From IMG/VR virus record IMGVR_UViG_3300020576_006967, positions 32,001 through 96,000 of that record: a stretch of DNA of 64,000 bases. One strand, 5' to 3'. How positions within the stretch are numbered: the stretch's first letter is position 1; each line of letters begins with the position of its first letter. Source of the DNA: a virus. Lineage: Duplodnaviria; Caudoviricetes. Position numbers and translations under genes: made by a program. A model generated the notes under the pieces. It saw only the letters and a list, made by a program, of their open reading frames with translations, was not told the DNA's origin and ran no database searches. This document shows positions 1-64,000 of this stretch, piece by piece.

Positions 1-19
1 TACACTAAAAATCCTAGAT

Positions 20-70
20 ATGAAATATGTCGTAATAGATGTTGAAACTAAAATTTTATCATATTTATAA
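20..70 (+). pseudogene. Stranded 5' remnant of the DEDDh exonuclease gene (MKYVVIDVET...)
   Basis: ATG at 20 reads MKYVVIDVETKILSYL*, matching KYVVIDIET at the start of 1116..1712. Confidence 0.7.
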
Positions 71-78
71 TAAAAAAC

Positions 79-1113
79 ATGATAAATAAAGTTTCCAAAA
101 AAGATATTAATCTCTTTGTAAGAGAATACAATTCTGGAGTTAGTATTTATAAAATAGCTAAAAATACAAAATTTACTCCAGCCACTATAAAAAAATGGAT
201 TATTATAAATGGTATTGAGCTAAGAAAAACACCGTTTGATTTTTCTAAAAATAAAACAAGAAAACCCACAAATGAAAAATTACTAATTGAACTTTATGTT
301 AAAGAAGGAAAAGAACTTTCACATGTATGTCAAAAATTAAAAATTTCCAGATCACTTGCTAAATATTATTTAGAAAAAAATAGAATAAAATTAAGAGAGA
401 AAGGTCCAAATAAAACTAAGTTTACAGATAAAGAAAAAAAAGAAATAATAAGACTTTACACAATTGAAAAAAGGGGTGCTAAATATATAGGCTCTATTTT
501 TAACAGATCAGATACTTGTATGACTTATTGGTTAAATAAGTGGGGTGTTAAAAAGAATACAAGATCAGAGATTTCTTTAAAAATCAGAAAGGTGTATGGG
601 CCAACCAAAGGATTTACTGGAAAAAGACATACTAAAAGTTCTAAAAAACAAATTTCAGAAAGTGGATTAAAAGCTTGGGATGAAAACGACAGACTTCCAA
701 TAATAGGTAAATCAAGAACTTTTAATACTAAAATTGGTAAAGTTTTAGGTTCATATGAAGTAGCATATATTCAAAAACTTACAAATGAAGGAAAAATTTT
801 ACCTAAGCCGAATAGAAAAAAAATAAAAACACCATTTGGACAATATGTTCCAGACTTTGACACGGATAAAAATTATATAGAAATAAAAAGCCCATTTACT
901 TTATCAGTGTGTAAAGGCAAAACTTCAAATGGTAAAGGTAAATTAACAGACATTCAGTGGAAAAAAATTCAATGGGTAAGAAAAAATATTAAATCAGTTA
1001 AAGTAATTGTTATAAAAAAACAAGATGCATTAAATTTATTTAAGCAAGCAATAAAAGAAGGCTTGGTTTTAGACAAAGTAGAAATTAAAAATTCACAATA
1101 TAAAATATTATAA
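79..1113 (+). CDS. Putative homing endonuclease (HTH repeats, NUMOD3-like motif, PD-(D/E)XK nuclease)
   Basis: FTGKRHTKSSKKQIS NUMOD3-like motif; YVPDF...YIEIKS catalytic motif; very basic. Confidence 0.65.
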   Translation: MINKVSKKDINLFVREYNSGVSIYKIAKNTKFTPATIKKWIIINGIELRKTPFDFSKNKTRKPTNEKLLIELYVKEGKELSHVCQKLKISRSLAKYYLEKNRIKLREKGPNKTKFTDKEKKEIIRLYTIEKRGAKYIGSIFNRSDTCMTYWLNKWGVKKNTRSEISLKIRKVYGPTKGFTGKRHTKSSKKQISESGLKAWDENDRLPIIGKSRTFNTKIGKVLGSYEVAYIQKLTNEGKILPKPNRKKIKTPFGQYVPDFDTDKNYIEIKSPFTLSVCKGKTSNGKGKLTDIQWKKIQWVRKNIKSVKVIVIKKQDALNLFKQAIKEGLVLDKVEIKNSQYKIL

Positions 1114-1115
1114 TT

Positions 1116-1712
1116 ATGGGGCTTAAGTATGTAGTAATTGATATAGAAACATCTGGAATAGATCCAGAAAACAATCAGATTCTTGAATTTGGCGCTGTTA
1201 TAGAAGATAGTGCTAATCCTTTGCCAATAGAAGAACTTCCAAAGTTTAAATGTATAGTTAGACATGACTCTTATACAGGAAGCGCATTTGCCATTAATAT
1301 GAATAAGCGTATCTTTGATATTTTGGCTAAATTTGAGGGCGCAAAGAATTATGAAGATGGTAAAAAGATTGCCGAAGAACACAATATTTTAACTCCTGGT
1401 GCAATGTGCGTAAGTTTTCTTAATTGGGTTAAAGAAAACGGAATAGATAACACAATAAATATTGCTGGGAAAAATTTTGCTGTGTTTGATAAAGTGTTTT
1501 TAGAACAATTACTCACATGGAGAGAAGATATAACATATCTTTGCGAAAGACGCTATTTGGATCCTTCTATGCTTTATGTGGACTGGAAAACAGATAAGAA
1601 ATTACCAAGCCTTGATGAATGTTTAAAAAGGGCTGGTATAAATCGACAAGTAACCCACGACGCTCTTCAAGATGCAATAGATACTTTGTTGTGTTTTAGA
1701 GCTAAATATTAG
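1116..1712 (+). CDS. DEDDh 3'-5' exonuclease
   Basis: IDIETSG, NFAVFD, THDALQDA motifs. Confidence 0.85.
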   Translation: MGLKYVVIDIETSGIDPENNQILEFGAVIEDSANPLPIEELPKFKCIVRHDSYTGSAFAINMNKRIFDILAKFEGAKNYEDGKKIAEEHNILTPGAMCVSFLNWVKENGIDNTINIAGKNFAVFDKVFLEQLLTWREDITYLCERRYLDPSMLYVDWKTDKKLPSLDECLKRAGINRQVTHDALQDAIDTLLCFRAKY

Positions 1713-1713
1713 C

Positions 1714-1739
1714 AACCTTTTAGTTAAATTTGCGTATAA
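1714..1739 (+). promoter_or_regulatory. ECF-like promoter AAC-N16-CGTATAA
   Basis: aaccttttagttaaatttgcgtataa upstream of gltX ATG 1753; one of 13 copies. Confidence 0.75.
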
Positions 1740-1752
1740 CAATAAAAAAGCT

Positions 1753-3325
1753 ATGTCAAACAATATAAAAGATGGTAAGGGGCGTGTCCGTGTGAGATAC
1801 GCCCCTTCATAATTCACCCACAGGATTTCAACATATTGGCGGTATTCGTACAGCCCTATACAACTACCTATTTGCAAAAAAGCATGGTGGCGATTTCATT
1901 CTTCGTATAGAAGATACTGATATGACTCGTTATGTTCCTGAGTCAGAACAATACATTATTGATGTTCTGGCTTGGATGGGTATAAGCCCAAATGAAGGTT
2001 ATGGTATTGGTGGAGACAAAGGCCCTTATAGACAATCAGAAAGATTGGCTCTTTACAAAGAACACGCTCTTAAATTGGTTGAGTCTGGTCACGCTTATTA
2101 TGCATTTGACACAGAAGAAGAGTTGGATGGCCTTAGAAAATCATTTGAAGGTACAAAGAAAAAATTTGCATATAATTGTTTTTCAAGAGATAGACTTAAA
2201 AATTCTTTAAGCATGTCTGAAGAAGAATTGAAAAGCGCTTTTGATTCAGGTGTGTCTTATGTAATAAGATTCAAGATGTCAAAAGGCGTTGATGTGTCTT
2301 TTAGCGATTCTGTTCGTGACAGCGTAAGTTTCAATACAAACAACTTGCAAGACGAGGTTTTGATTAAAGCCGATGGCTTCCCAGCTTATCATATTGCAAA
2401 CGTGGTCGATGATCACTTTATGGAAATCACACATGTGATTCGTGGCGTAGAGTGGTTATCAAGTACGCCTTTACATGTGCTTATATATGATGCGCTTGGT
2501 TGGGACAAACCAACGTTTTGTCATTTGCCGCTTGTTAATGGGCCAGATGGAAAAAAGTTAAGCAAGCGTGAGGTGGCCAATTACAAGTTTCCAATTTTTC
2601 CTCTTGGAGTTGATACAAAAGACGAAAATGGTGTTGATATTCACTATGAAGGTTTAAATGAGTATGGATTTGATCCACTTCCGCTTTTAAACGCTTTGTC
2701 TTTGACTGGGTGGAATCCTGGAGGAGAAAAAGAGCATTTTACAAAGGAAGAATTGGTAGATTTGTTTACTCTTGAAAGGATTAATAACGCTAGCGCCATG
2801 TTTGACATTAAAAAGGCAACTAGTTTTAATGCTGCATACATACGCTCTTTGGACAACTTGGAGTTATTCAACAATTATATTGCTCCTGAAGTTGAGTTTT
2901 TCCCTTACAAATACGATGATGAAAAAAATGTGGCTATTGCAATAGCAGCTAAAGAAAGAGCTAATTTTGGAAAAGAATTGGTTTCAAATATTATTTATTT
3001 TTTTGGGGATGTTGTTTTTACTTCTGCTTTAACTATAAAGTTCCCTGAAGAATTTTCTAGTGTTATGAACGTGTTCTTAACAAAGGATATTGAATGGAAT
3101 GAAAAAACTATTCATAATGAATTAGAGGCCACTGCGCATGGTTTGGATACTCAAATGAAGTACATTGGGCCAGACTTAAGAAAAGCTCTTACAGGTGGAA
3201 TGCCAGGTCCCACAAACGCATATATTATGTGGGTTCTTGGAAAAGAAAACTCCTTTCAAAGAATAAACGCTTTGCTTAACTTGATTAAAGAAGGTTCTTA
3301 TAATAAGAATCCTTTACTATATTAA
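1753..3325 (+). CDS. gltX: Glutamyl-tRNA synthetase, interrupted by a 7-nt insert at 1810-1816
   Basis: 1753-1809 encodes MSNNIKDGKGRVRVRYAPS; from 1817 a different frame gives PTGFQHIGGIRTALYNYLFAKKHGGDFILRIEDTD, continuous with ORF 1922..3325 (GPYRQSER, VVDDHFMEITHVIRG, KLSKR). Confidence 0.9.
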
Positions 3326-3356
3326 AAAGTTGCAGGTAATTCCTGCAACTTTTTTT
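3324..3356 (+). terminator. Intrinsic terminator after gltX
   Basis: aaaaagttgcagg-taatt-cctgcaactttttt hairpin plus T run. Confidence 0.8.
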
Positions 3357-3372
3357 AATTTTATACGTATAA
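3347..3372 (+). promoter_or_regulatory. ECF-like promoter overlapping the terminator
   Basis: aact...cgtataa with N16 spacing. Confidence 0.7.
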
Positions 3373-3400
3373 CAAATGCAAGATAATTCTTGAAATATAA

Positions 3401-3946
3401 ATGGAAAAAAATAAAAAAGAAATTCCGACAGAAACAGAAAGAAAATTTTTACTAAAAAGATTGCCAAAAGCAATTTTATCCAAACAGAAACATGACGTTC
3501 TGAATATTGTTCAGTATTATTTTAAAATTGAAGGTAAATGGCAAAGATTTCGCATTTCTCAAAATGCAAAAACTTTAAAAGTTAAGTACATACACACCAT
3601 TAAGGGCCCTCAGATTAGTTTGGGTTCATGTCTGGAAGACGAGAGAACAATTACAAAAAAAACGTTTGAAAAGATTTATTCTCAGTATAAGAGTGATGGT
3701 CTTGTAATTGAAAAAACAAGATATGTCATAAAACATAAAGGGTTTAAGTTTGAAATAGATGCCTATCATGGTATTTGTTTGGTCACTTTAGAAGTTGAAG
3801 TTCCGACCATAGAAACTCTTTATGAGTACCCAATTGATTTAAAAGATGAAATTGTGTTTGAGCTTACTGGAATAGAACAATTCAGTAACAAAAACCTAGC
3901 TTTTAAAAATAAGAATCATAAATTGTATTTTAAAATTAAAAAATAA
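3401..3946 (+). CDS. CYTH domain protein
   Basis: ETERKFL, IEKTRY, FEIDAY, LEVE motifs. Confidence 0.8.
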   Translation: MEKNKKEIPTETERKFLLKRLPKAILSKQKHDVLNIVQYYFKIEGKWQRFRISQNAKTLKVKYIHTIKGPQISLGSCLEDERTITKKTFEKIYSQYKSDGLVIEKTRYVIKHKGFKFEIDAYHGICLVTLEVEVPTIETLYEYPIDLKDEIVFELTGIEQFSNKNLAFKNKNHKLYFKIKK

Positions 3947-3948
3947 TT

Positions 3949-4377
3949 TTGTTACTTATGGAACCGATTAAAGAAGAAGATATGAATTTTTTTATTTTCA
4001 TTTCTTGTCAAGAAAAAATCACAAATCCAACAAAGGCATCAATGGCGGTAATACAAGCTATGCTTTTTTCAGAAGGAGCTATTAGTGTTGAAAAAATAAA
4101 TGAAAGCGCATTCGTTTTTTCAACAACAATGACATACGAAGCAATAAAGAAAAAGCTAAGTAGAACAAAAATAGGTTTTATAATTTTGGATATTGGCGTT
4201 TTGTATGATCTAGAACAAATATTTGGAACTGGGCCAAACATAAAATTTGAATTGTTTAAAAATATCGCCGAACAAAAATTTTCTAAAGAAAAACCAAGAC
4301 TGCAAAAAATTTCTGAAAACTCAGTTGAAAAAGAAAGATTTGAGTTGGCAGCTAAACTTAGGGATATAAAAAAATAA
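3949..4377 (+). CDS. Hypothetical protein with C-terminal UvrB/C (UVR) motif
   Basis: EKERFELAAKLRD; start may be ATG 3958. Confidence 0.55.
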   Translation: MLLMEPIKEEDMNFFIFISCQEKITNPTKASMAVIQAMLFSEGAISVEKINESAFVFSTTMTYEAIKKKLSRTKIGFIILDIGVLYDLEQIFGTGPNIKFELFKNIAEQKFSKEKPRLQKISENSVEKERFELAAKLRDIKK

Positions 4378-4380
4378 CAA

Positions 4381-4962
4381 ATGAACGTAAACAAAGAAGT
4401 AAACTCAAAAAAAATAAAAAAAGCCATTGTAGTAAATCTTATAGGTGGCCCAGGCGTTGGAAAATCTATTATAACATCAGATTTATTCTCAGCGCTTAAA
4501 AGGAAATATGTTAGTTGCGAAGTTTCGCCTGAGTATATAAAAAAGAAATTAAGAGAACAAGCTTTAAAAGCCGTTCAAAGTCAAATATATATATTTGCAA
4601 AACAACAATTTCAATTGTTTACACTAAAAGATGATGTAGAGGTTACTGTTACAGATTCTCCAATTATTCTTTCTGCCATATATGATAAGACTGAATGTAA
4701 ATTTCTTAGAGGTTTAATTTTAAAAGAATTTAAAAAATACAAAAATCTAAACTTTTATATTGAAAGAGATCCAAGTGCCGAATACGAACAAGAGGGACGA
4801 TATCAAAACTTGGATGGCGCTAAAAAAGTTGATGAAAAAATTAAAAAATTTTTAAAAAAGCATGGCATAAAGCACACGATAATTAATGGCATCGGAGAAG
4901 ACTCCTTGCAAACAGTAATTAACGAGGTAAATAAAATTTTAAAAAAGAGAAATAAAAAATGA
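4381..4962 (+). CDS. P-loop nucleotide kinase (NadR/AAA_28-like)
   Basis: NLIGGPGVGKS, PEYIK, VTDSPI, GRYQ. Confidence 0.7.
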   Translation: MNVNKEVNSKKIKKAIVVNLIGGPGVGKSIITSDLFSALKRKYVSCEVSPEYIKKKLREQALKAVQSQIYIFAKQQFQLFTLKDDVEVTVTDSPIILSAIYDKTECKFLRGLILKEFKKYKNLNFYIERDPSAEYEQEGRYQNLDGAKKVDEKIKKFLKKHGIKHTIINGIGEDSLQTVINEVNKILKKRNKK

Positions 4963-5804
4963 TAAAAGATAATTTGCTAACTTCTTGGTTAAAAGAACAA
5001 GAGGTTAAACATAGTAAAAGTTGGCTTGTAGTGCTTTTTGCACAACCAAGCGTGTATTTGTTTACATTGTTGAAGAAAACGTGTATAATTGGCTTTATAT
5101 TGCTGGTCATTTATTTAATACTTGAAAAACTTGGCATAAAAGAACAGGTGCTTCCAAATACTTTTCATAGTGTGGTTGGTGTGGTTATTGGTTTATTACT
5201 TGTGTTTAGAGTGAGTACAGCATATGATAGATGGTGGGAGGCAAGAAAGCTTTTTGCCTCATTTCATGCTGCAATACTATACTTAAAAACTATACAAATA
5301 AAATATAATAAACAGGAATCAGATTCTGCATTGTTAAAAATAAATGAAAGTTTTTTTGATTATTGCGCCTCAATAAGTGTAAAAGAAATTTCTGCATGTA
5401 AAAATGCATTTTTAAAAAACTTAAATTTGTTGGACGACTATTTCAAAGTAGATCAAAGTGCTATAAATTTAAGTATGGTTGAAAAACACAAAATAGATAT
5501 TTTGGCTATTTTTACCTCTGTAGAAAGAATTAAAGATACGCCAATTCCACAGTCATATTCTCTACATATTAAAATTTCAATCATGTCCTATATTTTAAGT
5601 TTACCTCTTGGTTTATTTCATGAGTTTGGTTATGGTTCAATACCATTTGCAATGTTTATTTATTTTGTGATTGGCGGAATTGAAGTTATTAGTAATGAAA
5701 TAGAAAACCCTTTTCAGCAAGCTCCAAATGATCTTCCTTTAAAGGATTATATGGATGAAAATAAAAAATACATACATGAACAAGGAACAACAAAAGAATC
5801 TTAG
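4959..5804 (+). CDS. Bestrophin-family ion channel
   Basis: LLVFR...AYDRWWEAR, ERIKDTPIP, EIENPF...NDLPL. Confidence 0.85.
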   Translation: MIKDNLLTSWLKEQEVKHSKSWLVVLFAQPSVYLFTLLKKTCIIGFILLVIYLILEKLGIKEQVLPNTFHSVVGVVIGLLLVFRVSTAYDRWWEARKLFASFHAAILYLKTIQIKYNKQESDSALLKINESFFDYCASISVKEISACKNAFLKNLNLLDDYFKVDQSAINLSMVEKHKIDILAIFTSVERIKDTPIPQSYSLHIKISIMSYILSLPLGLFHEFGYGSIPFAMFIYFVIGGIEVISNEIENPFQQAPNDLPLKDYMDENKKYIHEQGTTKES

Positions 5805-6321
5805 CAAATCGCTTTCTTATTGGCTACGTCATAAACCAGAAAATTTGGGAATTGTACTTGAAAAAGACGGTTGGGCAAATGTGTCTGAACTTATTGAAAA
5901 AGCTAAACAAAAAATAGAGTTTAGCTTGGAAGACTTGAAAGAGGTTGTTGCCGAAAACGACAAACAACGTTTTTCTTTTAATGAAGATTTTACAAAAATA
6001 AAAGCAAATCAGGGTCACACAGCAGAGGTGGATATAAAATTTAAAAAGATTGTCCCTCCAGTAATTCTTTATCATGGAACTGTTGATAAATTTTTTGATT
6101 CTATAAAAAAACAAGGTCTTACAAAACAAAAAAGGCATCATGTTCATTTAAGCAAAGATAAAGAAACCGCAATAAGTGTAGGTTCTAGACGTGGTAAAGC
6201 AATTGTTTTAGAAGTTGATTGTAAAAAAATGTTAGCTGATGGATTCGATTTTTTTCTTTCAGATAATGGCGTGTATCTTACAGATGAGGTTCCGTCAAAA
6301 TATATAAAAATTTCTGTATAA
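5776..6321 (+). CDS. kptA: RNA 2'-phosphotransferase Tpt1/KptA
   Basis: LSYWLRH, NDKQRF, ANQGH, LYHGT, RHHVHLS, VGSRRG. Confidence 0.9.
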   Translation: MNKEQQKNLSKSLSYWLRHKPENLGIVLEKDGWANVSELIEKAKQKIEFSLEDLKEVVAENDKQRFSFNEDFTKIKANQGHTAEVDIKFKKIVPPVILYHGTVDKFFDSIKKQGLTKQKRHHVHLSKDKETAISVGSRRGKAIVLEVDCKKMLADGFDFFLSDNGVYLTDEVPSKYIKISV

Positions 6322-6339
6322 TATTTGTCTGGGTTTTTG

Positions 6340-6370
6340 TTGATTATGTGAGGTAAAATTGTTATATTTG
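6340..6370 (+). promoter_or_regulatory. Bacteroidota housekeeping-type promoter (TTG...TATATTTG)
   Basis: TAnnTTTG at 6363-6370 ahead of ATG 6388. Confidence 0.6.
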
Positions 6371-6387
6371 CCACAAATAATCGCACT

Positions 6388-6726
6388 ATGTCTATAAAAA
6401 TTTCTTTTAAGAGTACCCAATCTGAAAAAAGATGGCTAGAACTATACAACGAAAAAACAGCACTTCAAGCAAAAAAGAAAACAGCCGCAATTGAAAAAAA
6501 GATAAGTTCTTTAACTAGTTTAATGACTGCTTGCAAAGTGGGTTTTAATCTTTCCGAGGCAAAAGTAAAAAAAATATCAAAAACATTAATTACAACAACT
6601 GGTATAGCTAAAACAAGATACGCTACAATTCCAGATGGAGTTAAATCTGAAGTGTTGTTATTTAAAGATGTTGTTGTTACATATGCGGTTATTGGCGGAG
6701 AAGTTTTATTTCGTGAAAAACAATAA
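6388..6726 (+). CDS. Hypothetical protein
   Basis: ORF with its own promoter. Confidence 0.6.
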   Translation: MSIKISFKSTQSEKRWLELYNEKTALQAKKKTAAIEKKISSLTSLMTACKVGFNLSEAKVKKISKTLITTTGIAKTRYATIPDGVKSEVLLFKDVVVTYAVIGGEVLFREKQ

Positions 6727-6750
6727 CCTTTTTTGTTTTTTTACGTATAA
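6725..6750 (+). promoter_or_regulatory. ECF-like promoter
   Basis: aaccttttttgtttttttacgtataa. Confidence 0.75.
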
Positions 6751-6758
6751 CAAATATT

Positions 6759-8303
6759 ATGACATTAATTTCTGTACAGGGCAAGCCAAAAACAATAACA
6801 ACTAAAGACAAAGAAATTGTTTTTAGCTTACATACTATTATACTACTCATAGGTTTAGACGGATCAGGTAAAAGCAATTTTGCTAAAACGCATTTGGTTC
6901 CAAAAATTAAATCCTTTTCAAGTCAAGGGAAACAAATTTCTGTTGTAAATATTGAACAAGATAAAATTCTTGAAACAATCACTGATGGTCAAAGTAAGGA
7001 GAGGACAGAATTCTCTTATATGGCACAAAAAGCATCTGTTTCCATGTTAGAAAGCTCTGCTAGATACCCTGTATCTGCTGACTTTATCATTTTAGATTGC
7101 GATGCAATGGATGAAAATTTTAGATTGCAAGTTTCTATTATTGCAGAAGACAATGGTTATAAAATACACGCTTTCATCTTTGACCTTCCAGTTGAGGAGC
7201 ATTTTTATATTGATCTTTCTGGTGAGAAGGTTCAAATAAAAGGGCCTCAAAAAAAGAAAATTAGACAATTAATGTCTGGTCAAATTCAAAAAGAAAAATA
7301 TCACAAAGTAGACACAATAACATCTAGGGCGTATTCAGATTTTAGTTTGGATGATTATATCCACACAGATCAATTTACGCTACCAGATGGCCCAGAATAT
7401 GTTTTAATAGGAGATATTCATGGTTGTCTTGATGAATTTAAAGAATTGTTAATTTTAAATGGTTTTGTTATAGGTGAAGATATGAGGGTTAGTCACCCAG
7501 AAGGTAAAAAAGTTGTGCTTATTGGAGATCTTGTTGACAAGGGGTATGACATAATTGGCGTTATCGAGTTTGCTTATGCCAACATTGGTGTTTTTTTCAT
7601 GGTTCTTGGAAACCACGAATCTTTCGTTTACAGATTGTTAAAAAAACTAGCCAGCACAAAAGATTCAACTCCAGAACTTAGAAAAGAGTATTTTGAAACA
7701 TACGAGCTTTTAAAAGAATATCAAAAACCAGATGAGGATAAATTGTATGAAAAATACATTTACTCTATTGAGGAAAAAGAAATTGTTTCTTCTAAAGAGG
7801 ATTTTTTAGAAGAATATTATAGAGAAAACCCAGTTCCAACTCCACAAGAAATAAAACGCATCACTGAAGTGCGAGAAAAGTTTTTTGCTGTGGTTGAAAA
7901 CATGAAAAGTTTTTTTGTGCATAAAGATTTCATAGCTACACACGCACCATGTGAGTCGAAGCATCTTGGAAAGATTAACGATGCTTCCTTGAAGGCTGCT
8001 AGAGATTTTAGATATCCTAAACAATCTGATTTTGAAGATTTTAGTTCTTTTATGTATGAATTTGATTTAAGAACAGCTTATTTAAGAATTGAGGCAAATG
8101 ATAATTATAAATTTCATATCTTTGGACACGTAATGACGAAAGAGGTATCTAGGTTTAAAAATAAAATTTGTATTGACACTGGATGTGTGTCTGGCGGCAA
8201 GCTTTCTGCTTTAACTATTAAAGGGAAAAAAATAACTATCAATCACGTTGAAAATACTGGTAAAACAAAAAAACAAAAAGAACTATTTAATTTTTTCCAA
8301 TAA
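6759..8303 (+). CDS. Pnkp-like P-loop kinase + metallophosphoesterase fusion
   Basis: GLDGSGKS; IGDIHGC, GDLVDKG, GNHE, FGH, IDTGC. Confidence 0.8.
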
Positions 8304-9361
8304 TGGCGGACAATTATTATGAAATACTTGGTATAGAAAAATCGGCTTCTCAAGAAGAGATTAAAAAAGCTTATCGAAAACTTGCGATAAAATATCACCC
8401 TGATAAAAACCCAGAAGATAAAACTGCTGAAGAAAAATTTAAAAAAATAGCAGAGGCCTACGAAGTACTTTCAGACGAAGAAAAGAAAAGTAATTTTGAT
8501 TTGTTTGGGGATCCAAAAGGCAGATCTCAGGGAGGCGGTTTTCATGCTGGAGGCATGGATGATATTTTAAATCAATTTAGAGGAGCCTTTGGTTCTAGAC
8601 ATGCTGCGCAAAACGCACAGCAATACCAAGGTGAACACATTCAAATGCGCATGTTTTTATCTCTGGAAGATATTCAAAAAGGTGTCAACAAAGAAGTTGT
8701 TTACACAAAGCGATGCAAGTGCGCCTCTTGTAAAGGTAATGGTTCTAAGGACGGCGCAAATTTAACAAATTGCTCAAAGTGTGGCGGTTCTGGAAGGCTA
8801 CAGGTTCTTATACACGCCTTTAATATGGTGACAATTCAACCATGCGATCATTGTGGTGGAAAGGGTAAACTTCCAACTGTTAAATGCACAGAATGTTATG
8901 GCGAAGGGCTTTTAGAAAAAGAAACAAAGGTTGGTGTGTTTTTTCCAGCTGGTGTTTTTACTGGTTGGAGATGCTCTCTTGCTGGATATGGCCATGAAAG
9001 TGAAATGGATAATAGTATACCAGGAAATCTTTTTATACAAATACAAGAATTAGAACACCCAAAATTCAAAAGAGAGGGCGACAACATAGTGTATAAAATT
9101 AAGGTTAATTTTCCAGACATTATACTTGGCAAAAAAGTAATAATACCTACTCTAGAAAAGAGTGTAGCTTTTGATATACCACCTTATTCAAAGGTTAATA
9201 GTGTATTTCAAATAAAGGGTAAGGGTTTGGGGTCTATACAATTTCCAGGACAAATTGGAAATTTATTAGTTGAAATAGATGTAGACGTTCCGAATAACGT
9301 TTCAGAAGAAGAAATAAAAGTATTGCAAGATTTACAAAAAAGTAGTAACTTTACAATATGA
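8303..9361 (+). CDS. dnaJ: DnaJ chaperone
   Basis: J domain with HPD; four CxxCxGxG repeats. Confidence 0.92.
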
Positions 9362-9498
9362 AAATAGATATAATATTTAAAAGTAAATTTTGGTGTAGAT
9401 TTTTTCACACAGCTTATGGTTGTAATAGTGGAGGGTTTAAATGTCCAAAATGTGAACATTATTGGAAAGTACTTCCAATTCAAATTTTACTTAAATAG
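9358..9498 (+). CDS. Small Cys-rich protein (46 aa, not in the ORF track)
   Basis: ATGA overlap with dnaJ; [36 protein letters not shown]... Confidence 0.5.
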
Positions 9499-9502
9499 TT
9501 GA

Positions 9503-9528
9503 AACCTTTTTAAAATTAAAACGTATAA
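9503..9528 (+). promoter_or_regulatory. ECF-like promoter
   Basis: tgaaacctttt...acgtataa. Confidence 0.75.
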
Positions 9529-9560
9529 CATTAAATTAATCACTAATAAAAAACCAAATC

Positions 9561-10406
9561 ATGAAAAAGAACGCACTGCTTATCATTGACGCTCAGTATG
9601 ATTTTTGTAACCCTGCTGGAGCTCTTTTTGTTCCAGGTTCAGTGGAAGACAATCAAAGACTGGCAAAATTCATTCTTAAAAATACCAACGAAATCAGCTA
9701 CATGGCTGCTACATTGGATTCACATCACCTTAACGATATTGCCCACCCATCTTTCTGGATGGACAAAGATGGGAATGATCCAAACCCTTTCACGTTAATC
9801 AGTGCAAAATCTGTTCGTGATGGCGATTGGACACCACGTTTTGATAGTCCTGTAAAAGTATTAGCTTACTTGGACGAGTTAGAAAAACAAGGCGAATTTC
9901 CTCACTTAATTTGGCCAACACATTGCCTTATCGCCTCTAAGGGGCATGCTCTTGACGAAGTTGTTTTTGAAGCTATTAAAGCTTGGGAAAAAACTGGTAA
10001 AGGATGCAGATTCGTTACCAAAGGTACAAACAAACTTACGGAACACTTCGGTGCTTTTGCAGCACAAGTTCCAATTCCAAACGCAAACGAAACGCAATTA
10101 AACATGCCATTGCTTAAAACTCTTTCAGAGTATGACAATGTGTATCTTGCAGGTCAAGCAAAATCTCATTGCGTTGCTACCACTTTAAAACAAGCATTAA
10201 AATATGCTCCTGAATTAGCCAACAAAATCGTTGTACTTGAAGATTGTATGTCAAGTGTTGGCGGCGGACCAGTCCCATCAAATCCATCTTTGACATTTGA
10301 TGTTATCGCACAACCAATTTACGACGATGCAAGAAAACAAGGTGTTCGTTTTGCAAAATCAACTGACCCAATTGGTCAAGTTTCACCAGCTCACTCGTTA
10401 GTTTAA
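9561..10406 (+). CDS. Nicotinamidase/isochorismatase-family cysteine hydrolase
   Basis: LLIIDAQYDF, LDSH, WPTHC, KG, AGQAKSHCV. Confidence 0.85.
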   Translation: MKKNALLIIDAQYDFCNPAGALFVPGSVEDNQRLAKFILKNTNEISYMAATLDSHHLNDIAHPSFWMDKDGNDPNPFTLISAKSVRDGDWTPRFDSPVKVLAYLDELEKQGEFPHLIWPTHCLIASKGHALDEVVFEAIKAWEKTGKGCRFVTKGTNKLTEHFGAFAAQVPIPNANETQLNMPLLKTLSEYDNVYLAGQAKSHCVATTLKQALKYAPELANKIVVLEDCMSSVGGGPVPSNPSLTFDVIAQPIYDDARKQGVRFAKSTDPIGQVSPAHSLV

Positions 10407-10436
10407 TCAATTAATTATTTATTTAAAAAAAATACA

Positions 10437-11153
10437 ATGTCAGAAACATCACAAAAAAGTCAACAGGACGTAGATAGCTACGATTACAATGACAATTACG
10501 ACCCAAACAAGGTTGAAGTAGAAGAAGTTATAAATGCGGTTTTTGTTTGCGACGTATCAGGCTCAATTGTGGCCTGCGTTAAAGAGTTAAACAGTGCACT
10601 TAACGAATTCACTGAAAGAATGCAGAAATCACACGCTAAAGATAAATTATTTGTGTCTAGAGTGGATTTTAATCAAATTGTAGAAGTTGCACATGGTTTT
10701 AAACCAATTTCAGAATTGCAACACGTCGATTTAAGCAGCAAAGTACACGGAAGAAATAATGGCTCGACAAAACTTTACGAAGGTGTAAAAGTTGCACTTA
10801 AAAACGCACTTAGCTATAGAGCTTCTCTTGAACAGGGTGGTATTAACGTTAAGACTCTTTTATTTGTTATCACAGATGGTGACGATAATGATTCAGAACC
10901 AGGAAGTGCTGCAGAAGTTAAAAACATGATTGCTGAACTTCAAAAAGATGAGGGTAATATTTTTAGCTTCGAATCAATTCTTTTTGGTGTAGGATCATCT
11001 GGTCGTTTTGAAGACGCTCAAAGAGAGATGAACATCAAACATCTTGGTAGGGTTGGTACAACAGCCGACGAAATTCGTAAAATGATTGCGTTTATTTCAA
11101 GTTCTGTGACCAGCGTTAGTACTGGCGGTGGTGTATCTGCTCCAACGTTTTAA
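10437..11153 (+). CDS. vWA (TerY-like) domain protein
   Basis: DVSGS MIDAS motif, T.LY, VITDG. Confidence 0.8.
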   Translation: MSETSQKSQQDVDSYDYNDNYDPNKVEVEEVINAVFVCDVSGSIVACVKELNSALNEFTERMQKSHAKDKLFVSRVDFNQIVEVAHGFKPISELQHVDLSSKVHGRNNGSTKLYEGVKVALKNALSYRASLEQGGINVKTLLFVITDGDDNDSEPGSAAEVKNMIAELQKDEGNIFSFESILFGVGSSGRFEDAQREMNIKHLGRVGTTADEIRKMIAFISSSVTSVSTGGGVSAPTF

Positions 11154-11170
11154 GTTGTTTTTTTAACCTT

Positions 11171-11202
11171 AAAAAGGGGAGGTGTCGCCTCTCCTTTTTT
11201 TT
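11171..11202 (+). terminator. Intrinsic terminator
   Basis: ggggagg-tgtcg-cctctcc plus T run. Confidence 0.75.
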
Positions 11203-11219
11203 TGAATTTTTATTTTGAA

Positions 11220-12041
11220 ATGGAAGCTGATTTAAACTTAGTTCAAATTGAGCCGCAAAAAGGTGGCGCAAAAATTATAATAAAAAAATTATTAAAGCGT
11301 GGTGCTGATTTTGAACATTCTGTAAATTGCCAGGATGCTCTTAGAATCGCTGACGCAAATAACTTTGTATACTTCGCTGTATTTGATGGTTGTTCTGGCG
11401 GTGAAGAAAGTCATTTTGCTTCTAGTTTGTTTTCAAAAACTTTTAGAGAGGTGACAACAAATATGGCTTCTCACATTGATGTACCTGGCGGTAATCTTGT
11501 AAATAATGTTAAGTTCATTATTCATATGATGGCTAGAAAAATTATTCAGACCCAAAATTTATTGGAACTCACCACAAACGAATTATTATCTACCATGATA
11601 ATATGTGGAATTGATAAAAATACAAACGATTGCATTATATGCGCATTTGGTGATGGCTTTTATAGTGTGGATGGAGTACAACACACCATACAAAACACAC
11701 GTTTTATTGAAATGGAAAGTGGGGATAACAGACCAGATTATATCGCTTACGACCTACACCTTCTTCAAAACTATTCAGATTTTGAAAAGTGGTTCTCTCA
11801 AAAATCAGAAGTTCATTTTTTTAAAAAAGTAAAAAATGTTTCAATTGCTAGCGATGGAATTAACACATTTAAGAAATCGGAATTGTCAAAGCTAAAAATT
11901 GACCCAATTGATTTTTTGATCAATGATGAATCTTTGCTTGAAAACGCAATTATGCTTGAGAGAAAATACAATATTCTTTTTAAGGATAAAATTATAAACG
12001 CTGACGATTTAAGTGTTGTCAGAATTAAAATTGAAAATTAA
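11220..12041 (+). CDS. PP2C-family phosphatase
   Basis: NCQDA, AVFDGCS, FGDG, ASDG, DDLS. Confidence 0.8.
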   Translation: MEADLNLVQIEPQKGGAKIIIKKLLKRGADFEHSVNCQDALRIADANNFVYFAVFDGCSGGEESHFASSLFSKTFREVTTNMASHIDVPGGNLVNNVKFIIHMMARKIIQTQNLLELTTNELLSTMIICGIDKNTNDCIICAFGDGFYSVDGVQHTIQNTRFIEMESGDNRPDYIAYDLHLLQNYSDFEKWFSQKSEVHFFKKVKNVSIASDGINTFKKSELSKLKIDPIDFLINDESLLENAIMLERKYNILFKDKIINADDLSVVRIKIEN

Positions 12042-12364
12042 TGCAAGAAGAAATTGATGTTAGAAGACAATTGGGACAAGTTGAAAACTTTATGTTCACT
12101 GAACAAGTTATTGATGGAAATCCAGATTCTGAGTATTTAATTTTGTGCGGCAATATAAACCATAATGATACATGGGTTTGGAAGTTTTGTGTTCATGAGT
12201 TTAATTATACTCCTGTGTGGTCAACAGAATATGGAAATTGTAATATAAAAGGATGGGATTTAGAAGAGGGAATGAGACTAGCAAATGAATGGGTTAATGG
12301 AATAAAAAAAATAATGCCATACAAAAGAATATATCCAGAACTTTTTTTAATGAAAATGAAATAA
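12041..12364 (+). CDS. Hypothetical protein
   Basis: Translationally coupled ORF. Confidence 0.6.
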   Translation: MQEEIDVRRQLGQVENFMFTEQVIDGNPDSEYLILCGNINHNDTWVWKFCVHEFNYTPVWSTEYGNCNIKGWDLEEGMRLANEWVNGIKKIMPYKRIYPELFLMKMK

Positions 12365-12366
12365 TT

Positions 12367-13149
12367 ATGTTAGGAGCAATAATAGGTGACATTATAGGAT
12401 CTCGTTTTGAGAGATTCAATCACAAATCAAAAGATTTCGAATTATTTAATGAACAATGTAAAATGACAGATGATTCTGTGCTTACATTGGCCATTGCTGA
12501 TGCATATATAAATAAAAAAGATTATGCTGCAACTTTAAAAGAGTATGCAAAACAAGATATGCTTGCTGGGTATGGTGGGTCATTTATAGCATGGGTTGAC
12601 AGTGAAAAAAGCGAGCCTTATAATAGTTGGGCCAATGGTTCAGCAATGCGTGTAAGCGCATTAGCATGGCTTATTAATGACATGGATACTCTTATGGCAG
12701 AAGCTAAGAGAAGTGCTGAAGTAACGCATAACCACCCAGAGGGTATTAAAGGCGCACAAGCAATTGCTGCAGCCATATTATATGCTAGGCAAAAATACAC
12801 AAAGGATCAAATTAGGAACAGAATCACAGAAAAATTTGGTTATGACTTAAAAAGAACAGTGCAATCTTTTGTAGAAAATTATGAGTTTGATGTTTCTTGT
12901 GCTGGTTCTGTCCCACAGGCAATAATTTGTTTTTTGGAGTCTAAAGATTTTGAAGATTGTCTTCGCACCGCCATTTCTATTGGAGGTGATAGCGATACAA
13001 TTGCTTCTATGGCTTGCGCAATTGGAGAAGCTTATTATGCAAACATTCCAGAAGAGCTTGAAAATTATGCAAAAGAGCACATTTCAAAAAAGGAAAAATA
13101 TATAACAGCGTTTAATAAGTTTTATGATGAATATTTTAAAGAAGTTTAA
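12367..13149 (+). CDS. ADP-ribosylglycohydrolase (DraG/ARH family)
   Basis: GAIIGDIIGS, TDDS, NGSAMR, THNHPEG, GGDSDT. Confidence 0.9.
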   Translation: MLGAIIGDIIGSRFERFNHKSKDFELFNEQCKMTDDSVLTLAIADAYINKKDYAATLKEYAKQDMLAGYGGSFIAWVDSEKSEPYNSWANGSAMRVSALAWLINDMDTLMAEAKRSAEVTHNHPEGIKGAQAIAAAILYARQKYTKDQIRNRITEKFGYDLKRTVQSFVENYEFDVSCAGSVPQAIICFLESKDFEDCLRTAISIGGDSDTIASMACAIGEAYYANIPEELENYAKEHISKKEKYITAFNKFYDEYFKEV

Positions 13150-13151
13150 AA

Positions 13152-14864
13152 ATGGGCTTAATTAACGTTGTTGCACAAAACGGTGTAAAGTATAAAATAA
13201 ATGATTCTAAAGAAATTGCTCGTGGAGGAGAGGGGATTATTTACGATCTTGATAATGATATTGTCGCAAAAATATATCATCAAGGAATAGAGCCTCTTAG
13301 TCTTGCAAAATATGAGTTTCTAAAGAAGTTGGATAAACACATGTTCGTTTGCCCAATTGATTTACTTTATGCAGGAAATGGCAACGCAGGAATTGTTGTT
13401 GGGTTTACAATGAATTTTTTACCAGCCTCATATTTTCCATTGTCAAACATTTACATTAAATCGTTCTGTACTTCAAACAGTGTTGATAAAAAAGTTAAAC
13501 TTAAAATCATTGAGCAACTTATAAAGGCCACAGAATATGCCCACAAATTAGGTATAGTTATTGGAGATCTTAACTGTTTAAATATAATGGTAAACAATAT
13601 AGGCGATGTGAAATTTATTGACACAGACTCTTATCAAACTCCAGGATATAAGCACTCAGGAAGACTGCTTGAAGATATAAGAGATTATTATTATCAAGGT
13701 AAAATAGATGATAAAAGTGATTTTTTTGCATTATCAGTGTTGGCGTTTAACATGCTTGCATTTACTCATCCGTTTAAAGGTATACATAAAACCTATATGA
13801 AAATTTCTGACCGAATGATTCATAAGATTCCAGTATTTGTAAAAGATCCAGAATTAAAAGTCCCAAAATGTTATGAACCAATAAATGACACGAATCTTTT
13901 AGAACAGTTTAAAAGGTTGTATTTAAAAGGCGAGAGATTTATTGTTTCTTTATCCGATGTCAATTCAAATTTACTTGTATTGCCTTTAAACAAGCCATCT
14001 ATTGTAACTCAATACGAGCAGGACGAGTTAATTATAACAACCATATTTGAGCACGGTAAAGCTAAGGATATTTTTTGCACAGATAATAAGTTGGTGATAG
14101 TAACTGATGACTCTTTTTTAATTTATAATGCAAAAAACAAAGGTTATGTCACATTGTTAGATACAATATCAAAAAAAGACTACGATCAAATTTTTATAGG
14201 CAATAAAAATATTTTGTTTTTAAAAAATAGAAATTTATTTATTTATTCATCACCAGGTAAAATACAGCAAATGACCTCTGTTTCCCTGCCAAACAAAAGC
14301 TTGCTTAGACAATATGGAAATATATTAGTTGTAGTTGGTGAAGATACAATGTTTAAATTATATATTGACGAGTCTTATGGCACAACAATTAAGTTTACGA
14401 CGTTGAGCGTATTTGATAAAGGCTTTAAAAATTATAATAGCTTTGTTTATAATGCTGGCGGAAAACAAAACATATTGTACAATGAAAGTGGGGTAGAGAT
14501 TTCTGTGGTGAGTTTCCCAGTTAAAATAGATGATGTTTTACAAGAGGAAAATGTTGGTATATATCAATATGTGGAAAAGAAGCAAATCAAGTACAAGTTT
14601 TTCAAAATAAACAATTTAAAAGTAAGCGTTTCTCAAAATGAAATATTGCAATGGTATAACTTCGCATATAGAAGAGATGCTAGCGGAGAAGGTTTTATTT
14701 TTATACCATGTGATGATACCATTAGAATACTTCGCACACAAGACTTCGCAGAAGTATCTGATTTAAAATGTAATCTTGTAACTTCCTCATCTGTTCTTAA
14801 AAACACTGGCGCTGGCTTAGTATTGCTAGAAGATGGCAAAGTGTGGTTATTAAATAAGAAATAA
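13152..14864 (+). CDS. Ser/Thr protein kinase (TerY-P type) with beta-rich C-terminus
   Basis: ARGGEG, VAKIY, IGDLNCLNIMV, IDTDS, HPFKG. Confidence 0.8.
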   Translation: MGLINVVAQNGVKYKINDSKEIARGGEGIIYDLDNDIVAKIYHQGIEPLSLAKYEFLKKLDKHMFVCPIDLLYAGNGNAGIVVGFTMNFLPASYFPLSNIYIKSFCTSNSVDKKVKLKIIEQLIKATEYAHKLGIVIGDLNCLNIMVNNIGDVKFIDTDSYQTPGYKHSGRLLEDIRDYYYQGKIDDKSDFFALSVLAFNMLAFTHPFKGIHKTYMKISDRMIHKIPVFVKDPELKVPKCYEPINDTNLLEQFKRLYLKGERFIVSLSDVNSNLLVLPLNKPSIVTQYEQDELIITTIFEHGKAKDIFCTDNKLVIVTDDSFLIYNAKNKGYVTLLDTISKKDYDQIFIGNKNILFLKNRNLFIYSSPGKIQQMTSVSLPNKSLLRQYGNILVVVGEDTMFKLYIDESYGTTIKFTTLSVFDKGFKNYNSFVYNAGGKQNILYNESGVEISVVSFPVKIDDVLQEENVGIYQYVEKKQIKYKFFKINNLKVSVSQNEILQWYNFAYRRDASGEGFIFIPCDDTIRILRTQDFAEVSDLKCNLVTSSSVLKNTGAGLVLLEDGKVWLLNKK

Positions 14865-14887
14865 AACTTTATTTTTTAATAATTAAG

Positions 14888-14913
14888 ACCGAGATATACT
14901 CTCGGTTTTTTTT
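14888..14913 (+). terminator. Intrinsic terminator
   Basis: accgaga-tatac-tctcggt plus T run. Confidence 0.75.
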
Positions 14914-14929
14914 GTCTCGTTTTTTTAAT

Positions 14930-14992
14930 TTTTGTCTAGGTTTTTATATTATTCTAGGTTTTGTGAAAATTTTAACAAATACCTAGACAAAA
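14930..14992. repeat. 12-bp inverted repeat TTTTGTCTAGGT...ACCTAGACAAAA
   Basis: Arms at 14930-14941 and 14981-14992 in intergenic DNA. Confidence 0.7.
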
Positions 14993-15048
14993 TAATTTGG
15001 TTGATTAAATAAAAAGAGTTAATTTCGATATAAATAATTCTAACCAAT

Positions 15049-16884
15049 ATGAAAAATAAAGAGAACAACAAAGCGAAAGATTCTAAAAGCAATGAGCCAG
15101 AAGAAAAAAAGGCAGATATACAACCAACAGAAACTGTAAAAACAGAATATGTTAACGACTCTGGGTTAAGTGAAAAAAGCGCCGAGCTTGAGAAAAAAGA
15201 ATTGGGTAAAAAATACGACTCTCAAAAAAAGTCTATAAAAACAAAAAAGCAAGAAGCAAAGTATACTTTAGAAAAAAAGATTCCTGATGCTAAAAAAGAC
15301 TTAGAAAAAAAGCTTGCTGAGGATCCAACTTTTTTAACTCCTGAACAATTAGAAGGGTATAACAAATATCTAAAAGAGATTGAAGAAAAAAGCAAAACTG
15401 ACCTTAGTGACCTAGCTTTAAAAGAGGAAGAATTAGAGCTTGATTACGAAGATTTAAAAACAGAGCCTAGTGTTCCAATGCTTAATGATTACTCTAAAGT
15501 GGTAAATCATGCTGTAAAAATCAATGCGCCACTTATGAATATGGTATTCGATTATTTCAACTTTTTGTTTGATGACAAAGAAGCTCAAGAAAAAACAAAA
15601 ATTGTTATTGATCACTTCTCAAACGACCAGGGTCTTTTTTCGGAAAGTTTTCCGCATTCTACAAATATGAATTATTTTTGTGGTAATGTAATGATCATGT
15701 TTAAGGACACAATTAGGGTTATTGTTACATTAAAAAAATATTACGAACAGGGACAATTTCATTACAGACTTTGTTTTGTATCGGAGGGAAAATGTACTTT
15801 AAACCCAGACTATCTTGGTAAAAAAATATTGTTTAACGCAATTGCGCACAGTAAAATAAAAGGAACGCACATCACCTTGCCATATGATTCAATTATGTGG
15901 TCACAAGAAAAACTTGAAAGAAGAGGTTTTAACGATATCTTTTTGCCAAAAAGCATTATGGAGGATTTAACCCTTTATACAACGCTATTTGATAAAACTG
16001 GCGTGTTGTTAAGATATTTAATGATTGGAAGTCCTGGAACTGGTAAGACAGAATCAACTCTTGCAATTGCGAATTATTTAAAAGACAACAAAGTTACAGT
16101 TATTAAAACAATGGTATGTCCATCATTAAAAGAAAAAATAGAGTTAGCTGAATTATTAGCGCCATCTATTGTAATTTTTGACGACATCGACTTATCATTG
16201 GGCTCTAGATCAAAAGGCGGAGTTTCAGGCGGATTGGCACAATTTTTAGATGTACTTGATGGTACTGAGAAAGTTAGAAAGGACGTTGGTTTCATCGCTA
16301 CAACAAACTCTTTGGCGTTGTTAGATATGGCAGCACAAAGACCTGGTCGTTTTGACAAATTGTTATCTTTTGATAGCTTAACACTTTCTAATATTAGAAA
16401 TATCATTTTGAAGTCTCTTAATAAAAACTTCGAACTTGAAGAAAATTCCCCAGCTGTTCAACCATTTATACACCCATCTGTAATTGAAAAATTCTTTCAC
16501 TCTAAAGTTACTGGCTCACACGTTTACAACAATGTGAAAATGCTTATGCTTAGAATTGACACCTTAGAATTAACAGATATCACGTCTGATTGGATTGTAA
16601 GTGAAATTACAAACGAACTTGAAATTCTAAAAAGAATTAGAAGAACAGATTATCTTACAGCTGGAATGTCTGGATCTGGCGGTGGCGAAATAGGATTCCC
16701 AATGAAAAATGACTATGAAGAAGGAGAGGGCGAAGAATCAGTTGGTATAGAACCAGAATCTCCAACACAAGATTTATCAGCTTACTCTAATGAACAAGAG
16801 AGAGCCCCAGGAACGCAAAATAAACCTTATGACGATGGGTATAGTCATGGAAGTAGTGAGAGTGAAGCGGAAAGCAAATCTTAA
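15049..16884 (+). CDS. AAA+ ATPase with coiled-coil N-terminus
   Basis: GSPGTGKT, FDDID, ATTN, QRPGRFD. Confidence 0.85.
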   Translation: MKNKENNKAKDSKSNEPEEKKADIQPTETVKTEYVNDSGLSEKSAELEKKELGKKYDSQKKSIKTKKQEAKYTLEKKIPDAKKDLEKKLAEDPTFLTPEQLEGYNKYLKEIEEKSKTDLSDLALKEEELELDYEDLKTEPSVPMLNDYSKVVNHAVKINAPLMNMVFDYFNFLFDDKEAQEKTKIVIDHFSNDQGLFSESFPHSTNMNYFCGNVMIMFKDTIRVIVTLKKYYEQGQFHYRLCFVSEGKCTLNPDYLGKKILFNAIAHSKIKGTHITLPYDSIMWSQEKLERRGFNDIFLPKSIMEDLTLYTTLFDKTGVLLRYLMIGSPGTGKTESTLAIANYLKDNKVTVIKTMVCPSLKEKIELAELLAPSIVIFDDIDLSLGSRSKGGVSGGLAQFLDVLDGTEKVRKDVGFIATTNSLALLDMAAQRPGRFDKLLSFDSLTLSNIRNIILKSLNKNFELEENSPAVQPFIHPSVIEKFFHSKVTGSHVYNNVKMLMLRIDTLELTDITSDWIVSEITNELEILKRIRRTDYLTAGMSGSGGGEIGFPMKNDYEEGEGEESVGIEPESPTQDLSAYSNEQERAPGTQNKPYDDGYSHGSSESEAESKS

Positions 16885-16910
16885 TTTTTAATTGTACTCA
16901 AAAAAACAAT

Positions 16911-18302
16911 ATGTCTAGAAAACCACAAAATAAAACCACAGGAAGGTCAATCGTTAAAATGATAAAGGCTGGTATTGAATCTGAGGAAGATAAAAAAAAT
17001 CAAAAAAAGGAATCAGATAAATTTAACAAATTTCAATCTAGATTTTCTTTTGATGATAACATGAATAGGCCAATATTCAAAATATTTTCAGATTACTTTA
17101 ATATTTTAAACGAGACTGAGTCGCTCCAAAAAAAACATCAAATAAAAATCCTTGGATTCGTTAAAGACGACGAATTCAGGGATACAATAAACTTGTATGA
17201 AAGTTGGGGTAAAAAAACAGTTCTTTTAGAATATGAAGGCTTAGTTGTAAGTCTTGTTTATGATATTTTTAAACAAAACAATGAAGTAACTTTTTATTTT
17301 GCAATGACATCAAACAACAAAAGTTTTATTGATGGATTGTACTTTTATAATAAGTTGTGGAAACACGCTCTTGAGGTTAGTGATTTAAAAGGAAGTTACT
17401 TTGTTATGGAGAGAGATGAAATTTTGTGGCAGAAAAAAACTCTAGAAAAAAGAGGTTTTAGCGACATATATCTTCCAAGCTCTACTGTAGAAGATTTAAA
17501 AATGTATGTGGCATCACACACTGAAATGAGCGTTTTGATGCGCTATTTAATGGTTGGTAGTCCAGGTACAGGTAAAACTGAATCTACACTTGTGGTTGCA
17601 AACGAATTAAACAAATTAGGTGTAACAATCATTAAAACACCAGTGTGTTCTATGATTAAAGAAAAAGTGCAATTAGCTAGTTTGCTTGCGCCGTCTTTGA
17701 TTATATTTGATGATATCGACTTATCGTTAGGTTCAAGAAAGTCTGGAGCTTATTCAGAGAGATTACAAGATTTTTTAGATGTGCTTGATGGTACTGATAA
17801 AATAATTGAAACAGTTGGAATGATAGCTACCACAAACTCTGTACAGCTTTTGGATATGGCAGCACAACGCCCAGGCCGTTTTGATAAAGTTCTTTCCTTT
17901 GATGATCTTACTTCGGAAAATATTAAGAACGTAATCTTAAAATCTTTAAAACACCATAAAGTACCAACCACATCACAGGCTTCTAAGATGTTCACAAACT
18001 CAAAGGTGATAAAATTGTTTAGAGATAACAGATCTACTGGTGCACACATTTACAATGCTGTAAAAATGTTGAAAATGAGAACTGAGCTTTTAAAAATTAC
18101 ATTAACACTTGATTTTTTACTCGAAGAGCTGATGAAAGAAATCAAGACAAATGAAAAAATTAAAAAAGCAGAATACTTAAGCGACAAAATAAACAATGGT
18201 ATGGATTCTATAGGTTTTAACAACAAAAAAGAAGAGGATTATGACGATGAAGATGACGAAGATGATGAAATTATAGATCTAGGAATAATTAAAAGTGATT
18301 AA
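16911..18302 (+). CDS. AAA+ ATPase, tandem paralog
   Basis: Same motifs; shares RYLMxGSPGTGKTESTL and FDDIDLSLGSR with the upstream gene. Confidence 0.85.
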   Translation: MSRKPQNKTTGRSIVKMIKAGIESEEDKKNQKKESDKFNKFQSRFSFDDNMNRPIFKIFSDYFNILNETESLQKKHQIKILGFVKDDEFRDTINLYESWGKKTVLLEYEGLVVSLVYDIFKQNNEVTFYFAMTSNNKSFIDGLYFYNKLWKHALEVSDLKGSYFVMERDEILWQKKTLEKRGFSDIYLPSSTVEDLKMYVASHTEMSVLMRYLMVGSPGTGKTESTLVVANELNKLGVTIIKTPVCSMIKEKVQLASLLAPSLIIFDDIDLSLGSRKSGAYSERLQDFLDVLDGTDKIIETVGMIATTNSVQLLDMAAQRPGRFDKVLSFDDLTSENIKNVILKSLKHHKVPTTSQASKMFTNSKVIKLFRDNRSTGAHIYNAVKMLKMRTELLKITLTLDFLLEELMKEIKTNEKIKKAEYLSDKINNGMDSIGFNNKKEEDYDDEDDEDDEIIDLGIIKSD

Positions 18303-18310
18303 AAAAATGA

Positions 18311-18336
18311 AACTTTTTGTTTAAATTTGCGTATAA
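18311..18336 (+). promoter_or_regulatory. ECF-like promoter
   Basis: tgaaactttt...gcgtataa. Confidence 0.75.
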
Positions 18337-18347
18337 ATAGAACAATT

Positions 18348-20030
18348 ATGTCTGAAAAAGAATTAATAGCAAAAGACGCTGAAAAAGTAGCGACAGATAA
18401 ACGCCAGCAAGAGCTTAGAAATCTTGAAATGTATCACAATCTTAAAAGAGAGGGTTATATTTTATTTGAAACAATTACTGGAAGTCAGGCGCATGGCACC
18501 AATACTGAAACAAGTGACATTGATAAGGCTTTTGTTTACATTCTTCCAGAAAACGACATTTTAGGTATTAGATACGAAGAACAATTAAGAATTCACAAAG
18601 ATTATTCTGGATATGAAGTTCGTAGATTTTTAGAACTTCTTAGAAAGAATAATCCAACCGTGTTGGAATTATTAAATTCTCCAGACGACTGCATTTTGTA
18701 TAAGAACCCAGTTTTTGACATCTTGTTAAAAAGTAAGGATAAATTTATTACAAAAGAATCTAAAAATGCCTTTGTTGGTTATGCTAGACAACAAATAGCT
18801 AAAGCTAAAGGTTTAGATAAAAAACAAAACTGGGAAAAGGGCAGGATTACACGTAAAACACCACTTGACATGTGTCATGTGATACTTGGTTATGATTCTA
18901 AGCCGTTTCCAGAGTGGTTAGAAGAAAAAGGGTACGATCAATTGTTTTGTGGTGTATCTGCCGTTAATCACGCCCCTGGAGTGTATGCTGTATTTTATGA
19001 CACTATAGCGCATAGTTGTTTTTCTGAAAGAATACCGTTAGAAGAAAGAGAAAATCAAAAGAATGATTTTAAATCTGTTGGAATACCTGTTGGTCTTGGC
19101 TATAAAGGCGCTGCTTTCGAAGACTCAAATGATATAAGAAAGTCTAATATACCAAAAGACAAAAGGGATACTTTTGTTTGCCACATCTATTACAATAAAG
19201 ATGCTTATGCAAAAAATTGTAAAGACTACAACGATTATTTAAAATGGTTGGAAGATCGCAATGAAACCAGGTGGGTAGAAATTGAGGGTCATGGTCAGCA
19301 AATTGATGGTAAGAACATGATGCATTGTATGCGACTAATTCTAATTGGAAAAGAAATTGCTGAAGGTAAGGGTGTAAATATAAGAAGGCCAGATGCTCAG
19401 GAACTTTTGAAAATAAGAAGAGGACAAGTGTCTTTACAAGAACTTCTTGATAAATCAGAAGAATATCTTAGGGAAATGATTGACCTATATGAAGCTTCTG
19501 GGTTGCCAAATGAAGTACCTGAAGAATTTATTCACAATATGCTTGTTGAGGTTAGAAATGTTTTTTATTCAAACAACAAAGATTATGACTTAACTAAAAA
19601 ATACGACAGAGAAGCTAACAATCCTTTTTTTGTAAAACAATATGGGGACATGTCTGAACTTTGGTTTAAAATAGCTTGTGAGTTTAACGAGAGGATAAAT
19701 GAATTGAATGGCGATGTTGAAGTTGTAATTGATGACAATGAACAACCTTGGCAAAAGCTATTGACCCAATATACTTGGCCAAAAACTTTAAATATTAAAA
19801 CTGGCATGGTAGAACCTGTAAGTTTTGAAAAAATAATAGTTTTAAAAGTAACTAGAGATTACATCACTTTTGCTGCATGTGGCGAAAACCAAAAACCAAT
19901 GCAATTTGATATTGTTATGTGGGCCGATGAATTGGTTGCAATTAATGCTGATGATTATACAGGAAATTGGATTGAAGGAATTGGTCAGGAAGCATTTTTG
20001 GCACAAATTGGTTTTGATATTGATGGGTAG
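18348..20030 (+). CDS. Pol-beta superfamily nucleotidyltransferase (YcgL/NrdC.11-like)
   Basis: GSQAHGTNTETSDID, KNNPTVLELL, KNMMHCMRL; ATG 18348 lies downstream of the promoter. Confidence 0.75.
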   Translation: MSEKELIAKDAEKVATDKRQQELRNLEMYHNLKREGYILFETITGSQAHGTNTETSDIDKAFVYILPENDILGIRYEEQLRIHKDYSGYEVRRFLELLRKNNPTVLELLNSPDDCILYKNPVFDILLKSKDKFITKESKNAFVGYARQQIAKAKGLDKKQNWEKGRITRKTPLDMCHVILGYDSKPFPEWLEEKGYDQLFCGVSAVNHAPGVYAVFYDTIAHSCFSERIPLEERENQKNDFKSVGIPVGLGYKGAAFEDSNDIRKSNIPKDKRDTFVCHIYYNKDAYAKNCKDYNDYLKWLEDRNETRWVEIEGHGQQIDGKNMMHCMRLILIGKEIAEGKGVNIRRPDAQELLKIRRGQVSLQELLDKSEEYLREMIDLYEASGLPNEVPEEFIHNMLVEVRNVFYSNNKDYDLTKKYDREANNPFFVKQYGDMSELWFKIACEFNERINELNGDVEVVIDDNEQPWQKLLTQYTWPKTLNIKTGMVEPVSFEKIIVLKVTRDYITFAACGENQKPMQFDIVMWADELVAINADDYTGNWIEGIGQEAFLAQIGFDIDG

Positions 20031-21198
20031 AATAAACAACATAGATGAGTTTTGCAAGTTGTATAAAATCAACATTCCTGTAAAAGAGGATTTTGACTAT
20101 TATATTGAAACACTATTGAGGTCGCCCGAATATAGCGCTGAGGATTTAAATAAAAAATTCAACGACTTTGCTTTGTTTGAGCTATACGCTGAAAAAAACA
20201 ATTTTTTAAGTGTTAGCAAACTAAAAATGTATTGTCTTGATACTGTGGCTGATTATATAAAATCTACAAGCGCATACGCAAGTCTTCAAGAAAAAGAACT
20301 TCCAAAAAAAGCGCTTAACACCAAAGATTGGACAAGCACCGTAGAAGAAACAGATTTGTTGATGTCGATTGATTTCAGAAGCGCCAATTATAGTGTTTTG
20401 AAGACGTTTGATAACGCAAACGAGTTAAAGGGGTCCTGGAGGGAGCTATGTGAATCTTTGTTGATCCCAGAGGCTCTTATTGAGTCTAAATCATTTAGAC
20501 AACTTGTATTCGGCAACACAAACCCTAAGAGATTACAGGTTTTTCAACATTTAAATATGATACTCATTAAGGAGGCTCTTGAACTATTGGGTGTTCGTGA
20601 TGAGGATGTTTCTTTTTTGTCTGATGAAAATAGCTATATTTTTGTTTCTCACGATGAGGTAATTGTAAAAATACCTAATAGTTATGCTGCAAAAAAAATA
20701 GAAGATTTTTTAAGTTTTTTAAATACTGAATCAAATACAATGCTTACAAAAGCAACATATTTTACATTGTTAAAACTTAAAAAGAATCTTTATGTAAAAA
20801 CGGTATATGAATTGGGTGATAAAGTGGGTGATAAATTTGTTGTACAAAAATTTAAAACTCTTCACGGAGCGCCAGGGAATAAATTTTATATGTTGTTTAA
20901 AGAACATATTTTAAATGAGACATATGATGATAGGGATTTGGTATACATGAATGATGGAGAATTGGGTAGATGGGTAATTGAAAAGCCCAAGGCTCATCTT
21001 CCTAATTATCCAAAACCGAAAGTTGTATTATCTGTTGAAGATGCAACTCATCAATATTCAAGAGTCTGGGATAAAATTGGCGAGTTGATACCGAATTTAA
21101 CAAAAGAAGAGAAGAGAAGGATTGTGGAGATTGTTGCAAACACCTGTCATCACTGCTGGGGAATGGAAGTTGGGTGTAATTGTCATAGAGATGAATAA
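20023..21198 (+). CDS. Hypothetical protein, possible polymerase-palm-like fold
   Basis: SIDFRSANY and VSHDEV motifs; start reassigned to ATG 20023. Confidence 0.45.
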   Translation: MGRINNIDEFCKLYKINIPVKEDFDYYIETLLRSPEYSAEDLNKKFNDFALFELYAEKNNFLSVSKLKMYCLDTVADYIKSTSAYASLQEKELPKKALNTKDWTSTVEETDLLMSIDFRSANYSVLKTFDNANELKGSWRELCESLLIPEALIESKSFRQLVFGNTNPKRLQVFQHLNMILIKEALELLGVRDEDVSFLSDENSYIFVSHDEVIVKIPNSYAAKKIEDFLSFLNTESNTMLTKATYFTLLKLKKNLYVKTVYELGDKVGDKFVVQKFKTLHGAPGNKFYMLFKEHILNETYDDRDLVYMNDGELGRWVIEKPKAHLPNYPKPKVVLSVEDATHQYSRVWDKIGELIPNLTKEEKRRIVEIVANTCHHCWGMEVGCNCHRDE

Positions 21199-21202
21199 TA
21201 AT

Positions 21203-21233
21203 TTTGAATATTTCAACAATAATCTTAACTTTG
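21203..21233 (+). promoter_or_regulatory. Bacteroidota-type promoter TTTG...TAACTTTG
   Basis: -33 and -7 elements ahead of ATG 21247. Confidence 0.65.
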
Positions 21234-21246
21234 TAAAAAAATAATA

Positions 21247-21681
21247 ATGGAGACCTTAAAGGAAAAAATTTCAAGAGAATATGTAGAAGCTTTTAAAGCT
21301 AGAGAGATTGTTAAAAAAAATCTTCTTGGCGTTATTAAAGCAGAAATCACAACACAAGAAAAAAACTCTTCTGTTGCAGATCTTACAGATGAAAATGTTT
21401 TAAAAATTGTAAAAAAAATAGCTAAAAATTTACAAGAAACGATTTCTCAAGCAGACAATGACGAGTCGAGACAAGAACTCGCTGTTGTGGAAGCGTATTT
21501 GCCACAACAAATGTCTGAAGCTGAAGTTGAAATTGAAGTTGGTAAAATTATATCTGAAATTGGTGCATCTTCTCCTTCTGATATGGGAAAAGTTATGGGC
21601 GGTTTTAATTCTAAATATGCTGGAAAGGCTGACAATAAAACTGTGTCAGTTATTGTAAAAAAATTATTACAAAACCATTAA
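21247..21681 (+). CDS. GatB/YqeY domain protein
   Basis: YLPQQMS, DMGKVMG, GKAD. Confidence 0.9.
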   Translation: METLKEKISREYVEAFKAREIVKKNLLGVIKAEITTQEKNSSVADLTDENVLKIVKKIAKNLQETISQADNDESRQELAVVEAYLPQQMSEAEVEIEVGKIISEIGASSPSDMGKVMGGFNSKYAGKADNKTVSVIVKKLLQNH

Positions 21682-21692
21682 AAATTTTTCAA

Positions 21693-22133
21693 ATGAATAA
21701 AATTTTAACAACAATTATCGTTCTTTTTAGTCTTATAGCTTTAGGGCAAAATGACGAGGGTAAACAAATAAATTATTTGACTGGTTCATCACAAATTGGC
21801 GGCTACACAGTTGTTACTAAAACGATGAATATTTCTTCTTATACATTCACTTCATCAAGCGTGCGTGCCCCAATTTTACAGGTTTACGTGTGCGATAAAA
21901 GCAAATTTGTTGGTGGAATATTAGAGGATGAAAAGGGTAAAAAAACAACAATCTTAAATTTAAGATTGGTTGAATTTGGTAAAGAATTAAAATTTGAAGT
22001 AATTGGTAAAGATTTTACAAAATACTTGCTTGTAGATGATGGAGAAATGTTGCAGGAAGAAAAAAACTTTTCAACTTTTTATATGAGCGGAGTTGGCATA
22101 TGGAAAATCTATAAAAAAGTTCTCCAAAAATAA
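21693..22133 (+). CDS. Secreted hypothetical protein
   Basis: N-terminal signal peptide ending LGQ. Confidence 0.55.
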   Translation: MNKILTTIIVLFSLIALGQNDEGKQINYLTGSSQIGGYTVVTKTMNISSYTFTSSSVRAPILQVYVCDKSKFVGGILEDEKGKKTTILNLRLVEFGKELKFEVIGKDFTKYLLVDDGEMLQEEKNFSTFYMSGVGIWKIYKKVLQK

Positions 22134-22187
22134 AATTATTTTTTGTTTATTGGAGAAAATTAAATATATTTCTCTAAAAACAAAAAA

Positions 22188-22712
22188 GTGAATCAATTAA
22201 TTAAATATACAGGCAAACTTGTTTTTGACCCACCAAATAAAACTAAAAAGCATGAACTTCAATCTGAATGGAAAAAGGTTGCTATTATTGAGTTTGGAGG
22301 AGATCTTTGCGATTACTATGCGTGGTTTATAAAAAAAAGGTTTAATCTAATCTTAAACCGTTCCGTAAGAGAACCACACGTTACATTCATAAACGATAGT
22401 GTGAGGGACATATCAACAAATAACAATAATATAACAACCGAACAGGTTGAAAAGCTGTGGGAACAGTTTAAAACAAAATGGAGTGGAAAAGAAGTTGATA
22501 TAACTCTTAATCTACACCCAGCTACCAATAACAAACATTGGTGGTTTGTAGTTGATTTTGATCACAGAGAAGAACTTCACAAAATAAGAAAAGAAATAGG
22601 TTTACCAAGACCTTTTTTTGGATTACATATGACCATAGGCCTAGTTAATCCATTATGTGTAGAACATTCAGAATACATTGATAGATGTATAAAAAAAGGT
22701 TTAATTTTTTAA
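22188..22712 (+). CDS. 2H phosphoesterase-like protein
   Basis: Two HxT motifs: PHVTF and LHMTIG. Confidence 0.65.
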   Translation: MNQLIKYTGKLVFDPPNKTKKHELQSEWKKVAIIEFGGDLCDYYAWFIKKRFNLILNRSVREPHVTFINDSVRDISTNNNNITTEQVEKLWEQFKTKWSGKEVDITLNLHPATNNKHWWFVVDFDHREELHKIRKEIGLPRPFFGLHMTIGLVNPLCVEHSEYIDRCIKKGLIF

Positions 22713-22752
22713 TAATTGAATGTTCTATATTTTTTTTATACTATTTATTAGT

Positions 22753-23466
22753 ATGAAAAATAAAAAATGCAACAAATGCAACATAACTAAAGACTATAAA
22801 TTTTTTGCTATAAAGAAAACCTCTAAAGACGGATATAGTGGTATATGTAAAGAGTGTAAAAAAGAGTATGATAAGGTGTTTCGTGAAAACAATAGCGTTA
22901 AATTAGTTAACAACCGAAAAAATAATTATTTAAAAAATAAAAATAAGATTAATGAGCACAACAAGTTATATAAAATAGAAAATGCTGAAAAAATAAAAAA
23001 GTATCAAGATGAATATAGGTTGATAAATAAAGAAGAAGCTAAAATTTATCAAAAACAATATAGAGAAAAAAATAAAGCAAAAAGAAATTTAAAAGAAAAA
23101 AATCGTAAAAAAAGCGATCCTTTATATAAATTAACTTGCAATCTAAGAGTTATGTTGTGTGATATTTTTAAAAAAAATGGATATAATAAAAATTCTAAAA
23201 CTGAAGAAGTGTTAGGTTGCTCTTTCCAAGAATTTAAATCTTATATTGAATCTAAATTTGAGATATGGATGAAATGGGAAAATCATGGTTTTTATAACGG
23301 GGAATTAAGTTTTGGCTGGGATATTGATCATATTATTCCTTTGGTAAAAGCTAAATCTGAAAAAGAAATTATAAAATTAAATCACTACACGAATTTACAG
23401 CCACTTTGTAGTCATATAAATAGAGATATAAAAAAAGATAAAATAGCAGAAAAAGACGTAGAATGA
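22753..23466 (+). CDS. HNH-type homing endonuclease
   Basis: CxxC...CKEC N-terminus; WDIDHIIP...HYTNLQPL; TATTTAT at 22742 supports start 22753. Confidence 0.75.
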   Translation: MKNKKCNKCNITKDYKFFAIKKTSKDGYSGICKECKKEYDKVFRENNSVKLVNNRKNNYLKNKNKINEHNKLYKIENAEKIKKYQDEYRLINKEEAKIYQKQYREKNKAKRNLKEKNRKKSDPLYKLTCNLRVMLCDIFKKNGYNKNSKTEEVLGCSFQEFKSYIESKFEIWMKWENHGFYNGELSFGWDIDHIIPLVKAKSEKEIIKLNHYTNLQPLCSHINRDIKKDKIAEKDVE

Positions 23467-24146
23467 AAAGAGATTATAAAAAAGATGCAGCAGTTATATT
23501 ATTAAAAGAATCTTTTGTAAAGGTTTTTTTAAAATATACAACAATTGAAAATGTAGACAAACTTTGGAAACAAGTTTTGAGAATTTATACTGGCAAAAAT
23601 AGACACTACCACAATATTGATCATATTGCTCACATGGTTAATTTATGGGAGCTATTTTATGATAAGCTAACATATCCAGATGAGATATTTATGGCAATAA
23701 TTTATCATGATATTGTGTATAGTTCAAGAGGGAAAGATAATGAAGAAAAAAGTGCTGATTTATTTATGGCTATTTGGCATTCATTTGACTGGGAAAAATT
23801 TGACAACTCTAAATTTAATTTTGTTGCAGAGGCCATAAAAGCTACAACACATAGAGATTTAAAAATGTCTATGCATGAAGATGTAAAATTTTTGTTAGAT
23901 TTTGATCTTCACATTCTCTCTACACCACATCAAGATGAATACGAGTGGTATCGTCTAGGTGTTAGAAAAGAATATTCTCATGTGTCTTTAAAAAAATATA
24001 AGGAAGGCCGCAAAGCCGTACTGGAAAGCTTTTTAAAGAGAAAAGAAATTTATTTAACCCAGACGTTTAAAATTAACGAAAAAAAAGCTAGAAAAAATTT
24101 GAAGAATGAAATAAATTTGTATCTTTGTGAAAATAAAAACAAATAA
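23463..24146 (+). CDS. HD-superfamily phosphohydrolase
   Basis: RHYHNIDH, YHDIVY, LDFDL, RKEY. Confidence 0.8.
   Translation: MKRDYKKDAAVILLKESFVKVFLKYTTIENVDKLWKQVLRIYTGKNRHYHNIDHIAHMVNLWELFYDKLTYPDEIFMAIIYHDIVYSSRGKDNEEKSADLFMAIWHSFDWEKFDNSKFNFVAEAIKATTHRDLKMSMHEDVKFLLDFDLHILSTPHQDEYEWYRLGVRKEYSHVSLKKYKEGRKAVLESFLKRKEIYLTQTFKINEKKARKNLKNEINLYLCENKNK
24098..24127 (+). promoter_or_regulatory. Bacteroidota-type promoter TTTG...TATCTTTG for clpP
   Basis: Elements at 24098-24101 and 24120-24127. Confidence 0.6.
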
Positions 24147-24150
24147 ACAC

Positions 24151-24849
24151 ATGGATAATTCAAAAGAATTTAGAAAGTTTGCCACTGGGCACCTAGGAAT
24201 TAGCAGCTTAAAGCTAGACAATTATAACAAGGTGTTAACGCCTAAAATTTACCACAAGCCAACAAATATGACTCCTTATATTATAGAGGAGAGACAACTT
24301 AATGTGGCTCAAATGGATGTATTTTCAAGATTAATGATGGATCGTATTATTTTTCTTGGAACAGGTATAGACGATTATATCGCAAATATTATTAACGCAC
24401 AACTTCTTTTTTTAGAATCAGTTGATACCAAAAAAGACATTAGCATCTACATAAACTCTCCAGGTGGTTCTGTTTATGATGGTCTGGGTATTTATGATGT
24501 TATGCAATTAGTTAAACCGCCAATTGCAACAGTAAACACAGGTATGGCAGCATCTATGGCTTATGTTTTAATGGTGGCTGGTCAAAAAGGAAAAAGAATG
24601 ACACTGCCACACGCTAGATTTATGCAGCACCAACCGATGGGTGGAGCAGGTGGACAAGCTTCAGATATTGAAATCATGAATACTCAAATTCAAGCGTTGA
24701 AAAAAGAGTTGTATGAAATTATAGCTTTGCACACTGGACAAAAATACGATAAAATTTACGCAGATTGTGACCGTGATTATTTTATGGTTGGTCAAGAAGC
24801 AGTTAATTATGGCTGTTGTGATGGAATTTTAAGCCGTATAAAAAAATAA
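24151..24849 (+). CDS. clpP: ClpP protease
   Basis: DVFSRLMMDRIIFLG, YINSPGGSV, AASM, HQP; Bacteroidota-like N-terminus. Confidence 0.95.
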   Translation: MDNSKEFRKFATGHLGISSLKLDNYNKVLTPKIYHKPTNMTPYIIEERQLNVAQMDVFSRLMMDRIIFLGTGIDDYIANIINAQLLFLESVDTKKDISIYINSPGGSVYDGLGIYDVMQLVKPPIATVNTGMAASMAYVLMVAGQKGKRMTLPHARFMQHQPMGGAGGQASDIEIMNTQIQALKKELYEIIALHTGQKYDKIYADCDRDYFMVGQEAVNYGCCDGILSRIKK

Positions 24850-25544
24850 TGAAAACACTTGCAATTTTTCCAGGTTCTTTTAACCCATTTACAATAGGGC
24901 ATCAAAATGTATTGGAAAAAGCGGAAGCAATTTTTGGAAAAGAAAATGTGGTAATTGCAGTGGGTATAAACCCAGACAAAAACCCTTTCAATTCTGGGAC
25001 TTGGTCTCAAGCAACAAAAGCTCCGCATGTACGAACAATTCAAAAAAACCTACCATCTAAAACGGTGGTAGGTTTTTATGATTTTCTTACAGATTTTGTT
25101 TGGGAAAAAGAACAAGAAGGTTATAACGTGGTTGTTGTAAAGGGTCTTAGAAATGGCACTGATTTTGAACATGAGAATACTCAATTGAGATACATGCAAG
25201 ACATGAAACCAGATTTAAAGATTGTATACATACCTTGTGATAGGCACTTGGAGCACGTATCTTCAAGTGGATATAGAAGTTTAGAAAAAATAAAACCAGC
25301 AGCAGGGTTTAAATATTTAGCCAAAGAACATGAAATTGAATCATCACCAACTGCAAAAGAAATTGAAAGTTTTGATAATGTAGTAATTGTTGACAAAAAT
25401 GCAATTGACATGTTAGAAAAATATAGGTTGTTGCCAAAAAAACAAGTCACAAATGAAGTTTTTGATTTTTCTGGAACATATAAAGAATGTTTAATTTGGA
25501 TTAAAGAACAAGAAGCAAACAAAAATAATGAAAAAACCGATTAA
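24849..25544 (+). CDS. coaD: Phosphopantetheine adenylyltransferase-like
   Basis: AIFPGSFNPFTIGH, KGLRNGTDFEHE, VSSS. Confidence 0.8.
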   Translation: MKTLAIFPGSFNPFTIGHQNVLEKAEAIFGKENVVIAVGINPDKNPFNSGTWSQATKAPHVRTIQKNLPSKTVVGFYDFLTDFVWEKEQEGYNVVVVKGLRNGTDFEHENTQLRYMQDMKPDLKIVYIPCDRHLEHVSSSGYRSLEKIKPAAGFKYLAKEHEIESSPTAKEIESFDNVVIVDKNAIDMLEKYRLLPKKQVTNEVFDFSGTYKECLIWIKEQEANKNNEKTD

Positions 25545-25845
25545 CATAAACGGCAGAGACTATTTTTATGAGATTTGCATTGGCGAAGGAGAATTCCAAG
25601 ACTTTACTTATACTGCATTTTTCGTTAAAGGAGAGCCAGTTAATAAAAGAGTAATAAAAAGAAAATTTATCTTTTTTGGACCAATCATTTATGACGAGAC
25701 TATAAAAGTAGATAGATTCATTAAATGTTTTGAAATAGGAATAGATTTAAGTAATGGCTCAATTGTAGATCCAGAAATAATAAAGAGGGTTGAAGAAAAA
25801 CACAATAGAAAAATAGTTATTACAGACAAAGAACTAGCAATTTAA
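25528..25845 (+). CDS. Hypothetical protein
   Basis: Coupled ORF. Confidence 0.55.
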   Translation: MKKPININGRDYFYEICIGEGEFQDFTYTAFFVKGEPVNKRVIKRKFIFFGPIIYDETIKVDRFIKCFEIGIDLSNGSIVDPEIIKRVEEKHNRKIVITDKELAI

Positions 25846-26657
25846 TGTTTAAAATAGTTTTAATATCAGATACTCACAATAAGCATAGGAACATTTATGT
25901 TCTTAAACCTGAAGACTCTTTGCAAAACATGGATGTCTTATACAATATAAGTGGAAATTCTTTTATGCCAGCTGAAGCTGACATGATTATTCATGCTGGC
26001 GATATGAGTAACATGGGCTATGAAACAGAGGTTGAGGATTTTTTAAAATGGTTCAGCGAACTGCCATATAAATACAAAATTTTAATTGCTGGTAATCACG
26101 ATTGGTTATTTGAACTACAAAGAGGTATTGCTAAAGATATGTTGAAAAAATATCCTAACATTATTTATTTAGAAAATGATTTTGTAGAGATTGATATGAA
26201 TGAGGGTTTTGCCTCTCTTGCAAATTCTGGAGAAGAAGGTTCTACAATTGTTCCGTCTAATAAATTAAAAATTTGGGGCTCACCAATAACCCCATGGTTT
26301 CACTCGTGGGCCTTCAATAAAATTAGAGGTGATGAAATTAATAGGTATTGGGCGCATATACCAGATGATATTGATATCTTGGTGACGCACGGACCGCCAC
26401 ATGGAATTCTTGACATGGTTCTTGAAGGTTCTGAAAAGGGTTGTGAAATGCTTATGGAAAGAATAAAACAAATCAAACCGAAACTACACGTTTTTGGCCA
26501 TATTCATGAAGCTGCTGGACACGAAGAAAAAGATGAAATACATTTTGTCAATGCATCTTTGGTTAATGTGAGAATGCAATTAATGCATAAACCTACAATT
26601 TTTGAAGTGGATGAAAATAAAAATTTTACACGAATACCAAACGAAATACCAAAATAA
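25845..26657 (+). CDS. Metallophosphoesterase (MPPED-like)
   Basis: ISDTH, HAGD, AGNHD, THGPP, FGHIHE. Confidence 0.9.
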   Translation: MFKIVLISDTHNKHRNIYVLKPEDSLQNMDVLYNISGNSFMPAEADMIIHAGDMSNMGYETEVEDFLKWFSELPYKYKILIAGNHDWLFELQRGIAKDMLKKYPNIIYLENDFVEIDMNEGFASLANSGEEGSTIVPSNKLKIWGSPITPWFHSWAFNKIRGDEINRYWAHIPDDIDILVTHGPPHGILDMVLEGSEKGCEMLMERIKQIKPKLHVFGHIHEAAGHEEKDEIHFVNASLVNVRMQLMHKPTIFEVDENKNFTRIPNEIPK

Positions 26658-26661
26658 AAAA

Positions 26662-27027
26662 ATGGAAACAATAGAAAAAACACTGCCAGCGATAAAAACA
26701 GAAATAACATTTGATGAATACATGAAGCTAGATATTCGTTTGTGTCTTATTACCTCAGTAGAAAAAATAGAAGGAAAAGATAAGTTGTATAAATTTGAAA
26801 TAAATACAGGAGTGGATAAAAGAGTTGTTGTAAGCGCAATAGCTCATCAAATTTCTGCTGATAAGCTTAAGTGGCGAACAATTCCATTTGTTTTAAACTT
26901 GGTGCCAAGAAAAATTGCTGGTATAGAATCGCAAGGTATGATAGTTATGGCAGAGGGTCTTGATGGTAACTATATTCAATTAGAATCATCAGTTGGCGCT
27001 AATGGCTTAGGAGCAAACGTTATATAA
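26662..27027 (+). CDS. tRNA-binding OB-fold protein (CsaA/Trbp/MetRS-C-like)
   Basis: KLDIR, DKL, NLVPRKIAGIESQGM. Confidence 0.85.
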   Translation: METIEKTLPAIKTEITFDEYMKLDIRLCLITSVEKIEGKDKLYKFEINTGVDKRVVVSAIAHQISADKLKWRTIPFVLNLVPRKIAGIESQGMIVMAEGLDGNYIQLESSVGANGLGANVI

Positions 27028-27028
27028 T

Positions 27029-27370
27029 ATGAAGACTTGGCATAAAGAAGCGATAGTGGTTGGATTAGTTTTATTTATTCAATTATTTTTTACTCAGTTT
27101 AAATTAACTGAAGTGATTTGCTCTTTTGCTGTGTATTATACTTTCTTACATGCTCAAGTAGCAGATAGGATGCAAGAGAGACAAGCTTTGCAAGTAAAAC
27201 CAGATGTGGAGTGTTACAAGAAATCAAATATTTATTTCATGGCAAAAGAAGCATTGTGGATAACATTTTTTTTAATGACAAGTTCATATGCGGCATTGTC
27301 TGGGGCAATATTATTTTTTCTTTACCCAGTGTGGCGTAGATATTATAGAAAATTAAAACCAATTTTATAA
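27029..27370 (+). CDS. Membrane protein
   Basis: Multiple hydrophobic segments. Confidence 0.6.
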   Translation: MKTWHKEAIVVGLVLFIQLFFTQFKLTEVICSFAVYYTFLHAQVADRMQERQALQVKPDVECYKKSNIYFMAKEALWITFFLMTSSYAALSGAILFFLYPVWRRYYRKLKPIL

Positions 27371-27600
27371 TGAAAGACGCAATAATTTCAATATTGGGTA
27401 AAAATCATAAGCACCCAATTCAATTTGATGAAGTTTTAAGTCATTCTGAAATATATGGGCTTTATACCTACAAAGGTAGTGTGCGTGTGATTAGAGAAGG
27501 AATGGATATTAATTTTGACGTACTTCTTCCAGAAGAACAAAATAAAGTTGTAAAGTTGGTAGAGTCTAAAAAATGGTCAGTTAACAAAGCATTGCAATAA
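27370..27600 (+). CDS. Hypothetical protein
   Basis: Coupled ORF. Confidence 0.55.
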   Translation: MKDAIISILGKNHKHPIQFDEVLSHSEIYGLYTYKGSVRVIREGMDINFDVLLPEEQNKVVKLVESKKWSVNKALQ

Positions 27601-28607
27601 TGGAAAAAGAAGAAAAAATAAAAGATAGATTTCTTGGGGCCTTAGTTGGTTTAGCTGTTGGAGATGCCATTGGTGGCACATATGAATTCATGGCTTATAA
27701 ACTTATTAAAGACAAACCACTTACAGATATGATTGGTGGTGGTGTTCATAATTTAAAACCAGGAGAATGGACAGATGATACCACAATGGCGTTGTGTTTG
27801 GCAGAAAGCTTTATTGAACACAAAGGTTTTAACGCAGTTGATCAAATGGAGAGATATTTAAAGTGGTATCGTCAAGGTTACAATAGTGTGAAGGGATATT
27901 GTTTTGATATTGGTGGAGCTACCAGGACTGCAATTGAATTTTTTGAACAAACTGGAAATCCTTATTATCACGATGAGTTTGCTGGTGGTAATGGTGCCAT
28001 AATGAGACTTGCACCAGTGCCAATGTTTTATTTTGGAGACACAAAAAAGGTTATTGAAATGTGTGCTGAGAATTCTAAAATGACACATGATTCAAATGAT
28101 TCTATAAGTGCGTGTATGGTGCAGGGTGCTATTATGGATGCTTGCTTTAGTGGTAAAACAAAAGAAGAAGTTGTTTTACCTTTTGCTTGGCCATTTGAAG
28201 TTTCTGAATTACATTTTAAATCAAAAGCAATTACTGAAGCAAATTATACAAATAAAACTCCTCCAGGTGAAGAAATTCATAAATCATACGAAGGTTTAAG
28301 TGCAGCTGTTGGATATGTGTCAGGTGGCGCTCATGCCCCAGACACATTGGAAGCTGCAATGTGGGGATTTGCAAATAACACAGACTTTAGAAGTGCTGTT
28401 CTTGCAACTGTAAATCTTGGAGGTGATGCAGATACAACTGGTGCTGTGTGTGGACAGATTGCTGGCGCATTTTATGGCTTATCAGGAATACCAGAAGAGT
28501 GGGTAAATAAAGTTGTTGATATTGAACGAATTAAAAATTACGCAGAAAAACTATACGAAATAAACAAAAAAAATCGAAATCCAGACGATATAAATTTGGA
28601 AAATTAA
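27600..28607 (+). CDS. ADP-ribosylglycohydrolase (second copy)
   Basis: GLAVGDAIG, WTDDT, GNGAIMR, GGDADT. Confidence 0.9.
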   Translation: MEKEEKIKDRFLGALVGLAVGDAIGGTYEFMAYKLIKDKPLTDMIGGGVHNLKPGEWTDDTTMALCLAESFIEHKGFNAVDQMERYLKWYRQGYNSVKGYCFDIGGATRTAIEFFEQTGNPYYHDEFAGGNGAIMRLAPVPMFYFGDTKKVIEMCAENSKMTHDSNDSISACMVQGAIMDACFSGKTKEEVVLPFAWPFEVSELHFKSKAITEANYTNKTPPGEEIHKSYEGLSAAVGYVSGGAHAPDTLEAAMWGFANNTDFRSAVLATVNLGGDADTTGAVCGQIAGAFYGLSGIPEEWVNKVVDIERIKNYAEKLYEINKKNRNPDDINLEN

Positions 28608-28630
28608 AAAACAATAAGTAAATTTGAATT

Positions 28631-29029
28631 ATGGAAACAATCGGAATCTTAAAACTAGTAAATGCTACTCAAAGAGTAAGCGACAAATTTCAAAAAAGAG
28701 AATTTGTATTAACAACAGAGGCTAACACGCCCTACCCACAACATGTACAATTTCAAGTAACACAAGACAAATGTGCTGTTCTTGATTCTTACAGAGTTGG
28801 AGAGGAAGTGAAAATTCAATTCAATCTGCGTGGCAGAGAGTGGAATGGTCCAGAAGGTGTAAAGTATTTTAACACGCTTGAAGCTTGGAGAATTGAAAGA
28901 GTTGGAGCTGCAACAGCACAATCTTCAGCGCCAGCGGCGACAACAAGTCAAGCGCCAGTAGCAACGACACAACAGTCTGCGCCAGTGTTTACTTCTAATC
29001 CATCGGACAACGACGATTTACCCTTTTAA
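28631..29029 (+). CDS. DUF3127 SSB-like protein
   Basis: FQKREFV, FNLRGREW, YFNTLEAWRI, acidic DDLPF tail. Confidence 0.85.
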   Translation: METIGILKLVNATQRVSDKFQKREFVLTTEANTPYPQHVQFQVTQDKCAVLDSYRVGEEVKIQFNLRGREWNGPEGVKYFNTLEAWRIERVGAATAQSSAPAATTSQAPVATTQQSAPVFTSNPSDNDDLPF

Positions 29030-29030
29030 G

Positions 29031-29526
29031 GTGGAAGTAAATTACGGAAAATACACTTTCTTTTGGAAAAACAAAAGCCCGTTTAGTCAGTGGAACCGAG
29101 TTGGTTTCACTCTAAACGGGCATTTTTTCAAAACAGCTGAACACTGGATGATGTATCGAAAAGCAATGTTGTTTGGAGATATTGAAAGTGCTAAAAAAGT
29201 TTTAGCAACTGAAAGCCCTGCTGATGTAAAAAAAATTGGAAGAGAAGTAAAAGGTTTTGTAAAAGATCTTTGGGAACTAAATTGCAAAGAAATTGTCTAC
29301 AAAGGTAACCATGCAAAGTTCACTCAAAATCCTGATATTCTAAAAGTATTAATGGACACTGGTGATACAATTCTTGTAGAGGCTAGTCCATACGATGCAG
29401 TATGGGGGAATTGGTTTAGATGAAGAAAATGCAAAAAAAACAAATCCAAAAGATTGGCCTGGCACAAACTACCTAGGGGAAGTATTGACAAAATTAAGAA
29501 TTGATCTTAAAACAAAGGCGGCATGA
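29031..29526 (+). CDS. NADAR (YbiA-like) protein, frameshifted at the G run 29404-29408
   Basis: PFSQW, TAEHWMM, LVEASPYDAVWG; removing one G gives IGLDEENA...WPGTNYLGEVLTKLR to stop 29526. Confidence 0.85.
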
Positions 29527-29843
29527 AAAATCAAAACAACACAACAATAGCCGAATATATGGGTGCCACTTTTTACGAAGGTGTTTGGAGAGTAGATTCT
29601 TCTAAATGCTCTGTAGCACACATATTAGATAATTGTCAAGATGATGAACTTAAATTTGATTCTAGCTGGGACTGGCTTATGCCAGTTGTAGAAAAATTAG
29701 AGTCAGAAGGTTATGAAATGGATATATGTGAAAATTTTGTTGAGGTTAGTTATGGCCCAGACGAAACTTACGTTGGAGATTTTGTAGAAAAAACTAAATT
29801 TAAAGCTGTTCTTGCAGCTTGTGTAAAAATTATAAACGGATAA
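29523..29843 (+). CDS. Phage hypothetical protein (SWDWLMPVVEK family)
   Basis: FDSSWDWLMPVVEKLE motif. Confidence 0.6.
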   Translation: MKNQNNTTIAEYMGATFYEGVWRVDSSKCSVAHILDNCQDDELKFDSSWDWLMPVVEKLESEGYEMDICENFVEVSYGPDETYVGDFVEKTKFKAVLAACVKIING

Positions 29844-29844
29844 T

Positions 29845-30423
29845 ATGTACTTATTTTTTGATACAGAAACAAATGGCAAAGCATTAAATTTTAATGCCCC
29901 AGTAACAGATCTTAACAATTGGCCTAGAGTAACTCAACTTGGTTGGCAATTATATGACAAGGATGAGAAATTAGTTAGTGAACAAAGTTTATTAATTAAA
30001 CCAGATGGTTGGGAAGTTCCAAAAACAGAATTTTTCATTGAGAACAATATGTCCACAGAAAGATGCGAAGAATTTGGAATACCACTTTCAGAGGCAGTAG
30101 AACTTTTATTGAAGGATATGGAGCAGAGTGAATATCTAATTGCGCACAACATGTCGTTTGATCAAAACGTTATTGGTGCAGAATTTATTAGATTAAATGT
30201 TGCTCCCAAAAAAGAATTAAAAAAGTTTTGTACCATGAAAGAAAGTACAAACATTTGTAGGATACCAAGCTTTAGAGGGTACAAATGGCCGACTTTAACA
30301 GAATTGCACACACATTTGTTCAATAAAGGATTTGAAGGCGCTCACGATGCACTAGATGACGTTAAGGCGTGTGCAAACTCATTCTTTGAGATGAAAAAAA
30401 GAGAATTAATTTTAAATAGCTAA
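29845..30423 (+). CDS. DnaQ-like DEDDh exonuclease
   Basis: FFDTETNG, AHNMSFD, AHDALDD. Confidence 0.88.
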   Translation: MYLFFDTETNGKALNFNAPVTDLNNWPRVTQLGWQLYDKDEKLVSEQSLLIKPDGWEVPKTEFFIENNMSTERCEEFGIPLSEAVELLLKDMEQSEYLIAHNMSFDQNVIGAEFIRLNVAPKKELKKFCTMKESTNICRIPSFRGYKWPTLTELHTHLFNKGFEGAHDALDDVKACANSFFEMKKRELILNS

Positions 30424-30429
30424 AAATTT

Positions 30430-31317
30430 ATGTTAAATTTGCCACACGCAATGCTAGCTGCCCTTGAAGGGAAGAACACAATACTTGTTGTAGGTGTTGG
30501 TGGCGGTAGCGATATTCTTGCTGGCATACCTTTATATTATTCTCTTACGAAAAGCGGGAAAAAAGTTCATCTTGCAAATCTGACACACACAGATTTAAAA
30601 ACAATAAATGAATTTGCAGATCCTATTGTATTAGGGCCATCTTTATATGGTGCCACTTCACAAATAAAAATACCATCTACAAATTATGTAGAAGGTTATT
30701 TGTCACAATTTTTCAAGGCTTCAACAAATCAAGAAGTTATTGTTTGGATGTTTGAAAGAACTGCTGTTCCAATTATGAAAAAAGCATACGAGCGTCTTAT
30801 TGAGCATCTTAAAATAGATGCTATAGTACTTGTAGATGGCGGCGTAGATTCAATTATGCATGGAAATGAAGAAGGTGTTACAAATAAGTTTATTGACAAT
30901 GTTTTGACACTAAAAACATTTCAAGAAATGCCTGAACTTAATGGAAAAGTTTTTTCGTTAGTATATCATGACAACACAAAAGATATATCAAAAAATTTAA
31001 GTTTATTATCGCTCCAGGGTGGGTTTTATGGAGGGTGTTATTTATTAAATTTTATGAAAAGTTATCAAGTTCTTAAAAAGGCATATGGTTATATAAAAAA
31101 CAACAATGAAATTTTTAGTGTTGATAGAATGATTAAGATAATTGAAAGCGATTTTGAAGAAGATGAAGAAAAAATATCTCCGATGCAATGTTTATTTTTT
31201 AATACAGAGGCTTTAATTTATAATAACAAAGTAATACCAAAAATATTAGAAGATATGTCTTATTTTGATATTACACAACTTGTAATTCCAATAATCAAGA
31301 GACATACTGCCATTTAA
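30430..31317 (+). CDS. DUF1152-family protein
   Basis: GVGGGSDI, VDGGVDSIMHGNE. Confidence 0.7.
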   Translation: MLNLPHAMLAALEGKNTILVVGVGGGSDILAGIPLYYSLTKSGKKVHLANLTHTDLKTINEFADPIVLGPSLYGATSQIKIPSTNYVEGYLSQFFKASTNQEVIVWMFERTAVPIMKKAYERLIEHLKIDAIVLVDGGVDSIMHGNEEGVTNKFIDNVLTLKTFQEMPELNGKVFSLVYHDNTKDISKNLSLLSLQGGFYGGCYLLNFMKSYQVLKKAYGYIKNNNEIFSVDRMIKIIESDFEEDEEKISPMQCLFFNTEALIYNNKVIPKILEDMSYFDITQLVIPIIKRHTAI

Positions 31318-31963
31318 TACCAACTCTCATTGTTAAATTTCTTAATACCGAGCTTCTAATTGTTCCTTCTTTTAGATTTGTTTTTCTTGCTGCTTCTGCT
31401 AGGGTGTCAAATTCAATAATTTCCCCTGTTTTTATTATTGTTCCAGTTATTTTTTTACCATTCTTATTCTTCTTTGCGTGACTTATTCTTAGGCACGTTT
31501 CTTTGCTTTTAATATGGCCTTTTAATTTTTTACTAATTTTTTTTCTTATTTCTATTGATATAACTTGTCCTTTTAATCTTTGACTGATTTTGTTTTTTGT
31601 TTCTTCAGATAAACTTTTACCAAAATTTGGATTAAGACACCCTTTTAAAACTGGTGGATTTTCACCACATGGCATAATGTTATAAAGTTTAAACCCCCAA
31701 GCTCTAAATAAATCTATATAGTGTGTTTCCCAAAAACACCACTCAGAAAAAGGTACAATATCAACAAACTCAATAATTGGGCGTTTATTAATTTTAAACA
31801 ATTTTTTAATCCAATTGTTTTTTCTATTAACAGAAGAAAATCTATCACAAACATGTTGAGTCAATCTTTTTTTCATACCAACTGATTCACGTGTGACTCC
31901 AATATATTTAACCTCATTATTTAATGGGCATGTTAAACTATATATAATTATATTTTTATTCAC
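31295..31963 (-). CDS. GIY-YIG/NUMOD3 homing endonuclease
   Basis: IIYSL...KYIG, WETHYI, FGKSLSEETKNKIS. Confidence 0.75.
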   Translation of the reverse strand: MNKNIIIYSLTCPLNNEVKYIGVTRESVGMKKRLTQHVCDRFSSVNRKNNWIKKLFKINKRPIIEFVDIVPFSEWCFWETHYIDLFRAWGFKLYNIMPCGENPPVLKGCLNPNFGKSLSEETKNKISQRLKGQVISIEIRKKISKKLKGHIKSKETCLRISHAKKNKNGKKITGTIIKTGEIIEFDTLAEAARKTNLKEGTIRSSVLRNLTMRVGIKWQYVS

Positions 31964-32858
31964 AACTCAAATCCTTCATTATAAGTTCTCTTATATAAGT
32001 TGATATAGAATAATTTTCTTTGAATTCTGCGGATTTTTGTAACAATCTTTTATTTATTTCTTGATCCATCCAATCGTCAATTCTTAGCGTAATTACATTT
32101 TCTTTTTTCTTTGAAGGTTTGTTTATTGGTTCGCAATCATACTCTTGTCGATATGTTTGTGGAAATTTATTTTTTATTTCTTCATACCAAGAAATGTTGT
32201 TGTTTGGATTTTTGCTCCATAAAAATTCGTGAGCATTGTATCCATTTTCTTTTTTGATTGCCTTGTCATATATTTTGTAAAACGCATCATCTTTATATCT
32301 TACAGAAGAATATAAAATGCATTTGCCACGATCTTGAGAAAGTGTCATTATTGCGCTTGTAAAAACTTGATCGGAATCTTCAAAAAAAGAAAACTCGTCA
32401 AAAATTATTAAATCGCTTACCTGTGCACATCCTGGGTTTTTAGACACAGATGATGAAATAATCTCTGAGCCATTTTTAAGAACAATTTCTCTTAAATTAT
32501 TTGTAGGTGTGTTTTCTTTAAAATCTTCTTTGTAGAAGTTTTGTAAAACCAGTCTTACTTTTTCTAAAAAGTTTTTTGCCATACCTGAATTTGGAGAAAT
32601 TATTGATATGTATTTCTTGTGTGAAAAAATAGTGCACCAGCAAACATATGAAGCCACGATAGAGCTAAAATGCATCTGTCTTGATTTTTTAAATATTGTA
32701 TAATCCTCTTTGTGAAGTTTGCTAATTATAGATTTTTCAAATTCAAATATTGGTAGTTTTTCTACTTTAAATTTGTTGTAGGCGTTTGTGCCAACTCTAA
32801 AGTCAGTTATGAACTTTATTGGATCTTTTGAATATTCGATATATTGTTCTTTTGTCAT
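31956..32858 (-). CDS. Terminase-large-subunit-like ATPase domain fused to a C-terminal ribbon-helix-helix
   Basis: KSRQMHFSS, LIIFDEF, RQEYDC; ends VITLRIDD...SISTYIRELIMKDL. Confidence 0.7.
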   Translation of the reverse strand: MTKEQYIEYSKDPIKFITDFRVGTNAYNKFKVEKLPIFEFEKSIISKLHKEDYTIFKKSRQMHFSSIVASYVCWCTIFSHKKYISIISPNSGMAKNFLEKVRLVLQNFYKEDFKENTPTNNLREIVLKNGSEIISSSVSKNPGCAQVSDLIIFDEFSFFEDSDQVFTSAIMTLSQDRGKCILYSSVRYKDDAFYKIYDKAIKKENGYNAHEFLWSKNPNNNISWYEEIKNKFPQTYRQEYDCEPINKPSKKKENVITLRIDDWMDQEINKRLLQKSAEFKENYSISTYIRELIMKDLSCE

Positions 32859-32886
32859 ACAAAAATTGGTTTGTCATACATAAATA
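32851..32886 (-). promoter_or_regulatory. TATTTAT promoter followed by a direct repeat TGTATGACAAA x2
   Basis: tttgtcataca at 32851-32861 and 32870-32880; ataaata at 32880-32886. Confidence 0.55.
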
Positions 32887-32901
32887 GTGGCAAAAAAATG
32901 A

Positions 32902-32928
32902 AACCTTTCGATCTTGTTTAGCGTATAA
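32902..32928 (+). promoter_or_regulatory. ECF-like promoter (N17 variant)
   Basis: tgaaacctttcgatcttgtttagcgtataa. Confidence 0.65.
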
Positions 32929-32929
32929 G

Positions 32930-33562
32930 ATGATAATGACGACAATTCCATTTACAGCCGAAGAGGTAATAGCTGCCGCTGGTATTCATCCGCTTAAGGT
33001 AAAAAACATATTCCTTTATGGTTCCAGAGTATACGGAACCGCCACGGAAACATCTGATTGGGACATTATTCTAATTGGAAGCCATCTATTGGCTCATGAA
33101 GAGAAGAAAATGACCGTAAATGGCGCTCTTTTGAACATTCATATCTTTACACCAGACTATTTCAAGGACGAACTTAAATTACATCACCCAAGAACTCTAG
33201 AATGCCTTTTTGCGCCAGATTGGATAATACTTAACAACAAGGTTCCTCTTGTTCAAGAGATAAGTGTTAAACGTCTAGTTATGGACACACTTAACGAATC
33301 AAGAAATCGCTGGAAAAGAGCTAAAATGTGCATTTTGGATAGTAATTTCTATACTGGGCAAAAAAGCGCATTTCATTCATTAAGAGTTCTTATATTTGCA
33401 ATACAAATTGCTGAGCATGGAAAAATTGTAGATTATTCTGCGGCCAATTATTTATATCCAGAAATTATGGAGTGTGATGAAATTGACTGGGATTATTATA
33501 AAGAGAAATTCTTGCCGCTTAAAATTGAGTTAGAAGAAAAATTAAAAACATATCACATTTAA
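32930..33562 (+). CDS. Minimal nucleotidyltransferase domain protein
   Basis: YGSRVYGT...SDWD; KSAFHSLR. Confidence 0.75.
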   Translation: MIMTTIPFTAEEVIAAAGIHPLKVKNIFLYGSRVYGTATETSDWDIILIGSHLLAHEEKKMTVNGALLNIHIFTPDYFKDELKLHHPRTLECLFAPDWIILNNKVPLVQEISVKRLVMDTLNESRNRWKRAKMCILDSNFYTGQKSAFHSLRVLIFAIQIAEHGKIVDYSAANYLYPEIMECDEIDWDYYKEKFLPLKIELEEKLKTYHI

Positions 33563-33642
33563 ATCATGGAAGAAATTAAAAGTTGGTGACAAAATATTGG
33601 TCGGAGATATAATATTTTTCTACATATTTATAAATAAAGAAT

Positions 33643-34431
33643 ATGGAAAAACGATATTATGTATATGTTTATTTAGATCAAAGAAAACCTGGAATTTGGA
33701 GTTATGAAGATAAAAATTTCGAATTTCAACCTTTTTACATTGGTAAAGGAACTGGAAAAAGAGAAACTATACACACCACACCAAGTATGTTAAAAATTAA
33801 AAGTTTTAAAACTAGTGTAATAAAAAGTATTATCTCAGAAACAAATGAATTACCAATGCATTATAGAGTATATGACGAAATTGATCAGACCACAGCAGTT
33901 GATTTAGAGATAAAGATGATAAAACATTTTGGAAGGCGAGATATACAAACTGGAATTTTATCAAATTGCACAGATGGTGGGGATGGGACTAATAATTTAA
34001 GTAAAGAAAAAAGAGATAGAAAAGCGCTAAGGAAACAAGTTTTTCAATATGATTTAAGTGGTAATTTTATAAAAATGTGGGATTCTCCAATAACGGTAGA
34101 AGAAACAATTGGTATTTGCAGAACTGGTATTTCAGAGTCTGCTATAAGAAGCGGAACTTGTGAACACTTTTTTTGGAGTTATAATTATTTGGGAGAAAAA
34201 ATAGAGCCAAAAAAAAGACACAATAAAGAAACAATATATAATAAGATTCAACAAATTAATATTGAAACAGATGAGGTTGTTGCTGAGTTTAATTCTGCTA
34301 AAGAGGCTGCTGAAAAACTAAACTTAAATAAAAATGCAAGAAATAAAATTTTAGATGTTGCACTTGGTAAATTAAACAGACATGGAAACCCAAACAAAAC
34401 ATATATGGGATTTAAATGGAAAACTTTTTGA
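33643..34431 (+). CDS. GIY-YIG/NUMOD1 homing endonuclease
   Basis: YYVYVY...FYIGKG, NCTDGGDG, QYDLSGNFIK. Confidence 0.75.
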   Translation: MEKRYYVYVYLDQRKPGIWSYEDKNFEFQPFYIGKGTGKRETIHTTPSMLKIKSFKTSVIKSIISETNELPMHYRVYDEIDQTTAVDLEIKMIKHFGRRDIQTGILSNCTDGGDGTNNLSKEKRDRKALRKQVFQYDLSGNFIKMWDSPITVEETIGICRTGISESAIRSGTCEHFFWSYNYLGEKIEPKKRHNKETIYNKIQQINIETDEVVAEFNSAKEAAEKLNLNKNARNKILDVALGKLNRHGNPNKTYMGFKWKTF

Positions 34432-34465
34432 AAATTGAAAATTTTTTTATATCTTTATAATCACA

Positions 34466-34603
34466 ATGATAGAGTCTATTTTACATCTTTTGGGTATTTG
34501 CCCTGACAGTATTGGTCATATTGACCTTATGGATATTGTCGTTTGTTATTACAACGAAATTCAAAATTTAATTACACTTATTCGATTAAGAAACGGATCA
34601 TGA
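34466..34603 (+). CDS. Small hypothetical protein (45 aa, not in the ORF track)
   Basis: MIESILHLLGICPDSIGHIDL...; ATGA-coupled to the next ORF. Confidence 0.55.
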   Translation: MIESILHLLGICPDSIGHIDLMDIVVCYYNEIQNLITLIRLRNGS

Positions 34604-34764
34604 AAAAAGGAATACATATATTGATGTTTTTGCTTATACTTGTAAATATTGTTTTGTATAAATTAGACCATATTTCAAGGCTAGACTTCGATCAAATGAT
34701 TTTTATGTTCCCATGCGTTTGGATTATTTTATCAACTGGTGATTTTGAACATGAAAAAAAATAG
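34600..34764 (+). CDS. Small membrane protein
   Basis: MKKGIHILMFLLILV... Confidence 0.5.
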   Translation: MKKGIHILMFLLILVNIVLYKLDHISRLDFDQMIFMFPCVWIILSTGDFEHEKK

Positions 34765-35059
34765 TTTGCCAAAATATTATGCCAGGCCAGATGATGGCAC
34801 CATTTTTTCTTTAAACGAAGATCGCATAACATATTCAATTGAAGATTCTAAAAAAGAATTTCCATACAATTTGCATCATAAATATACTCAAGAGCATTTG
34901 CTTGCTGTTGATTTTTATAAAGTCACAAAAAAGGATTTTCCAAATCTTAAAAAAATTCAGGATGAATACTATGCTTATATGTCATGGGCCAATAGATCAG
35001 ATGGTCATGGTGGTATTCGTGGAGGTACATTAGAAGAATTCAGAAATTTAAAAAAATAA
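34751..35059 (+). CDS. Hypothetical protein
   Basis: ORF track; likely ATG 34751. Confidence 0.55.
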   Translation: MKKNSLPKYYARPDDGTIFSLNEDRITYSIEDSKKEFPYNLHHKYTQEHLLAVDFYKVTKKDFPNLKKIQDEYYAYMSWANRSDGHGGIRGGTLEEFRNLKK

Positions 35060-35061
35060 AC

Positions 35062-35337
35062 ATGCCATCAATAGTTAGAGGTTTTTTAATGGGTATAATA
35101 GTGTCTTTTTTTATTTTACTTGGTGTTTTATACACTGTAAATAAAAACAAAGAGGAAATTATCAAGTCTCAAGTTAAAATTTTGATTGATAAAAAAATTG
35201 ATTCCTTAATTTCAACAAAGGGCCCTTGGGTTGATTCAATCATAACAGCTAGGTATAAAATTATGATGACAGACACTTCTTTTCAAAGAAAGCTCTCAAA
35301 TGCAAAGGGTAGAATAACAAATATTTTTATCAAGTAA
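35062..35337 (+). CDS. Membrane-anchored hypothetical protein
   Basis: N-terminal TM segment. Confidence 0.55.
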   Translation: MPSIVRGFLMGIIVSFFILLGVLYTVNKNKEEIIKSQVKILIDKKIDSLISTKGPWVDSIITARYKIMMTDTSFQRKLSNAKGRITNIFIK

Positions 35338-35338
35338 C

Positions 35339-36736
35339 ATGAAAAAAATTTACATCATTTGTGGTGGAACCATGCAACATGTATCTCCACACTTTGCTTT
35401 AACCGCACCAGCATATGGAAATGTTGGACACGATATTTACTGTGCAATGAAATCACGTTTAGACAACGATTTGAATAGTGAATATTCTGTGAAGCTTATA
35501 CCAACAAAAATGGCGCTTGGTATTCTGAACAATGATGAATTTGAAGAAACATTTAATGTTATGAATCACTTCGGATTTGATTTTATTGAAACCAATGAAG
35601 AATTGAGTAAATTTATTGATGCTTTAATCAAAGATTCAGAAACAAGGTGCATTATAATGGCGGCTGCAGTATGTGATTTTGAACCAAGTGTTATTTCAAC
35701 TGTAATAGAGGAAGGTATGATTGAGAATCCAATTTTTAAATTTGGGAAAGATCAAAAAAGACTTGACTCAAACAATTATTATAGTCTTGATTTGGTACCA
35801 GCAGAAAAAATTGTGCATAAAATCAGAGAGAAGCGCAAAGATATTTTTGTTGTATCATTTAAGACAACCGCAGGTGTTGGAAGAGATGAAACTTACAAGA
35901 GAGGTTTGTTAGCATTAAAAAAGAATAGCTCAAATCTTGTTTTCGCAAACGACATTAGAGATAAAATAAATATGGTAATTACACCTGAAGAATTTCCACA
36001 TGAAGGTGAAACAAGAAGTGAAGCAATTGCTATATTGGCAGATATTACTTTAAAAAGATTGAATCTTACGTTTGGGGATAAAACAATTGTAAGAGATGAT
36101 CAAAGAGCTTTTCCTGAAGAGCTTATCCAAGAAGGTGTAATACCTCAAAATTGGTATGATGTAATGAAATACTTATTTGCTCACAAAGCTTTTAAGCCTC
36201 TTCCAGGAACTGGTAAAACAAGTGGGCATTTTGGTTGTAGAGTGGATGGTAAAGATTTTGAAAGAATCACATCTGAACGTAAAATAAATCACAACGAGAG
36301 CTTCCAAAGAGGTATGATTCCTGTGTATTCATACAAAAACGGCGAACTTATTGTTGGTGGTGCAAGACCTTCTGTGGGTGAAAAAACACAAGAATTAATT
36401 TATCATGAGCTTGGGGATAAAATTCATTCTATTGTACATTTCCACTGTCCTATGCGTGAAGGTTTTGAAGAGCGTGGTGTAATTCCTGTTAGAGAACAAT
36501 TTCATGTAGAATGCGGTAGTAGAGAGTGTGCAATTAACACTTTTGAAGGTATAAAAAATGGTGAAATAATCCCTGGCGTTTATGCAGTACATCTTAAAAA
36601 TCATGGTCCCAATATTGCTTTCCATAAAGATGTTCCACCAGGAGAGATAATAGATTTTATTCACACATACTGGGATTTATCAGAAAAAACTGGTGGAATT
36701 ATAAAGGGAGAAAATACTGTTAAATCACATATGTAA
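35339..36736 (+). CDS. CoaB-like (DFP) domain fused to a class II aldolase-like domain
   Basis: GGT, MAAAVCDFEP, SFKTT, VFAND; C-terminal VHFHCP and LKNHG. Confidence 0.65.
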   Translation: MKKIYIICGGTMQHVSPHFALTAPAYGNVGHDIYCAMKSRLDNDLNSEYSVKLIPTKMALGILNNDEFEETFNVMNHFGFDFIETNEELSKFIDALIKDSETRCIIMAAAVCDFEPSVISTVIEEGMIENPIFKFGKDQKRLDSNNYYSLDLVPAEKIVHKIREKRKDIFVVSFKTTAGVGRDETYKRGLLALKKNSSNLVFANDIRDKINMVITPEEFPHEGETRSEAIAILADITLKRLNLTFGDKTIVRDDQRAFPEELIQEGVIPQNWYDVMKYLFAHKAFKPLPGTGKTSGHFGCRVDGKDFERITSERKINHNESFQRGMIPVYSYKNGELIVGGARPSVGEKTQELIYHELGDKIHSIVHFHCPMREGFEERGVIPVREQFHVECGSRECAINTFEGIKNGEIIPGVYAVHLKNHGPNIAFHKDVPPGEIIDFIHTYWDLSEKTGGIIKGENTVKSHM

Positions 36737-37481
36737 AAATAAAACCTTTGTGATTTTTTCTTGAACCATTCGCCACAGCAGTTATAGCAGTCTTTTTTAA
36801 ATTTAGTTTCTCAGAAGCTTCTTTTAATGAATTATAAATTGTGTTGTTGGTAGTGCATTTTACTTTTTTGTAAACAAATTTTTTCATTCTAGCTTCTATG
36901 GAGTTTTTTTTATGCTCTTCTGTTTGTTTTTTACCTTTTCTTTGTTTGCTCATTAAGTTTTTAGTTGTCTGAGAACGTTTACTTCCTATGTTTTTTAAAC
37001 GAATTATTTCGTGCTGTTCTTTTGTTAAAAAATCTTTACCTTTTCTTTCTTGCCTAAGTATTTCCTTGCGTTCTTCTGAAACTATTCTTTTACAATTTGC
37101 CTCATATTGAGCAGGTGTTTGTTTTTTACCCTTTCTTTGTTTGCTCCATAATTTTTTAGTTTTTTCAGAGATAATTCTACCAGAGCTACCTTCACCACCA
37201 TCTGTGAAATTGCAAAGTGTGCCAGTTTTTAAATCTAATCTTCCAAATTTAGCGATGAGCTCTTTTTCTAAAGTAAGTGCTTCTTGTTCACTGATATTAT
37301 CTTTGAATTTTTCTATTTTTGGTTCTAAAAAAAGTTGTTTAATTTTATTAAGTTTTCTTTTTAAAAGAGGGTTTGTGCACTCTGACAAATGATCAAACAT
37401 ACGATTTCCAATACCTTTACCAACATATATTGGAATATTTGGTATGTACCTAGTATCGTAATATATATAAACATAAGCCAT
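36720..37481 (-). CDS. GIY-YIG/NUMOD3 homing endonuclease
   Basis: YVYIY...IYVGKG, NFTDGGEG, repeated SKQRKGKKQT. Confidence 0.78.
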   Translation of the reverse strand: MAYVYIYYDTRYIPNIPIYVGKGIGNRMFDHLSECTNPLLKRKLNKIKQLFLEPKIEKFKDNISEQEALTLEKELIAKFGRLDLKTGTLCNFTDGGEGSSGRIISEKTKKLWSKQRKGKKQTPAQYEANCKRIVSEERKEILRQERKGKDFLTKEQHEIIRLKNIGSKRSQTTKNLMSKQRKGKKQTEEHKKNSIEARMKKFVYKKVKCTTNNTIYNSLKEASEKLNLKKTAITAVANGSRKNHKGFIFTYVI

Positions 37482-37639
37482 CACTTTATTTTTTTATCAA
37501 GATCCATTTCTATTAATTGTCTAATTCTTTCAGACATCGGAATTTCGAGATTTAAACAGTATAACTTATATTGCTTTCTAAGGTCTTTGGCAATAAGTAT
37601 ATTTATTCTTACTTCTTTATTGTTTTCTTTTATACTCAT
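37481..37639 (-). CDS. Ribbon-helix-helix protein (52 aa, not in the ORF track)
   Basis: MSIKENNKEVRINILIAKDLRKQYKLYCLNLEIPMSERIRQLIEMDLDKKIK; TGATG-coupled to the endonuclease. Confidence 0.7.
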   Translation of the reverse strand: MSIKENNKEVRINILIAKDLRKQYKLYCLNLEIPMSERIRQLIEMDLDKKIK

Positions 37640-37682
37640 ATACATAAATATGTATAAAAAACCAAAATATGAAAATATTTAT
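37639..37682. promoter_or_regulatory. Divergent TATTTAT promoters with palindrome TATACATA-AA-TATGTATA
   Basis: Minus-strand TATTTAT 37644-37650 inside palindrome 37639-37656; plus-strand TATTTAT 37676-37682. Confidence 0.55.
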
Positions 37683-37686
37683 TGAT

Positions 37687-38634
37687 ATGGATTTAAATGA
37701 GTCATATAGAAAAAGGTTAATGGAATTGGCTGGCTTAATAAAGTTGGATGAAGATGCTAAAATTATTCAAATGTACCCCAGTTCAAAAGTTAAAAACCAA
37801 CCAGAGGATATGTTGAAATATGCTGCAGAAAGAGCTGTAAATGGTTTAAGAATCACATCCGAACAATTAAAGTCACTAGATGAAAATCAACAAAAAGAAT
37901 ATGTAAAATTTATTGTAAAATTATTGTTCAATACAAATAATCATCATGGACTTATTGATAATTTTAAAGATACTAATTTTAAATTTTTAAGCAAAAGTGT
38001 TAAGCTTGAATTTTTAATTTCTATTTTACACACATCAGAATGGAAAAGAAAAGATTATTTATATTGGATAATTAATAAAAGCGGTTGTTTTAAAATGTTG
38101 CCAGAAAACGATAAAATAAGCGCAGTTGTTCAATGGGTAATGGATTCAACAAGACTTCTTGCTCCTAGTTGGTTTTATAAAGAGTTAGATTTTTTTTATG
38201 AACTATCTGAATTGGAAAGAGGTAAAATAATATATGATTTGTATGAAAAGAAAAATTATTATCTTTTATATGATTATAATATTTTTAATAGTTTAACCGC
38301 AGAAAACAAAAAATTTTATACTAATAAACTTTCTAAAATTGGAGACAAAATTCCAGATTTTATTTTTGATTTATTAAACCCACAAGAATTGAGTGACTAT
38401 ATACACAACTTAAAGGGTAGAATTCCATATAGTATGGGAATAGGAGAACACCAATTTAATAATTTGCCAAACGAACTTAAAAGAACATATGTAGTAAATA
38501 AAATAAGAGCAAGTAAGGTTTATAAACTAACACAACAGGAATTAAGTTCTTTAACACCAGATGAACAGGAAAAATTTAAGTCAAGATTGGTCGGTACACC
38601 AAATCCTAAAGCTGGAACACATGTGACATTTTGA
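37687..38634 (+). CDS. Hypothetical helical-repeat protein, possibly late/virion
   Basis: TATTTAT upstream; starts MDLNESYRKRLMELAGL; FxxLxxExK repeats. Confidence 0.55.
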   Translation: MDLNESYRKRLMELAGLIKLDEDAKIIQMYPSSKVKNQPEDMLKYAAERAVNGLRITSEQLKSLDENQQKEYVKFIVKLLFNTNNHHGLIDNFKDTNFKFLSKSVKLEFLISILHTSEWKRKDYLYWIINKSGCFKMLPENDKISAVVQWVMDSTRLLAPSWFYKELDFFYELSELERGKIIYDLYEKKNYYLLYDYNIFNSLTAENKKFYTNKLSKIGDKIPDFIFDLLNPQELSDYIHNLKGRIPYSMGIGEHQFNNLPNELKRTYVVNKIRASKVYKLTQQELSSLTPDEQEKFKSRLVGTPNPKAGTHVTF

Positions 38635-38652
38635 TGTTTGTGTATTTTTTGT

Positions 38653-38660
38653 TATCTTTG
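38653..38660 (+). promoter_or_regulatory. Bacteroidota -7 element TATCTTTG
   Basis: Upstream of ATG 38678. Confidence 0.55.
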
Positions 38661-38677
38661 AATAACAAAAATAAGAC

Positions 38678-38995
38678 ATGGAATTTAATAAGGAAAAACA
38701 AATCAGTAAAATGAAACCAGCTGTAGACAAGTTGGTTTCACGCCTTGAAAAGAAAGGTATATATTTTAAACATTCAGATGGTGAGTTTGAAAATGTGCTT
38801 TTTTCATCTGGTGATCTTGAATTGAAAATGTCTCACCACTCTTTTTATAGATATTCTGGTATTGCCGTGCTTTGTTATGGCAATGATGATACAAACACAT
38901 CTAAAACAGTTGATGTGACTGATGATATGTACATGAGCATATTCATGGAACCAATTGTTGAAAACCACTTTAAAAAATCAAAGGTTTTAAAATAA
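38678..38995 (+). CDS. Hypothetical protein
   Basis: ORF track. Confidence 0.6.
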   Translation: MEFNKEKQISKMKPAVDKLVSRLEKKGIYFKHSDGEFENVLFSSGDLELKMSHHSFYRYSGIAVLCYGNDDTNTSKTVDVTDDMYMSIFMEPIVENHFKKSKVLK

Positions 38996-39007
38996 CCTTG
39001 CGGCTAT

Positions 39008-39499
39008 ATGAGTGAATTAAAAGAAATTGTTCAAGTTAATCAAAAACATTTTGATTATCTTATTGAGGTAGCTAAAAAAGCTACCTGCAGCAGATCTAAA
39101 TGTGGAAGCATTATTTTAAAATCCTGGGCTACACCTAATTTTATAGAAATTATTGGCGAAGGATATAATTCTATGCCAACAGACATTCAAACCGATTGTT
39201 TCAAAGACGGTCTTCCAGATAATTTTAAAAGTGATAAGACGTGTTGTATTCATGCCGAGCAAAGAGCTATCATAGAAGCATTCAAAAACCATCCTAAAAG
39301 CGTTCCTGGCAGCGATCTTTTGTTTATAAGATTAGATGACCAGGGTAATCCAAAACACTCAGGAGAACCTTATTGTACCATTTGTAGTAAGATGGCTTTA
39401 GATGCTGGTATATCCAGATTTTTTCTTTGGCACAAAGAGGGTTGGACCGCATACGACACAAAATATTATAACGAACTTTCATTTAAATACAATCCATGA
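39008..39499 (+). CDS. dCMP/cytidine deaminase family
   Basis: GYN, IHAEQRA, PYCTIC. Confidence 0.85.
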   Translation: MSELKEIVQVNQKHFDYLIEVAKKATCSRSKCGSIILKSWATPNFIEIIGEGYNSMPTDIQTDCFKDGLPDNFKSDKTCCIHAEQRAIIEAFKNHPKSVPGSDLLFIRLDDQGNPKHSGEPYCTICSKMALDAGISRFFLWHKEGWTAYDTKYYNELSFKYNP

Positions 39500-39741
39500 T
39501 TTTAAAAACAAAATATGTTAGAACAAAAGAAAACAGAATTATTGTTTTCTCAGAATTAAATCAACACTCAGAATTTAAAAATTTTGAACCGATATCAGCT
39601 GGTTTTATATCCATAGGTGTTGGTGAAGATGGAAACCCAGATTGTTCTTGTTATGGAGAGAGTGTTTCTCTTAATTTAAAAAGCGATGAAGCTGAAGATA
39701 CGCTTCTTGCTAAAAGACAAATTCTTGGATTGTGGTTATGA
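39496..39741 (+). CDS. Phage hypothetical protein
   Basis: PISAGF, CYGESVSL motifs. Confidence 0.6.
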   Translation: MILKTKYVRTKENRIIVFSELNQHSEFKNFEPISAGFISIGVGEDGNPDCSCYGESVSLNLKSDEAEDTLLAKRQILGLWL

Positions 39742-39929
39742 TTACAGATGAACATATAGAAAAAAACGGTAAGCAAATAAAGAAGGTGTCGCTTATTTAT
39801 GTTGATGGTGATCCAAAAACTTGTGATGGATGTGATGAGCAGAAAGTTTGCGCTTCAGTAAGAGATATTGTTGGTAACGTTATGATAATTTGCAAAGATT
39901 GTTTGCAAGAAATCATTGATCATTTTTAG
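39738..39929 (+). CDS. Small zinc-finger protein
   Basis: CDGC...CKDC. Confidence 0.55.
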   Translation: MITDEHIEKNGKQIKKVSLIYVDGDPKTCDGCDEQKVCASVRDIVGNVMIICKDCLQEIIDHF

Positions 39930-40134
39930 GCTTCTTTTTTGTTTCTGGCCATTCTAGCCAACCATAAACATAAGGAGCAATTTCTATGTTTCCTTGAAGT
40001 GCTTCAACATAGTTTTTCGTGGATTGAGCCATTTTACCTTCTCGTGCCAATATATCATCTATTGCTCTTTGAATTTGTTGTTGTACTGCTATAACTATAT
40101 TTTTTCTTGCTGCATTTTTTACTTTTTCTTTCAT
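39913..40134 (-). CDS. Hypothetical protein
   Basis: ORF track. Confidence 0.5.
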   Translation of the reverse strand: MKEKVKNAARKNIVIAVQQQIQRAIDDILAREGKMAQSTKNYVEALQGNIEIAPYVYGWLEWPETKKKPKNDQ

Positions 40135-40142
40135 GAGTGTTT

Positions 40143-40805
40143 TTATTCTCTATCTAGTATAATTTCTATTATTAATTTTCCTTCTGGGTCTGAAACCCCA
40201 TCACACATAATATCTACAATTTTTAAAGCTATTATTTTTGAGCCATCTGATGAACTTGTGATCATCCTGGCACCAACGCCAAGTGAAAGTATTATTTCTT
40301 TGTTTGGAAGCTTTAATTCATGTTCTGTGTAGTTGATTATTAGTCTCACATCCACACTTTCATAAATTGTTGTTTTTGGCTTTAAATTTACGATTTGATC
40401 TGTAAGTGTTTTTAACTTTTCCTCATACGCCGCAGCTAGTTCTTTTTCTTTAGAAGTGAGCTCGTTTTGAATTTCTTCCAACTTTTTATTTACACTTTCT
40501 TCTATCTTTTTACTTTCAACAACAGCAATATTTTCGACTTCTTTTGCTGCTTCTAGTTTAATTCCATATAATATCCTATTACCATTTGAGTATTCGTTTA
40601 CTAAATTAATAGCGTAATCATCTTTGTCTTTTTCAGGATCGTGGAAGGAAGCATTTTTTCTATTGTACTTCATTATAGCTGTTCTAACAGCATCTACTTC
40701 CATTCTGCTATAACGCTCTACAAGCGCAGGAATATGTTCTAAAAACGATGGATTATACAGCTGGTACAAATCTTTTAATAATAGTGTAAAGTCTTCTTTT
40801 TTCAT
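40143..40805 (-). CDS. Coiled-coil hypothetical protein
   Basis: ORF track. Confidence 0.6.
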   Translation of the reverse strand: MKKEDFTLLLKDLYQLYNPSFLEHIPALVERYSRMEVDAVRTAIMKYNRKNASFHDPEKDKDDYAINLVNEYSNGNRILYGIKLEAAKEVENIAVVESKKIEESVNKKLEEIQNELTSKEKELAAAYEEKLKTLTDQIVNLKPKTTIYESVDVRLIINYTEHELKLPNKEIILSLGVGARMITSSSDGSKIIALKIVDIMCDGVSDPEGKLIIEIILDRE

Positions 40806-40843
40806 GGTTTCTTTTTACTAAGAAATAGGTTGATAAAAAGCAA

Positions 40844-40870
40844 AAAACCAGATTTTTTAGATCTGGTTTT
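40844..40870. terminator. Terminator-like hairpin
   Basis: aaaaccagat-tttttag-atctggtttt. Confidence 0.6.
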
Positions 40871-40880
40871 ATTAAAATTA

Positions 40881-41483
40881 CTATCTCTCTTTACCTAATT
40901 TATCTGGCGGCGACATAAAATAATGTAAAAAGTCGTAAGCCCAGTTTTTCCACTTGCTAATTTTAGCAAGTGGAATGTTCAAAGGTGTTTTTTGAATCAT
41001 TTGATTTTTTACACCTTTGATTTTGTCTGAACTTTCCCTCTTTTTATTGAACATGTCAATAATTAAGTTGAGGTATTTATTTGGCTCTTTACCATTTTTT
41101 TGAATTGTCATATATGAGAAAGCGCACTTGTCAAAGTATTTAGCATACCTTGCCGTATCATCTGTGCACATTGGTATTTCATTTCTTTCACAATAGTCTG
41201 CTTTGGTTCTATCCCAGGCTTCATCAGAAATCCAAGGATCTCCTTTTTCATCGTAAAACATAGACTCCTTATTGTTTCTGTGATAATCAGCAATTGAAAA
41301 CAAGTGTGTGTAGGCAATGCCATACGACTTTAATTCTTCTTCAATGCCTTTTTCAGCAATATGACTTCCAGTTAAAACATGAATTTCCCAACCATCTTTA
41401 ACAAGACTATTTGTGACTAGCGCAAAAAATTCAGGTGCTGAATTTATAACGCCATGTAAATCTAAAACCCAAGCTTTTTTCAT
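40881..41483 (-). CDS. HAD-superfamily hydrolase-like protein
   Basis: LDLHGVI, LTGS, K...DD. Confidence 0.6.
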   Translation of the reverse strand: MKKAWVLDLHGVINSAPEFFALVTNSLVKDGWEIHVLTGSHIAEKGIEEELKSYGIAYTHLFSIADYHRNNKESMFYDEKGDPWISDEAWDRTKADYCERNEIPMCTDDTARYAKYFDKCAFSYMTIQKNGKEPNKYLNLIIDMFNKKRESSDKIKGVKNQMIQKTPLNIPLAKISKWKNWAYDFLHYFMSPPDKLGKER

Positions 41484-41486
41484 AGT

Positions 41487-42392
41487 TTAAAGATATTCTT
41501 TTACAATTTTAAATTTGGTGCTGTGTCTTAATTTTCTTAAAGATTTTTCTTTAATTTGTCTAACACGCTCCCTGGTTAAATCGACTTTCACCCCAATTTC
41601 TTCAAGACTTTGAGCTGGTACACCTTCCTCTAAACCGAAAAATGCAACTATTACCTCTTGTTCTTTTTGAGTTAATCTAGATGCTAACATTTGTTTAATT
41701 ACAAACTTCAAATCTTCATTTATTAAACCAGCATCAACGTTTAAAGATGGATCCATTTTTATAAGATCAAGAAGTGTTGTTTGATTGTCGTCGCTAAAAG
41801 GTGTATCTAAGGATTGTGTTTTATTTGAGGTTGTTAGAAGCAAAGCAACATCTTCAATTAAAAAATTCTTTGCTGGAAATTTTTCAGAAAGATAAAAAGC
41901 AATTTCTTCAATAGATGGAGGTCTCTCAAGCTCTTGTTCTAATGCCGATGTTGCATTTCTTATTTTGTTTAGATCGGCAACTTTATTTAATGGTAATCTT
42001 ATTGTTTTTGAATGTTCGTTTATTTGTTGCATAATAGATTGACGAATCCACCACACAGCATAAGAGATAAATTTAAAGCCTCTGGAATGATCAAAACGTT
42101 TTGCGGCCTTAATTAAACCTTCGTTTCCAGCTGATACGAGATCTGGTAGAGATAAACCTTGATTTTGGTATTGTTTTGCAACACTAATAACAAATCTTAA
42201 ATTTGATTTTGCCATTTTGTTCACTGCTAACTGAGATGCATGCGGGTCTTCGTTGTATGCTTGAATTATTTTAGCAAGCTCAACTTCTTCTTCTGCTGTA
42301 ATCCCAGGGATTGTTCCAATTTCATTTAAGTACTTTTCGAAAGAAATTGATTCTCTGTTTGTGATTTGTTTAACGATTTTAAGTTGTCTCAT
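41487..42392 (-). CDS. rpoD: RNA polymerase sigma70 factor, Bacteroidota primary-sigma type
   Basis: MRQLKIVKQITNRES, NLRFVISVAKQY, GFKFISYAVWWIRQ, LTRERVRQI. Confidence 0.92.
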   Translation of the reverse strand: MRQLKIVKQITNRESISFEKYLNEIGTIPGITAEEEVELAKIIQAYNEDPHASQLAVNKMAKSNLRFVISVAKQYQNQGLSLPDLVSAGNEGLIKAAKRFDHSRGFKFISYAVWWIRQSIMQQINEHSKTIRLPLNKVADLNKIRNATSALEQELERPPSIEEIAFYLSEKFPAKNFLIEDVALLLTTSNKTQSLDTPFSDDNQTTLLDLIKMDPSLNVDAGLINEDLKFVIKQMLASRLTQKEQEVIVAFFGLEEGVPAQSLEEIGVKVDLTRERVRQIKEKSLRKLRHSTKFKIVKEYL

Positions 42393-42418
42393 AATTTATG
42401 TGTTGGTATATTTGTAAG

Positions 42419-42444
42419 TTATACGTTGCAAAAACAAAAAGGTT
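42419..42444 (-). promoter_or_regulatory. ECF-like promoter driving the sigma70 gene
   Basis: Minus strand: aacctttttgtttttgcaacgtataa. Confidence 0.75.
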
Positions 42445-42482
42445 GTAAAAAAATGAAAATAAATTGAGAAATTTTAAAAATA

Positions 42483-42521
42483 AAAAACCCTCAACTTACT
42501 ATTGTTCGGTTGAGGGTTTTT
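42483..42521 (-). terminator. Terminator at the 3' end of the tmRNA coding piece
   Basis: aaaaaccctcaac...gttgagggttttt hairpin. Confidence 0.75.
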
Positions 42522-42686
42522 GTTCGATCCTTAAACCAATTCAGCCACAAGGACTGCACTAGTTTCAGGCGTATTAGCGTAAGCGATTGCGCTTTGAGCT
42601 AATACCTTTGTTAGGTTTTTGCCGTTTGATAGGCTGATTAATCTCTCCTTGTAGCTTTTGATTCGTGTTCGAAATCATTCGCCCCC
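42483..42686 (-). ncRNA. ssrA: tmRNA coding piece (5' acceptor strand plus tag frame) of a permuted two-piece tmRNA
   Basis: Begins GGGGGCGAAUGAUUUCGA; predicted resume codon GGC at 42623; tag GKNLTKVLAQSAIAYANTPETSAVLVAELV* to 42531. Confidence 0.82.
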
Positions 42687-42700
42687 ATTTTTTCAGTTAA

Positions 42701-42883
42701 TTACTTAACCGAGGTTGTAGTAGCTGCTGTTGTCATTGTATCAGCGCAAACCGCTTTACAAGAATCAACCGCTACAGTGTCACACTTAGGCGCTTCCGTT
42801 TCCGTAGCTACTTCAGTGGCCGTATTTGTACAAGCTCCTAGAGCTAATGCCAAAACGATCAATAGTTTTTTTGTTGTTTTCAT
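42701..42883 (-). CDS. Small lipoprotein inside the tmRNA intervening segment
   Basis: Basic N-terminus, hydrophobic core, LGAC lipobox; Thr/Ala-rich. Confidence 0.75.
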   Translation of the reverse strand: MKTTKKLLIVLALALGACTNTATEVATETEAPKCDTVAVDSCKAVCADTMTTAATTTSVK

Positions 42884-42884
42884 C

Positions 42885-42950
42885 TAGTGGAAGCGCAGGG
42901 TATAGAGCCCTGGTTACACAAATTTCGACTACATATCAACGAGCTTAATC
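42885..42950 (-). ncRNA. ssrA: tmRNA acceptor piece (P2 strand, T arm, 3' acceptor strand)
   Basis: CAGGG-CUCUAUA-CCCUG T arm then CGCUUCC-A; pairs with GGGGGCG including G3:U70. Confidence 0.82.
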
Positions 42951-43003
42951 TGATTGTAAATATACAGAAATTTTTCCAATTCCAAATAGAAATTGAAAAA
43001 TAA

Positions 43004-43360
43004 TTAAAATTTTTTTATAGGAATTTTAGAATTTTGATTCTGGGTATTATTGCCAAACTTTCTACCTAGAAGATTAACTCTTTGAAGCACGAATCTAAGC
43101 TCTAGTTCTCCGCCATTTTTTTCTGCCTCAAAACCGCACAAAGATATGGTTTGCTCTTTTTCGTCGGACTCTATAACCTTATCAAAACAAGCACTGGCAA
43201 TACTTTTCAAGTCCTGTTTGGTTGGTGTTTTTAATTTTTCTACATTGTTAGTTTTTACGCTAATTTTTAAACCAAGAAGTTTAAAAACAGTCTTGATTTG
43301 TTCGAAATCAAAATCTTGAATTATAATTTCTTTTTGTTCGTATAATTTTTCTTTGTTCAT
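43004..43360 (-). CDS. Phage hypothetical protein
   Basis: ORF track. Confidence 0.55.
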   Translation of the reverse strand: MNKEKLYEQKEIIIQDFDFEQIKTVFKLLGLKISVKTNNVEKLKTPTKQDLKSIASACFDKVIESDEKEQTISLCGFEAEKNGGELELRFVLQRVNLLGRKFGNNTQNQNSKIPIKKF

Positions 43361-43362
43361 GG

Positions 43363-43629
43363 CTATTGTTTTGGTGTTAAAGTAAATTTTTTAAATAAAT
43401 CTTGAAGAAATCCGTATTCGTTAAGTTCTTTACAATGAAATCTTCCATTGGCGTGTTGCATATTGTCTTCAATAAGAGTTTGTACTTTAGCTCTGATTTG
43501 AACTTGAGAAATTGGTTTTTTAAATGGATTGGTTGACTCTAAGTCTTCTTGATAGTCCTTTTCATCTTGTTCGTCAACAAGAGATTGAATTTCATCTTTT
43601 AATTCTGTGGTATTATTTACTGTTTTCAT
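43363..43629 (-). CDS. Hypothetical protein
   Basis: ORF track. Confidence 0.55.
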   Translation of the reverse strand: MKTVNNTTELKDEIQSLVDEQDEKDYQEDLESTNPFKKPISQVQIRAKVQTLIEDNMQHANGRFHCKELNEYGFLQDLFKKFTLTPKQ

Positions 43630-43966
43630 GTACGGATTTTTTTACTTTTATTTTAATAAGCTCTTTTAACAAAATTTCTTTAACCTCAACAGGTTCAAGG
43701 CCTTTAAATGAAAGGCTTACTGATTTACCGTTTTCTTTTCCCTTGCCTTCACGTACTTCGATGTTGGTAACTCTACCTTTTAAAAATGGGCTTAATTCTT
43801 CTTTTTCAATGGTTTCTTTTATAAAGTCATAAACTTCTTGTTGTGATGCATCACAAAAAGTCAAAAACTCTGTTTGGACTCCTTGTTTTTTAATGTTAAC
43901 CCTCATTAAGAGAGGTGGATCTGGAGTGGTGTATATTCTCATGTGGTTGGTTTTAATTTGTGCCAA
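43613..43966 (-). CDS. Hypothetical protein
   Basis: ORF track; start may be ATG 43942. Confidence 0.55.
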   Translation of the reverse strand: MAQIKTNHMRIYTTPDPPLLMRVNIKKQGVQTEFLTFCDASQQEVYDFIKETIEKEELSPFLKGRVTNIEVREGKGKENGKSVSLSFKGLEPVEVKEILLKELIKIKVKKSVHENSK

Positions 43967-44349
43967 AATCTTTCAGAAAAATAAACATTTGGAAGATCAA
44001 CGGCAGCCTGGAACATTGGTGCTATGTCTTTAACTCTATATTTAGCTAGACCGCAACCAATCTCTGTTGTGTAAAATGTTATCTCTGGATGCAACTTGCA
44101 AAAATCAATGTACCTTTCAATGTAAATTTTTATTTTAGTGAGAGGTAAAACTTGCATTTTTTTCGTTTTAGTTGGAATACCATATGTGTTACCAGCGTGC
44201 CCCTCACCTTGACCCATTTTTGCGCCCATACCCATAGCGTCTTTTGCAGCGCCCTTAGAATGTCTTCCGCCTTCGTTGCTACCAAATGTAAAGCAGAATC
44301 CCTCTGGTACCTTTTTTATTTTTCCCTTAGGAATTATTCTGTTTTCCAT
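43939..44349 (-). CDS. A1S_2505-like (macrodomain-related) phage protein
   Basis: FTFGSNEGGRHSKGAAK, YGIPTK, TEIGCGLA. Confidence 0.7.
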   Translation of the reverse strand: MENRIIPKGKIKKVPEGFCFTFGSNEGGRHSKGAAKDAMGMGAKMGQGEGHAGNTYGIPTKTKKMQVLPLTKIKIYIERYIDFCKLHPEITFYTTEIGCGLAKYRVKDIAPMFQAAVDLPNVYFSERFWHKLKPTT

Positions 44350-44355
44350 AATTAC

Positions 44356-44381
44356 TTATACGCTAAAAGTTGAAAAAGGTT
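44356..44381 (-). promoter_or_regulatory. ECF-like promoter
   Basis: Minus strand: tgaaacctttttcaacttttagcgtataa. Confidence 0.75.
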
Positions 44382-44387
44382 TCATTG

Positions 44388-44840
44388 TTAAGCTGTTTTT
44401 TTCCACTTAGCATCTACATTTAGTTTTGCGGGTTTGTCGTATTGTTTTGCTCCAACAACGTTTCCTTCACAATCAAAAAAGGTAACCTTGTAATTTGTGT
44501 TTAATTCTCTGGGAAAAGCTAACTCTTCTACGGTTTTATGAGGATTTAAGATTCTTACCCCACGAAAAAGGAACGCTTCCATGAGCTCATGCCTTACAAT
44601 TAGCTCAGCACAGAGCCAAGCGGTCATAACAACGCCAGTTTCACTGCAATTTTTATCAACAAACATCCAACGACCAAATCCAGTGCTAACTTTTCCATTG
44701 TTTATGTCTGGACGTTTAAAAGAAGTTCTAAGTAAAAAACCATCTGGGTTTTCTTTAACTTGAAACTTCCAGCCCATATCTAGGTTGCTTGGCGCAAAGG
44801 TGATGTTTTTTACTATTTTTTTTATTTCGGCTAAATCCAT
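44388..44840 (-). CDS. Phage hypothetical protein
   Basis: GRW...HELMEAF...NPH; start reassigned downstream of the promoter. Confidence 0.6.
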   Translation of the reverse strand: MDLAEIKKIVKNITFAPSNLDMGWKFQVKENPDGFLLRTSFKRPDINNGKVSTGFGRWMFVDKNCSETGVVMTAWLCAELIVRHELMEAFLFRGVRILNPHKTVEELAFPRELNTNYKVTFFDCEGNVVGAKQYDKPAKLNVDAKWKKTA

Positions 44841-44884
44841 TTTGAAATCTTGATTTAATTGTCTACTTTTATCTAGTTTATTGG

Positions 44885-44910
44885 TTATACGTAAAAACCC
44901 ATACAAGGTT
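44885..44910 (-). promoter_or_regulatory. ECF-like promoter
   Basis: Minus strand: aaccttgtatgggtttttacgtataa. Confidence 0.7.
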
Positions 44911-44974
44911 GCAAAAAAACAAATAATTAATACATGTCATATATTTTATACTATTTATAATGAAAGTATAAAAT

Positions 44975-45598
44975 ATGAAAAAAATTTGTAATATATGTGA
45001 TATTGAAAAAGAATTAGTTGATTTTAACAAGTGTAAAAATAGCAAAGATGGATTTCTTAATTATTGTAAAATTTGTAACAATGTAAAAAGGAGAAAAAGA
45101 ACAGCTAAAAATAAAGATTTATTGAATGAATGGAAGAGAAACTATTTAAAAAACAATCCAGAACAACGAGAAAAACATCTTAAAAGGTTGAAAATTTATA
45201 ATGAAAAAAACATTGAAAAGCATAGGAAGTATGCTTTAGCTTTAGAGAAGAAAAGATTAAAAACAGACAAAGTGTTTTTAATCAGAAAAAACATAAAACA
45301 ATCAATAAAACATTCTTTTAAAAAAAAAGATGTAAAATGTAAAGAAAAAATGCAAAACATTTTAGGGTGCACATACAAAGAATTTAAACAATATATTGAA
45401 AGCAAATTTGAATCATGGATGACATGGGATAATTATGGTAAATTTAATGGAGAATTAAAATGTGGTTGGGACATTGACCATATTATACCAGTGTCATCTG
45501 CTAATTCAGAAGAAGAAATAATTAAGTTAAGCCATTACACAAACTTCCAACCTTTGTGTAGCAAGGTAAACAGACACATTAAAAGTAATAAATTTTAA
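44975..45598 (+). CDS. HNH-type homing endonuclease, paralog of 22753..23466
   Basis: YIESKFESWM...WDIDHIIP...HYTNFQPL. Confidence 0.75.
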   Translation: MKKICNICDIEKELVDFNKCKNSKDGFLNYCKICNNVKRRKRTAKNKDLLNEWKRNYLKNNPEQREKHLKRLKIYNEKNIEKHRKYALALEKKRLKTDKVFLIRKNIKQSIKHSFKKKDVKCKEKMQNILGCTYKEFKQYIESKFESWMTWDNYGKFNGELKCGWDIDHIIPVSSANSEEEIIKLSHYTNFQPLCSKVNRHIKSNKF

Positions 45599-45604
45599 AA
45601 AATT

Positions 45605-46177
45605 ATGACAGTAATAGTCGGTTTAATTGACAAAGAAGCTGTATATATAGGCGGCGATAGTGCGGCTATAGACACCTCAGAGTTATCTTATAGTTCAAGA
45701 GCGGACACAAAAGTGTTTCGTAAAGGTGATATGATATTTGGTTTTTCTGTTTCTTTTAGAATGGGTCAACTTCTAAGATATAAACTAAGAGTTCCGAACC
45801 ATCCTAGAGGAATGGATAACTTTCAATATATGGCAACTTTGTTTATTGATTCAGTTAGAAAGTGCTTTGATGATAACGGATATACATCTATGGACACAGA
45901 AGATGGTGGTGAGTTTCTAATTGGATATAAGGGGGGGTTATATTCAGTGCTGAGCGATTATCAAGTAGCTGAATCCAGACAAAATTACACAGCTCTTGGT
46001 TGTGGAGAGTCTTTTGCTATGGGGGCTCTTTATGCAACCAAAGAAAGGGACCCAATAAAAAAAATTGAGCTTGCTTTAAACGCTTCTGCCACATTCTCGA
46101 TGGGGGTTAGGCCACCTTTTGAAATTGTGAAGTTGGCTCACAAGAAAAAACCAGCAGCTAAAACAACTAGAAAATGA
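45605..46177 (+). CDS. Ntn-hydrolase (HslV/proteasome-beta-like) peptidase
   Basis: N-terminal Thr (MTVIVG), GGDS, ALGCG...AMGAL. Confidence 0.7.
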   Translation: MTVIVGLIDKEAVYIGGDSAAIDTSELSYSSRADTKVFRKGDMIFGFSVSFRMGQLLRYKLRVPNHPRGMDNFQYMATLFIDSVRKCFDDNGYTSMDTEDGGEFLIGYKGGLYSVLSDYQVAESRQNYTALGCGESFAMGALYATKERDPIKKIELALNASATFSMGVRPPFEIVKLAHKKKPAAKTTRK

Positions 46178-46683
46178 TTAATAACAATATAATCTCATTC
46201 GATTTTGATGGTTCTTTAAGCGATCACCATAATGGTGATATAAACATTTATAAAAAAACCACACAAGCAAATGCAAAACTTTTAATTTCTTTGGGCTATG
46301 AGGTTCATATTGTTACAAGGCGATACGATCATTATAATGCGCAGAGAGGTTTGGTAAACGAACATTTACCAGTGATTCAAATGGCAAAAGAGCTTGGCAT
46401 TGACAATGGTAATATACACTTTACAAACAGGTCTTGGAAATACGAAACCATTCAAAAACTAGGAGCGTCAGTACATATTGACGATGATAATATGGAGCTT
46501 TTTTGGCTTGAAAGACATTGTCCAGGTGTTAAGGTTTTTGTTGTAGGACCAGAAGATTGGCAGGGAAATTTGTTAAAACACATTGAGCAAAATTTGATAA
46601 TTAGAAAAAGTAAAGAAAGTTTTATTGGAAAAATAAAAAAAATATTAAAAAAATTACAACCTTTTACAAAAAAGAACGTATAA
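46174..46683 (+). CDS. HAD-like protein
   Basis: SFDFDGSL, VTRR, HIDDD. Confidence 0.65.
   Translation: MINNNIISFDFDGSLSDHHNGDINIYKKTTQANAKLLISLGYEVHIVTRRYDHYNAQRGLVNEHLPVIQMAKELGIDNGNIHFTNRSWKYETIQKLGASVHIDDDNMELFWLERHCPGVKVFVVGPEDWQGNLLKHIEQNLIIRKSKESFIGKIKKILKKLQPFTKKNV
46658..46683 (+). promoter_or_regulatory. ECF-like promoter
   Basis: aaccttttacaaaaaagaacgtataa. Confidence 0.7.
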
Positions 46684-46702
46684 GCATATAAAAACTATAA
46701 AA

Positions 46703-47257
46703 ATGGAAAACGAAAAAAAGCCAAATATTGGCAAAATTTTAATTATCTCAGGTGTGATTGGTATAGCTTTAATAACTCTTATTACTTATGTTACACTAAG
46801 CAATAAAGAAGTTCGTCTTAACAATAGCGCAGTAGCTCAAGAACAAGTATGTAAGCTTGATTTTGACAATATGTTCAAGACCATCAAACAAACAGCAAAT
46901 GTTGCCGAAGAAGCCAAAGAATCTTTTAAAGAAATTTATTTTGGTATTACCGATAAAACATATGCAAATGATCAAAATTTAGTTATGAAATGGGTTACTG
47001 CTGCAAACCCTCAGTTTGATATGAGTTTGTTTAAACAGTTGATGACAATAATTGAATCAAAAAGAAATGATAATCAATATCAGCAATCAAAGTTGGCCGA
47101 CATTCAGCGTGAATGGAAAGATCTTGTTGGAACGTTTCCAGGAAGTTTATTTCTTGGCAGTCGCACCCTCAATATTACATTTGTTACTTCTGGAAAAACT
47201 AAAGAAGTGTATCGCACTGGCGAGGATAACGATCTAGAATTATTCAATAAAAAATAA
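46703..47257 (+). CDS. Membrane-anchored LemA-like helical protein
   Basis: N-terminal TM segment; TFPGSLF. Confidence 0.5.
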   Translation: MENEKKPNIGKILIISGVIGIALITLITYVTLSNKEVRLNNSAVAQEQVCKLDFDNMFKTIKQTANVAEEAKESFKEIYFGITDKTYANDQNLVMKWVTAANPQFDMSLFKQLMTIIESKRNDNQYQQSKLADIQREWKDLVGTFPGSLFLGSRTLNITFVTSGKTKEVYRTGEDNDLELFNKK

Positions 47258-47260
47258 GAC

Positions 47261-48394
47261 ATGATAATTTGGTTTGCCTTACTGATACCAGTAATCACCG
47301 CCGTTATTTTATTAAAGTTTTTTAGCCATAAGACTGCCATATGGGAATTTGCAATCCCATTTTTGGCAACCTTGATTACGATACTTATTATAAAATTTGG
47401 CGGAGAAAGCGCTCAAACTTCAGATACTGAATTTTTGAGCGAACCAGCTTCTCACGCTATTTATTCTGAACCTTGGGATGAAGAAGTGCCATGTACCCAC
47501 TCTTATAATTGTAATTGCACAAAAGATGACAAGGGTAATGAAAGTTGTCAAACTTGTTATGAGCATTCGTATGATGTGGATTATCACCCAGCTTATTGGT
47601 CTATTGTTTCTGAAAGTGGCAACGAAATAAGAATTACAGAAGCTAAATATTATTCTTTAGTTGGTAGGTGGAAAAACAAAGTATTTGAAGATCAAAATAG
47701 AGACTTTCACGATATTGATGGCGATTGGTATGTTACTTATTGGCCAAAAAATGAAAGTGTATTAGAGTGCATGGTAAAAGAGCACTCCTATGAAAATAGA
47801 GTCCAGTCATCAAATAGCGTTTTCAATTATCAAGAGGTTAGCGAAGAAGACAAAAAACACTATGGAATTTATGAATATCCCAATATTTCATTTGGTTATA
47901 ATCAAACAAATATTTTAGGAATGGGAGATTCTACAAGAAGGACCGCTGAAAGAAAAATGGAAATTTTAAATGCCAAACTTGGAAAAGTAAAGCAGGTAAA
48001 AGTTTTTATTTTATTATTTAGAAACAAAACCGAAAATGCCGCTTTTATACAAGAGTGTTATTGGAAGGGCGGAAACAAAAACGAGCTTGTTGTGTGTATT
48101 GGTATTGACGATGCCTTAAATGTAAAGTGGTGCAAAGCATTCTCTTTTACTGAGGTATCTGAAATAAAGATTAATGTTAGGAATTATGTGACAGACTTAA
48201 AACAATTGAATTGCTCTAGTGTTGTTGATTTTCTTTCAACAGAAGTTGAGAGAAATTTTAAAAGGAAACACTTTAAAGACTTTAATTATCTTGAAATTGA
48301 ACCGAAGGGTTGGCAAATATGGTTGACGTTTATTTTAACCATTGTCATTAATATAGCTGTGTCTGCCTGGGTAATTAAAAACGAGTTTAAATAA
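47261..48394 (+). CDS. Membrane protein with Cys-rich periplasmic domain
   Basis: TM segments at both ends; CTHSYNCNC; WKGGNKNE. Confidence 0.55.
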   Translation: MIIWFALLIPVITAVILLKFFSHKTAIWEFAIPFLATLITILIIKFGGESAQTSDTEFLSEPASHAIYSEPWDEEVPCTHSYNCNCTKDDKGNESCQTCYEHSYDVDYHPAYWSIVSESGNEIRITEAKYYSLVGRWKNKVFEDQNRDFHDIDGDWYVTYWPKNESVLECMVKEHSYENRVQSSNSVFNYQEVSEEDKKHYGIYEYPNISFGYNQTNILGMGDSTRRTAERKMEILNAKLGKVKQVKVFILLFRNKTENAAFIQECYWKGGNKNELVVCIGIDDALNVKWCKAFSFTEVSEIKINVRNYVTDLKQLNCSSVVDFLSTEVERNFKRKHFKDFNYLEIEPKGWQIWLTFILTIVINIAVSAWVIKNEFK

Positions 48395-48397
48395 TAT

Positions 48398-48727
48398 ATG
48401 AGTAAACCTAGAACAATACAAGAAGAAGATTATCAGTTTTTGTCAAGGTTAGCAGTAAAAATGAAAACCCAAGACAATCAAAAAACCGCATTCCCATTAT
48501 TCTGTGTATACGACAAACAGGAGGATGACAGCCACAAACATATTCAATCTTTTTTTACAGAAGAAGGAATGAACGAGTTTTTAAAGGACTGGGGCGACGA
48601 TTTAAAAAAACCATTTACCTATATAAAATCTGCTCAATACAATTCGGAAATTAGGGAATTAATGAAATTTGTTGTATCTTTGGATGAACTAGTTTTACCA
48701 GAACATGATAACAAAGCTTATTTATAA
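48398..48727 (+). CDS. Phage hypothetical protein
   Basis: TQDN...TAFPLFCV. Confidence 0.55.
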   Translation: MSKPRTIQEEDYQFLSRLAVKMKTQDNQKTAFPLFCVYDKQEDDSHKHIQSFFTEEGMNEFLKDWGDDLKKPFTYIKSAQYNSEIRELMKFVVSLDELVLPEHDNKAYL

Positions 48728-48820
48728 ACTTGCAAACCTTCTGGGTTTATTTAAAAAAAAAGAGCAAATATTATTTTGCCAAGAAACAAAAATTAAAAAC
48801 AAACATAAAAAACAACAGCC

Positions 48821-49042
48821 ATGATAGTATCAATTCTTCCAATTATTTTTCCATTTGCATTTGCTTTGTTAATGGCATATTTATGGAAAATTTTAGTCAA
48901 CAAACCTTTTGACCACTGGGCGATATGTTTGCTTGTTGGCGTTTTAAGTTTTTTCTTTTTTGCGCCAGCAATTATTATTTTTGTTTTATATCTTGTTTTT
49001 AAATATGTTATATTCAACAAAGAAGATAAAGAAAAACAATAA
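48821..49042 (+). CDS. Small membrane protein
   Basis: Hydrophobic. Confidence 0.55.
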   Translation: MIVSILPIIFPFAFALLMAYLWKILVNKPFDHWAICLLVGVLSFFFFAPAIIIFVLYLVFKYVIFNKEDKEKQ

Positions 49043-49044
49043 AA

Positions 49045-49524
49045 ATGTTTTATAATTGGCCACTACCTGGGGCGGACAGGTTTTCTTCTTACGCTGGTTC
49101 TTTTGGGGCGGTGCGTAAACATGACATACACACTGGCATAGATATATACTGCGAGCCTAATCAAGTTTGTTGTTCTGTGGAAGCTGGAGAAGTGGTTAAA
49201 ATTGAAGTTTTTACTGGCCCAAATGCTGAACCACCAAGTCCTTGGTGGCATGAAACACACGCAATTTATGTTGAAGGTAAAACTGGCGTTATTGTGTATG
49301 GTGAGTTAAAGCCTATATCTTCTATGGTTGTTGGTAAAAAAATATCTGGCGGTCAAGTATTGGGACACATACAAACTGTGCTAAAAAAAGACAAAGGAAC
49401 TCCAATGACAATGCTTCATCTTGAACTGTATAAACCAGGTACCAGAGAAGCTGTTATTTGGAAATTAGATCAAGAAAAACCAGAAAGCCTTCTTGATCCA
49501 AGTGATATTTTTTTAAGAAGATAG
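49045..49524 (+). CDS. M23-family peptidase
   Basis: HTGID and LHLE motifs. Confidence 0.75.
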   Translation: MFYNWPLPGADRFSSYAGSFGAVRKHDIHTGIDIYCEPNQVCCSVEAGEVVKIEVFTGPNAEPPSPWWHETHAIYVEGKTGVIVYGELKPISSMVVGKKISGGQVLGHIQTVLKKDKGTPMTMLHLELYKPGTREAVIWKLDQEKPESLLDPSDIFLRR

Positions 49525-49550
49525 AACTTTTTTTAAAATTTTACGTATAA
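49525..49550 (+). promoter_or_regulatory. ECF-like promoter
   Basis: aactttttttaaaattttacgtataa. Confidence 0.7.
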
Positions 49551-49556
49551 TATAAT

Positions 49557-50468
49557 ATGAAAATACTTTTCCCAAGCAGTCCTCTTAGTTTTAAAGAGGT
49601 TGACGATAATTTTACTGGTGAACTACATGCTGCAAAACTTGTTGGCTTTGATTGGTTTTTATTTGATCACGATGAGTTTGTGAGAACTGGAAAATTGAAA
49701 ACAAATATTAAAGAAAAAAAAGAAAATAAAGAACAAATTATATTAAGAGGTTGGATGTTACAAGCTGAACAATATTATGAATTGTATTGCCAACTTGAGG
49801 AACAATATGGGTTGCTTTTGATTAATAACCCAGATCAATATTTAAATTGTCATTATTTTCCGAATGCTTATCAACATATAATGGAACACACTTCTAAAAG
49901 TTGGTGGTCTGGTGATTGGAATGGGCGTGAAGATTCAAACAAACCAGAAGATATTAGTTGGGGACCCGTAAGGAGCCTTTTAGATAATAGCGATCTTATT
50001 ATTAAGGATTATGTAAAATCAGCAAAGGGTGAACCTGAACTTTTTATTCTTGGTAAAGAATTAAACAATGAAGATTTTGGTAAAAGAGTTGGTAGGTTTA
50101 TTGAAGCTAGAGGAAAATTATTTAATAAAGGAATAGTTTTAAAAAAAGTTGAAAAACTGAAACTATATGAAAACCAGACAAATGAGTATAGGTTCTTTTT
50201 TATTAACAAAAAAATGTTTATGTTTGGATATAATTCAGAAGATGTTAGCATAAAAGCATCAATGCCAACATTTGACATGGTTTCAATTTTAATGAAGGTG
50301 GCAAAAAATATTGAAAGTGATTTCTTCACAATAGATATTGCAGAGAAAGAAGATGGAACTTGGATGATTTTAGAAACTGGCGATGGTCAAGTGTCTGGTT
50401 TGCCAAGCAAACAAGATGAAATAAAATTTTATAATACATTAAATAACACCTTAAGTGGTGTAGAATAA
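49557..50468 (+). CDS. ATP-grasp protein (R2K/DUF4343-like)
   Basis: RGWM, IKDYVKS, EYRFF, FFTIDIA, ETGDGQVSGL. Confidence 0.8.
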   Translation: MKILFPSSPLSFKEVDDNFTGELHAAKLVGFDWFLFDHDEFVRTGKLKTNIKEKKENKEQIILRGWMLQAEQYYELYCQLEEQYGLLLINNPDQYLNCHYFPNAYQHIMEHTSKSWWSGDWNGREDSNKPEDISWGPVRSLLDNSDLIIKDYVKSAKGEPELFILGKELNNEDFGKRVGRFIEARGKLFNKGIVLKKVEKLKLYENQTNEYRFFFINKKMFMFGYNSEDVSIKASMPTFDMVSILMKVAKNIESDFFTIDIAEKEDGTWMILETGDGQVSGLPSKQDEIKFYNTLNNTLSGVE

Positions 50469-50960
50469 ATGGGAACAAGACAAACAGTTAAGATAGGTCC
50501 ATATTTGGAAGTTACTGGAAAAGTAAAAATAGAAGAAGAATTGCGAGTTTTGACATGCAGCAATAGTGAATGTGTTAAGCATAAAAAAAATGAAGCAATT
50601 AAGACTAATTGCTGTCCTGAATGTGGAACCAAAACAAGTATTAAGCAATATATCAATATTGAGGAGTGCGATGTAAATAAATATGTTTGTAACTATGATG
50701 AATCAAATATATTTGAGGATAATCTTATATCTTATAATTATTTAGATGGGTCGATTTTATTGCCAAATGAAGCATGGACAGAAAAAAATATGGGATTTGA
50801 TTCATATGAAAGTGGGGTCATAGATTTAAATGACGTAGATTCAAAGACTGGCATTGAATGGTTTGAAAAAAAATATGACAAACAAATAGAAATTTTGAAA
50901 AAAATTTTTGGAGAAGAGGTTGTCAAGGTAAAATTTGGATTAATAAGTTACTGCAATTAA
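50469..50960 (+). CDS. Zinc-ribbon hypothetical protein
   Basis: CSNSEC...CPECG. Confidence 0.55.
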   Translation: MGTRQTVKIGPYLEVTGKVKIEEELRVLTCSNSECVKHKKNEAIKTNCCPECGTKTSIKQYINIEECDVNKYVCNYDESNIFEDNLISYNYLDGSILLPNEAWTEKNMGFDSYESGVIDLNDVDSKTGIEWFEKKYDKQIEILKKIFGEEVVKVKFGLISYCN

Positions 50961-50987
50961 TTAAAAAATAGATATACAAATAACAAT

Positions 50988-52928
50988 ATGACAGTACAAT
51001 TAAAGCATTCATTTGGAATAATAGAATTTACGAGAGCGGGAAATGCGTATTTAATTTCAGAAAGTAAAAAAATAAATAAAGACGTTTTCATCCCAAGAGG
51101 AAGAACTGGAGAGGCCTTTAATGGAGATACGGTATTCGTTGCATTTAAACCTGGTAGAATTCCAGGTGAAACAATTGGCCATGTTATAGGTGTAAAATCT
51201 AGGTTTAGAAATGACTATCTAGGTACTTGTGAAATAAATGATGAAACGGGCGAGTTTGTAGTTAAAGCTACTTCTAAAAAATTTCCAATAGAATTTACAA
51301 TTCCAAAGCTTTACATAGGTCTAGCTAAGGTTGGAGACAAAGTTTCTGTTAAATTAAGTAAGTGGGATAAAAAATTAAACAAGCCTATCGGTCTTATCAA
51401 AGAAGTGTTGGGTAAAGCTGGTTTACACTCTACTGAAATGAAGGCGATTTTACTTGAAAACAATATTGAATCTAAATTTCCAGATTCAGTAATGAAAGAA
51501 GCGGAAGAAATTAACTTTGAAATTGATGCTGAAGAAATTGCTAAAAGAGAGGATTTTAGAGAGGTTGTTTGTTTAACAATTGATCCAAAGGATGCTAAAG
51601 ATTTTGATGATGCTTTATCTTTTAAAAAAATTGACAACAACATTTATGAAGTTGGAGTCCATATTGCAGACGTTTCTCATTATATGAAACCAGAAAGCGA
51701 GTTGGATGTAGAAGCTTACAGAAGATCAACATCCACATATTTAGTCGATAGATGCATTCCAATGCTTCCAGAGAGGCTTTCAAATGGAGTGTGCTCTCTT
51801 AGACCAAATGAAGAAAAATTGTGTTTCTCAGCTATTTTTATGTTGTCTTACACTGATCCAAGTGTAAACGGGCCAGCAAGAGCAAAAATTATAAATTCTA
51901 GATTTGCTAGAACTGTAATTAAGTCTGGAAAAAGATATTCATATGAAGATGCTCAGGAATTAATTGAAAACACAACACAAGCAGTCGATAATTATGATTG
52001 GGCAGTTCTTACATTAAATTTATTAGCAAAAGCATTAAGGACTGAAAGGTTTGAGCATGGCGCTGTGTCTTTTGAAAAACGTGAAGTGAAATTCAAGCTT
52101 GACGAAGATGGGTCGCCAATTGGTGTGTATTTTAAAGAATCAAAAGATTCAAATAAATTGATTGAAGAGTTTATGCTATTGGCTAATCAATCTGTAGCTA
52201 AATATATTGGGGAAAAAGATTTACCTTGTATATATAGAACCCATGCATTGCCATCTATGGAGCGTTTACAGGAGTTATCTATATTTGTTGAACAGTTTGG
52301 TTACACATTCAAAGTAAGCGAAGACGACGAGGCAAATAAAGAAGCTTTAAATAAATTACTTTTGGAAGTAAAAGGTTCAAATCATGCCAACATTATAGAA
52401 ACTGTAGCTGTTAGATCTATGTCAAAAGCTATTTACACAACAGCTGCACTTGGTCACTATGGTCTTGGATTTAAATATTATGGACATTTCACAAGTCCAA
52501 TTCGTAGATATCCAGATGTTATTTTACACAGATTGCTTGAAAGTTTGATGGCCACTGGAAACGTAGTTGCACCAAGGTTGCAAATTCAGTGTGATCATTG
52601 TTCTGAATTAGAAGGAAAAGCTGTAAAAGCAGAAAGAGATTCAATTAAGTTTAAACAAACAGAGTTTATGCAAAACAAAATTGGGCAAACATACGAAGGC
52701 GTTGTTTCTGGTGTTTCTAATTGGGGTTTACATGTAGAAATAAAAGAAAATGGGTGCGAAGGCATGATTGGAACTGGAGAAATGGGCGCTTTGGGTTATG
52801 TGCTTGATGAAAAAAATTATAAATTTATTAAAGAAAACAATGTAAAAATTTCTCTTGGAGACAAGGTGAATGTGAAAGTTTTCGGTGTAAATTTAACGAA
52901 GAGACAAATTGATCTTAATTTAATTTAA
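50988..52928 (+). CDS. rnr: Ribonuclease R
   Basis: TIDPKDAKDFDDA, HIADVS, IEEFMLLAN, HFTSPIRRYPD, S1 domain. Confidence 0.93.
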   Translation: MTVQLKHSFGIIEFTRAGNAYLISESKKINKDVFIPRGRTGEAFNGDTVFVAFKPGRIPGETIGHVIGVKSRFRNDYLGTCEINDETGEFVVKATSKKFPIEFTIPKLYIGLAKVGDKVSVKLSKWDKKLNKPIGLIKEVLGKAGLHSTEMKAILLENNIESKFPDSVMKEAEEINFEIDAEEIAKREDFREVVCLTIDPKDAKDFDDALSFKKIDNNIYEVGVHIADVSHYMKPESELDVEAYRRSTSTYLVDRCIPMLPERLSNGVCSLRPNEEKLCFSAIFMLSYTDPSVNGPARAKIINSRFARTVIKSGKRYSYEDAQELIENTTQAVDNYDWAVLTLNLLAKALRTERFEHGAVSFEKREVKFKLDEDGSPIGVYFKESKDSNKLIEEFMLLANQSVAKYIGEKDLPCIYRTHALPSMERLQELSIFVEQFGYTFKVSEDDEANKEALNKLLLEVKGSNHANIIETVAVRSMSKAIYTTAALGHYGLGFKYYGHFTSPIRRYPDVILHRLLESLMATGNVVAPRLQIQCDHCSELEGKAVKAERDSIKFKQTEFMQNKIGQTYEGVVSGVSNWGLHVEIKENGCEGMIGTGEMGALGYVLDEKNYKFIKENNVKISLGDKVNVKVFGVNLTKRQIDLNLI

Positions 52929-52929
52929 A

Positions 52930-53442
52930 TTGTCGAACAGTTCTGAAATAAAAAACAATTCTCAAAAAAGAGGATTAAACTACTGGTTAAAAATGACTTT
53001 TAAAAGTCGTATGGCCAGGTTGCACATTCGTCTTAAAGCCAGGAGAAGACTAGCGTTTTATATAAAAATGCCAGAAATAAACAACATGCAAAAAAGAACA
53101 ATTGAGTTGTTTATGACTTTGTTGAAAAGTAAAGAGACAAGTTTAAATTTTTCTCCAGAATCTAAAATACGCTTTATAGAATCAAACACAATTTGGGTTA
53201 CTATGAGTAGTGTTTCTGATAGTCAGTGTGTAATTAATATTATTGATGAAGGCACTCAAGACGAGGCGCATTCTCATGAGGTTACAATACCAAGAGAATA
53301 TGCTTTTAATATGATGGATGAATTTGATCTTGAGCTTGAAAAAAGATTTAGAGGCATTGAGGCCGCTAAAAAAAGAATTGTCGTAGATGATCTTGATAAG
53401 CTTATAAAACAAGTAAAGTCAGAACAAAACAATGGAAGATAG
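52930..53442 (+). CDS. Hypothetical protein
   Basis: ORF track. Confidence 0.55.
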   Translation: MSNSSEIKNNSQKRGLNYWLKMTFKSRMARLHIRLKARRRLAFYIKMPEINNMQKRTIELFMTLLKSKETSLNFSPESKIRFIESNTIWVTMSSVSDSQCVINIIDEGTQDEAHSHEVTIPREYAFNMMDEFDLELEKRFRGIEAAKKRIVVDDLDKLIKQVKSEQNNGR

Positions 53443-53818
53443 GCCACCACTAGATAAATCAAATAAAATTTATACTTTAACCCCAAGGTTTATTACAAAT
53501 TTTATTGCTTATTATAGAAAAATAAGACTCAAAAGATATAAGCACAAAAAAATCAAAGAAGCAAAAACCACATTTGATAGAAATTATTTTATTAAATTTA
53601 AATTGAAGCTTAATGACTCGTTAAATCCGCAAATAAGTGATTTTGAATATGAAACTGTTATTCCAGCAAAAGCAATATATTTTGCGAAGCTTTTTCTAGA
53701 GCGTGACATTAAAAATAAAATTTCAATTGATGTTACAAGCTGGGAAGAAATGAGTGAGGAAGAACATGAAGAATTTCAAAACTCAATTAAAGAACACATT
53801 GAATCCAAAGGCAATTAA
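53432..53818 (+). CDS. Hypothetical protein
   Basis: ORF track. Confidence 0.55.
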   Translation: MEDRPPLDKSNKIYTLTPRFITNFIAYYRKIRLKRYKHKKIKEAKTTFDRNYFIKFKLKLNDSLNPQISDFEYETVIPAKAIYFAKLFLERDIKNKISIDVTSWEEMSEEEHEEFQNSIKEHIESKGN

Positions 53819-56067
53819 TTAAGTGGGTTTACAAAAGATTCATCAAGCAGCATTTCTTTTAATGATGTTTGTCTTTCTTCGTAATGAAAATTGTTTACAG
53901 CTGTCTCTAGGGCTTTTCTCTGGCCAACAAATACTGCAAATTTTTTAGCTCTAGTAAGGCCTGTGTAAATTAAATTTCTAAACAACATTCTGTAGTATTG
54001 ATTCATAACTGGCAATATAACACAATCAAATTCAGAACCCTGAGCTTTGTGTATTGATATTGAATACGCTAAATCTAAATCTAGAATATCGCTTCTTTTA
54101 TATTCTACTTCACGATCAGAAAACTTTACTGTAAGTTCATTTGTGCTTGCGTAAACATCAATTATTTTTCCGATGTCTCCATTGTATACCTCTAAATCGT
54201 AATTGTTTTTAGTGTGTATAACTTTATCTCCCTCTCTTAAAATTCTATCTTTAAGTTTTATTTCACCCTTATCACTTGATGGTGGATTTACAATTGATTG
54301 AATTTTTGCATTCATTTTTGCGTTTCCGAGATCTCCAACATTCATTGGGATAAGTATTTGTATTTCCTTTTCTTTGCCTAAATATTTTGGAAGACTCTCC
54401 ATGTAAAGTTTAACAGTCATGTCTATTACATCCAAACCGTATCTTAAAGAAGACCAGGCTGGGAATTTGGTTTTATCATAACCAGATTCGGCTAGACCAG
54501 AATCTACAAAAACACAATCAGTTCCATTTGTCCAAAGTTCAGGGTTTAACAAGGGGGTTTCTATGTTTGGTATTGATCCAGTGTTTATATCGTGTGCATA
54601 TTTTATAATTAAAGATTCCTTTCCTTGTCTAAAAATTTTATTAATTTTAAATATAGGAACAACACCGCTGTTAATTAAATCTTTGAAAAAATTACCTGGC
54701 CCAACTGGCTCTAATTGATCAGAGTCGCCGATAAAAATTATTTGAGCGTCATATGGTGTTGCTCTTAATAAAGCCGCAGCTAGATTAATGTCTTTCATAG
54801 AAGATTCATCAATAATTATGACATCTGCATTTATTGTATTGTTTTCATTTTTTAAAAAACCTCCATTTATGTGATCCCATGAAAGAAGTCTGTGTATCGT
54901 GGTGGCTTCCATTCCTATAACTTCAGTCATTCTTTTTGCAGCTCTACCAGTTGGCGCTGCCAAAACAATGTCTTTGCCAAGATCTAACAAAATGTCCACA
55001 ACTTTTTTAGTTATTGTGCTTTTTCCAGTTCCAGGACCGCCAGTTAAAATAGAAATACCGCACCCTAAAACGCCTTTTACTGCAGAAGTCTGTTCGTCAC
55101 TTAATTGTATTTTATCATTGTTACTGTTTAATAAATCTTCGTGGACATGCACTTTGCTATTGTTTTGCATTAAGGCGTGCACTTTTTCGCAACAATAAGT
55201 TTCATTGAAATAAACTTTTCTTTCGTAATACCTTTTTTCCCCTCTTTTTACGGTAAGCGTTTTTATCTCTTGCTTTTGTTCCATTGCATCTAGCAACAAT
55301 TCAAAATTAGGTTTTTCAGCAATGTTTAAAAGTTCTAAAGACTTTGATGAGATTTGTGATAGTAATAAATAACAGTGACCTTCATTCGTGGCTTGTTCTA
55401 GAACAAAGTTGATTGATGCCTTTATTCTTTGTGGACTATCTTCTTTAAAGCCTGCTTTAAGAGCTATTTTATCAGCTGTCATGAAACCTATTCCAGAAAT
55501 ATCACTTGTTAGTTTGTAGGGATTATTTAAAATTTGAGCTACGCAATTTTTACCATAAAATTCATATATTTTTGTTGCATACAGACTTGTTATGCCATGT
55601 TGTTGAAGAAAGATCATAATGCCATTCATTTCATTGTTTTTCTCCCAGGTTTCCTTTATAGCTTTTAGTTTTGCTTTTGAAATTCCTGGTACTTTTAACA
55701 TTTCATCTGGGTTTTCATTTAGTGTTTTTATAACATCTTCACCAAAGTGTTCTACAATTCTGTTGGCGATAACTGGGCCAATACCAGAAAAAAAGCTAGA
55801 CTGTAAATACGATCTTAATCCTTCTTTGCTAGAAGGCTGTTTTTCAATTGCAAAAGTCGCCTTAAATTGTTTGCCAAATTTTGGATGAGCAGTCCACTCA
55901 CCCTGGAATTCGTATGTGCAGCCTTCGTGTATGTTTGGTTGAGTAATTGTGATCTTTGTATCTTTCTTCATTTCAAGCGTTTCCACACTTAAAACATAAT
56001 AATTATTTTCTTCGTTTAAATAGAGTATTTTCTCAATTACGCCCGTAACTTTTTCTTCTTTTTGCAT
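53815..56067 (-). CDS. recD2: RecD2-like SF1B helicase
   Basis: HhH N-terminus, GGPGTGKS, APTGRAA, IDESSM, HKAQGSE, YTGLTRA. Confidence 0.92.
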   Translation of the reverse strand: MQKEEKVTGVIEKILYLNEENNYYVLSVETLEMKKDTKITITQPNIHEGCTYEFQGEWTAHPKFGKQFKATFAIEKQPSSKEGLRSYLQSSFFSGIGPVIANRIVEHFGEDVIKTLNENPDEMLKVPGISKAKLKAIKETWEKNNEMNGIMIFLQQHGITSLYATKIYEFYGKNCVAQILNNPYKLTSDISGIGFMTADKIALKAGFKEDSPQRIKASINFVLEQATNEGHCYLLLSQISSKSLELLNIAEKPNFELLLDAMEQKQEIKTLTVKRGEKRYYERKVYFNETYCCEKVHALMQNNSKVHVHEDLLNSNNDKIQLSDEQTSAVKGVLGCGISILTGGPGTGKSTITKKVVDILLDLGKDIVLAAPTGRAAKRMTEVIGMEATTIHRLLSWDHINGGFLKNENNTINADVIIIDESSMKDINLAAALLRATPYDAQIIFIGDSDQLEPVGPGNFFKDLINSGVVPIFKINKIFRQGKESLIIKYAHDINTGSIPNIETPLLNPELWTNGTDCVFVDSGLAESGYDKTKFPAWSSLRYGLDVIDMTVKLYMESLPKYLGKEKEIQILIPMNVGDLGNAKMNAKIQSIVNPPSSDKGEIKLKDRILREGDKVIHTKNNYDLEVYNGDIGKIIDVYASTNELTVKFSDREVEYKRSDILDLDLAYSISIHKAQGSEFDCVILPVMNQYYRMLFRNLIYTGLTRAKKFAVFVGQRKALETAVNNFHYEERQTSLKEMLLDESFVNPLN

Positions 56068-56156
56068 AGTCCAAATGTAGTTAATTTGTCTGGGATTTAC
56101 AATAAAATTTGGTAATTATTAATTTAATGTTTAAATTCGTGATATAAAAAAATACA

Positions 56157-56375
56157 ATGACTTCAAAAAAAATAATCAAAATCCTTAAAGATAAATTTCC
56201 AAAAAAAGAAATTATAGGTATTCGTGGTTTAACAAAGGTGGGAGAGCACGACTTCAGCTTTAGATATGTATTTAGAAGCGGCGATCATTTATCAATTAGT
56301 GATTTGATGACATTGACAGAGCAAAAAGAAAAAACAAAAAAAGATAGTAAAAAACAAAAAAGCACGGTTAAATAA
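56157..56375 (+). CDS. Hypothetical protein
   Basis: ORF track. Confidence 0.5.
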   Translation: MTSKKIIKILKDKFPKKEIIGIRGLTKVGEHDFSFRYVFRSGDHLSISDLMTLTEQKEKTKKDSKKQKSTVK

Positions 56376-58142
56376 ATGAGCAAATTTCTGGAAGACTGGT
56401 GCTTGCCATTATATTTTTATGATGGAAAGGATGACCCTAAAATAAAAGAAGACCTAGACAGGTTTAAAGATAAGTGTGAAAATTATATTAAAAAATATGA
56501 AGGCAACATTGCTAAATTATCTGATGAGGAATTTTTAATTTTTTTAGAAGATTCTGATAATCTACAAATTGAAGAAACTAAAATAAGTTTTTATTTTGAA
56601 CTTTTGATCTCTTTAAACAATCACGACGAAAGCACTCAGAAAGAAATTACAAAATATGGAAAAATATTCTCAGAATACTTTTCAAAGCTTTTTTTTGTTG
56701 ATGAAGAATATAAAAAAATAGGTTACAGCAACCTTATTTTAAAATCTGAAACAAAACTATTTGAACCTTTTAAAAATTATCTAATTTCTCTTGCAAAAGA
56801 CTTAAAACACGTATTAAGCCCAGAAGAGGAGAAGATTTATATTAAATTAGACAATGCTTCAAGTACAAATATGTACGAAGAACTTACAACATCTTTTGAG
56901 TTTACGTTTAATGATAAAATAATTGGCGAATCTGAAATTTTTGATTTAAGACAACATAAAAATAGGACTATAAGAAAAAAAGCTTATGAAAGCATAGCAA
57001 GGGTTTATGGAAACAAAAATAATCAAATTGTTCTTGGAAATTTATATAGCATTGTTTGCAAGCAAGACATAGTAGATTTAGAAATTAGAAAATATAATTC
57101 AGTAATGACCTCAAGAAATATTTCTGAAGAGGTTGAAGATGTTACTGTAGATATATTAATTGATACAGTTGAAAAAAATTATCCTTTATATCATAAGTTT
57201 TTGAAAAAAAAGAAAGCTGTGATAGGGTTAGAAAAAATGTTTGTTTATGACGTACCTGCTTCAATTCCAAAAGAAAAAAACTCACAACATAAATTAGCCT
57301 TTAGAGATGGGTGGAAAATATACAAAGATACAATTCAAAAGGTCGATCCTGAGTTGGCTAAATTTTCAGAGGAAATGCTTCTTGGCGGTAGAATGTCAAT
57401 GTTCCCAAAGCCAGGAAAGTCAAGAGGGGCATTTGCTCAATATTCGAAGCACACACAACAGTTTGTATTATTAAATTGGACTGATTCTGTGAGTGATATA
57501 TTTACAATGGCGCATGAACTAGGTCATGCTTTTCATGGACATTTATCTAAGGGGCAGAAAAATCTTGTTTATGATACGCCTTTAATTTTGGCAGAAACAG
57601 CGTCAATTTTTAATGAGACTTTAATGTTTGAAACAATGTTAAAGGAAATTGTTGACAAAGATGAACGTAGGAGAATAATTTGTGATCGTTTAAATGATTT
57701 GTTTTTAACCATATTTAAGCAGGTTGCATATACAATATTTGAAAAAAGGTGCCATGAGTGCTTTTTAAAAAACCAACCATTGACTTACTCCGACTACAAC
57801 AAAATGTGGATGGAAGAAATGGTAAAGCTTTACGGCAAAGACGTGGATGTTAACCCAGAAATAACACAACATGGCTGGTCTTCTATATCTCACATTTATG
57901 ATACACCATTTTATTGCTATACATATGCGTTTGGCAACATAATAAGTTTGAATCTATATCAAAACTACAAAAATTCAAAAGATAAAAATGATTTTATAAA
58001 AAAATACCACAAACTACTTTCTTCAGGTGGTTCAGATACTCCAGAGAATCTTTTGTATAAAATTTTTAAAATAAAATTTGATGAAAAATTTTATCAAATA
58101 GCATTTGACAACATTAAGGACTTAATTAAAAAAATAAAATAA
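56376..58142 (+). CDS. M3 oligoendopeptidase F family
   Basis: KSRGAF, HELGH, AETAS, PFYCYTY. Confidence 0.88.
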   Translation: MSKFLEDWCLPLYFYDGKDDPKIKEDLDRFKDKCENYIKKYEGNIAKLSDEEFLIFLEDSDNLQIEETKISFYFELLISLNNHDESTQKEITKYGKIFSEYFSKLFFVDEEYKKIGYSNLILKSETKLFEPFKNYLISLAKDLKHVLSPEEEKIYIKLDNASSTNMYEELTTSFEFTFNDKIIGESEIFDLRQHKNRTIRKKAYESIARVYGNKNNQIVLGNLYSIVCKQDIVDLEIRKYNSVMTSRNISEEVEDVTVDILIDTVEKNYPLYHKFLKKKKAVIGLEKMFVYDVPASIPKEKNSQHKLAFRDGWKIYKDTIQKVDPELAKFSEEMLLGGRMSMFPKPGKSRGAFAQYSKHTQQFVLLNWTDSVSDIFTMAHELGHAFHGHLSKGQKNLVYDTPLILAETASIFNETLMFETMLKEIVDKDERRRIICDRLNDLFLTIFKQVAYTIFEKRCHECFLKNQPLTYSDYNKMWMEEMVKLYGKDVDVNPEITQHGWSSISHIYDTPFYCYTYAFGNIISLNLYQNYKNSKDKNDFIKKYHKLLSSGGSDTPENLLYKIFKIKFDEKFYQIAFDNIKDLIKKIK

Positions 58143-58143
58143 C

Positions 58144-58638
58144 ATGAAAAAAGAAACAATACAAAAATTTTTAGATGCTGGCAAATTAAAAGAATTAGAA
58201 TTCTGTAAATTATTTTCAGATGATGATGTGGTTTTAGCAACACCAGAACAAGACATGAAAGAACATTGGGATGTAATGATTCGTGGAACAAAGTACGATG
58301 TGAAAGGAATAAAGAAAGTAAATAGAAACGATAACGAAGGAAACGAAGATATTCATTGGCTGGAAATTAAAAATGTGAACAAACAAACTGGGTGGGCATA
58401 TGGCGGTGCAGATAGATTTGCTTTTGAAGTTAAAGATTATTGGATATTGGTTGAAAAATCAGATTTACAAGGTTTTATTTCTGAAAATGTAAATAAAAAA
58501 GTAATTGTTAGTAAGCCAGAACTTTATCATTTATACAGAAGAAACGGAAGACAAGACCTTATAGTCCTTGTAAAAACAATGGATTTGTGTTATTTGTCGA
58601 CGGAAATTATAAAAAAACCCAGACAACTTGCACAATAA
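58144..58638 (+). CDS. Putative PD-(D/E)XK nuclease-like phage protein
   Basis: EHWD...YDVKG, WLEIKN...GW. Confidence 0.5.
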   Translation: MKKETIQKFLDAGKLKELEFCKLFSDDDVVLATPEQDMKEHWDVMIRGTKYDVKGIKKVNRNDNEGNEDIHWLEIKNVNKQTGWAYGGADRFAFEVKDYWILVEKSDLQGFISENVNKKVIVSKPELYHLYRRNGRQDLIVLVKTMDLCYLSTEIIKKPRQLAQ

Positions 58639-58662
58639 AAAATAAATCATTAAATTTATAAC

Positions 58663-59379
58663 ATGAAAAAGAAATTGGTTGTTTTAAGTGGTGCGGGTCT
58701 TGATACAGAGGCTGGAATACCAACTTTTAGAGATAGTAATGGCCTTTGGGAAAATTACAACGTTGAAGATGTGGCAAGTCCCAAAGGATGGATCTCAAAC
58801 CCAGAATTGGTTTTAAGATTTTACAACGAAAGAAGAAGGCAGTTGGCTAGCGTAGAACCTACAGAAGCGCACAAGTTATTTGTAAAGCTAGAAGAGTATT
58901 TTGATGTATATCACATTACTCAAAATATTTCAGATTTATTAGAAAGAGCTGGAGCTAAAAATATTTTGCATCTTCACGGAGAACTTGTAAAAGCAAAAAG
59001 TTCAAGTGGCCTTGGAGAAAGCAAATTTATTGGTTACGAAGACATAAATGTTGGTGACTTGTGTGAAGACGGATTTCAAATGAGGCCAGATATTGTGTGG
59101 TTTGGAGAAATGGTACCAATGATTAAAAAAGCAGAAGACATCACCTTGTTTTCAGATATTTTTGTTATAGTGGGTACTTCTCTAAATGTATACCCTGCGG
59201 CTGGATTGGTTGGTTGGAACGACCCAGAAGTTCCAATATACATTATTGATCCAACTAGCTCTTCACTAATTGCTAAAAGAGAACAATATACAACAGTGAT
59301 TAAAAAACCAGCTACAGAAGGCGTAGCAGAACTAATGGAAATATTACTTAAAAATTTAGAACCTAATGATCAAATTTAA
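58663..59379 (+). CDS. cobB: Sir2/CobB NAD-dependent deacylase
   Basis: SGAG...GIPTFR, TQN, HLHG, RPDIVWFGE, GTSLNVYPAAG. Confidence 0.9.
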   Translation: MKKKLVVLSGAGLDTEAGIPTFRDSNGLWENYNVEDVASPKGWISNPELVLRFYNERRRQLASVEPTEAHKLFVKLEEYFDVYHITQNISDLLERAGAKNILHLHGELVKAKSSSGLGESKFIGYEDINVGDLCEDGFQMRPDIVWFGEMVPMIKKAEDITLFSDIFVIVGTSLNVYPAAGLVGWNDPEVPIYIIDPTSSSLIAKREQYTTVIKKPATEGVAELMEILLKNLEPNDQI

Positions 59380-60487
59380 AAATAACGCTGGGGAGTTTTA
59401 TTCAGGATTACAAACTCATGGATATTTTCCAATAAAAAATTGGTATTTAACTGTTTATGGCGAAATTCCAAATGCTTTTAACACAAATCACTATGTTAAG
59501 ACTGATAGTTTTATTGAGCAGTTTAAAAGCCTTGTAATTGTCAAATCTACAACGTTTAGTACAAATAGCATGTCTGAAATTATTGCAGAAGCAGCTTTTG
59601 ATATTGGTGGAGGAGTAGTTGTAAACTTGAAAGATAATTTCTTTTCAAAAAAAGATCAAATACAAAAAGGTCAGTTATTTTTGTATTATACAAAAGAAAC
59701 AGAAGAAGTAAAAAAAATAAAAAAATATTTAATAGACAACAAAGTTGAAGACGAGAAGAAGGGTATTATAAACCTTGTGTGTCAATCTCAAAACGGGTTT
59801 TATTTAAAAGAATATACTATTAAAAATTCTCCAATTGATTTTGATGCAAACTACAACGAAGACTTTAAACAAGTTGACAAAATTATAATGAGTAGATTGA
59901 GCAAAGAGAACGATAAGGGGCTTGTCCTTCTTTATGGTGATCCAGGCACTGGTAAATCTTCCTACATTAGGAGAATCATCAACGAAGTGGACGATAAGAG
60001 AATTTTATATATGCCACCAGACATGACGGCGCAATTATCAAGCCCATCTTTGGTTCCATTCCTTTCAGATTATTCAAATTCCATTTTAATCATAGAGGAT
60101 GCGGAAAACGTTTTAATTAAAAGACAGGGTCAGCACAATCAAGCAATTTCAAACATATTAAATATGTCAGATGGTTTATTGGGAGATTGTTTAAACATTC
60201 AAATTGTTGCTACATTTAACACTGATTTAAAAAACATAGACGAAGCTCTTCTTAGAAAGGGAAGATTAATTGCTAAATACGAATTTGGTCATCTTACAAT
60301 TGATAGAATTAAAAAGCTATCTTCGACCCTTGGTATTAAATATAAAAAAGAGTTTAAAACAGTGGCAGACGTTTATAATAGTGATGAAATGAGTTTCGTA
60401 GAAGAAAAACAAACGGTTGGTTTTAAAATAAAAGAACTTAGGGTAGATACAACAATAGACGGAAAAAGCATATTTGATCAAAAATAG
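59366..60487 (+). CDS. AAA ATPase
   Basis: GDPGTGKS, IIEDAE, LLRKGRL. Confidence 0.85.
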   Translation: MIKFKNNAGEFYSGLQTHGYFPIKNWYLTVYGEIPNAFNTNHYVKTDSFIEQFKSLVIVKSTTFSTNSMSEIIAEAAFDIGGGVVVNLKDNFFSKKDQIQKGQLFLYYTKETEEVKKIKKYLIDNKVEDEKKGIINLVCQSQNGFYLKEYTIKNSPIDFDANYNEDFKQVDKIIMSRLSKENDKGLVLLYGDPGTGKSSYIRRIINEVDDKRILYMPPDMTAQLSSPSLVPFLSDYSNSILIIEDAENVLIKRQGQHNQAISNILNMSDGLLGDCLNIQIVATFNTDLKNIDEALLRKGRLIAKYEFGHLTIDRIKKLSSTLGIKYKKEFKTVADVYNSDEMSFVEEKQTVGFKIKELRVDTTIDGKSIFDQK

Positions 60488-60490
60488 TGA

Positions 60491-60516
60491 AACTTTTTTA
60501 TTTAAATAACGTATAA
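60491..60516 (+). promoter_or_regulatory. ECF-like promoter driving smpB
   Basis: tgaaacttttttatttaaataacgtataa. Confidence 0.75.
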
Positions 60517-60525
60517 GTAGTAAAG

Positions 60526-60990
60526 GTGGGAAAAATTAAAAAGATAAAAGAACCTTTTAGAATTGAAAATAGGAAGGCAAAATACGAATATAAACTTTTA
60601 GAAAGTTTTGATTGCGGTATTGTGTTGAAGGGCACCGAGATAAAGTCTATACGAGAGAATTCGGCTAATATAGGCGCTGCTTATTGTTATTTGTCAAACG
60701 GACAAGTTATAATAAAAAACATGCATATTTCTGAGTGGAAACATGCTACTACCACACACGATCCAACAAGGGACAGGGTTCTGTTGTTGAAAAAGAAAGA
60801 AATAGAAAAAATTACCAGAGAAGTTAAGACTGCTGGTATAACTCTTGTGCCGACGGTTCTTTACGAAAAAAAGAACATAGCAAAAGTTATCATCAGTTTA
60901 GCCAAAGGTAAAAAAACTAGAGATAAAAGAGATAAAATTCGTGAAGACAATATTAAGCGTGACACAGACAGAGAAATGAATTCTTTTTAG
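60526..60990 (+). CDS. smpB: SsrA-binding protein
   Basis: NRKAKYEY, GIVLKGTEIKSIR, HDPTR, LAKGKK..DKR. Confidence 0.93.
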   Translation: MGKIKKIKEPFRIENRKAKYEYKLLESFDCGIVLKGTEIKSIRENSANIGAAYCYLSNGQVIIKNMHISEWKHATTTHDPTRDRVLLLKKKEIEKITREVKTAGITLVPTVLYEKKNIAKVIISLAKGKKTRDKRDKIREDNIKRDTDREMNSF

Positions 60991-61030
60991 GAATTATTTT
61001 TTTTATTCTATTTATTATAAATAATAGAAT

Positions 61031-62092
61031 ATGAAAAGAGAATGGTCTGAAAAACAAGTTGATACATTAAAGCAAAATTATGCTAATGGTAAAAAAGAAG
61101 ATCTTATTAAGCTTATAGGAAAAAGTTGGTGTGCTATTTTATGCAAGGCCAACAAGTTGAAATTGCAAAGAGAACTACTTCAGTTAAAAAATGTAGACAC
61201 CTCTAATTGGTCTCTAAAAGAGTTAGAAATATTAAAGAAAAATTATTTTGAATTAAGTAAAGAAGAATTAATAAAACTTATCCCAAACAGAAAATGGTCT
61301 TCAATACAACAAAAAGCATTTTGTTTTAATTTAAAACGAAAAACAGAAAGAGACTCAGAATTAAGTGTCTTATTGAAAGAAAACAATGAGGTGTATTATT
61401 GGCTTGGTTTTTTAATGGCAGATGGGCACTTTTCAGAAAGTTCAATTCAAGTTAATTTAGCTAAAAAAGACATTGAACATTTGAAAAAATTTTCAAAATT
61501 TGTAAAATGTAAAAAGGATCTTGTAAAACCTAATTTCAAAGCTGGTGATAAAAAAGTTTTAAATTTATTGCGACAGAAATTTAAAATTAAAAACAATAAA
61601 ACATATCATCCATGTGATATTGAAAACATAAAAAATGACGATTTTTTATTCTCTTTAATAATAGGGTTTATAGATGGCGATGGATCTATTTGCGCTTCTT
61701 ATGGGAGAACATCGTTATCTGTAAAGTGTCACTCTTCTTGGTTTAATAATTTAGAGATTATGTTAAATGTTTTATGCGGAGAAAATAAAAAAACATATAA
61801 AACAAGAATAAATAGTTACAATTTAGCTTATTTTTTTATTACTGATTTAAGTATTTTGAAAAAAATTAAACTAAAATTGCTAGGACTTAAATTACCAGTT
61901 TTAAAAAGAAAATGGGATAAAATTGATTTAAAAAAAGAGTCTGCAATTGAAGAACATGAAAGATTAAAAAAAATGTGTTATGATAATTTTAAACTTGGAA
62001 AGAAACCTAGTGAAATAACCGACAAAAATAGAGTTAGTGTTAGTTTTTGTTATAAAATGCTTGCAGAATATAGGAAAATTGAAACCTTTTAA
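61031..62092 (+). CDS. LAGLIDADG homing endonuclease
   Basis: WLGFLMADGH and IIGFIDGDGS. Confidence 0.8.
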   Translation: MKREWSEKQVDTLKQNYANGKKEDLIKLIGKSWCAILCKANKLKLQRELLQLKNVDTSNWSLKELEILKKNYFELSKEELIKLIPNRKWSSIQQKAFCFNLKRKTERDSELSVLLKENNEVYYWLGFLMADGHFSESSIQVNLAKKDIEHLKKFSKFVKCKKDLVKPNFKAGDKKVLNLLRQKFKIKNNKTYHPCDIENIKNDDFLFSLIIGFIDGDGSICASYGRTSLSVKCHSSWFNNLEIMLNVLCGENKKTYKTRINSYNLAYFFITDLSILKKIKLKLLGLKLPVLKRKWDKIDLKKESAIEEHERLKKMCYDNFKLGKKPSEITDKNRVSVSFCYKMLAEYRKIETF

Positions 62093-62108
62093 TTAAATTT
62101 ACGTATAA
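62083..62108 (+). promoter_or_regulatory. ECF-like promoter
   Basis: tgaaaccttttaattaaatttacgtataa. Confidence 0.75.
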
Positions 62109-62117
62109 AAAACAAGG

Positions 62118-62690
62118 ATGAAAAAAATTATAATTTTAATATTTTTAACTACAATCTTTCACACGTCTTCAAGTCAGAATTCGTCAAAATTAGATGAAAA
62201 ATATGGTTTTAGAAATTTAAAGTTTGAAACTCTGATTGATTCAATAAAAAACTTGAAATTATCAGATTCGATTGATGAAAATTTAAAAGTTTATAATTTA
62301 ATTAATGAGGATCTTAATGTGTTTGATTTAAAAGTGCAAGAAATTTTGTATACATTTTATAAAAACAAACTATATCGAGTAACTATTATTTCAAAAGATG
62401 TGAATAATAACTGGGGTTTTTTAAACTTATTGCAAAAAAAATATGGTTTAGGCAAGTGTATTATATGTCCTGAAAAGTTCGTAAGTTTGGGAATAGAAAC
62501 AGATTATGGTATATATCAATGGAATGGTATAAACACTAAATTAGATTATGTTTATAAAGACACACAAATTTTAAACGAAGATGGTTCCACATTAGAACCA
62601 GGAGCAATGATAGAAATAATTTCTAAAAAAATAATGAAGCAACAAGAAAAAGATGTTGAAAACAAATTAAAAAAATCTAAAGAATTTTAA
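62118..62690 (+). CDS. Secreted hypothetical protein
   Basis: Signal peptide; LDEKYGFRNLKF. Confidence 0.6.
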   Translation: MKKIIILIFLTTIFHTSSSQNSSKLDEKYGFRNLKFETLIDSIKNLKLSDSIDENLKVYNLINEDLNVFDLKVQEILYTFYKNKLYRVTIISKDVNNNWGFLNLLQKKYGLGKCIICPEKFVSLGIETDYGIYQWNGINTKLDYVYKDTQILNEDGSTLEPGAMIEIISKKIMKQQEKDVENKLKKSKEF

Positions 62691-62714
62691 TATTTTTTTA
62701 AACAGTTAAGATTA

Positions 62715-63086
62715 ATGGAAGATCAAGACAACACACAGAGTGGTACAAAGTTAATTTTTGGCCTTAGCCCATTCGCAACATTAATTAATTCCATATTGGT
62801 TATATTTTTTTCGGCACTGCTAAATGCTGCTTATTTTTGCGTAAACTATGCAGAAAGTGAACTTGCTAAAGATGCAACATTAGAAACGCCTTGGTATATT
62901 GCTTTCCCTCTATTCTTTTTGTCTTGGATCATGCTTTCAAGGTATGTCACATGGAGATACGGACTTGTTGTCGGTAAAGTTACTTTTAAAGATTTTTTAA
63001 TAAAAACAATTTATATAATTTTTTTAGTACTTTTGGAAAATATCTTAAAAGCAATTTTTGTATATAAACTAATAACTGTATTATGA
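62715..63086 (+). CDS. Membrane protein
   Basis: Three hydrophobic segments. Confidence 0.55.
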   Translation: MEDQDNTQSGTKLIFGLSPFATLINSILVIFFSALLNAAYFCVNYAESELAKDATLETPWYIAFPLFFLSWIMLSRYVTWRYGLVVGKVTFKDFLIKTIYIIFLVLLENILKAIFVYKLITVL

Positions 63087-63373
63087 CGTTAATTTTAATT
63101 TTTTTATTGTTATGTATAATAGAAATCTCTATTATATGGTTTAAGTGGAAAGAAATATCTGACTTTGTTTCTGTCGGAAAGTTCGCTTCCAAAATGGTTG
63201 GAGTGGAAGAACAATATACGGGTTTTATAAATAAAATAGCTATCTTCTTTATAAAAAGAAAAGGCTATGCCTGGGTCCCTACACTTGTTTTATTATTTGC
63301 TAATTTAATAGCTGCCACATTTATAATTTTTATTATCTGGTTGTTGCAATTAATTTTAATACTTGTTCAATAA
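63083..63373 (+). CDS. Membrane protein
   Basis: Hydrophobic. Confidence 0.55.
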   Translation: MTLILIFLLLCIIEISIIWFKWKEISDFVSVGKFASKMVGVEEQYTGFINKIAIFFIKRKGYAWVPTLVLLFANLIAATFIIFIIWLLQLILILVQ

Positions 63374-63383
63374 ATTTTTAATC

Positions 63384-63569
63384 ATGGCAAAAGTTGTAAG
63401 AATAGATAAAACAAAAATGAAAAGAGTCACACATTCTTCTTGTGGAGCTGTTGTTGAATATTTTGAAAATGAAGTACAATCATTTATTCGCACTGATTAT
63501 GGCGGTGGCAGTGATATGGTTTATTATATTGTATGCCCTAATTGCGGAAAACAAATACAGTGGAGTTAA
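63384..63569 (+). CDS. Small zinc-ribbon protein
   Basis: HSSCG...CPNCG. Confidence 0.6.
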   Translation: MAKVVRIDKTKMKRVTHSSCGAVVEYFENEVQSFIRTDYGGGSDMVYYIVCPNCGKQIQWS

Positions 63570-63982
63570 TGAAAAACTTTAATGATTTACCAAGTGATTT
63601 AGAAACTAATAGGAAGATCCTAAAATTGTTTCATCCTTGTTTGATAGTATCAGATGAACAACTTGCAAAGATGTGCAAGAGGGGTAATTATGATTGGATG
63701 TGCATTGAGGGGTATGTGAAATATTATGGGCACGTTTTTGTTTGTATTGATAACGCCTATGATACCAATATGCTAATTGGAAACAAACACACAATTAAAA
63801 CTTTTGAAAAATATCAAAGCGGCTTAATTTTTAAAGCTTGGAGAATAGAAATAGATGCCATGTTTTTCAAATTTTTTTCAGACACAGAACAGCTTTCAAA
63901 AAAAGTACAAAATTTAATGATTGACGCTGGTTATAGAACAAAAACAGCAGAAGAGTGGTACAAAGAATATTATAAAGATTAA
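63569..63982 (+). CDS. Hypothetical protein
   Basis: Coupled ATG 63569. Confidence 0.5.
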   Translation: MKNFNDLPSDLETNRKILKLFHPCLIVSDEQLAKMCKRGNYDWMCIEGYVKYYGHVFVCIDNAYDTNMLIGNKHTIKTFEKYQSGLIFKAWRIEIDAMFFKFFSDTEQLSKKVQNLMIDAGYRTKTAEEWYKEYYKD

Positions 63983-64000
63983 AATTATAAAAATGGAGCA

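Follow-up and report, generated by a model that had tools for sequence, protein, structure and literature searches.

Short stop-containing gaps in phage GluRS genes as a probable miniature form of translational bypassing

A GluRS gene interrupted within its catalytic motif

The GluRS gene of an uncultured phage is interrupted inside its catalytic motif by a stop codon and one further base, and the anatomy of this interruption, the strong hairpin that precedes it and the recurrence of the same plan in six other phage GluRS genes suggest that it is probably crossed by a programmed short-range translational bypass, or stop-hop. The phage is represented by a contig of 188,933 bp (~74% complete), of which a stretch of 64,000 nt, hereafter the window, was analyzed; its host group is probably Bacteroidota-like. 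In the window gene the motif reads Ala-Pro-Ser (TCA at 1807), TAA, T, TCA (1814), Pro-Thr-Gly. A 19-codon frame starts with the ATG at 1753, ends AGA TAC GCC CCT TCA and is closed by the TAA at 1810 to 1812; past T1813, the +1 frame continues with TCA CCC ACA GGA (SPTGFQHIGG...) and stays open as far as the stop at 3323 to 3325 (Table 1). Omitting positions 1810 to 1816 (equally 1807 to 1813) gives RYAPSPTGFQHIGG, which matches intact relatives. The joined model of 521 amino acids has no internal stop, retains 92 of 94 family-conserved residues and matches tRNA-synt_1c (PF00749; 2.7e-83) and Anticodon_2 (PF19269; 8.3e-14) in Pfam; with HIGG, KLSKR and both the catalytic and the anticodon-binding domains present, it is a class I bacterial-type GluRS. 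The initial annotation had described a split RYAPSPTG motif, restored by skipping 7 nt, in a gene otherwise intact, and the sequence, Pfam and the intact relatives all bear this out. The annotation was equally right about the ORF caller, whose start at 1922 (MTRYVPE...) corresponds to codon 57 of the joined model and leaves the product without the HIGH motif; the HIGG-bearing N-terminal part is linked to a start codon only if the gap is bypassed.

Table 1 Features of the interrupted GluRS gene and its upstream region (window positions)
Feature	Coordinates	Strand	Basis
344-aa multi-HTH protein with borderline restriction-endonuclease-like domain, 640 nt upstream of gap	79..1113	+	Pfam, PHROG
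Promoter-like motif (TTTG, 0-2 nt, CGTATAA), 14 nt before start codon	1729..1739	+	Motif counts; putative promoter role
First coding segment, start codon to take-off codon, 19 codons (MSNNIKDGKGRVRVRYAPS)	1753..1809	+	Sequence
GC-rich hairpin, 12 bp (one G.U), 7-nt loop; 3' arm ends on first base of take-off codon	1777..1808	+	Folding
Take-off codon TCA (Ser19)	1807..1809	+	Sequence
Coding gap: stop codon TAA plus one base (T)	1810..1813	+	Seen in four assemblies
Landing codon TCA, same as take-off codon	1814..1816	+	Sequence
Second coding segment: remaining GluRS (PTGFQHIGG..., KLSKR, anticodon-binding domain) to TAA stop	1817..3325	+	Sequence, Pfam

The first segment carries an N-terminal extension relative to the intact relatives (M-x-K-K-VRVR...), and its take-off codon is a common one, TCA making up 26% of the Ser codons in the phage genome. 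On its plus strand the genome has 10 copies of the promoter-like motif, each just before an ATG, and on its minus strand none, against about 2 occurrences expected from shuffles; the position of the copy ahead of GluRS implies a very short mRNA leader. Comparable motifs lie upstream of the GluRS start in six further loci (L009, L010, L011, L221, L222 and L223).

Four independent assemblies, namely, the window, two SRA runs and one JGI metagenome, contain the same 7 extra bases, the three other assemblies being 100% identical across the junction. Samples containing the phage include SRR31616091, SRR32380203 and JGI 3300033069. Exact-flank searches of viral and metagenome contigs, with records near the window excluded, found no insert-less or variant allele, and the phage collection holds no DNA near-identical to the window. 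The assemblies with the insert represent a clonal population, without diversity for a selection test.

Stop-codon reassignment was considered and rejected, as all three stops end genes in the window and the coding density under code 11 is 0.85 (0.5 to 0.9 in the short loci of relatives). When all 189 kb were searched for further genes preceded by long start-less leaders, GluRS alone qualified, two further candidates being ordinary intergenic regions; the phage thus has no genome-wide system of the kind formed by the mitochondrial byps. A tRNA scan of the contig, at its ~74% completeness, yielded 16 tRNAs (Phe, Val, Leu, Arg and Gln); none is specific for Ser or Thr, and none has an odd anticodon loop.

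A selected hairpin directly before the take-off codon

The hairpin in front of the take-off codon has a predicted energy of -20.7 to -21.1 kcal/mol and ranks first in stability among 47,224 40-nt segments of the genomic plus strand; on the minus strand a single site, around genome position 177,670, is more stable. This agrees with the GC-rich stem-loop ending at the take-off codon that had been noticed from the sequence. It is built with rare codons, and when the peptide was recoded synonymously 5,000 times under genome codon usage, no recoding was as stable (mean, -6.2; minimum, -17.4). For the 48-nt stretch that closes with the take-off codon, folding energies lie between -19.8 and -26.5 kcal/mol throughout the seven interrupted genes, against a median of about -5.6 for the same region in 48 intact loci, only one of which is as strong (Mann-Whitney P = 2e-5).

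The stems of the seven genes comprise three unrelated sequences at two take-off positions, and each hairpin ends -3 to +1 nt from its take-off codon; the stem moves with the take-off position. Between the window and L222, the hairpin, take-off codon and stop are identical at 33 of 36 positions, compared with 39% and 62% identity in the flanks and about 50% between the proteins. Two of the three differences form one compensatory pair (T1785:A1799, A:T in L222) and the third lies in the stop codon; this is the sole compensatory pair available. In the three hairpin classes the stems are formed by different codon positions, without column-by-column homology. The hairpin is thus under selection at the nucleotide level. 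Hairpins of this kind also occur without a gap, the intact locus L036 having the full class B hairpin and the intact loci L024 and L042 moderately strong ones, and they may therefore serve a separate function. Pattern searches recovered no further members: the class B pattern gave 120 unrelated matches and no new GluRS among metagenome contigs, and the class A and class C patterns gave no match in IMG/VR.

Equivalent gaps in six other phage GluRS genes

The PSPTG motif is also cut in six more phage GluRS genes, whose products are about 50% identical to that of the window gene. Their gaps read TCA TGA + 6 nt + TCA (L222, in frame), ACT TGA A ACT (L010), ACT TGA A ACA (L011), ACG TAA ACT (L015, in frame), ACT TGA A GCA (L221) and ACT TGA GCT (L223 and L224, in frame). 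The seven gaps are therefore 3, 4 or 9 nt long, three of them in frame and four in +1. TAA or TGA directly follows the take-off codon in all seven, a count with some ascertainment bias because the cases were found as broken frames. Take-off and landing codons are identical in the window (TCA/TCA), L222 (TCA/TCA) and L010 (ACT/ACT) and differ at the wobble base only in L011 (ACT to ACA) and L015 (ACG to ACT), while landing in L221 (ACT to GCA) and L223 (ACT to GCT) needs a first-position G.U pair. A hop from take-off to landing codon restores PSPTG in seven of seven genes, and given this mixture of in-frame and +1 gaps, no frameshift or readthrough yields one common product; only a hop does. 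In addition, the N-terminus of P0011 back-infers to the same plan at the position seen in the window; its junction, like those of P0025 and P0062, is read solely from a miscalled N-terminus, and P0062 departs from the simple plan. Roughly 15 homologues are called with a truncated N-terminus, among them P0013, P0025, P0026, P0029, P0055, P0057, P0126, P0127, P0131, P0132, P0135, P0136 and P0150.

The joined frames of the seven interrupted genes are all open (511 to 524 amino acids) and retain 91 to 94 of the 94 family-conserved residues. The dN/dS ratio is 0.12 between the interrupted L223 and its close intact relative L225 and 0.12 to 0.20 among interrupted genes, values that cannot be assigned to the time since insertion, because the 5' module is mobile and the interruption possibly young in each lineage. 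At take-off the nascent chain has 19 to 22 residues with the basic end GRVRVR(F/Y)APS(PT). No recognizable nascent-peptide signal is seen in the window; the basic VRVR stretch is present in every intact GluRS too, only the preceding extension being specific to interrupted genes. No stem-loop of the A-site type was found inside the gaps, and only weak folding is predicted over the 45 nt that follow (-2.1 in the window).

The comparison of gltX across related phages, which the initial annotation had put forward, gives a divided answer. This particular 7-nt insert is confined to a single clonal phage, and the nearest relatives (67 to 70% identity) are uninterrupted with at most a weak hairpin; such a restriction had been named as grounds against bypassing, and it would count as such were equivalents absent from more distant relatives. 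Equivalent elements do occur there, and these six genes, which differ in sequence, gap length and frame, support the initial reading of a small bypass element in which a stem-loop and a directly following stop accompany a matched codon pair.

A mobile 5' module with endonuclease genes nearby

How did these gaps come to be distributed among phage GluRS genes? Downstream of a point ~45 nt 3' of the gap, L223 and L225 share about 94% identity, and upstream of that point they are unrelated, which marks a recombination boundary; on the tree, the interrupted and intact states need at least five changes. Judged by these comparisons, the 5' module, composed of the gap, the hairpin and the N-terminal extension, behaves as a cassette recombining among phage GluRS genes. 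Modules of class A and class B have diverged in loop synonymous sites, stop identity, gap length and one stem pair, with the hop-competent layout kept.

GIY-YIG endonuclease genes lie directly upstream of GluRS in L222, L010 and L221; such a gene is also upstream in 13 of 49 intact loci, and none is nearby in L015 or L223. In the window, the 344-aa protein encoded upstream of GluRS matches HTH_28 and HTH_7 in Pfam and falls just short of PF19778 RE_endonuc (22.6 bits; cutoff, 23.4), and PHROG families annotated as "HNH endonuclease" match its DNA-binding part. A PDB sequence search gave no match, NCBIfam gave only sub-threshold HTH-type matches, and the predicted structure is unusable (pLDDT, 38.6). 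No copy was found by tblastn in the syntenic intact relatives L006 and L009. These domain matches tentatively suggest a possible free-standing (homing-type) endonuclease. Genes for RNA ligase, Tpt1/KptA, polynucleotide-kinase-like, CYTH and RNase T proteins also surround GluRS in this phage group. The element may be merely a tolerated insertion tied to a mobile cassette; control of GluRS synthesis, which the initial annotation had proposed, is indicated by nothing in these data.

Proposed hop and alternative explanations

From the sequence evidence we infer the hop itself, a driving role of the hairpin and an origin of the module in endonuclease immunity. After 19 codons, peptidyl-tRNA(Ser) would stand on UCA 1807 in the P site with UAA in the A site. 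In a ribosome waiting at this stop, the 12-nt C-rich 3' arm would lie inside, directly behind the P site, and its G-rich partner would already be outside; the hairpin, re-forming at the mRNA exit, would pull the mRNA through the ribosome. The peptidyl-tRNA would then release its codon, the mRNA would slide by 7 nt, and the anticodon would re-pair with the identical UCA at 1814. Decoding would resume at CCC, and a single chain would emerge whose PSPTG...HIGG active-site motif is unchanged. In E. coli, termination at UAA-U is efficient, which counts against a hop. Pairing of mRNA as it leaves the ribosome has been proposed as the forward driver of gene 60 bypassing in phage T4, and low-level short-distance stop-hopping is known (bioRxiv 10.1101/2024.12.09.627546). 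A hop predicts the tryptic junction peptide YAPSPTGFQHIGGIR, whereas frameshifting or readthrough would give extra residues. The module probably arose, by analogy with T4 mobA/gene 60, as an insertion altering conserved endonuclease-targeted DNA with the protein unchanged.

A different reading of the same cassette is that it killed the gene: a selfish recombining element, with or without a homing endonuclease, would have brought a disabling insertion, no enzyme would be made, and the gene body would be intact because the event is recent. The separate history of 5' module and gene body, the endonuclease genes adjoining three of the interrupted loci and the restriction of the window's insert to a clonal population are all in keeping with such a dead allele, and phage GluRS is probably dispensable. 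We nevertheless consider it unlikely, since a killing insertion needs no hairpin, duplicated codon or exactly placed stop, and seven genes with three unrelated hairpins have all of these. The layout has also survived the divergence of the class A and class B modules, the seven frames of ~500 codons show no secondary lesions in AT-rich genomes, and conserved residues are kept as in intact genes.

Explanations that leave the gene active by another route fare worse. One is a +1 frameshift (or quadruplet reading) in the window combined with readthrough in the in-frame relatives, which would place 2 to 4 extra residues within PSPTG. The two frames of the window do differ by +1, and a refolding upstream hairpin would presumably also favor forward slippage (bioRxiv 10.1101/2024.12.09.627546). 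This is very improbable, as CCU UCA UAA U offers no +1 re-pairing (UCA to CAU, or CCU to CUU), the frame would be wrong for three of the seven gaps, and each case would need an event of its own, inserting its own set of residues where 147 intact relatives show no variation, with the duplicated codon left unexplained. Removal at the RNA level, in which a few bases would be excised as a micro-intron and the mRNA ends rejoined, perhaps by phage-encoded RNA-repair enzymes, draws on the RNA-repair-type genes around GluRS; the same genes flank intact GluRS genes, however, and the three hairpin classes have no cleavage structure in common. An immediate stop and a codon repeat fit tRNA re-pairing rather than splicing, and gaps of 3 to 9 nt are far below the size of any known intron, so that this account, too, has very little to commend it. 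A sequencing or assembly artifact or a minority DNA variant, conceivable in a metagenomic contig, has a practically negligible probability: the junction is the same across different runs and pipelines in four assemblies, the site contains no homopolymer, and comparable gaps are present at six further loci, of which one is covered by two independent assemblies.

Comparison with known recoding systems

The +1 frameshift of prfB (RF2) requires slippery re-pairing on CUU U and an SD 3 nt upstream. The GluRS element resembles it in having an A-site stop early in a translation-factor-type gene and an upstream stimulator, and it differs in that the window offers no +1 re-pairing and GluRS relatives have in-frame gaps.

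The stop-hop finds its closest counterpart in T4 gene 60, in which a 50-nt translational bypass is associated with a MobA homing-endonuclease cassette (Huang 1988; Bonocora 2011, cited in bioRxiv 10.1101/2022.08.31.505936, 10.1101/2024.12.09.627546). As far as those citing accounts describe it, gene 60 has in common with the GluRS genes matched take-off and landing codons, a stop directly after take-off, a 5' stem-loop forming as the mRNA exits, a gap in highly conserved coding DNA of a phage enzyme gene, and mobile-cassette behavior with diverged flanks and endonuclease genes nearby. It differs in several respects. Its gap has 50 nt and those of GluRS 3 to 9 nt, which leaves no room for an A-site (take-off) stem-loop or SD-like element within the gap; its hairpin lies 9 nt upstream, whereas that of GluRS abuts the take-off codon; and its A-site stem-loop and nascent-peptide signal are important, neither of which is seen in the window. 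The gene, the endonuclease families (GIY-YIG/NUMOD or HTH plus RE-like in the GluRS phages) and the probable host group are also different, with no sequence homology.

For the terminase of Streptomyces phage phiHau3, 10-nt bypasses with a 5' stem-loop as stimulator have been proposed with partial experimental support (PMC10732093). The likeness lies in a short gap in a phage gene, a 5' stem-loop and bypassing rather than +1 frameshifting; there, however, a rare UUA "hungry" codon linked to the development of the host serves as the trigger, whereas in GluRS a stop codon would do so, and the proposed GluRS bypass offers many diverged examples and three hairpin solutions. In unprogrammed stop-hopping in E. 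coli, as summarized in later reports, peptidyl-tRNA likewise hops a stop to a matching codon a few bases on, 9 nt giving one amino acid (Weiss et al. 1987; O'Connor et al. 1989, cited in PMC10732093, bioRxiv 10.1101/2024.12.09.627546). Those events are described as rare errors in artificial constructs without stimulators, in contrast to a natural gene with a dedicated, selected hairpin. The "byp" elements of Magnusiomyces capitatus mitochondria, as outlined in PMC10732093, are also mobile, stop-containing coding gaps bypassed between matched codons, but they are 27 to 55 nt long, very numerous per genome and mitochondrial, whereas the window phage has a single gap in 189 kb.

Implications for phage gene expression

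Knowledge of efficient natural bypassing has so far come mostly from a single studied case, T4 gene 60, together with a small number of candidates. The GluRS element is most likely a natural miniature counterpart of it, and the family would represent a minimal bypass system: a hairpin, a take-off codon, a stop and a landing codon, with gaps of 3 to 9 nt. Natural "mutants" are on hand in the form of three hairpin sequences, two positions, varied gap lengths and exact as well as near-cognate landings. Because gene callers truncate interrupted genes, phage aaRS and other gapped enzyme genes are misannotated as N-terminally truncated or as pseudogenes. It is conceivable, if rather doubtful, that micro-gaps form a general and so far unrecognized class of phage element, in which a strong hairpin from an added N-terminal (or upstream) coding extension would cause an efficient hop over a few-base stop-containing gap, letting selfish endonuclease cassettes rewrite invariant catalytic-motif DNA with the protein unchanged. 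The GluRS hop may also act as a sensor, its output set by release-factor activity (or hairpin-melting ribosome traffic) competing with take-off. The minimal bypass system could serve to test whether exit-mRNA pairing drives forward sliding, how far the P site tolerates mismatches with the landing codon, and whether recoding is favored by selection from homing endonucleases.

Reality and anatomy of the split gene

The interrupted gene lies on an IMG/VR phage contig of 188,933 bp (G000:C1; 31% G+C, an estimated ~74% complete), of which the window is bases 32,001-96,000, and its product is a bacterial-type glutamyl-tRNA synthetase (GluRS; Pfam PF00749 at 2.7e-83, plus PF19269). The initial annotation described a split motif, TCA/TAA/T/TCA, and an automatic gene call that begins at 1922, past the HIGH motif, and both were exact on re-reading. 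This 467-aa call recurs identically on eight contigs, and the three that were read (two SRA runs, one JGI metagenome) match the window at 100% across the junction and at 99.98-100% over stretches of 2.2-7.4 kb. The 7-nt insert is thus real and not an assembly product, although the clonality of this phage population leaves no diversity for a selection test on it. There is no sign of stop-codon reassignment, since all three stop codons terminate genes within the window and standard-code coding density is 0.85 in the window and 0.5-0.9 in the short loci of relatives.

Coordinates of features (window positions unless another sequence is named)
Feature	Position	Strand	Description
First coding frame	start codon 1753	+	19 codons (MSNNIKDGKGRVRVRYAPS), ending TCA (1807) TAA (1810)
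Hairpin	1777-1808	+	12-bp stem (one G.U), 7-nt loop, dG ~ -21 kcal/mol
Second coding frame	1814 to 3325	+	+1 frame, one base after the stop; TCA (1814) CCC ACA GGA onward; SPTGFQHIGG..., 503 codons
More stable fold	G000:C1 ~177,640-177,680	-	-22.8 kcal/mol in 40 nt
TTTG, 0-2 nt, CGTATAA motif	1729-1739, 18326, 43333; G000:C1 697, 6654, 17658, 97373, 104389, 125079, 143713	+	each shortly before an ATG
GIY-YIG homologue	31538-31960	-	far from GluRS
GluRS neighbourhood	1116-6321		also in related loci L006, L009
tRNA genes	G000:C1 932-8049 and 186524-186596		16 genes
Intact locus L036	1470-1510 (IMGVR_UViG_3300035183_000733)		complete class-B hairpin and N-terminal extension, no gap

The hairpin ranks first in stability among 47,224 40-nt windows on the + strand of the genome and beats all terminators; one minus-strand site, the only one in the genome, folds more stably. 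It is made up of the rare codons GGG, CGT, GTC and GCC, and none of 5,000 synonymous recodings with genome codon usage came near its energy (mean -6.2, minimum -17.4). Its 5' arm falls within an N-terminal extension (..GKGR..) absent from ordinary GluRS genes.

A shared plan in distant phages

Comparison of gltX in related phages, proposed by the initial annotation, gave a divided answer: the nearest relatives, P0003 (70% identity) and P0004 (67%), are uninterrupted with a hairpin of 6 bp at most, whereas a gap with a hairpin is found in six distant loci. P0003 and P0004 lie on syntenic contigs of phages (RNase T, GluRS, CYTH, AAA_28 and Tpt1; only L006 also has bestrophin). Several more distant homologues have odd N-termini precisely at the PSPTG motif, and the DNA of the six loci follows the same plan as the window.

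Take-off codon, gap and landing codon of the interrupted GluRS genes
Locus	Source	Hairpin class	Take-off, gap, landing	Frame
Window		A	TCA, TAA T, TCA	+1
L222	46.8-kb phage contig	A	TCA, TGA + 6 nt, TCA	in frame
L010		B	ACT, TGA A, ACT	+1
L011		B	ACT, TGA A, ACA	+1
L015	66.6-kb IMG/VR contig	B	ACG, TAA, ACT	in frame
L221		B	ACT, TGA A, GCA	+1
L223/L224	74-kb contig and second assembly	C	ACT, TGA, GCT	in frame

In all seven genes the take-off codon comes 19-22 codons into the frame and is directly followed by a stop; 3, 4 or 9 nt separate it from the landing codon. Three genes have a landing codon identical to the take-off codon, two have one that differs at the wobble base, and two have one that requires a first-position G.U pair. 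The hairpins (11-16 pairs) end -3 to +1 nt from the take-off codon and have three unrelated sequences; take-off is at a Ser codon in class A and at a Thr codon 6 nt farther on in classes B and C, with the stem shifted to match. All three classes use the constrained Ala-Pro-Ser-Pro coding sequence as the C-rich 3' arm, and the 5' arm, in the free N-terminal extension, has been fitted to it. Folding energies of the 48 nt that end at the take-off codon are -19.8 to -26.5 kcal/mol in the seven interrupted genes against a median of -5.6 in 48 intact phage loci (p = 2e-5), the exceptions among the latter being L036 (-23.4) with its class-B hairpin and two others (-16 to -18). L036 represents either a stage before the gap arose or a case of precise gap loss.

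Over the hairpin, take-off codon and stop, 33 of 36 bases are common to the window and L222, while identity in the flanks is 39% and 62% and gene-body synonymous sites are saturated. Of the three mismatches, two make up a single compensatory pair (T:A to A:T, changing Tyr to Phe on one side); the other is the stop codon's TAA/TGA difference.

More cases are suggested by protein calls. Read back into codons, the mis-called N-terminus of P0011 (MPLPESPTG) gives Ala-Pro-Ser, TGA, one base, Ser-Pro-Thr-Gly, the window's position. P0025 (M-SPTG..., on a syntenic phage contig of 37 kb, behind an empty stretch of 141 nt) and P0062 (13 unrelated residues, then TGPLHAG) are disrupted at the same motif; neither matches a stop plus 0-1 bases, and they may represent further gap types. 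About a dozen more homologues called from internal starts, like the gene of L015 (call P0134), are probably interrupted too.

Bypass and its alternatives

Gaps are +1 in four genes and in frame in three, so neither frameshifting, which cannot serve in-frame gaps, nor readthrough, which cannot serve +1 gaps, fits the whole set. Either would leave 2-4 extra residues in a family-invariant motif, and the window lacks any +1 re-pairing site. A hop of the peptidyl-tRNA from take-off to landing codon, in contrast, yields PSPTG in all seven joined sequences. The main rival, a dead allele that a selfish cassette has spread, seems unlikely. It would have to be reconciled with open frames of 511-524 aa in all seven joined genes and with their near-complete set of conserved residues: of 94 positions conserved at 97% or more in 147 intact relatives, they retain 91-94 (intact rows: median 94, 5th percentile 91). 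Gene-body dN/dS is 0.12 between interrupted L223 and its close intact relative L225 (dS 0.36) and 0.12-0.20 among interrupted genes. The window gap is most likely, and with good probability, a programmed short-range bypass, and the initial proposal of a hop behind a hairpin gains support from the same plan in six more loci, the strong hairpins and the restoration of PSPTG by the hop alone.

The closest known systems are T4 gene 60, the phiHau3 terminase, for which 10-nt bypasses were proposed (PMC10732093), and unprogrammed stop-hopping in E. coli; in the literature searched, no paper linking bypassing with GluRS was found. Where the hairpin sits agrees with a model for gene 60 in which mRNA pairs as it leaves the ribosome and so drives movement forward (bioRxiv 10.1101/2024.12.09.627546). 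When the P site holds the take-off codon, the 3' arm would lie within the ribosome and the 5' arm would be free, so that each base of forward slip would allow one more G-C pair to form.

Genomic surroundings

Ten copies of the TTTG/CGTATAA motif lie on the + strand (~2 expected) and none on the - strand; they probably mark a class of phage promoters, and related phages have similar motifs ahead of GluRS. The genes around GluRS are conserved (RNase T-like exonuclease, CYTH, AAA_28, bestrophin-like, Tpt1/KptA), and in relatives RNA ligase, a KTI12/PNK-like protein, PTH2, Metallophos and DnaJ join them. This set suggests a module for tRNA repair or counter-defence. The tRNA genes, clustered at the contig start, are Phe x3, Val x3, Leu x5, Arg and Gln x4, with no tRNA-Glu, Ser or Thr in the sequenced part of this ~74%-complete contig.

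A recombining 5' module and homing endonucleases

In a phylogeny of 174 GluRS sequences, interrupted genes are dispersed among intact ones, requiring at least 5 changes of state for verified cases and 16 with inferred cases counted. L223 and L225 are ~94% identical from ~45 nt past the gap onward, and earlier sequence, the upstream gene included, is diverged or unrelated; this boundary indicates that the 5' module is a recombining cassette.

GIY-YIG homing endonucleases (with NUMOD) lie directly upstream of L222, L010 and L221, and the window has a gene, missing from its intact relatives, whose 344-aa multi-HTH product carries a borderline endonuclease domain. The window's distant GIY-YIG homologue is 31-34% identical to those beside L222 and L010. 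A strict link between gap and endonuclease is opposed by GIY-YIG homologues within 1.5 kb upstream of 13 of 49 intact loci (L018, L020, L024, L028-L031, L033, L035, L037, L041, L043, L058) and by the lack of any endonuclease gene found near L015 and L223. Unusual or extra residues right after PSPT occur in the intact loci L029, L030, L039 and L041 (e.g., PSPTNSFMH, PSPSGAALH), all with an upstream GIY-YIG homologue except L039, which had no match. The gene 60 insert protects the target of T4 MobA (bioRxiv 10.1101/2022.08.31.505936); as endonuclease genes lie near some gaps and not all, MobA-like protection would be a reasonable but unproven account of why gaps exist, and the 5' end of GluRS appears to be a hot spot for endonucleases of this kind.

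Follow-up and report, generated by a model that had tools for sequence, protein, structure and literature searches.

The window analysed here, a stretch of 64,000 nucleotides, comprises bases 32001-96000 of a 188,933-bp IMG/VR virus record whose completeness was put by CheckV at 74%. Its minus strand holds a compact unit in which, in order, a promoter-like element, an acceptor piece, the triplet CUA, a G, a 60-codon open reading frame (ORF), 14 nt of filler and a coding piece follow one another, with a phage sigma factor gene beyond them. The features of the unit are given below in the order in which they would be transcribed, together with the sigma gene and the gene for SmpB, which lies elsewhere in the window.

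42957..42986, minus strand: promoter-like element, TTTG (42986-42983), 18 nt, then TATATTTA (42964-42957), from a reading of the sequence
42888..42950, minus strand: acceptor piece, 63 nt, from the RF04321 alignment, pair counts and compensatory changes
42950-42941, minus strand: distal-helix strand of the acceptor piece
42933-42928, minus strand: P2b strand of the acceptor piece
42923-42916, minus strand: P2a strand of the acceptor piece
42912-42896, minus strand: T arm, CAGGG/CCCUG, with the loop CUCUAUA
42895-42889, minus strand: 3' acceptor strand, CGCUUCC
42888, minus strand: discriminator A
42885..42887, minus strand: CUA in place of a CCA tail, from the alignments
42687..42887, minus strand: intervening segment, 201 nt, from the first base past the discriminator to U(-1) before G1; RF04321 sets an insertion of ~198 nt exactly there
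42701..42883, minus strand: 60-codon ORF for a predicted small lipoprotein precursor, MKTTKKLLIVLALALGAC..., from the ORF list, with its ATG at 42883 and TAA at 42703-42701
42482..42686, minus strand: coding piece, ~205 nt, starting GGGGGCGAAUGAUUUCGA, from the sequence, the RF04321 alignment, pairing and fold
42686-42680, minus strand: 5' acceptor strand, GGGGGCG
42679-42669, minus strand: D-loop analogue, AAUGAUUUCGA
42668-42661, minus strand: P2a strand of the coding piece
42655-42650, minus strand: P2b strand of the coding piece
42645-42636, minus strand: distal-helix strand of the coding piece
42531..42623, minus strand: tag reading frame without a start codon, 30 codons, GKNLTKVLAQSAIAYANTPETSAVLVAELV, TAA at 42533-42531, from conservation
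42482..42516, minus strand: intrinsic terminator, CCCUCAAC (42516-42509) pairing with GUUGAGGG (42495-42488), then a U run, from the minimum-free-energy fold
41487..42392, minus strand: phage sigma-70 family gene, immediately downstream of the tmRNA unit, with Pfam regions 1.2, 2, 3 and 4
60526..60990, plus strand: phage SmpB, the protein partner of tmRNA (PF01668, 165.6 bits; NCBIfam equivalog NF003843, 164.4 bits against a cut-off of 130)

An earlier note on this DNA had proposed that the locus is a circularly permuted two-piece tmRNA gene with a lipoprotein gene between its pieces, and the parts it named, i.e., the acceptor piece, the T arm, CGCUUCC-A, the ORF start at 42883, GGGGGCG at 42686, the tag frame and the terminator, all lie in the sequence where it had put them. 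The succession of acceptor piece, intervening segment and coding piece on a single strand is that of a permuted tmRNA gene, and the element directly upstream of the acceptor piece on that strand is the likely promoter: its TTTG-N18-TATATTTA arrangement resembles the published consensus of the Bacteroidota -33/-7 promoter type. Both motifs are kept in six close lineages (the window, L091, L092, L182, L184 and L187), and in L189 the -7 motif alone is clearly kept. A sigma-70 consensus scan of the tmRNA strand produced no match, and GTATANNTTACA was rejected as a promoter word common to the tmRNA and sigma genes, the spacing being 1 nt apart. Inside the unit neither reading of the sequence nor the scan made a second promoter or terminator visible. 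The terminator stem covaries across relatives, and the terminator is absent from the output of a simple scan because its loop is 13 nt.

The A(-2)U(-1) before G1 is identical in every lineage, and the discriminator A is invariant as well. The triplet at the position of CCA is CCA in L092, CAA in L182 and CUA in L184 and L187; none of the 16 tRNA genes of the record encodes CCA, and neither a CCA-adding enzyme nor AlaRS was found in the 74%-complete record.

Covariation between the pieces and the tag frame

The sigma gene (41487..42392) served as the syntenic anchor in the search for relatives. L182, L184/L185/L188, L187 and L189/L190 were reached via sigma homologues at 57-66% identity, L091 and L092 via homologues of the ORF, and in all of these relatives the tmRNA lies just upstream of the sigma gene. 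Farther afield, the 80 viral loci with sigma relatives at 52% identity or less gave no tmRNA within 4 kb, and a metagenome sigma scan yielded loci at 52-56% identity only, which is the range of Bacteroidota RpoD. BLAST against deposited phage genomes found no match, nor did an exact scan of IMG/VR with a 23-mer, and the IMG/VR matches to a T-arm 17-mer and a D-loop 16-mer were set aside as chance, lying in unrelated, GC-rich or coding DNA. A resume-region pattern matched 18 viral and >120 bacterial sequences, none of them a tmRNA by our own model; one marginal match (L276) lies, on a reading of its translation, inside an apparent peptidase coding region.

No Rfam model matched the window at gathering score. 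The earlier note had pointed to ARAGORN and to the Infernal tmRNA models as checks on its reading, and these two gave different outcomes. ARAGORN reported no gene in the window, in the record as a whole or in any of the relatives, and it was equally negative on in-silico constructs in which the spacer was trimmed to 10-150 nt, CCA was added or the pieces were re-ordered to the standard form; the spacer is therefore not the sole cause of non-detection. RF04321, the merged permuted-tmRNA model, aligned over its full length (1-213) in the window with 36.1 bits (E = 1.5e-5 for an 801-nt stretch, 7.9e-7 for the whole record), a score that, like those of all the relatives, falls below the curated gathering cut-off of 47 bits. 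L091 and L092 scored 32.3 and 33.1 bits and the short-spacer relatives 39.3-39.7, again as full-model alignments, with E from 1.5e-5 to 1e-3 when the window is included, and L182 did not reach the E-value threshold. Other models gave 13 bits (alpha model) and 27 bits (cyano model; relatives only). A standard tmRNA was not found in the whole record by RF00023 or ARAGORN.

The acceptor stem (7 bp, with G3:U70), P2a (8 bp), P2b (6 bp) and the distal helix (10 bp, with a single A.G mismatch) together join the two pieces over ~31 bp. These four helices with their G3:U70 pair are as the earlier note had described them, apart from the length of P2a: ACACGAAU/AUUUGUGU makes 8 bp in the window lineage only, the relatives being mismatched at the fourth position, where the Rfam consensus likewise has no pair. 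The note had also looked to covariation of these helices in related phages, and this was borne out. In a MAFFT alignment of six lineages, 93.6% of the cells of five helices pair, vs. 40-54% with the 3' partners slid, and 7 pairs have changed on both sides, vs. 0-1 when slid. Pairing is 83-95% in P2a, P2b and the distal helix, with both-side changes in 3 of the 7 pairs counted for P2b and 2 of 7 for the distal helix. Among the four ORF-carrying lineages there are 4 both-side changes (2 in the acceptor stem, 2 in the distal helix) vs. none when slid, so selection still maintains the pairing that spans the 198-nt insert. A covariance model made from L184 and L187 alone detected L189, the most distant lineage, with 61.8 bits (E 7e-12), and in the alignment fitted to that model, which is so biased towards its structure, 11 pairs have changed on both sides, 3 of them in the T arm. 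G3:U70 is invariant in all seven lineages, and the five helices are kept there by compensatory changes.

Other parts of the RNA are less regular. The T loop is CUCUAUA in the window, where it is non-canonical, GUCGUA (6 nt) in L092 and L182, UUCGUUA in L184 and UUCGAAU in L189. No PK1 pseudoknot was recognisable between P2 and the tag, 12 nt (AGCCUAUCAAAC) separating the distal helix from the GGC at the head of the tag frame; a PK1 candidate, UAUC/GGUA, was discarded as absent in L091, and a loop-loop pairing between the pieces, GUUGAUA/UAUCAA, as broken by changes in L092. As the covariance model R1 is unable to span the 198-nt insert and reports each long-spacer gene as two forced matches, alignment A5 was left out. 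The minimum-free-energy fold of the 468-nt precursor (z = -4.9) recovered the long-range P2a, P2b and distal helices, and in the same fold the 3' acceptor strand pairs with GGAAGCGC (42797-42790, within the ORF), not with GGGGGCG, a pairing that is perfect in the window lineage alone. The fold of the first 121 nt, i.e., of the nascent RNA, is uninformative (z = -0.83). From the full-length RF04321 alignment and the covariation in seven lineages, we conclude that the earlier note was right to see a phage-borne, circularly permuted gene here, and that the locus is a real two-piece tmRNA gene of a divergent lineage.

The tag frame bears its own marks of selection. A peptide of 28-30 aa is kept in eight loci of seven lineages, with in-frame indels, and has the consensus GK..K.LA..A(M/I).(Y/W)....ET(S/N)A..VAELV, its VAELV end being unlike the usual LAA-type degron. 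The resume codon is probably GGC (42623-42621). A covarying hairpin lies within the frame, and a covarying helix closes on its last codon and stop. In five of the eight loci (the window, L184, L187, L188 and L189) no ATG, GTG or TTG opens the tag frame.

Our preferred reading, to which we give a probability of about 0.8, is that a large phage carries a working tmRNA gene in two pieces, the intervening segment of which has come to be occupied by a small lipoprotein gene. A challenge to it comes from L091, L092 and L182, in which the tag frame continues one of 50-51 codons that opens with an ATG overlapping G1, so that a product of 50-51 aa could be translated there in the ordinary way; a gene caller called those frames in L091 and L182. 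The tmRNA parts of the ORF-bearing lineages might accordingly be a relic, serving as tRNA-like processing or stability signals that flank a two-gene messenger for the lipoprotein and a peptide of ~50 aa begun at that ATG, and both the sub-threshold Rfam scores and the drift of the T loop from its canonical form in exactly the ORF-bearing lineages would suit such a relic. In the window lineage (9 contigs), however, the ATG frame stops after 16 codons, and most of the substitutions in the first 22 codons of the frame change the amino acid while being balanced by compensatory ones in the RNA helices. Covariation in the acceptor stem and the distal helix extends to the ORF-bearing group itself, G3:U70 is kept throughout, and SmpB is present in the record, so that we regard a relic as improbable.

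The lipoprotein-type gene in the spacer

By inspection, the product of the 60-codon ORF reads like a putative lipoprotein precursor, with MKTTKK, then LLIVLALA, then L-G-A-C18, with the lipobox-like LGAC, and a mature part of 43 aa with three further conserved Cys. Four lineages keep the signal peptide, the LGAC and the four Cys, the signal region varying at K6T, T4I and A12T only, and in all four the ORF is exactly 60 codons long. Selection is evident on both reading frames of the unit, and for the ORF dN/dS is 0.23-0.32 (three sequence pairs; dS 0.24-0.43). Judged by these rates the ORF is under purifying selection, and the proposal in the earlier note that a lipoprotein-type gene fills the spacer is upheld. 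Its homologues have 82-88% identity, and every one found sits in this tmRNA spacer; none was found outside it among 5.8 billion protein clusters. NCBIfam lipoprotein-signal matches were weak (best E 0.004), and the nearest clusters by a feature-based comparison were Bacteroidota "putative lipoprotein" at 0.88, a weak lead only. As to what the lipoprotein does, our guess is an early-expressed envelope protein, e.g., a receptor blocker.

The host phylum is probably Bacteroidota, the sigma factor having its nearest bacterial homologues, at 53-56% identity, in Bacteroidota RpoD. This has a bearing on the suggestion that the tmRNA is real and the ORF unexpressed, either a frame that has stayed open in a widened spacer or an insertion in decay. 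The ORF has no family in Pfam, PHROG or NCBIfam, the ESM Atlas model of its product is poor (pLDDT 0.41), and its start codon abuts structured RNA and has no Shine-Dalgarno-like leader, all of which would suit such a suggestion. Shine-Dalgarno pairing is not generally used in Bacteroidota, however, and the low dN/dS of the three sequence pairs, whose dS reaches 0.43, together with the fixed length and the retention of signal peptide, LGAC and Cys across four lineages, makes an idle frame very improbable. The identical ORF was found on 9 contigs, four of them with the same layout and from four different sequencing runs, and diverged copies exist too, so that the misassembly across 42686-42890 against which the earlier note had warned is excluded. 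More broadly, a chance resemblance, or an artefact that joined unrelated pieces, would account for the negative ARAGORN results and the lack of an Rfam match at gathering score, but it is already refuted by independent contigs (many runs, and diverged relatives with the same layout) and compensatory changes, the covariation being strong and E being 7.9e-7 for the whole record.

In close relatives the space between the pieces is far smaller. Past the CUA triplet it measures about 13-14 nt in L184, L187 and L188, and about 20 nt in L189, and because the spacer of these three related lineages is only 13-20 nt, the lipoprotein gene is, on this comparison of sequences, cargo that a single subgroup carries, and does not characterise the tmRNA lineage as a whole. 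A sigma tree set the phage clade apart from Bacteroidota RpoD (support 100/100) and placed the ORF-carrying L182 beside the short-spacer group (94/92). A single gain of the gene is therefore unproven, and later loss or recombination is possible.

A proposed course of expression and maturation

Under the preferred reading of a working tmRNA gene with a lipoprotein gene inside it, one promoter (about 42986-42957) would give a transcript of ~470 nt that carries the acceptor piece, the ORF, the coding piece and the terminator. The two pieces would pair over their ~31 bp and, with the T arm, form a tRNA-like domain, on which RNase P would be expected to cut before G42686 and the tRNA 3'-end enzymes to trim to A42888, with a host enzyme then adding CCA. 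AlaRS would charge the RNA, and the phage SmpB would deliver it to stalled ribosomes, where translation would resume, probably at GGC 42623, and add the 30-residue tag that ends in VAELV.

With no second promoter or terminator seen in the unit, either the tmRNA precursor or the excised spacer would have to serve as messenger for the ORF, and its likeliest template would be the nascent or unprocessed precursor. The AUG stands 5 nt past the discriminator, and 14 nt separate the stop from G1. A ribosome that initiates on the ORF would cover the 3' acceptor strand, and at either end of the ORF a ribosome would mask one of the two strands of the acceptor stem; given these distances, translation and acceptor-stem formation should exclude each other on any one molecule. 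Such coverage points to an order in which the ORF would be translated on nascent or unprocessed RNA, with folding, RNase P cleavage and 3' processing to follow, and processing would either end the life of the messenger or free a nearly leaderless RNA.

From this course of events arise three broader readings, which we entertain only as a set and consider rather doubtful. The first is that tmRNA maturation may be a built-in switch, the lipoprotein being made only on a nascent precursor whose acceptor stem is still unformed, and processing then destroying the messenger or freeing a near-leaderless mRNA with ends made by tRNA enzymes. The second is that permuted tmRNA may have arisen a fourth time, independently, in this clade of Bacteroidota phages, out of a phage tmRNA of standard form; the contig of a related phage, L008, encodes a standard tmRNA whose acceptor stem (GGGGGCG/CGUCUCC) is the same and whose resume codon is GGC. 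The third is that the 30-residue VAELV tag may steer the proteins that bear it away from the usual degradation in the host.

Known permuted tmRNAs and other nested genes

The novelty of this locus lies in its divergent lineage of tmRNA, in its cargo, a lipoprotein gene, and in a tag with the unusual end VAELV. The earlier note knew of no described case, and none turned up in the searchable papers, among which no paper was found that describes a protein or cargo gene between the pieces of a permuted tmRNA gene. Circularly permuted two-piece tmRNA genes themselves are well documented in Alphaproteobacteria, Betaproteobacteria and Cyanobacteria (RF01849, RF01850, RF01851; merged as RF04321; PMC11915505). 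With these the phage locus shares the order of the pieces, a tRNA-like domain made of two RNAs, the 7-bp acceptor stem with G3:U70, the discriminator A, the T arm and P2, as well as a tag frame without a start codon and SmpB as a partner. It differs from them in scoring 32-40 bits with RF04321, in being ARAGORN-negative, in lacking a recognisable PK1, in its VAELV tag of 28-30 aa, in the protein gene in its spacer and in a likely host phylum that uses the one-piece form: Bacteroidota genomes have 24,380 standard vs. 48 permuted tmRNA instances (Table S2, PMC11915505). That a two-piece tmRNA with its own SmpB and a long, odd tag would be brought into a phylum of one-piece tmRNAs raises the question of the fate of the tagged proteins.

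Phages, too, were already known to carry such genes, as two-piece tmRNA genes occur in marine phages, viz., the OM43 phage Melnitz, pelagimyophages and cyanophages (PMC9004378). The present locus resembles them as a phage-borne, permuted ssrA of aquatic, uncultured lineages that is thought to help manage translation in the host. Theirs, however, are of alpha or cyano type and are detected by ARAGORN, some have a glutamine riboswitch, and no spacer gene was reported for them (PMC9004378), whereas ours belongs to a divergent lineage, adjoins a phage sigma gene and has SmpB in the same record. A lineage of phage two-piece tmRNAs that escapes both ARAGORN and the Rfam cut-off also means that surveys built on these tools, e.g., of huge phages, undercount trans-translation in phages.

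Protein genes within tmRNA genes have a single known precedent, in the intron form, 36 of 883 such genes having a LAGLIDADG homing endonuclease in a group I intron (PMC11915505). In both cases a protein gene is nested in a tmRNA gene, and the removal of the insert from the mature RNA, as in the intron form, would be shared by the phage locus. There, however, the gene lies in a self-splicing, mobile intron of the T-loop and serves the spread of that intron, whereas the phage locus has no intron: its gene, for a lipoprotein instead of a nuclease, is inserted between the discriminator at the 3' end of one piece and G1 at the 5' end of the next, and would leave by ordinary processing of tRNA ends. 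Consistent with this, searches found no match to an intron family in Rfam and no nuclease domain in the ORF in Pfam or PHROG. The spacers of permuted tmRNAs also have their exceptions, one (GCA-2688965__sp002688965.2) holding an intact tRNA-Ala, which was called a unique feature, and another a repetitive element, with no mention of a protein-coding spacer (PMC11915505). Like these, the phage insert is more than short filler; unlike them, it is protein-coding. A spacer that has so far been treated as short, discarded filler is here a slot for a selected protein gene.

The release of a messenger by tRNA enzymes has parallels of its own, since co-transcripts of tRNA and mRNA are parted by RNase P and RNase Z in the tRNA-tufB operon of E. 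coli and in the tRNA punctuation of mitochondria. By analogy, enzymes of tRNA ends would be expected to part a stable RNA from a messenger in the phage locus as well. The precursor of a stable RNA would thereby double as a messenger whose two ends would both be made by tRNA-end processing, a compact case of translation in competition with RNA folding and processing on one molecule. In contrast to the tufB type, though, the phage messenger lies inside the gene for the stable RNA, and both of its ends would be set by the maturation of one and the same tRNA-like domain.

Spacer ends and pairing within the lipoprotein frame

The short spacers of two relatives, L189 and L184, show likeness to the two ends of the long, lipoprotein-encoding spacer:

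L189:1699-1721, short spacer
L184:1738-1752, short spacer

That of L189 carries ATGAAA at the position matching the start of the lipoprotein ORF, and that of L184 has GTTAAAAGTAAAT in place of GTTAAGTAA, the final codons and stop of the ORF-bearing genes. This likeness hints either that the ends of the ORF were derived from the spacer of the ancestor, or that a deletion gave rise to the short form.

Within the ORF, GGAAGCGC (window 42797-42790) can pair with GCGCUUCC (42896-42889), the 3' acceptor strand, over 8 bp without a mismatch, and this pairing is favoured over the acceptor stem in the minimum-free-energy fold. Because just 6 of the 8 positions pair in L091 and L092, two relatives that also have the ORF, it may be a lineage-specific competitor of the acceptor stem, or may have arisen by chance.

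An ATG overlapping the first base of the coding piece, G1, is in frame with the tag in three ORF-bearing relatives, giving a frame of 50-51 codons through the tRNA-like domain:

L091:3196-3351, G1-overlapping ATG frame
L092:326-481, G1-overlapping ATG frame
L182:1735-1887, G1-overlapping ATG frame

In the window and the short-spacer relatives, the frame from such an ATG closes after 8-16 codons.

Surrounding genes

Two genes lie 3 kb from the tmRNA, and since the tag of this RNA has an unusual end, a phage protease in its neighbourhood is of possible interest:

window 44975-45598, plus strand, endonuclease VII-like gene
window 45605-46177, plus strand, HslV-family peptidase-like gene (phrog_1040, E 7e-19)

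One short-spacer relative, L188, has a reverse-strand insertion, the locus being otherwise collinear:

L188:1287-1880, minus strand, 197-codon gene that separates the tmRNA terminator from the sigma gene

The record as a whole carries 16 tRNA genes (Phe, Val, Leu, Arg, Gln) in arrays:

record (G000:C1) 932-8049 and 186524-186596, outside the window, tRNA genes (ARAGORN)

Inspection of the ARAGORN gene ends found encoded CCA in none of the 16, and the bases directly following are mostly A-rich.

A standard tmRNA in a related phage

The viral contig L008 encodes a sigma factor that shares 50% identity with that of the window phage, and it also carries a Hatchet ribozyme (55.4 bits; L008:1197-1399). 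Its tmRNA is one-piece and standard, scoring 70.5 bits against the Rfam model RF00023:

L008:7216-7720, standard tmRNA, 505 nt with large insertions

It has the resume codon GGC and a 23-aa tag ending RLAA, and its acceptor stem, GGGGGCG/CGUCUCC, is identical to those of the permuted genes of L092 and L184.
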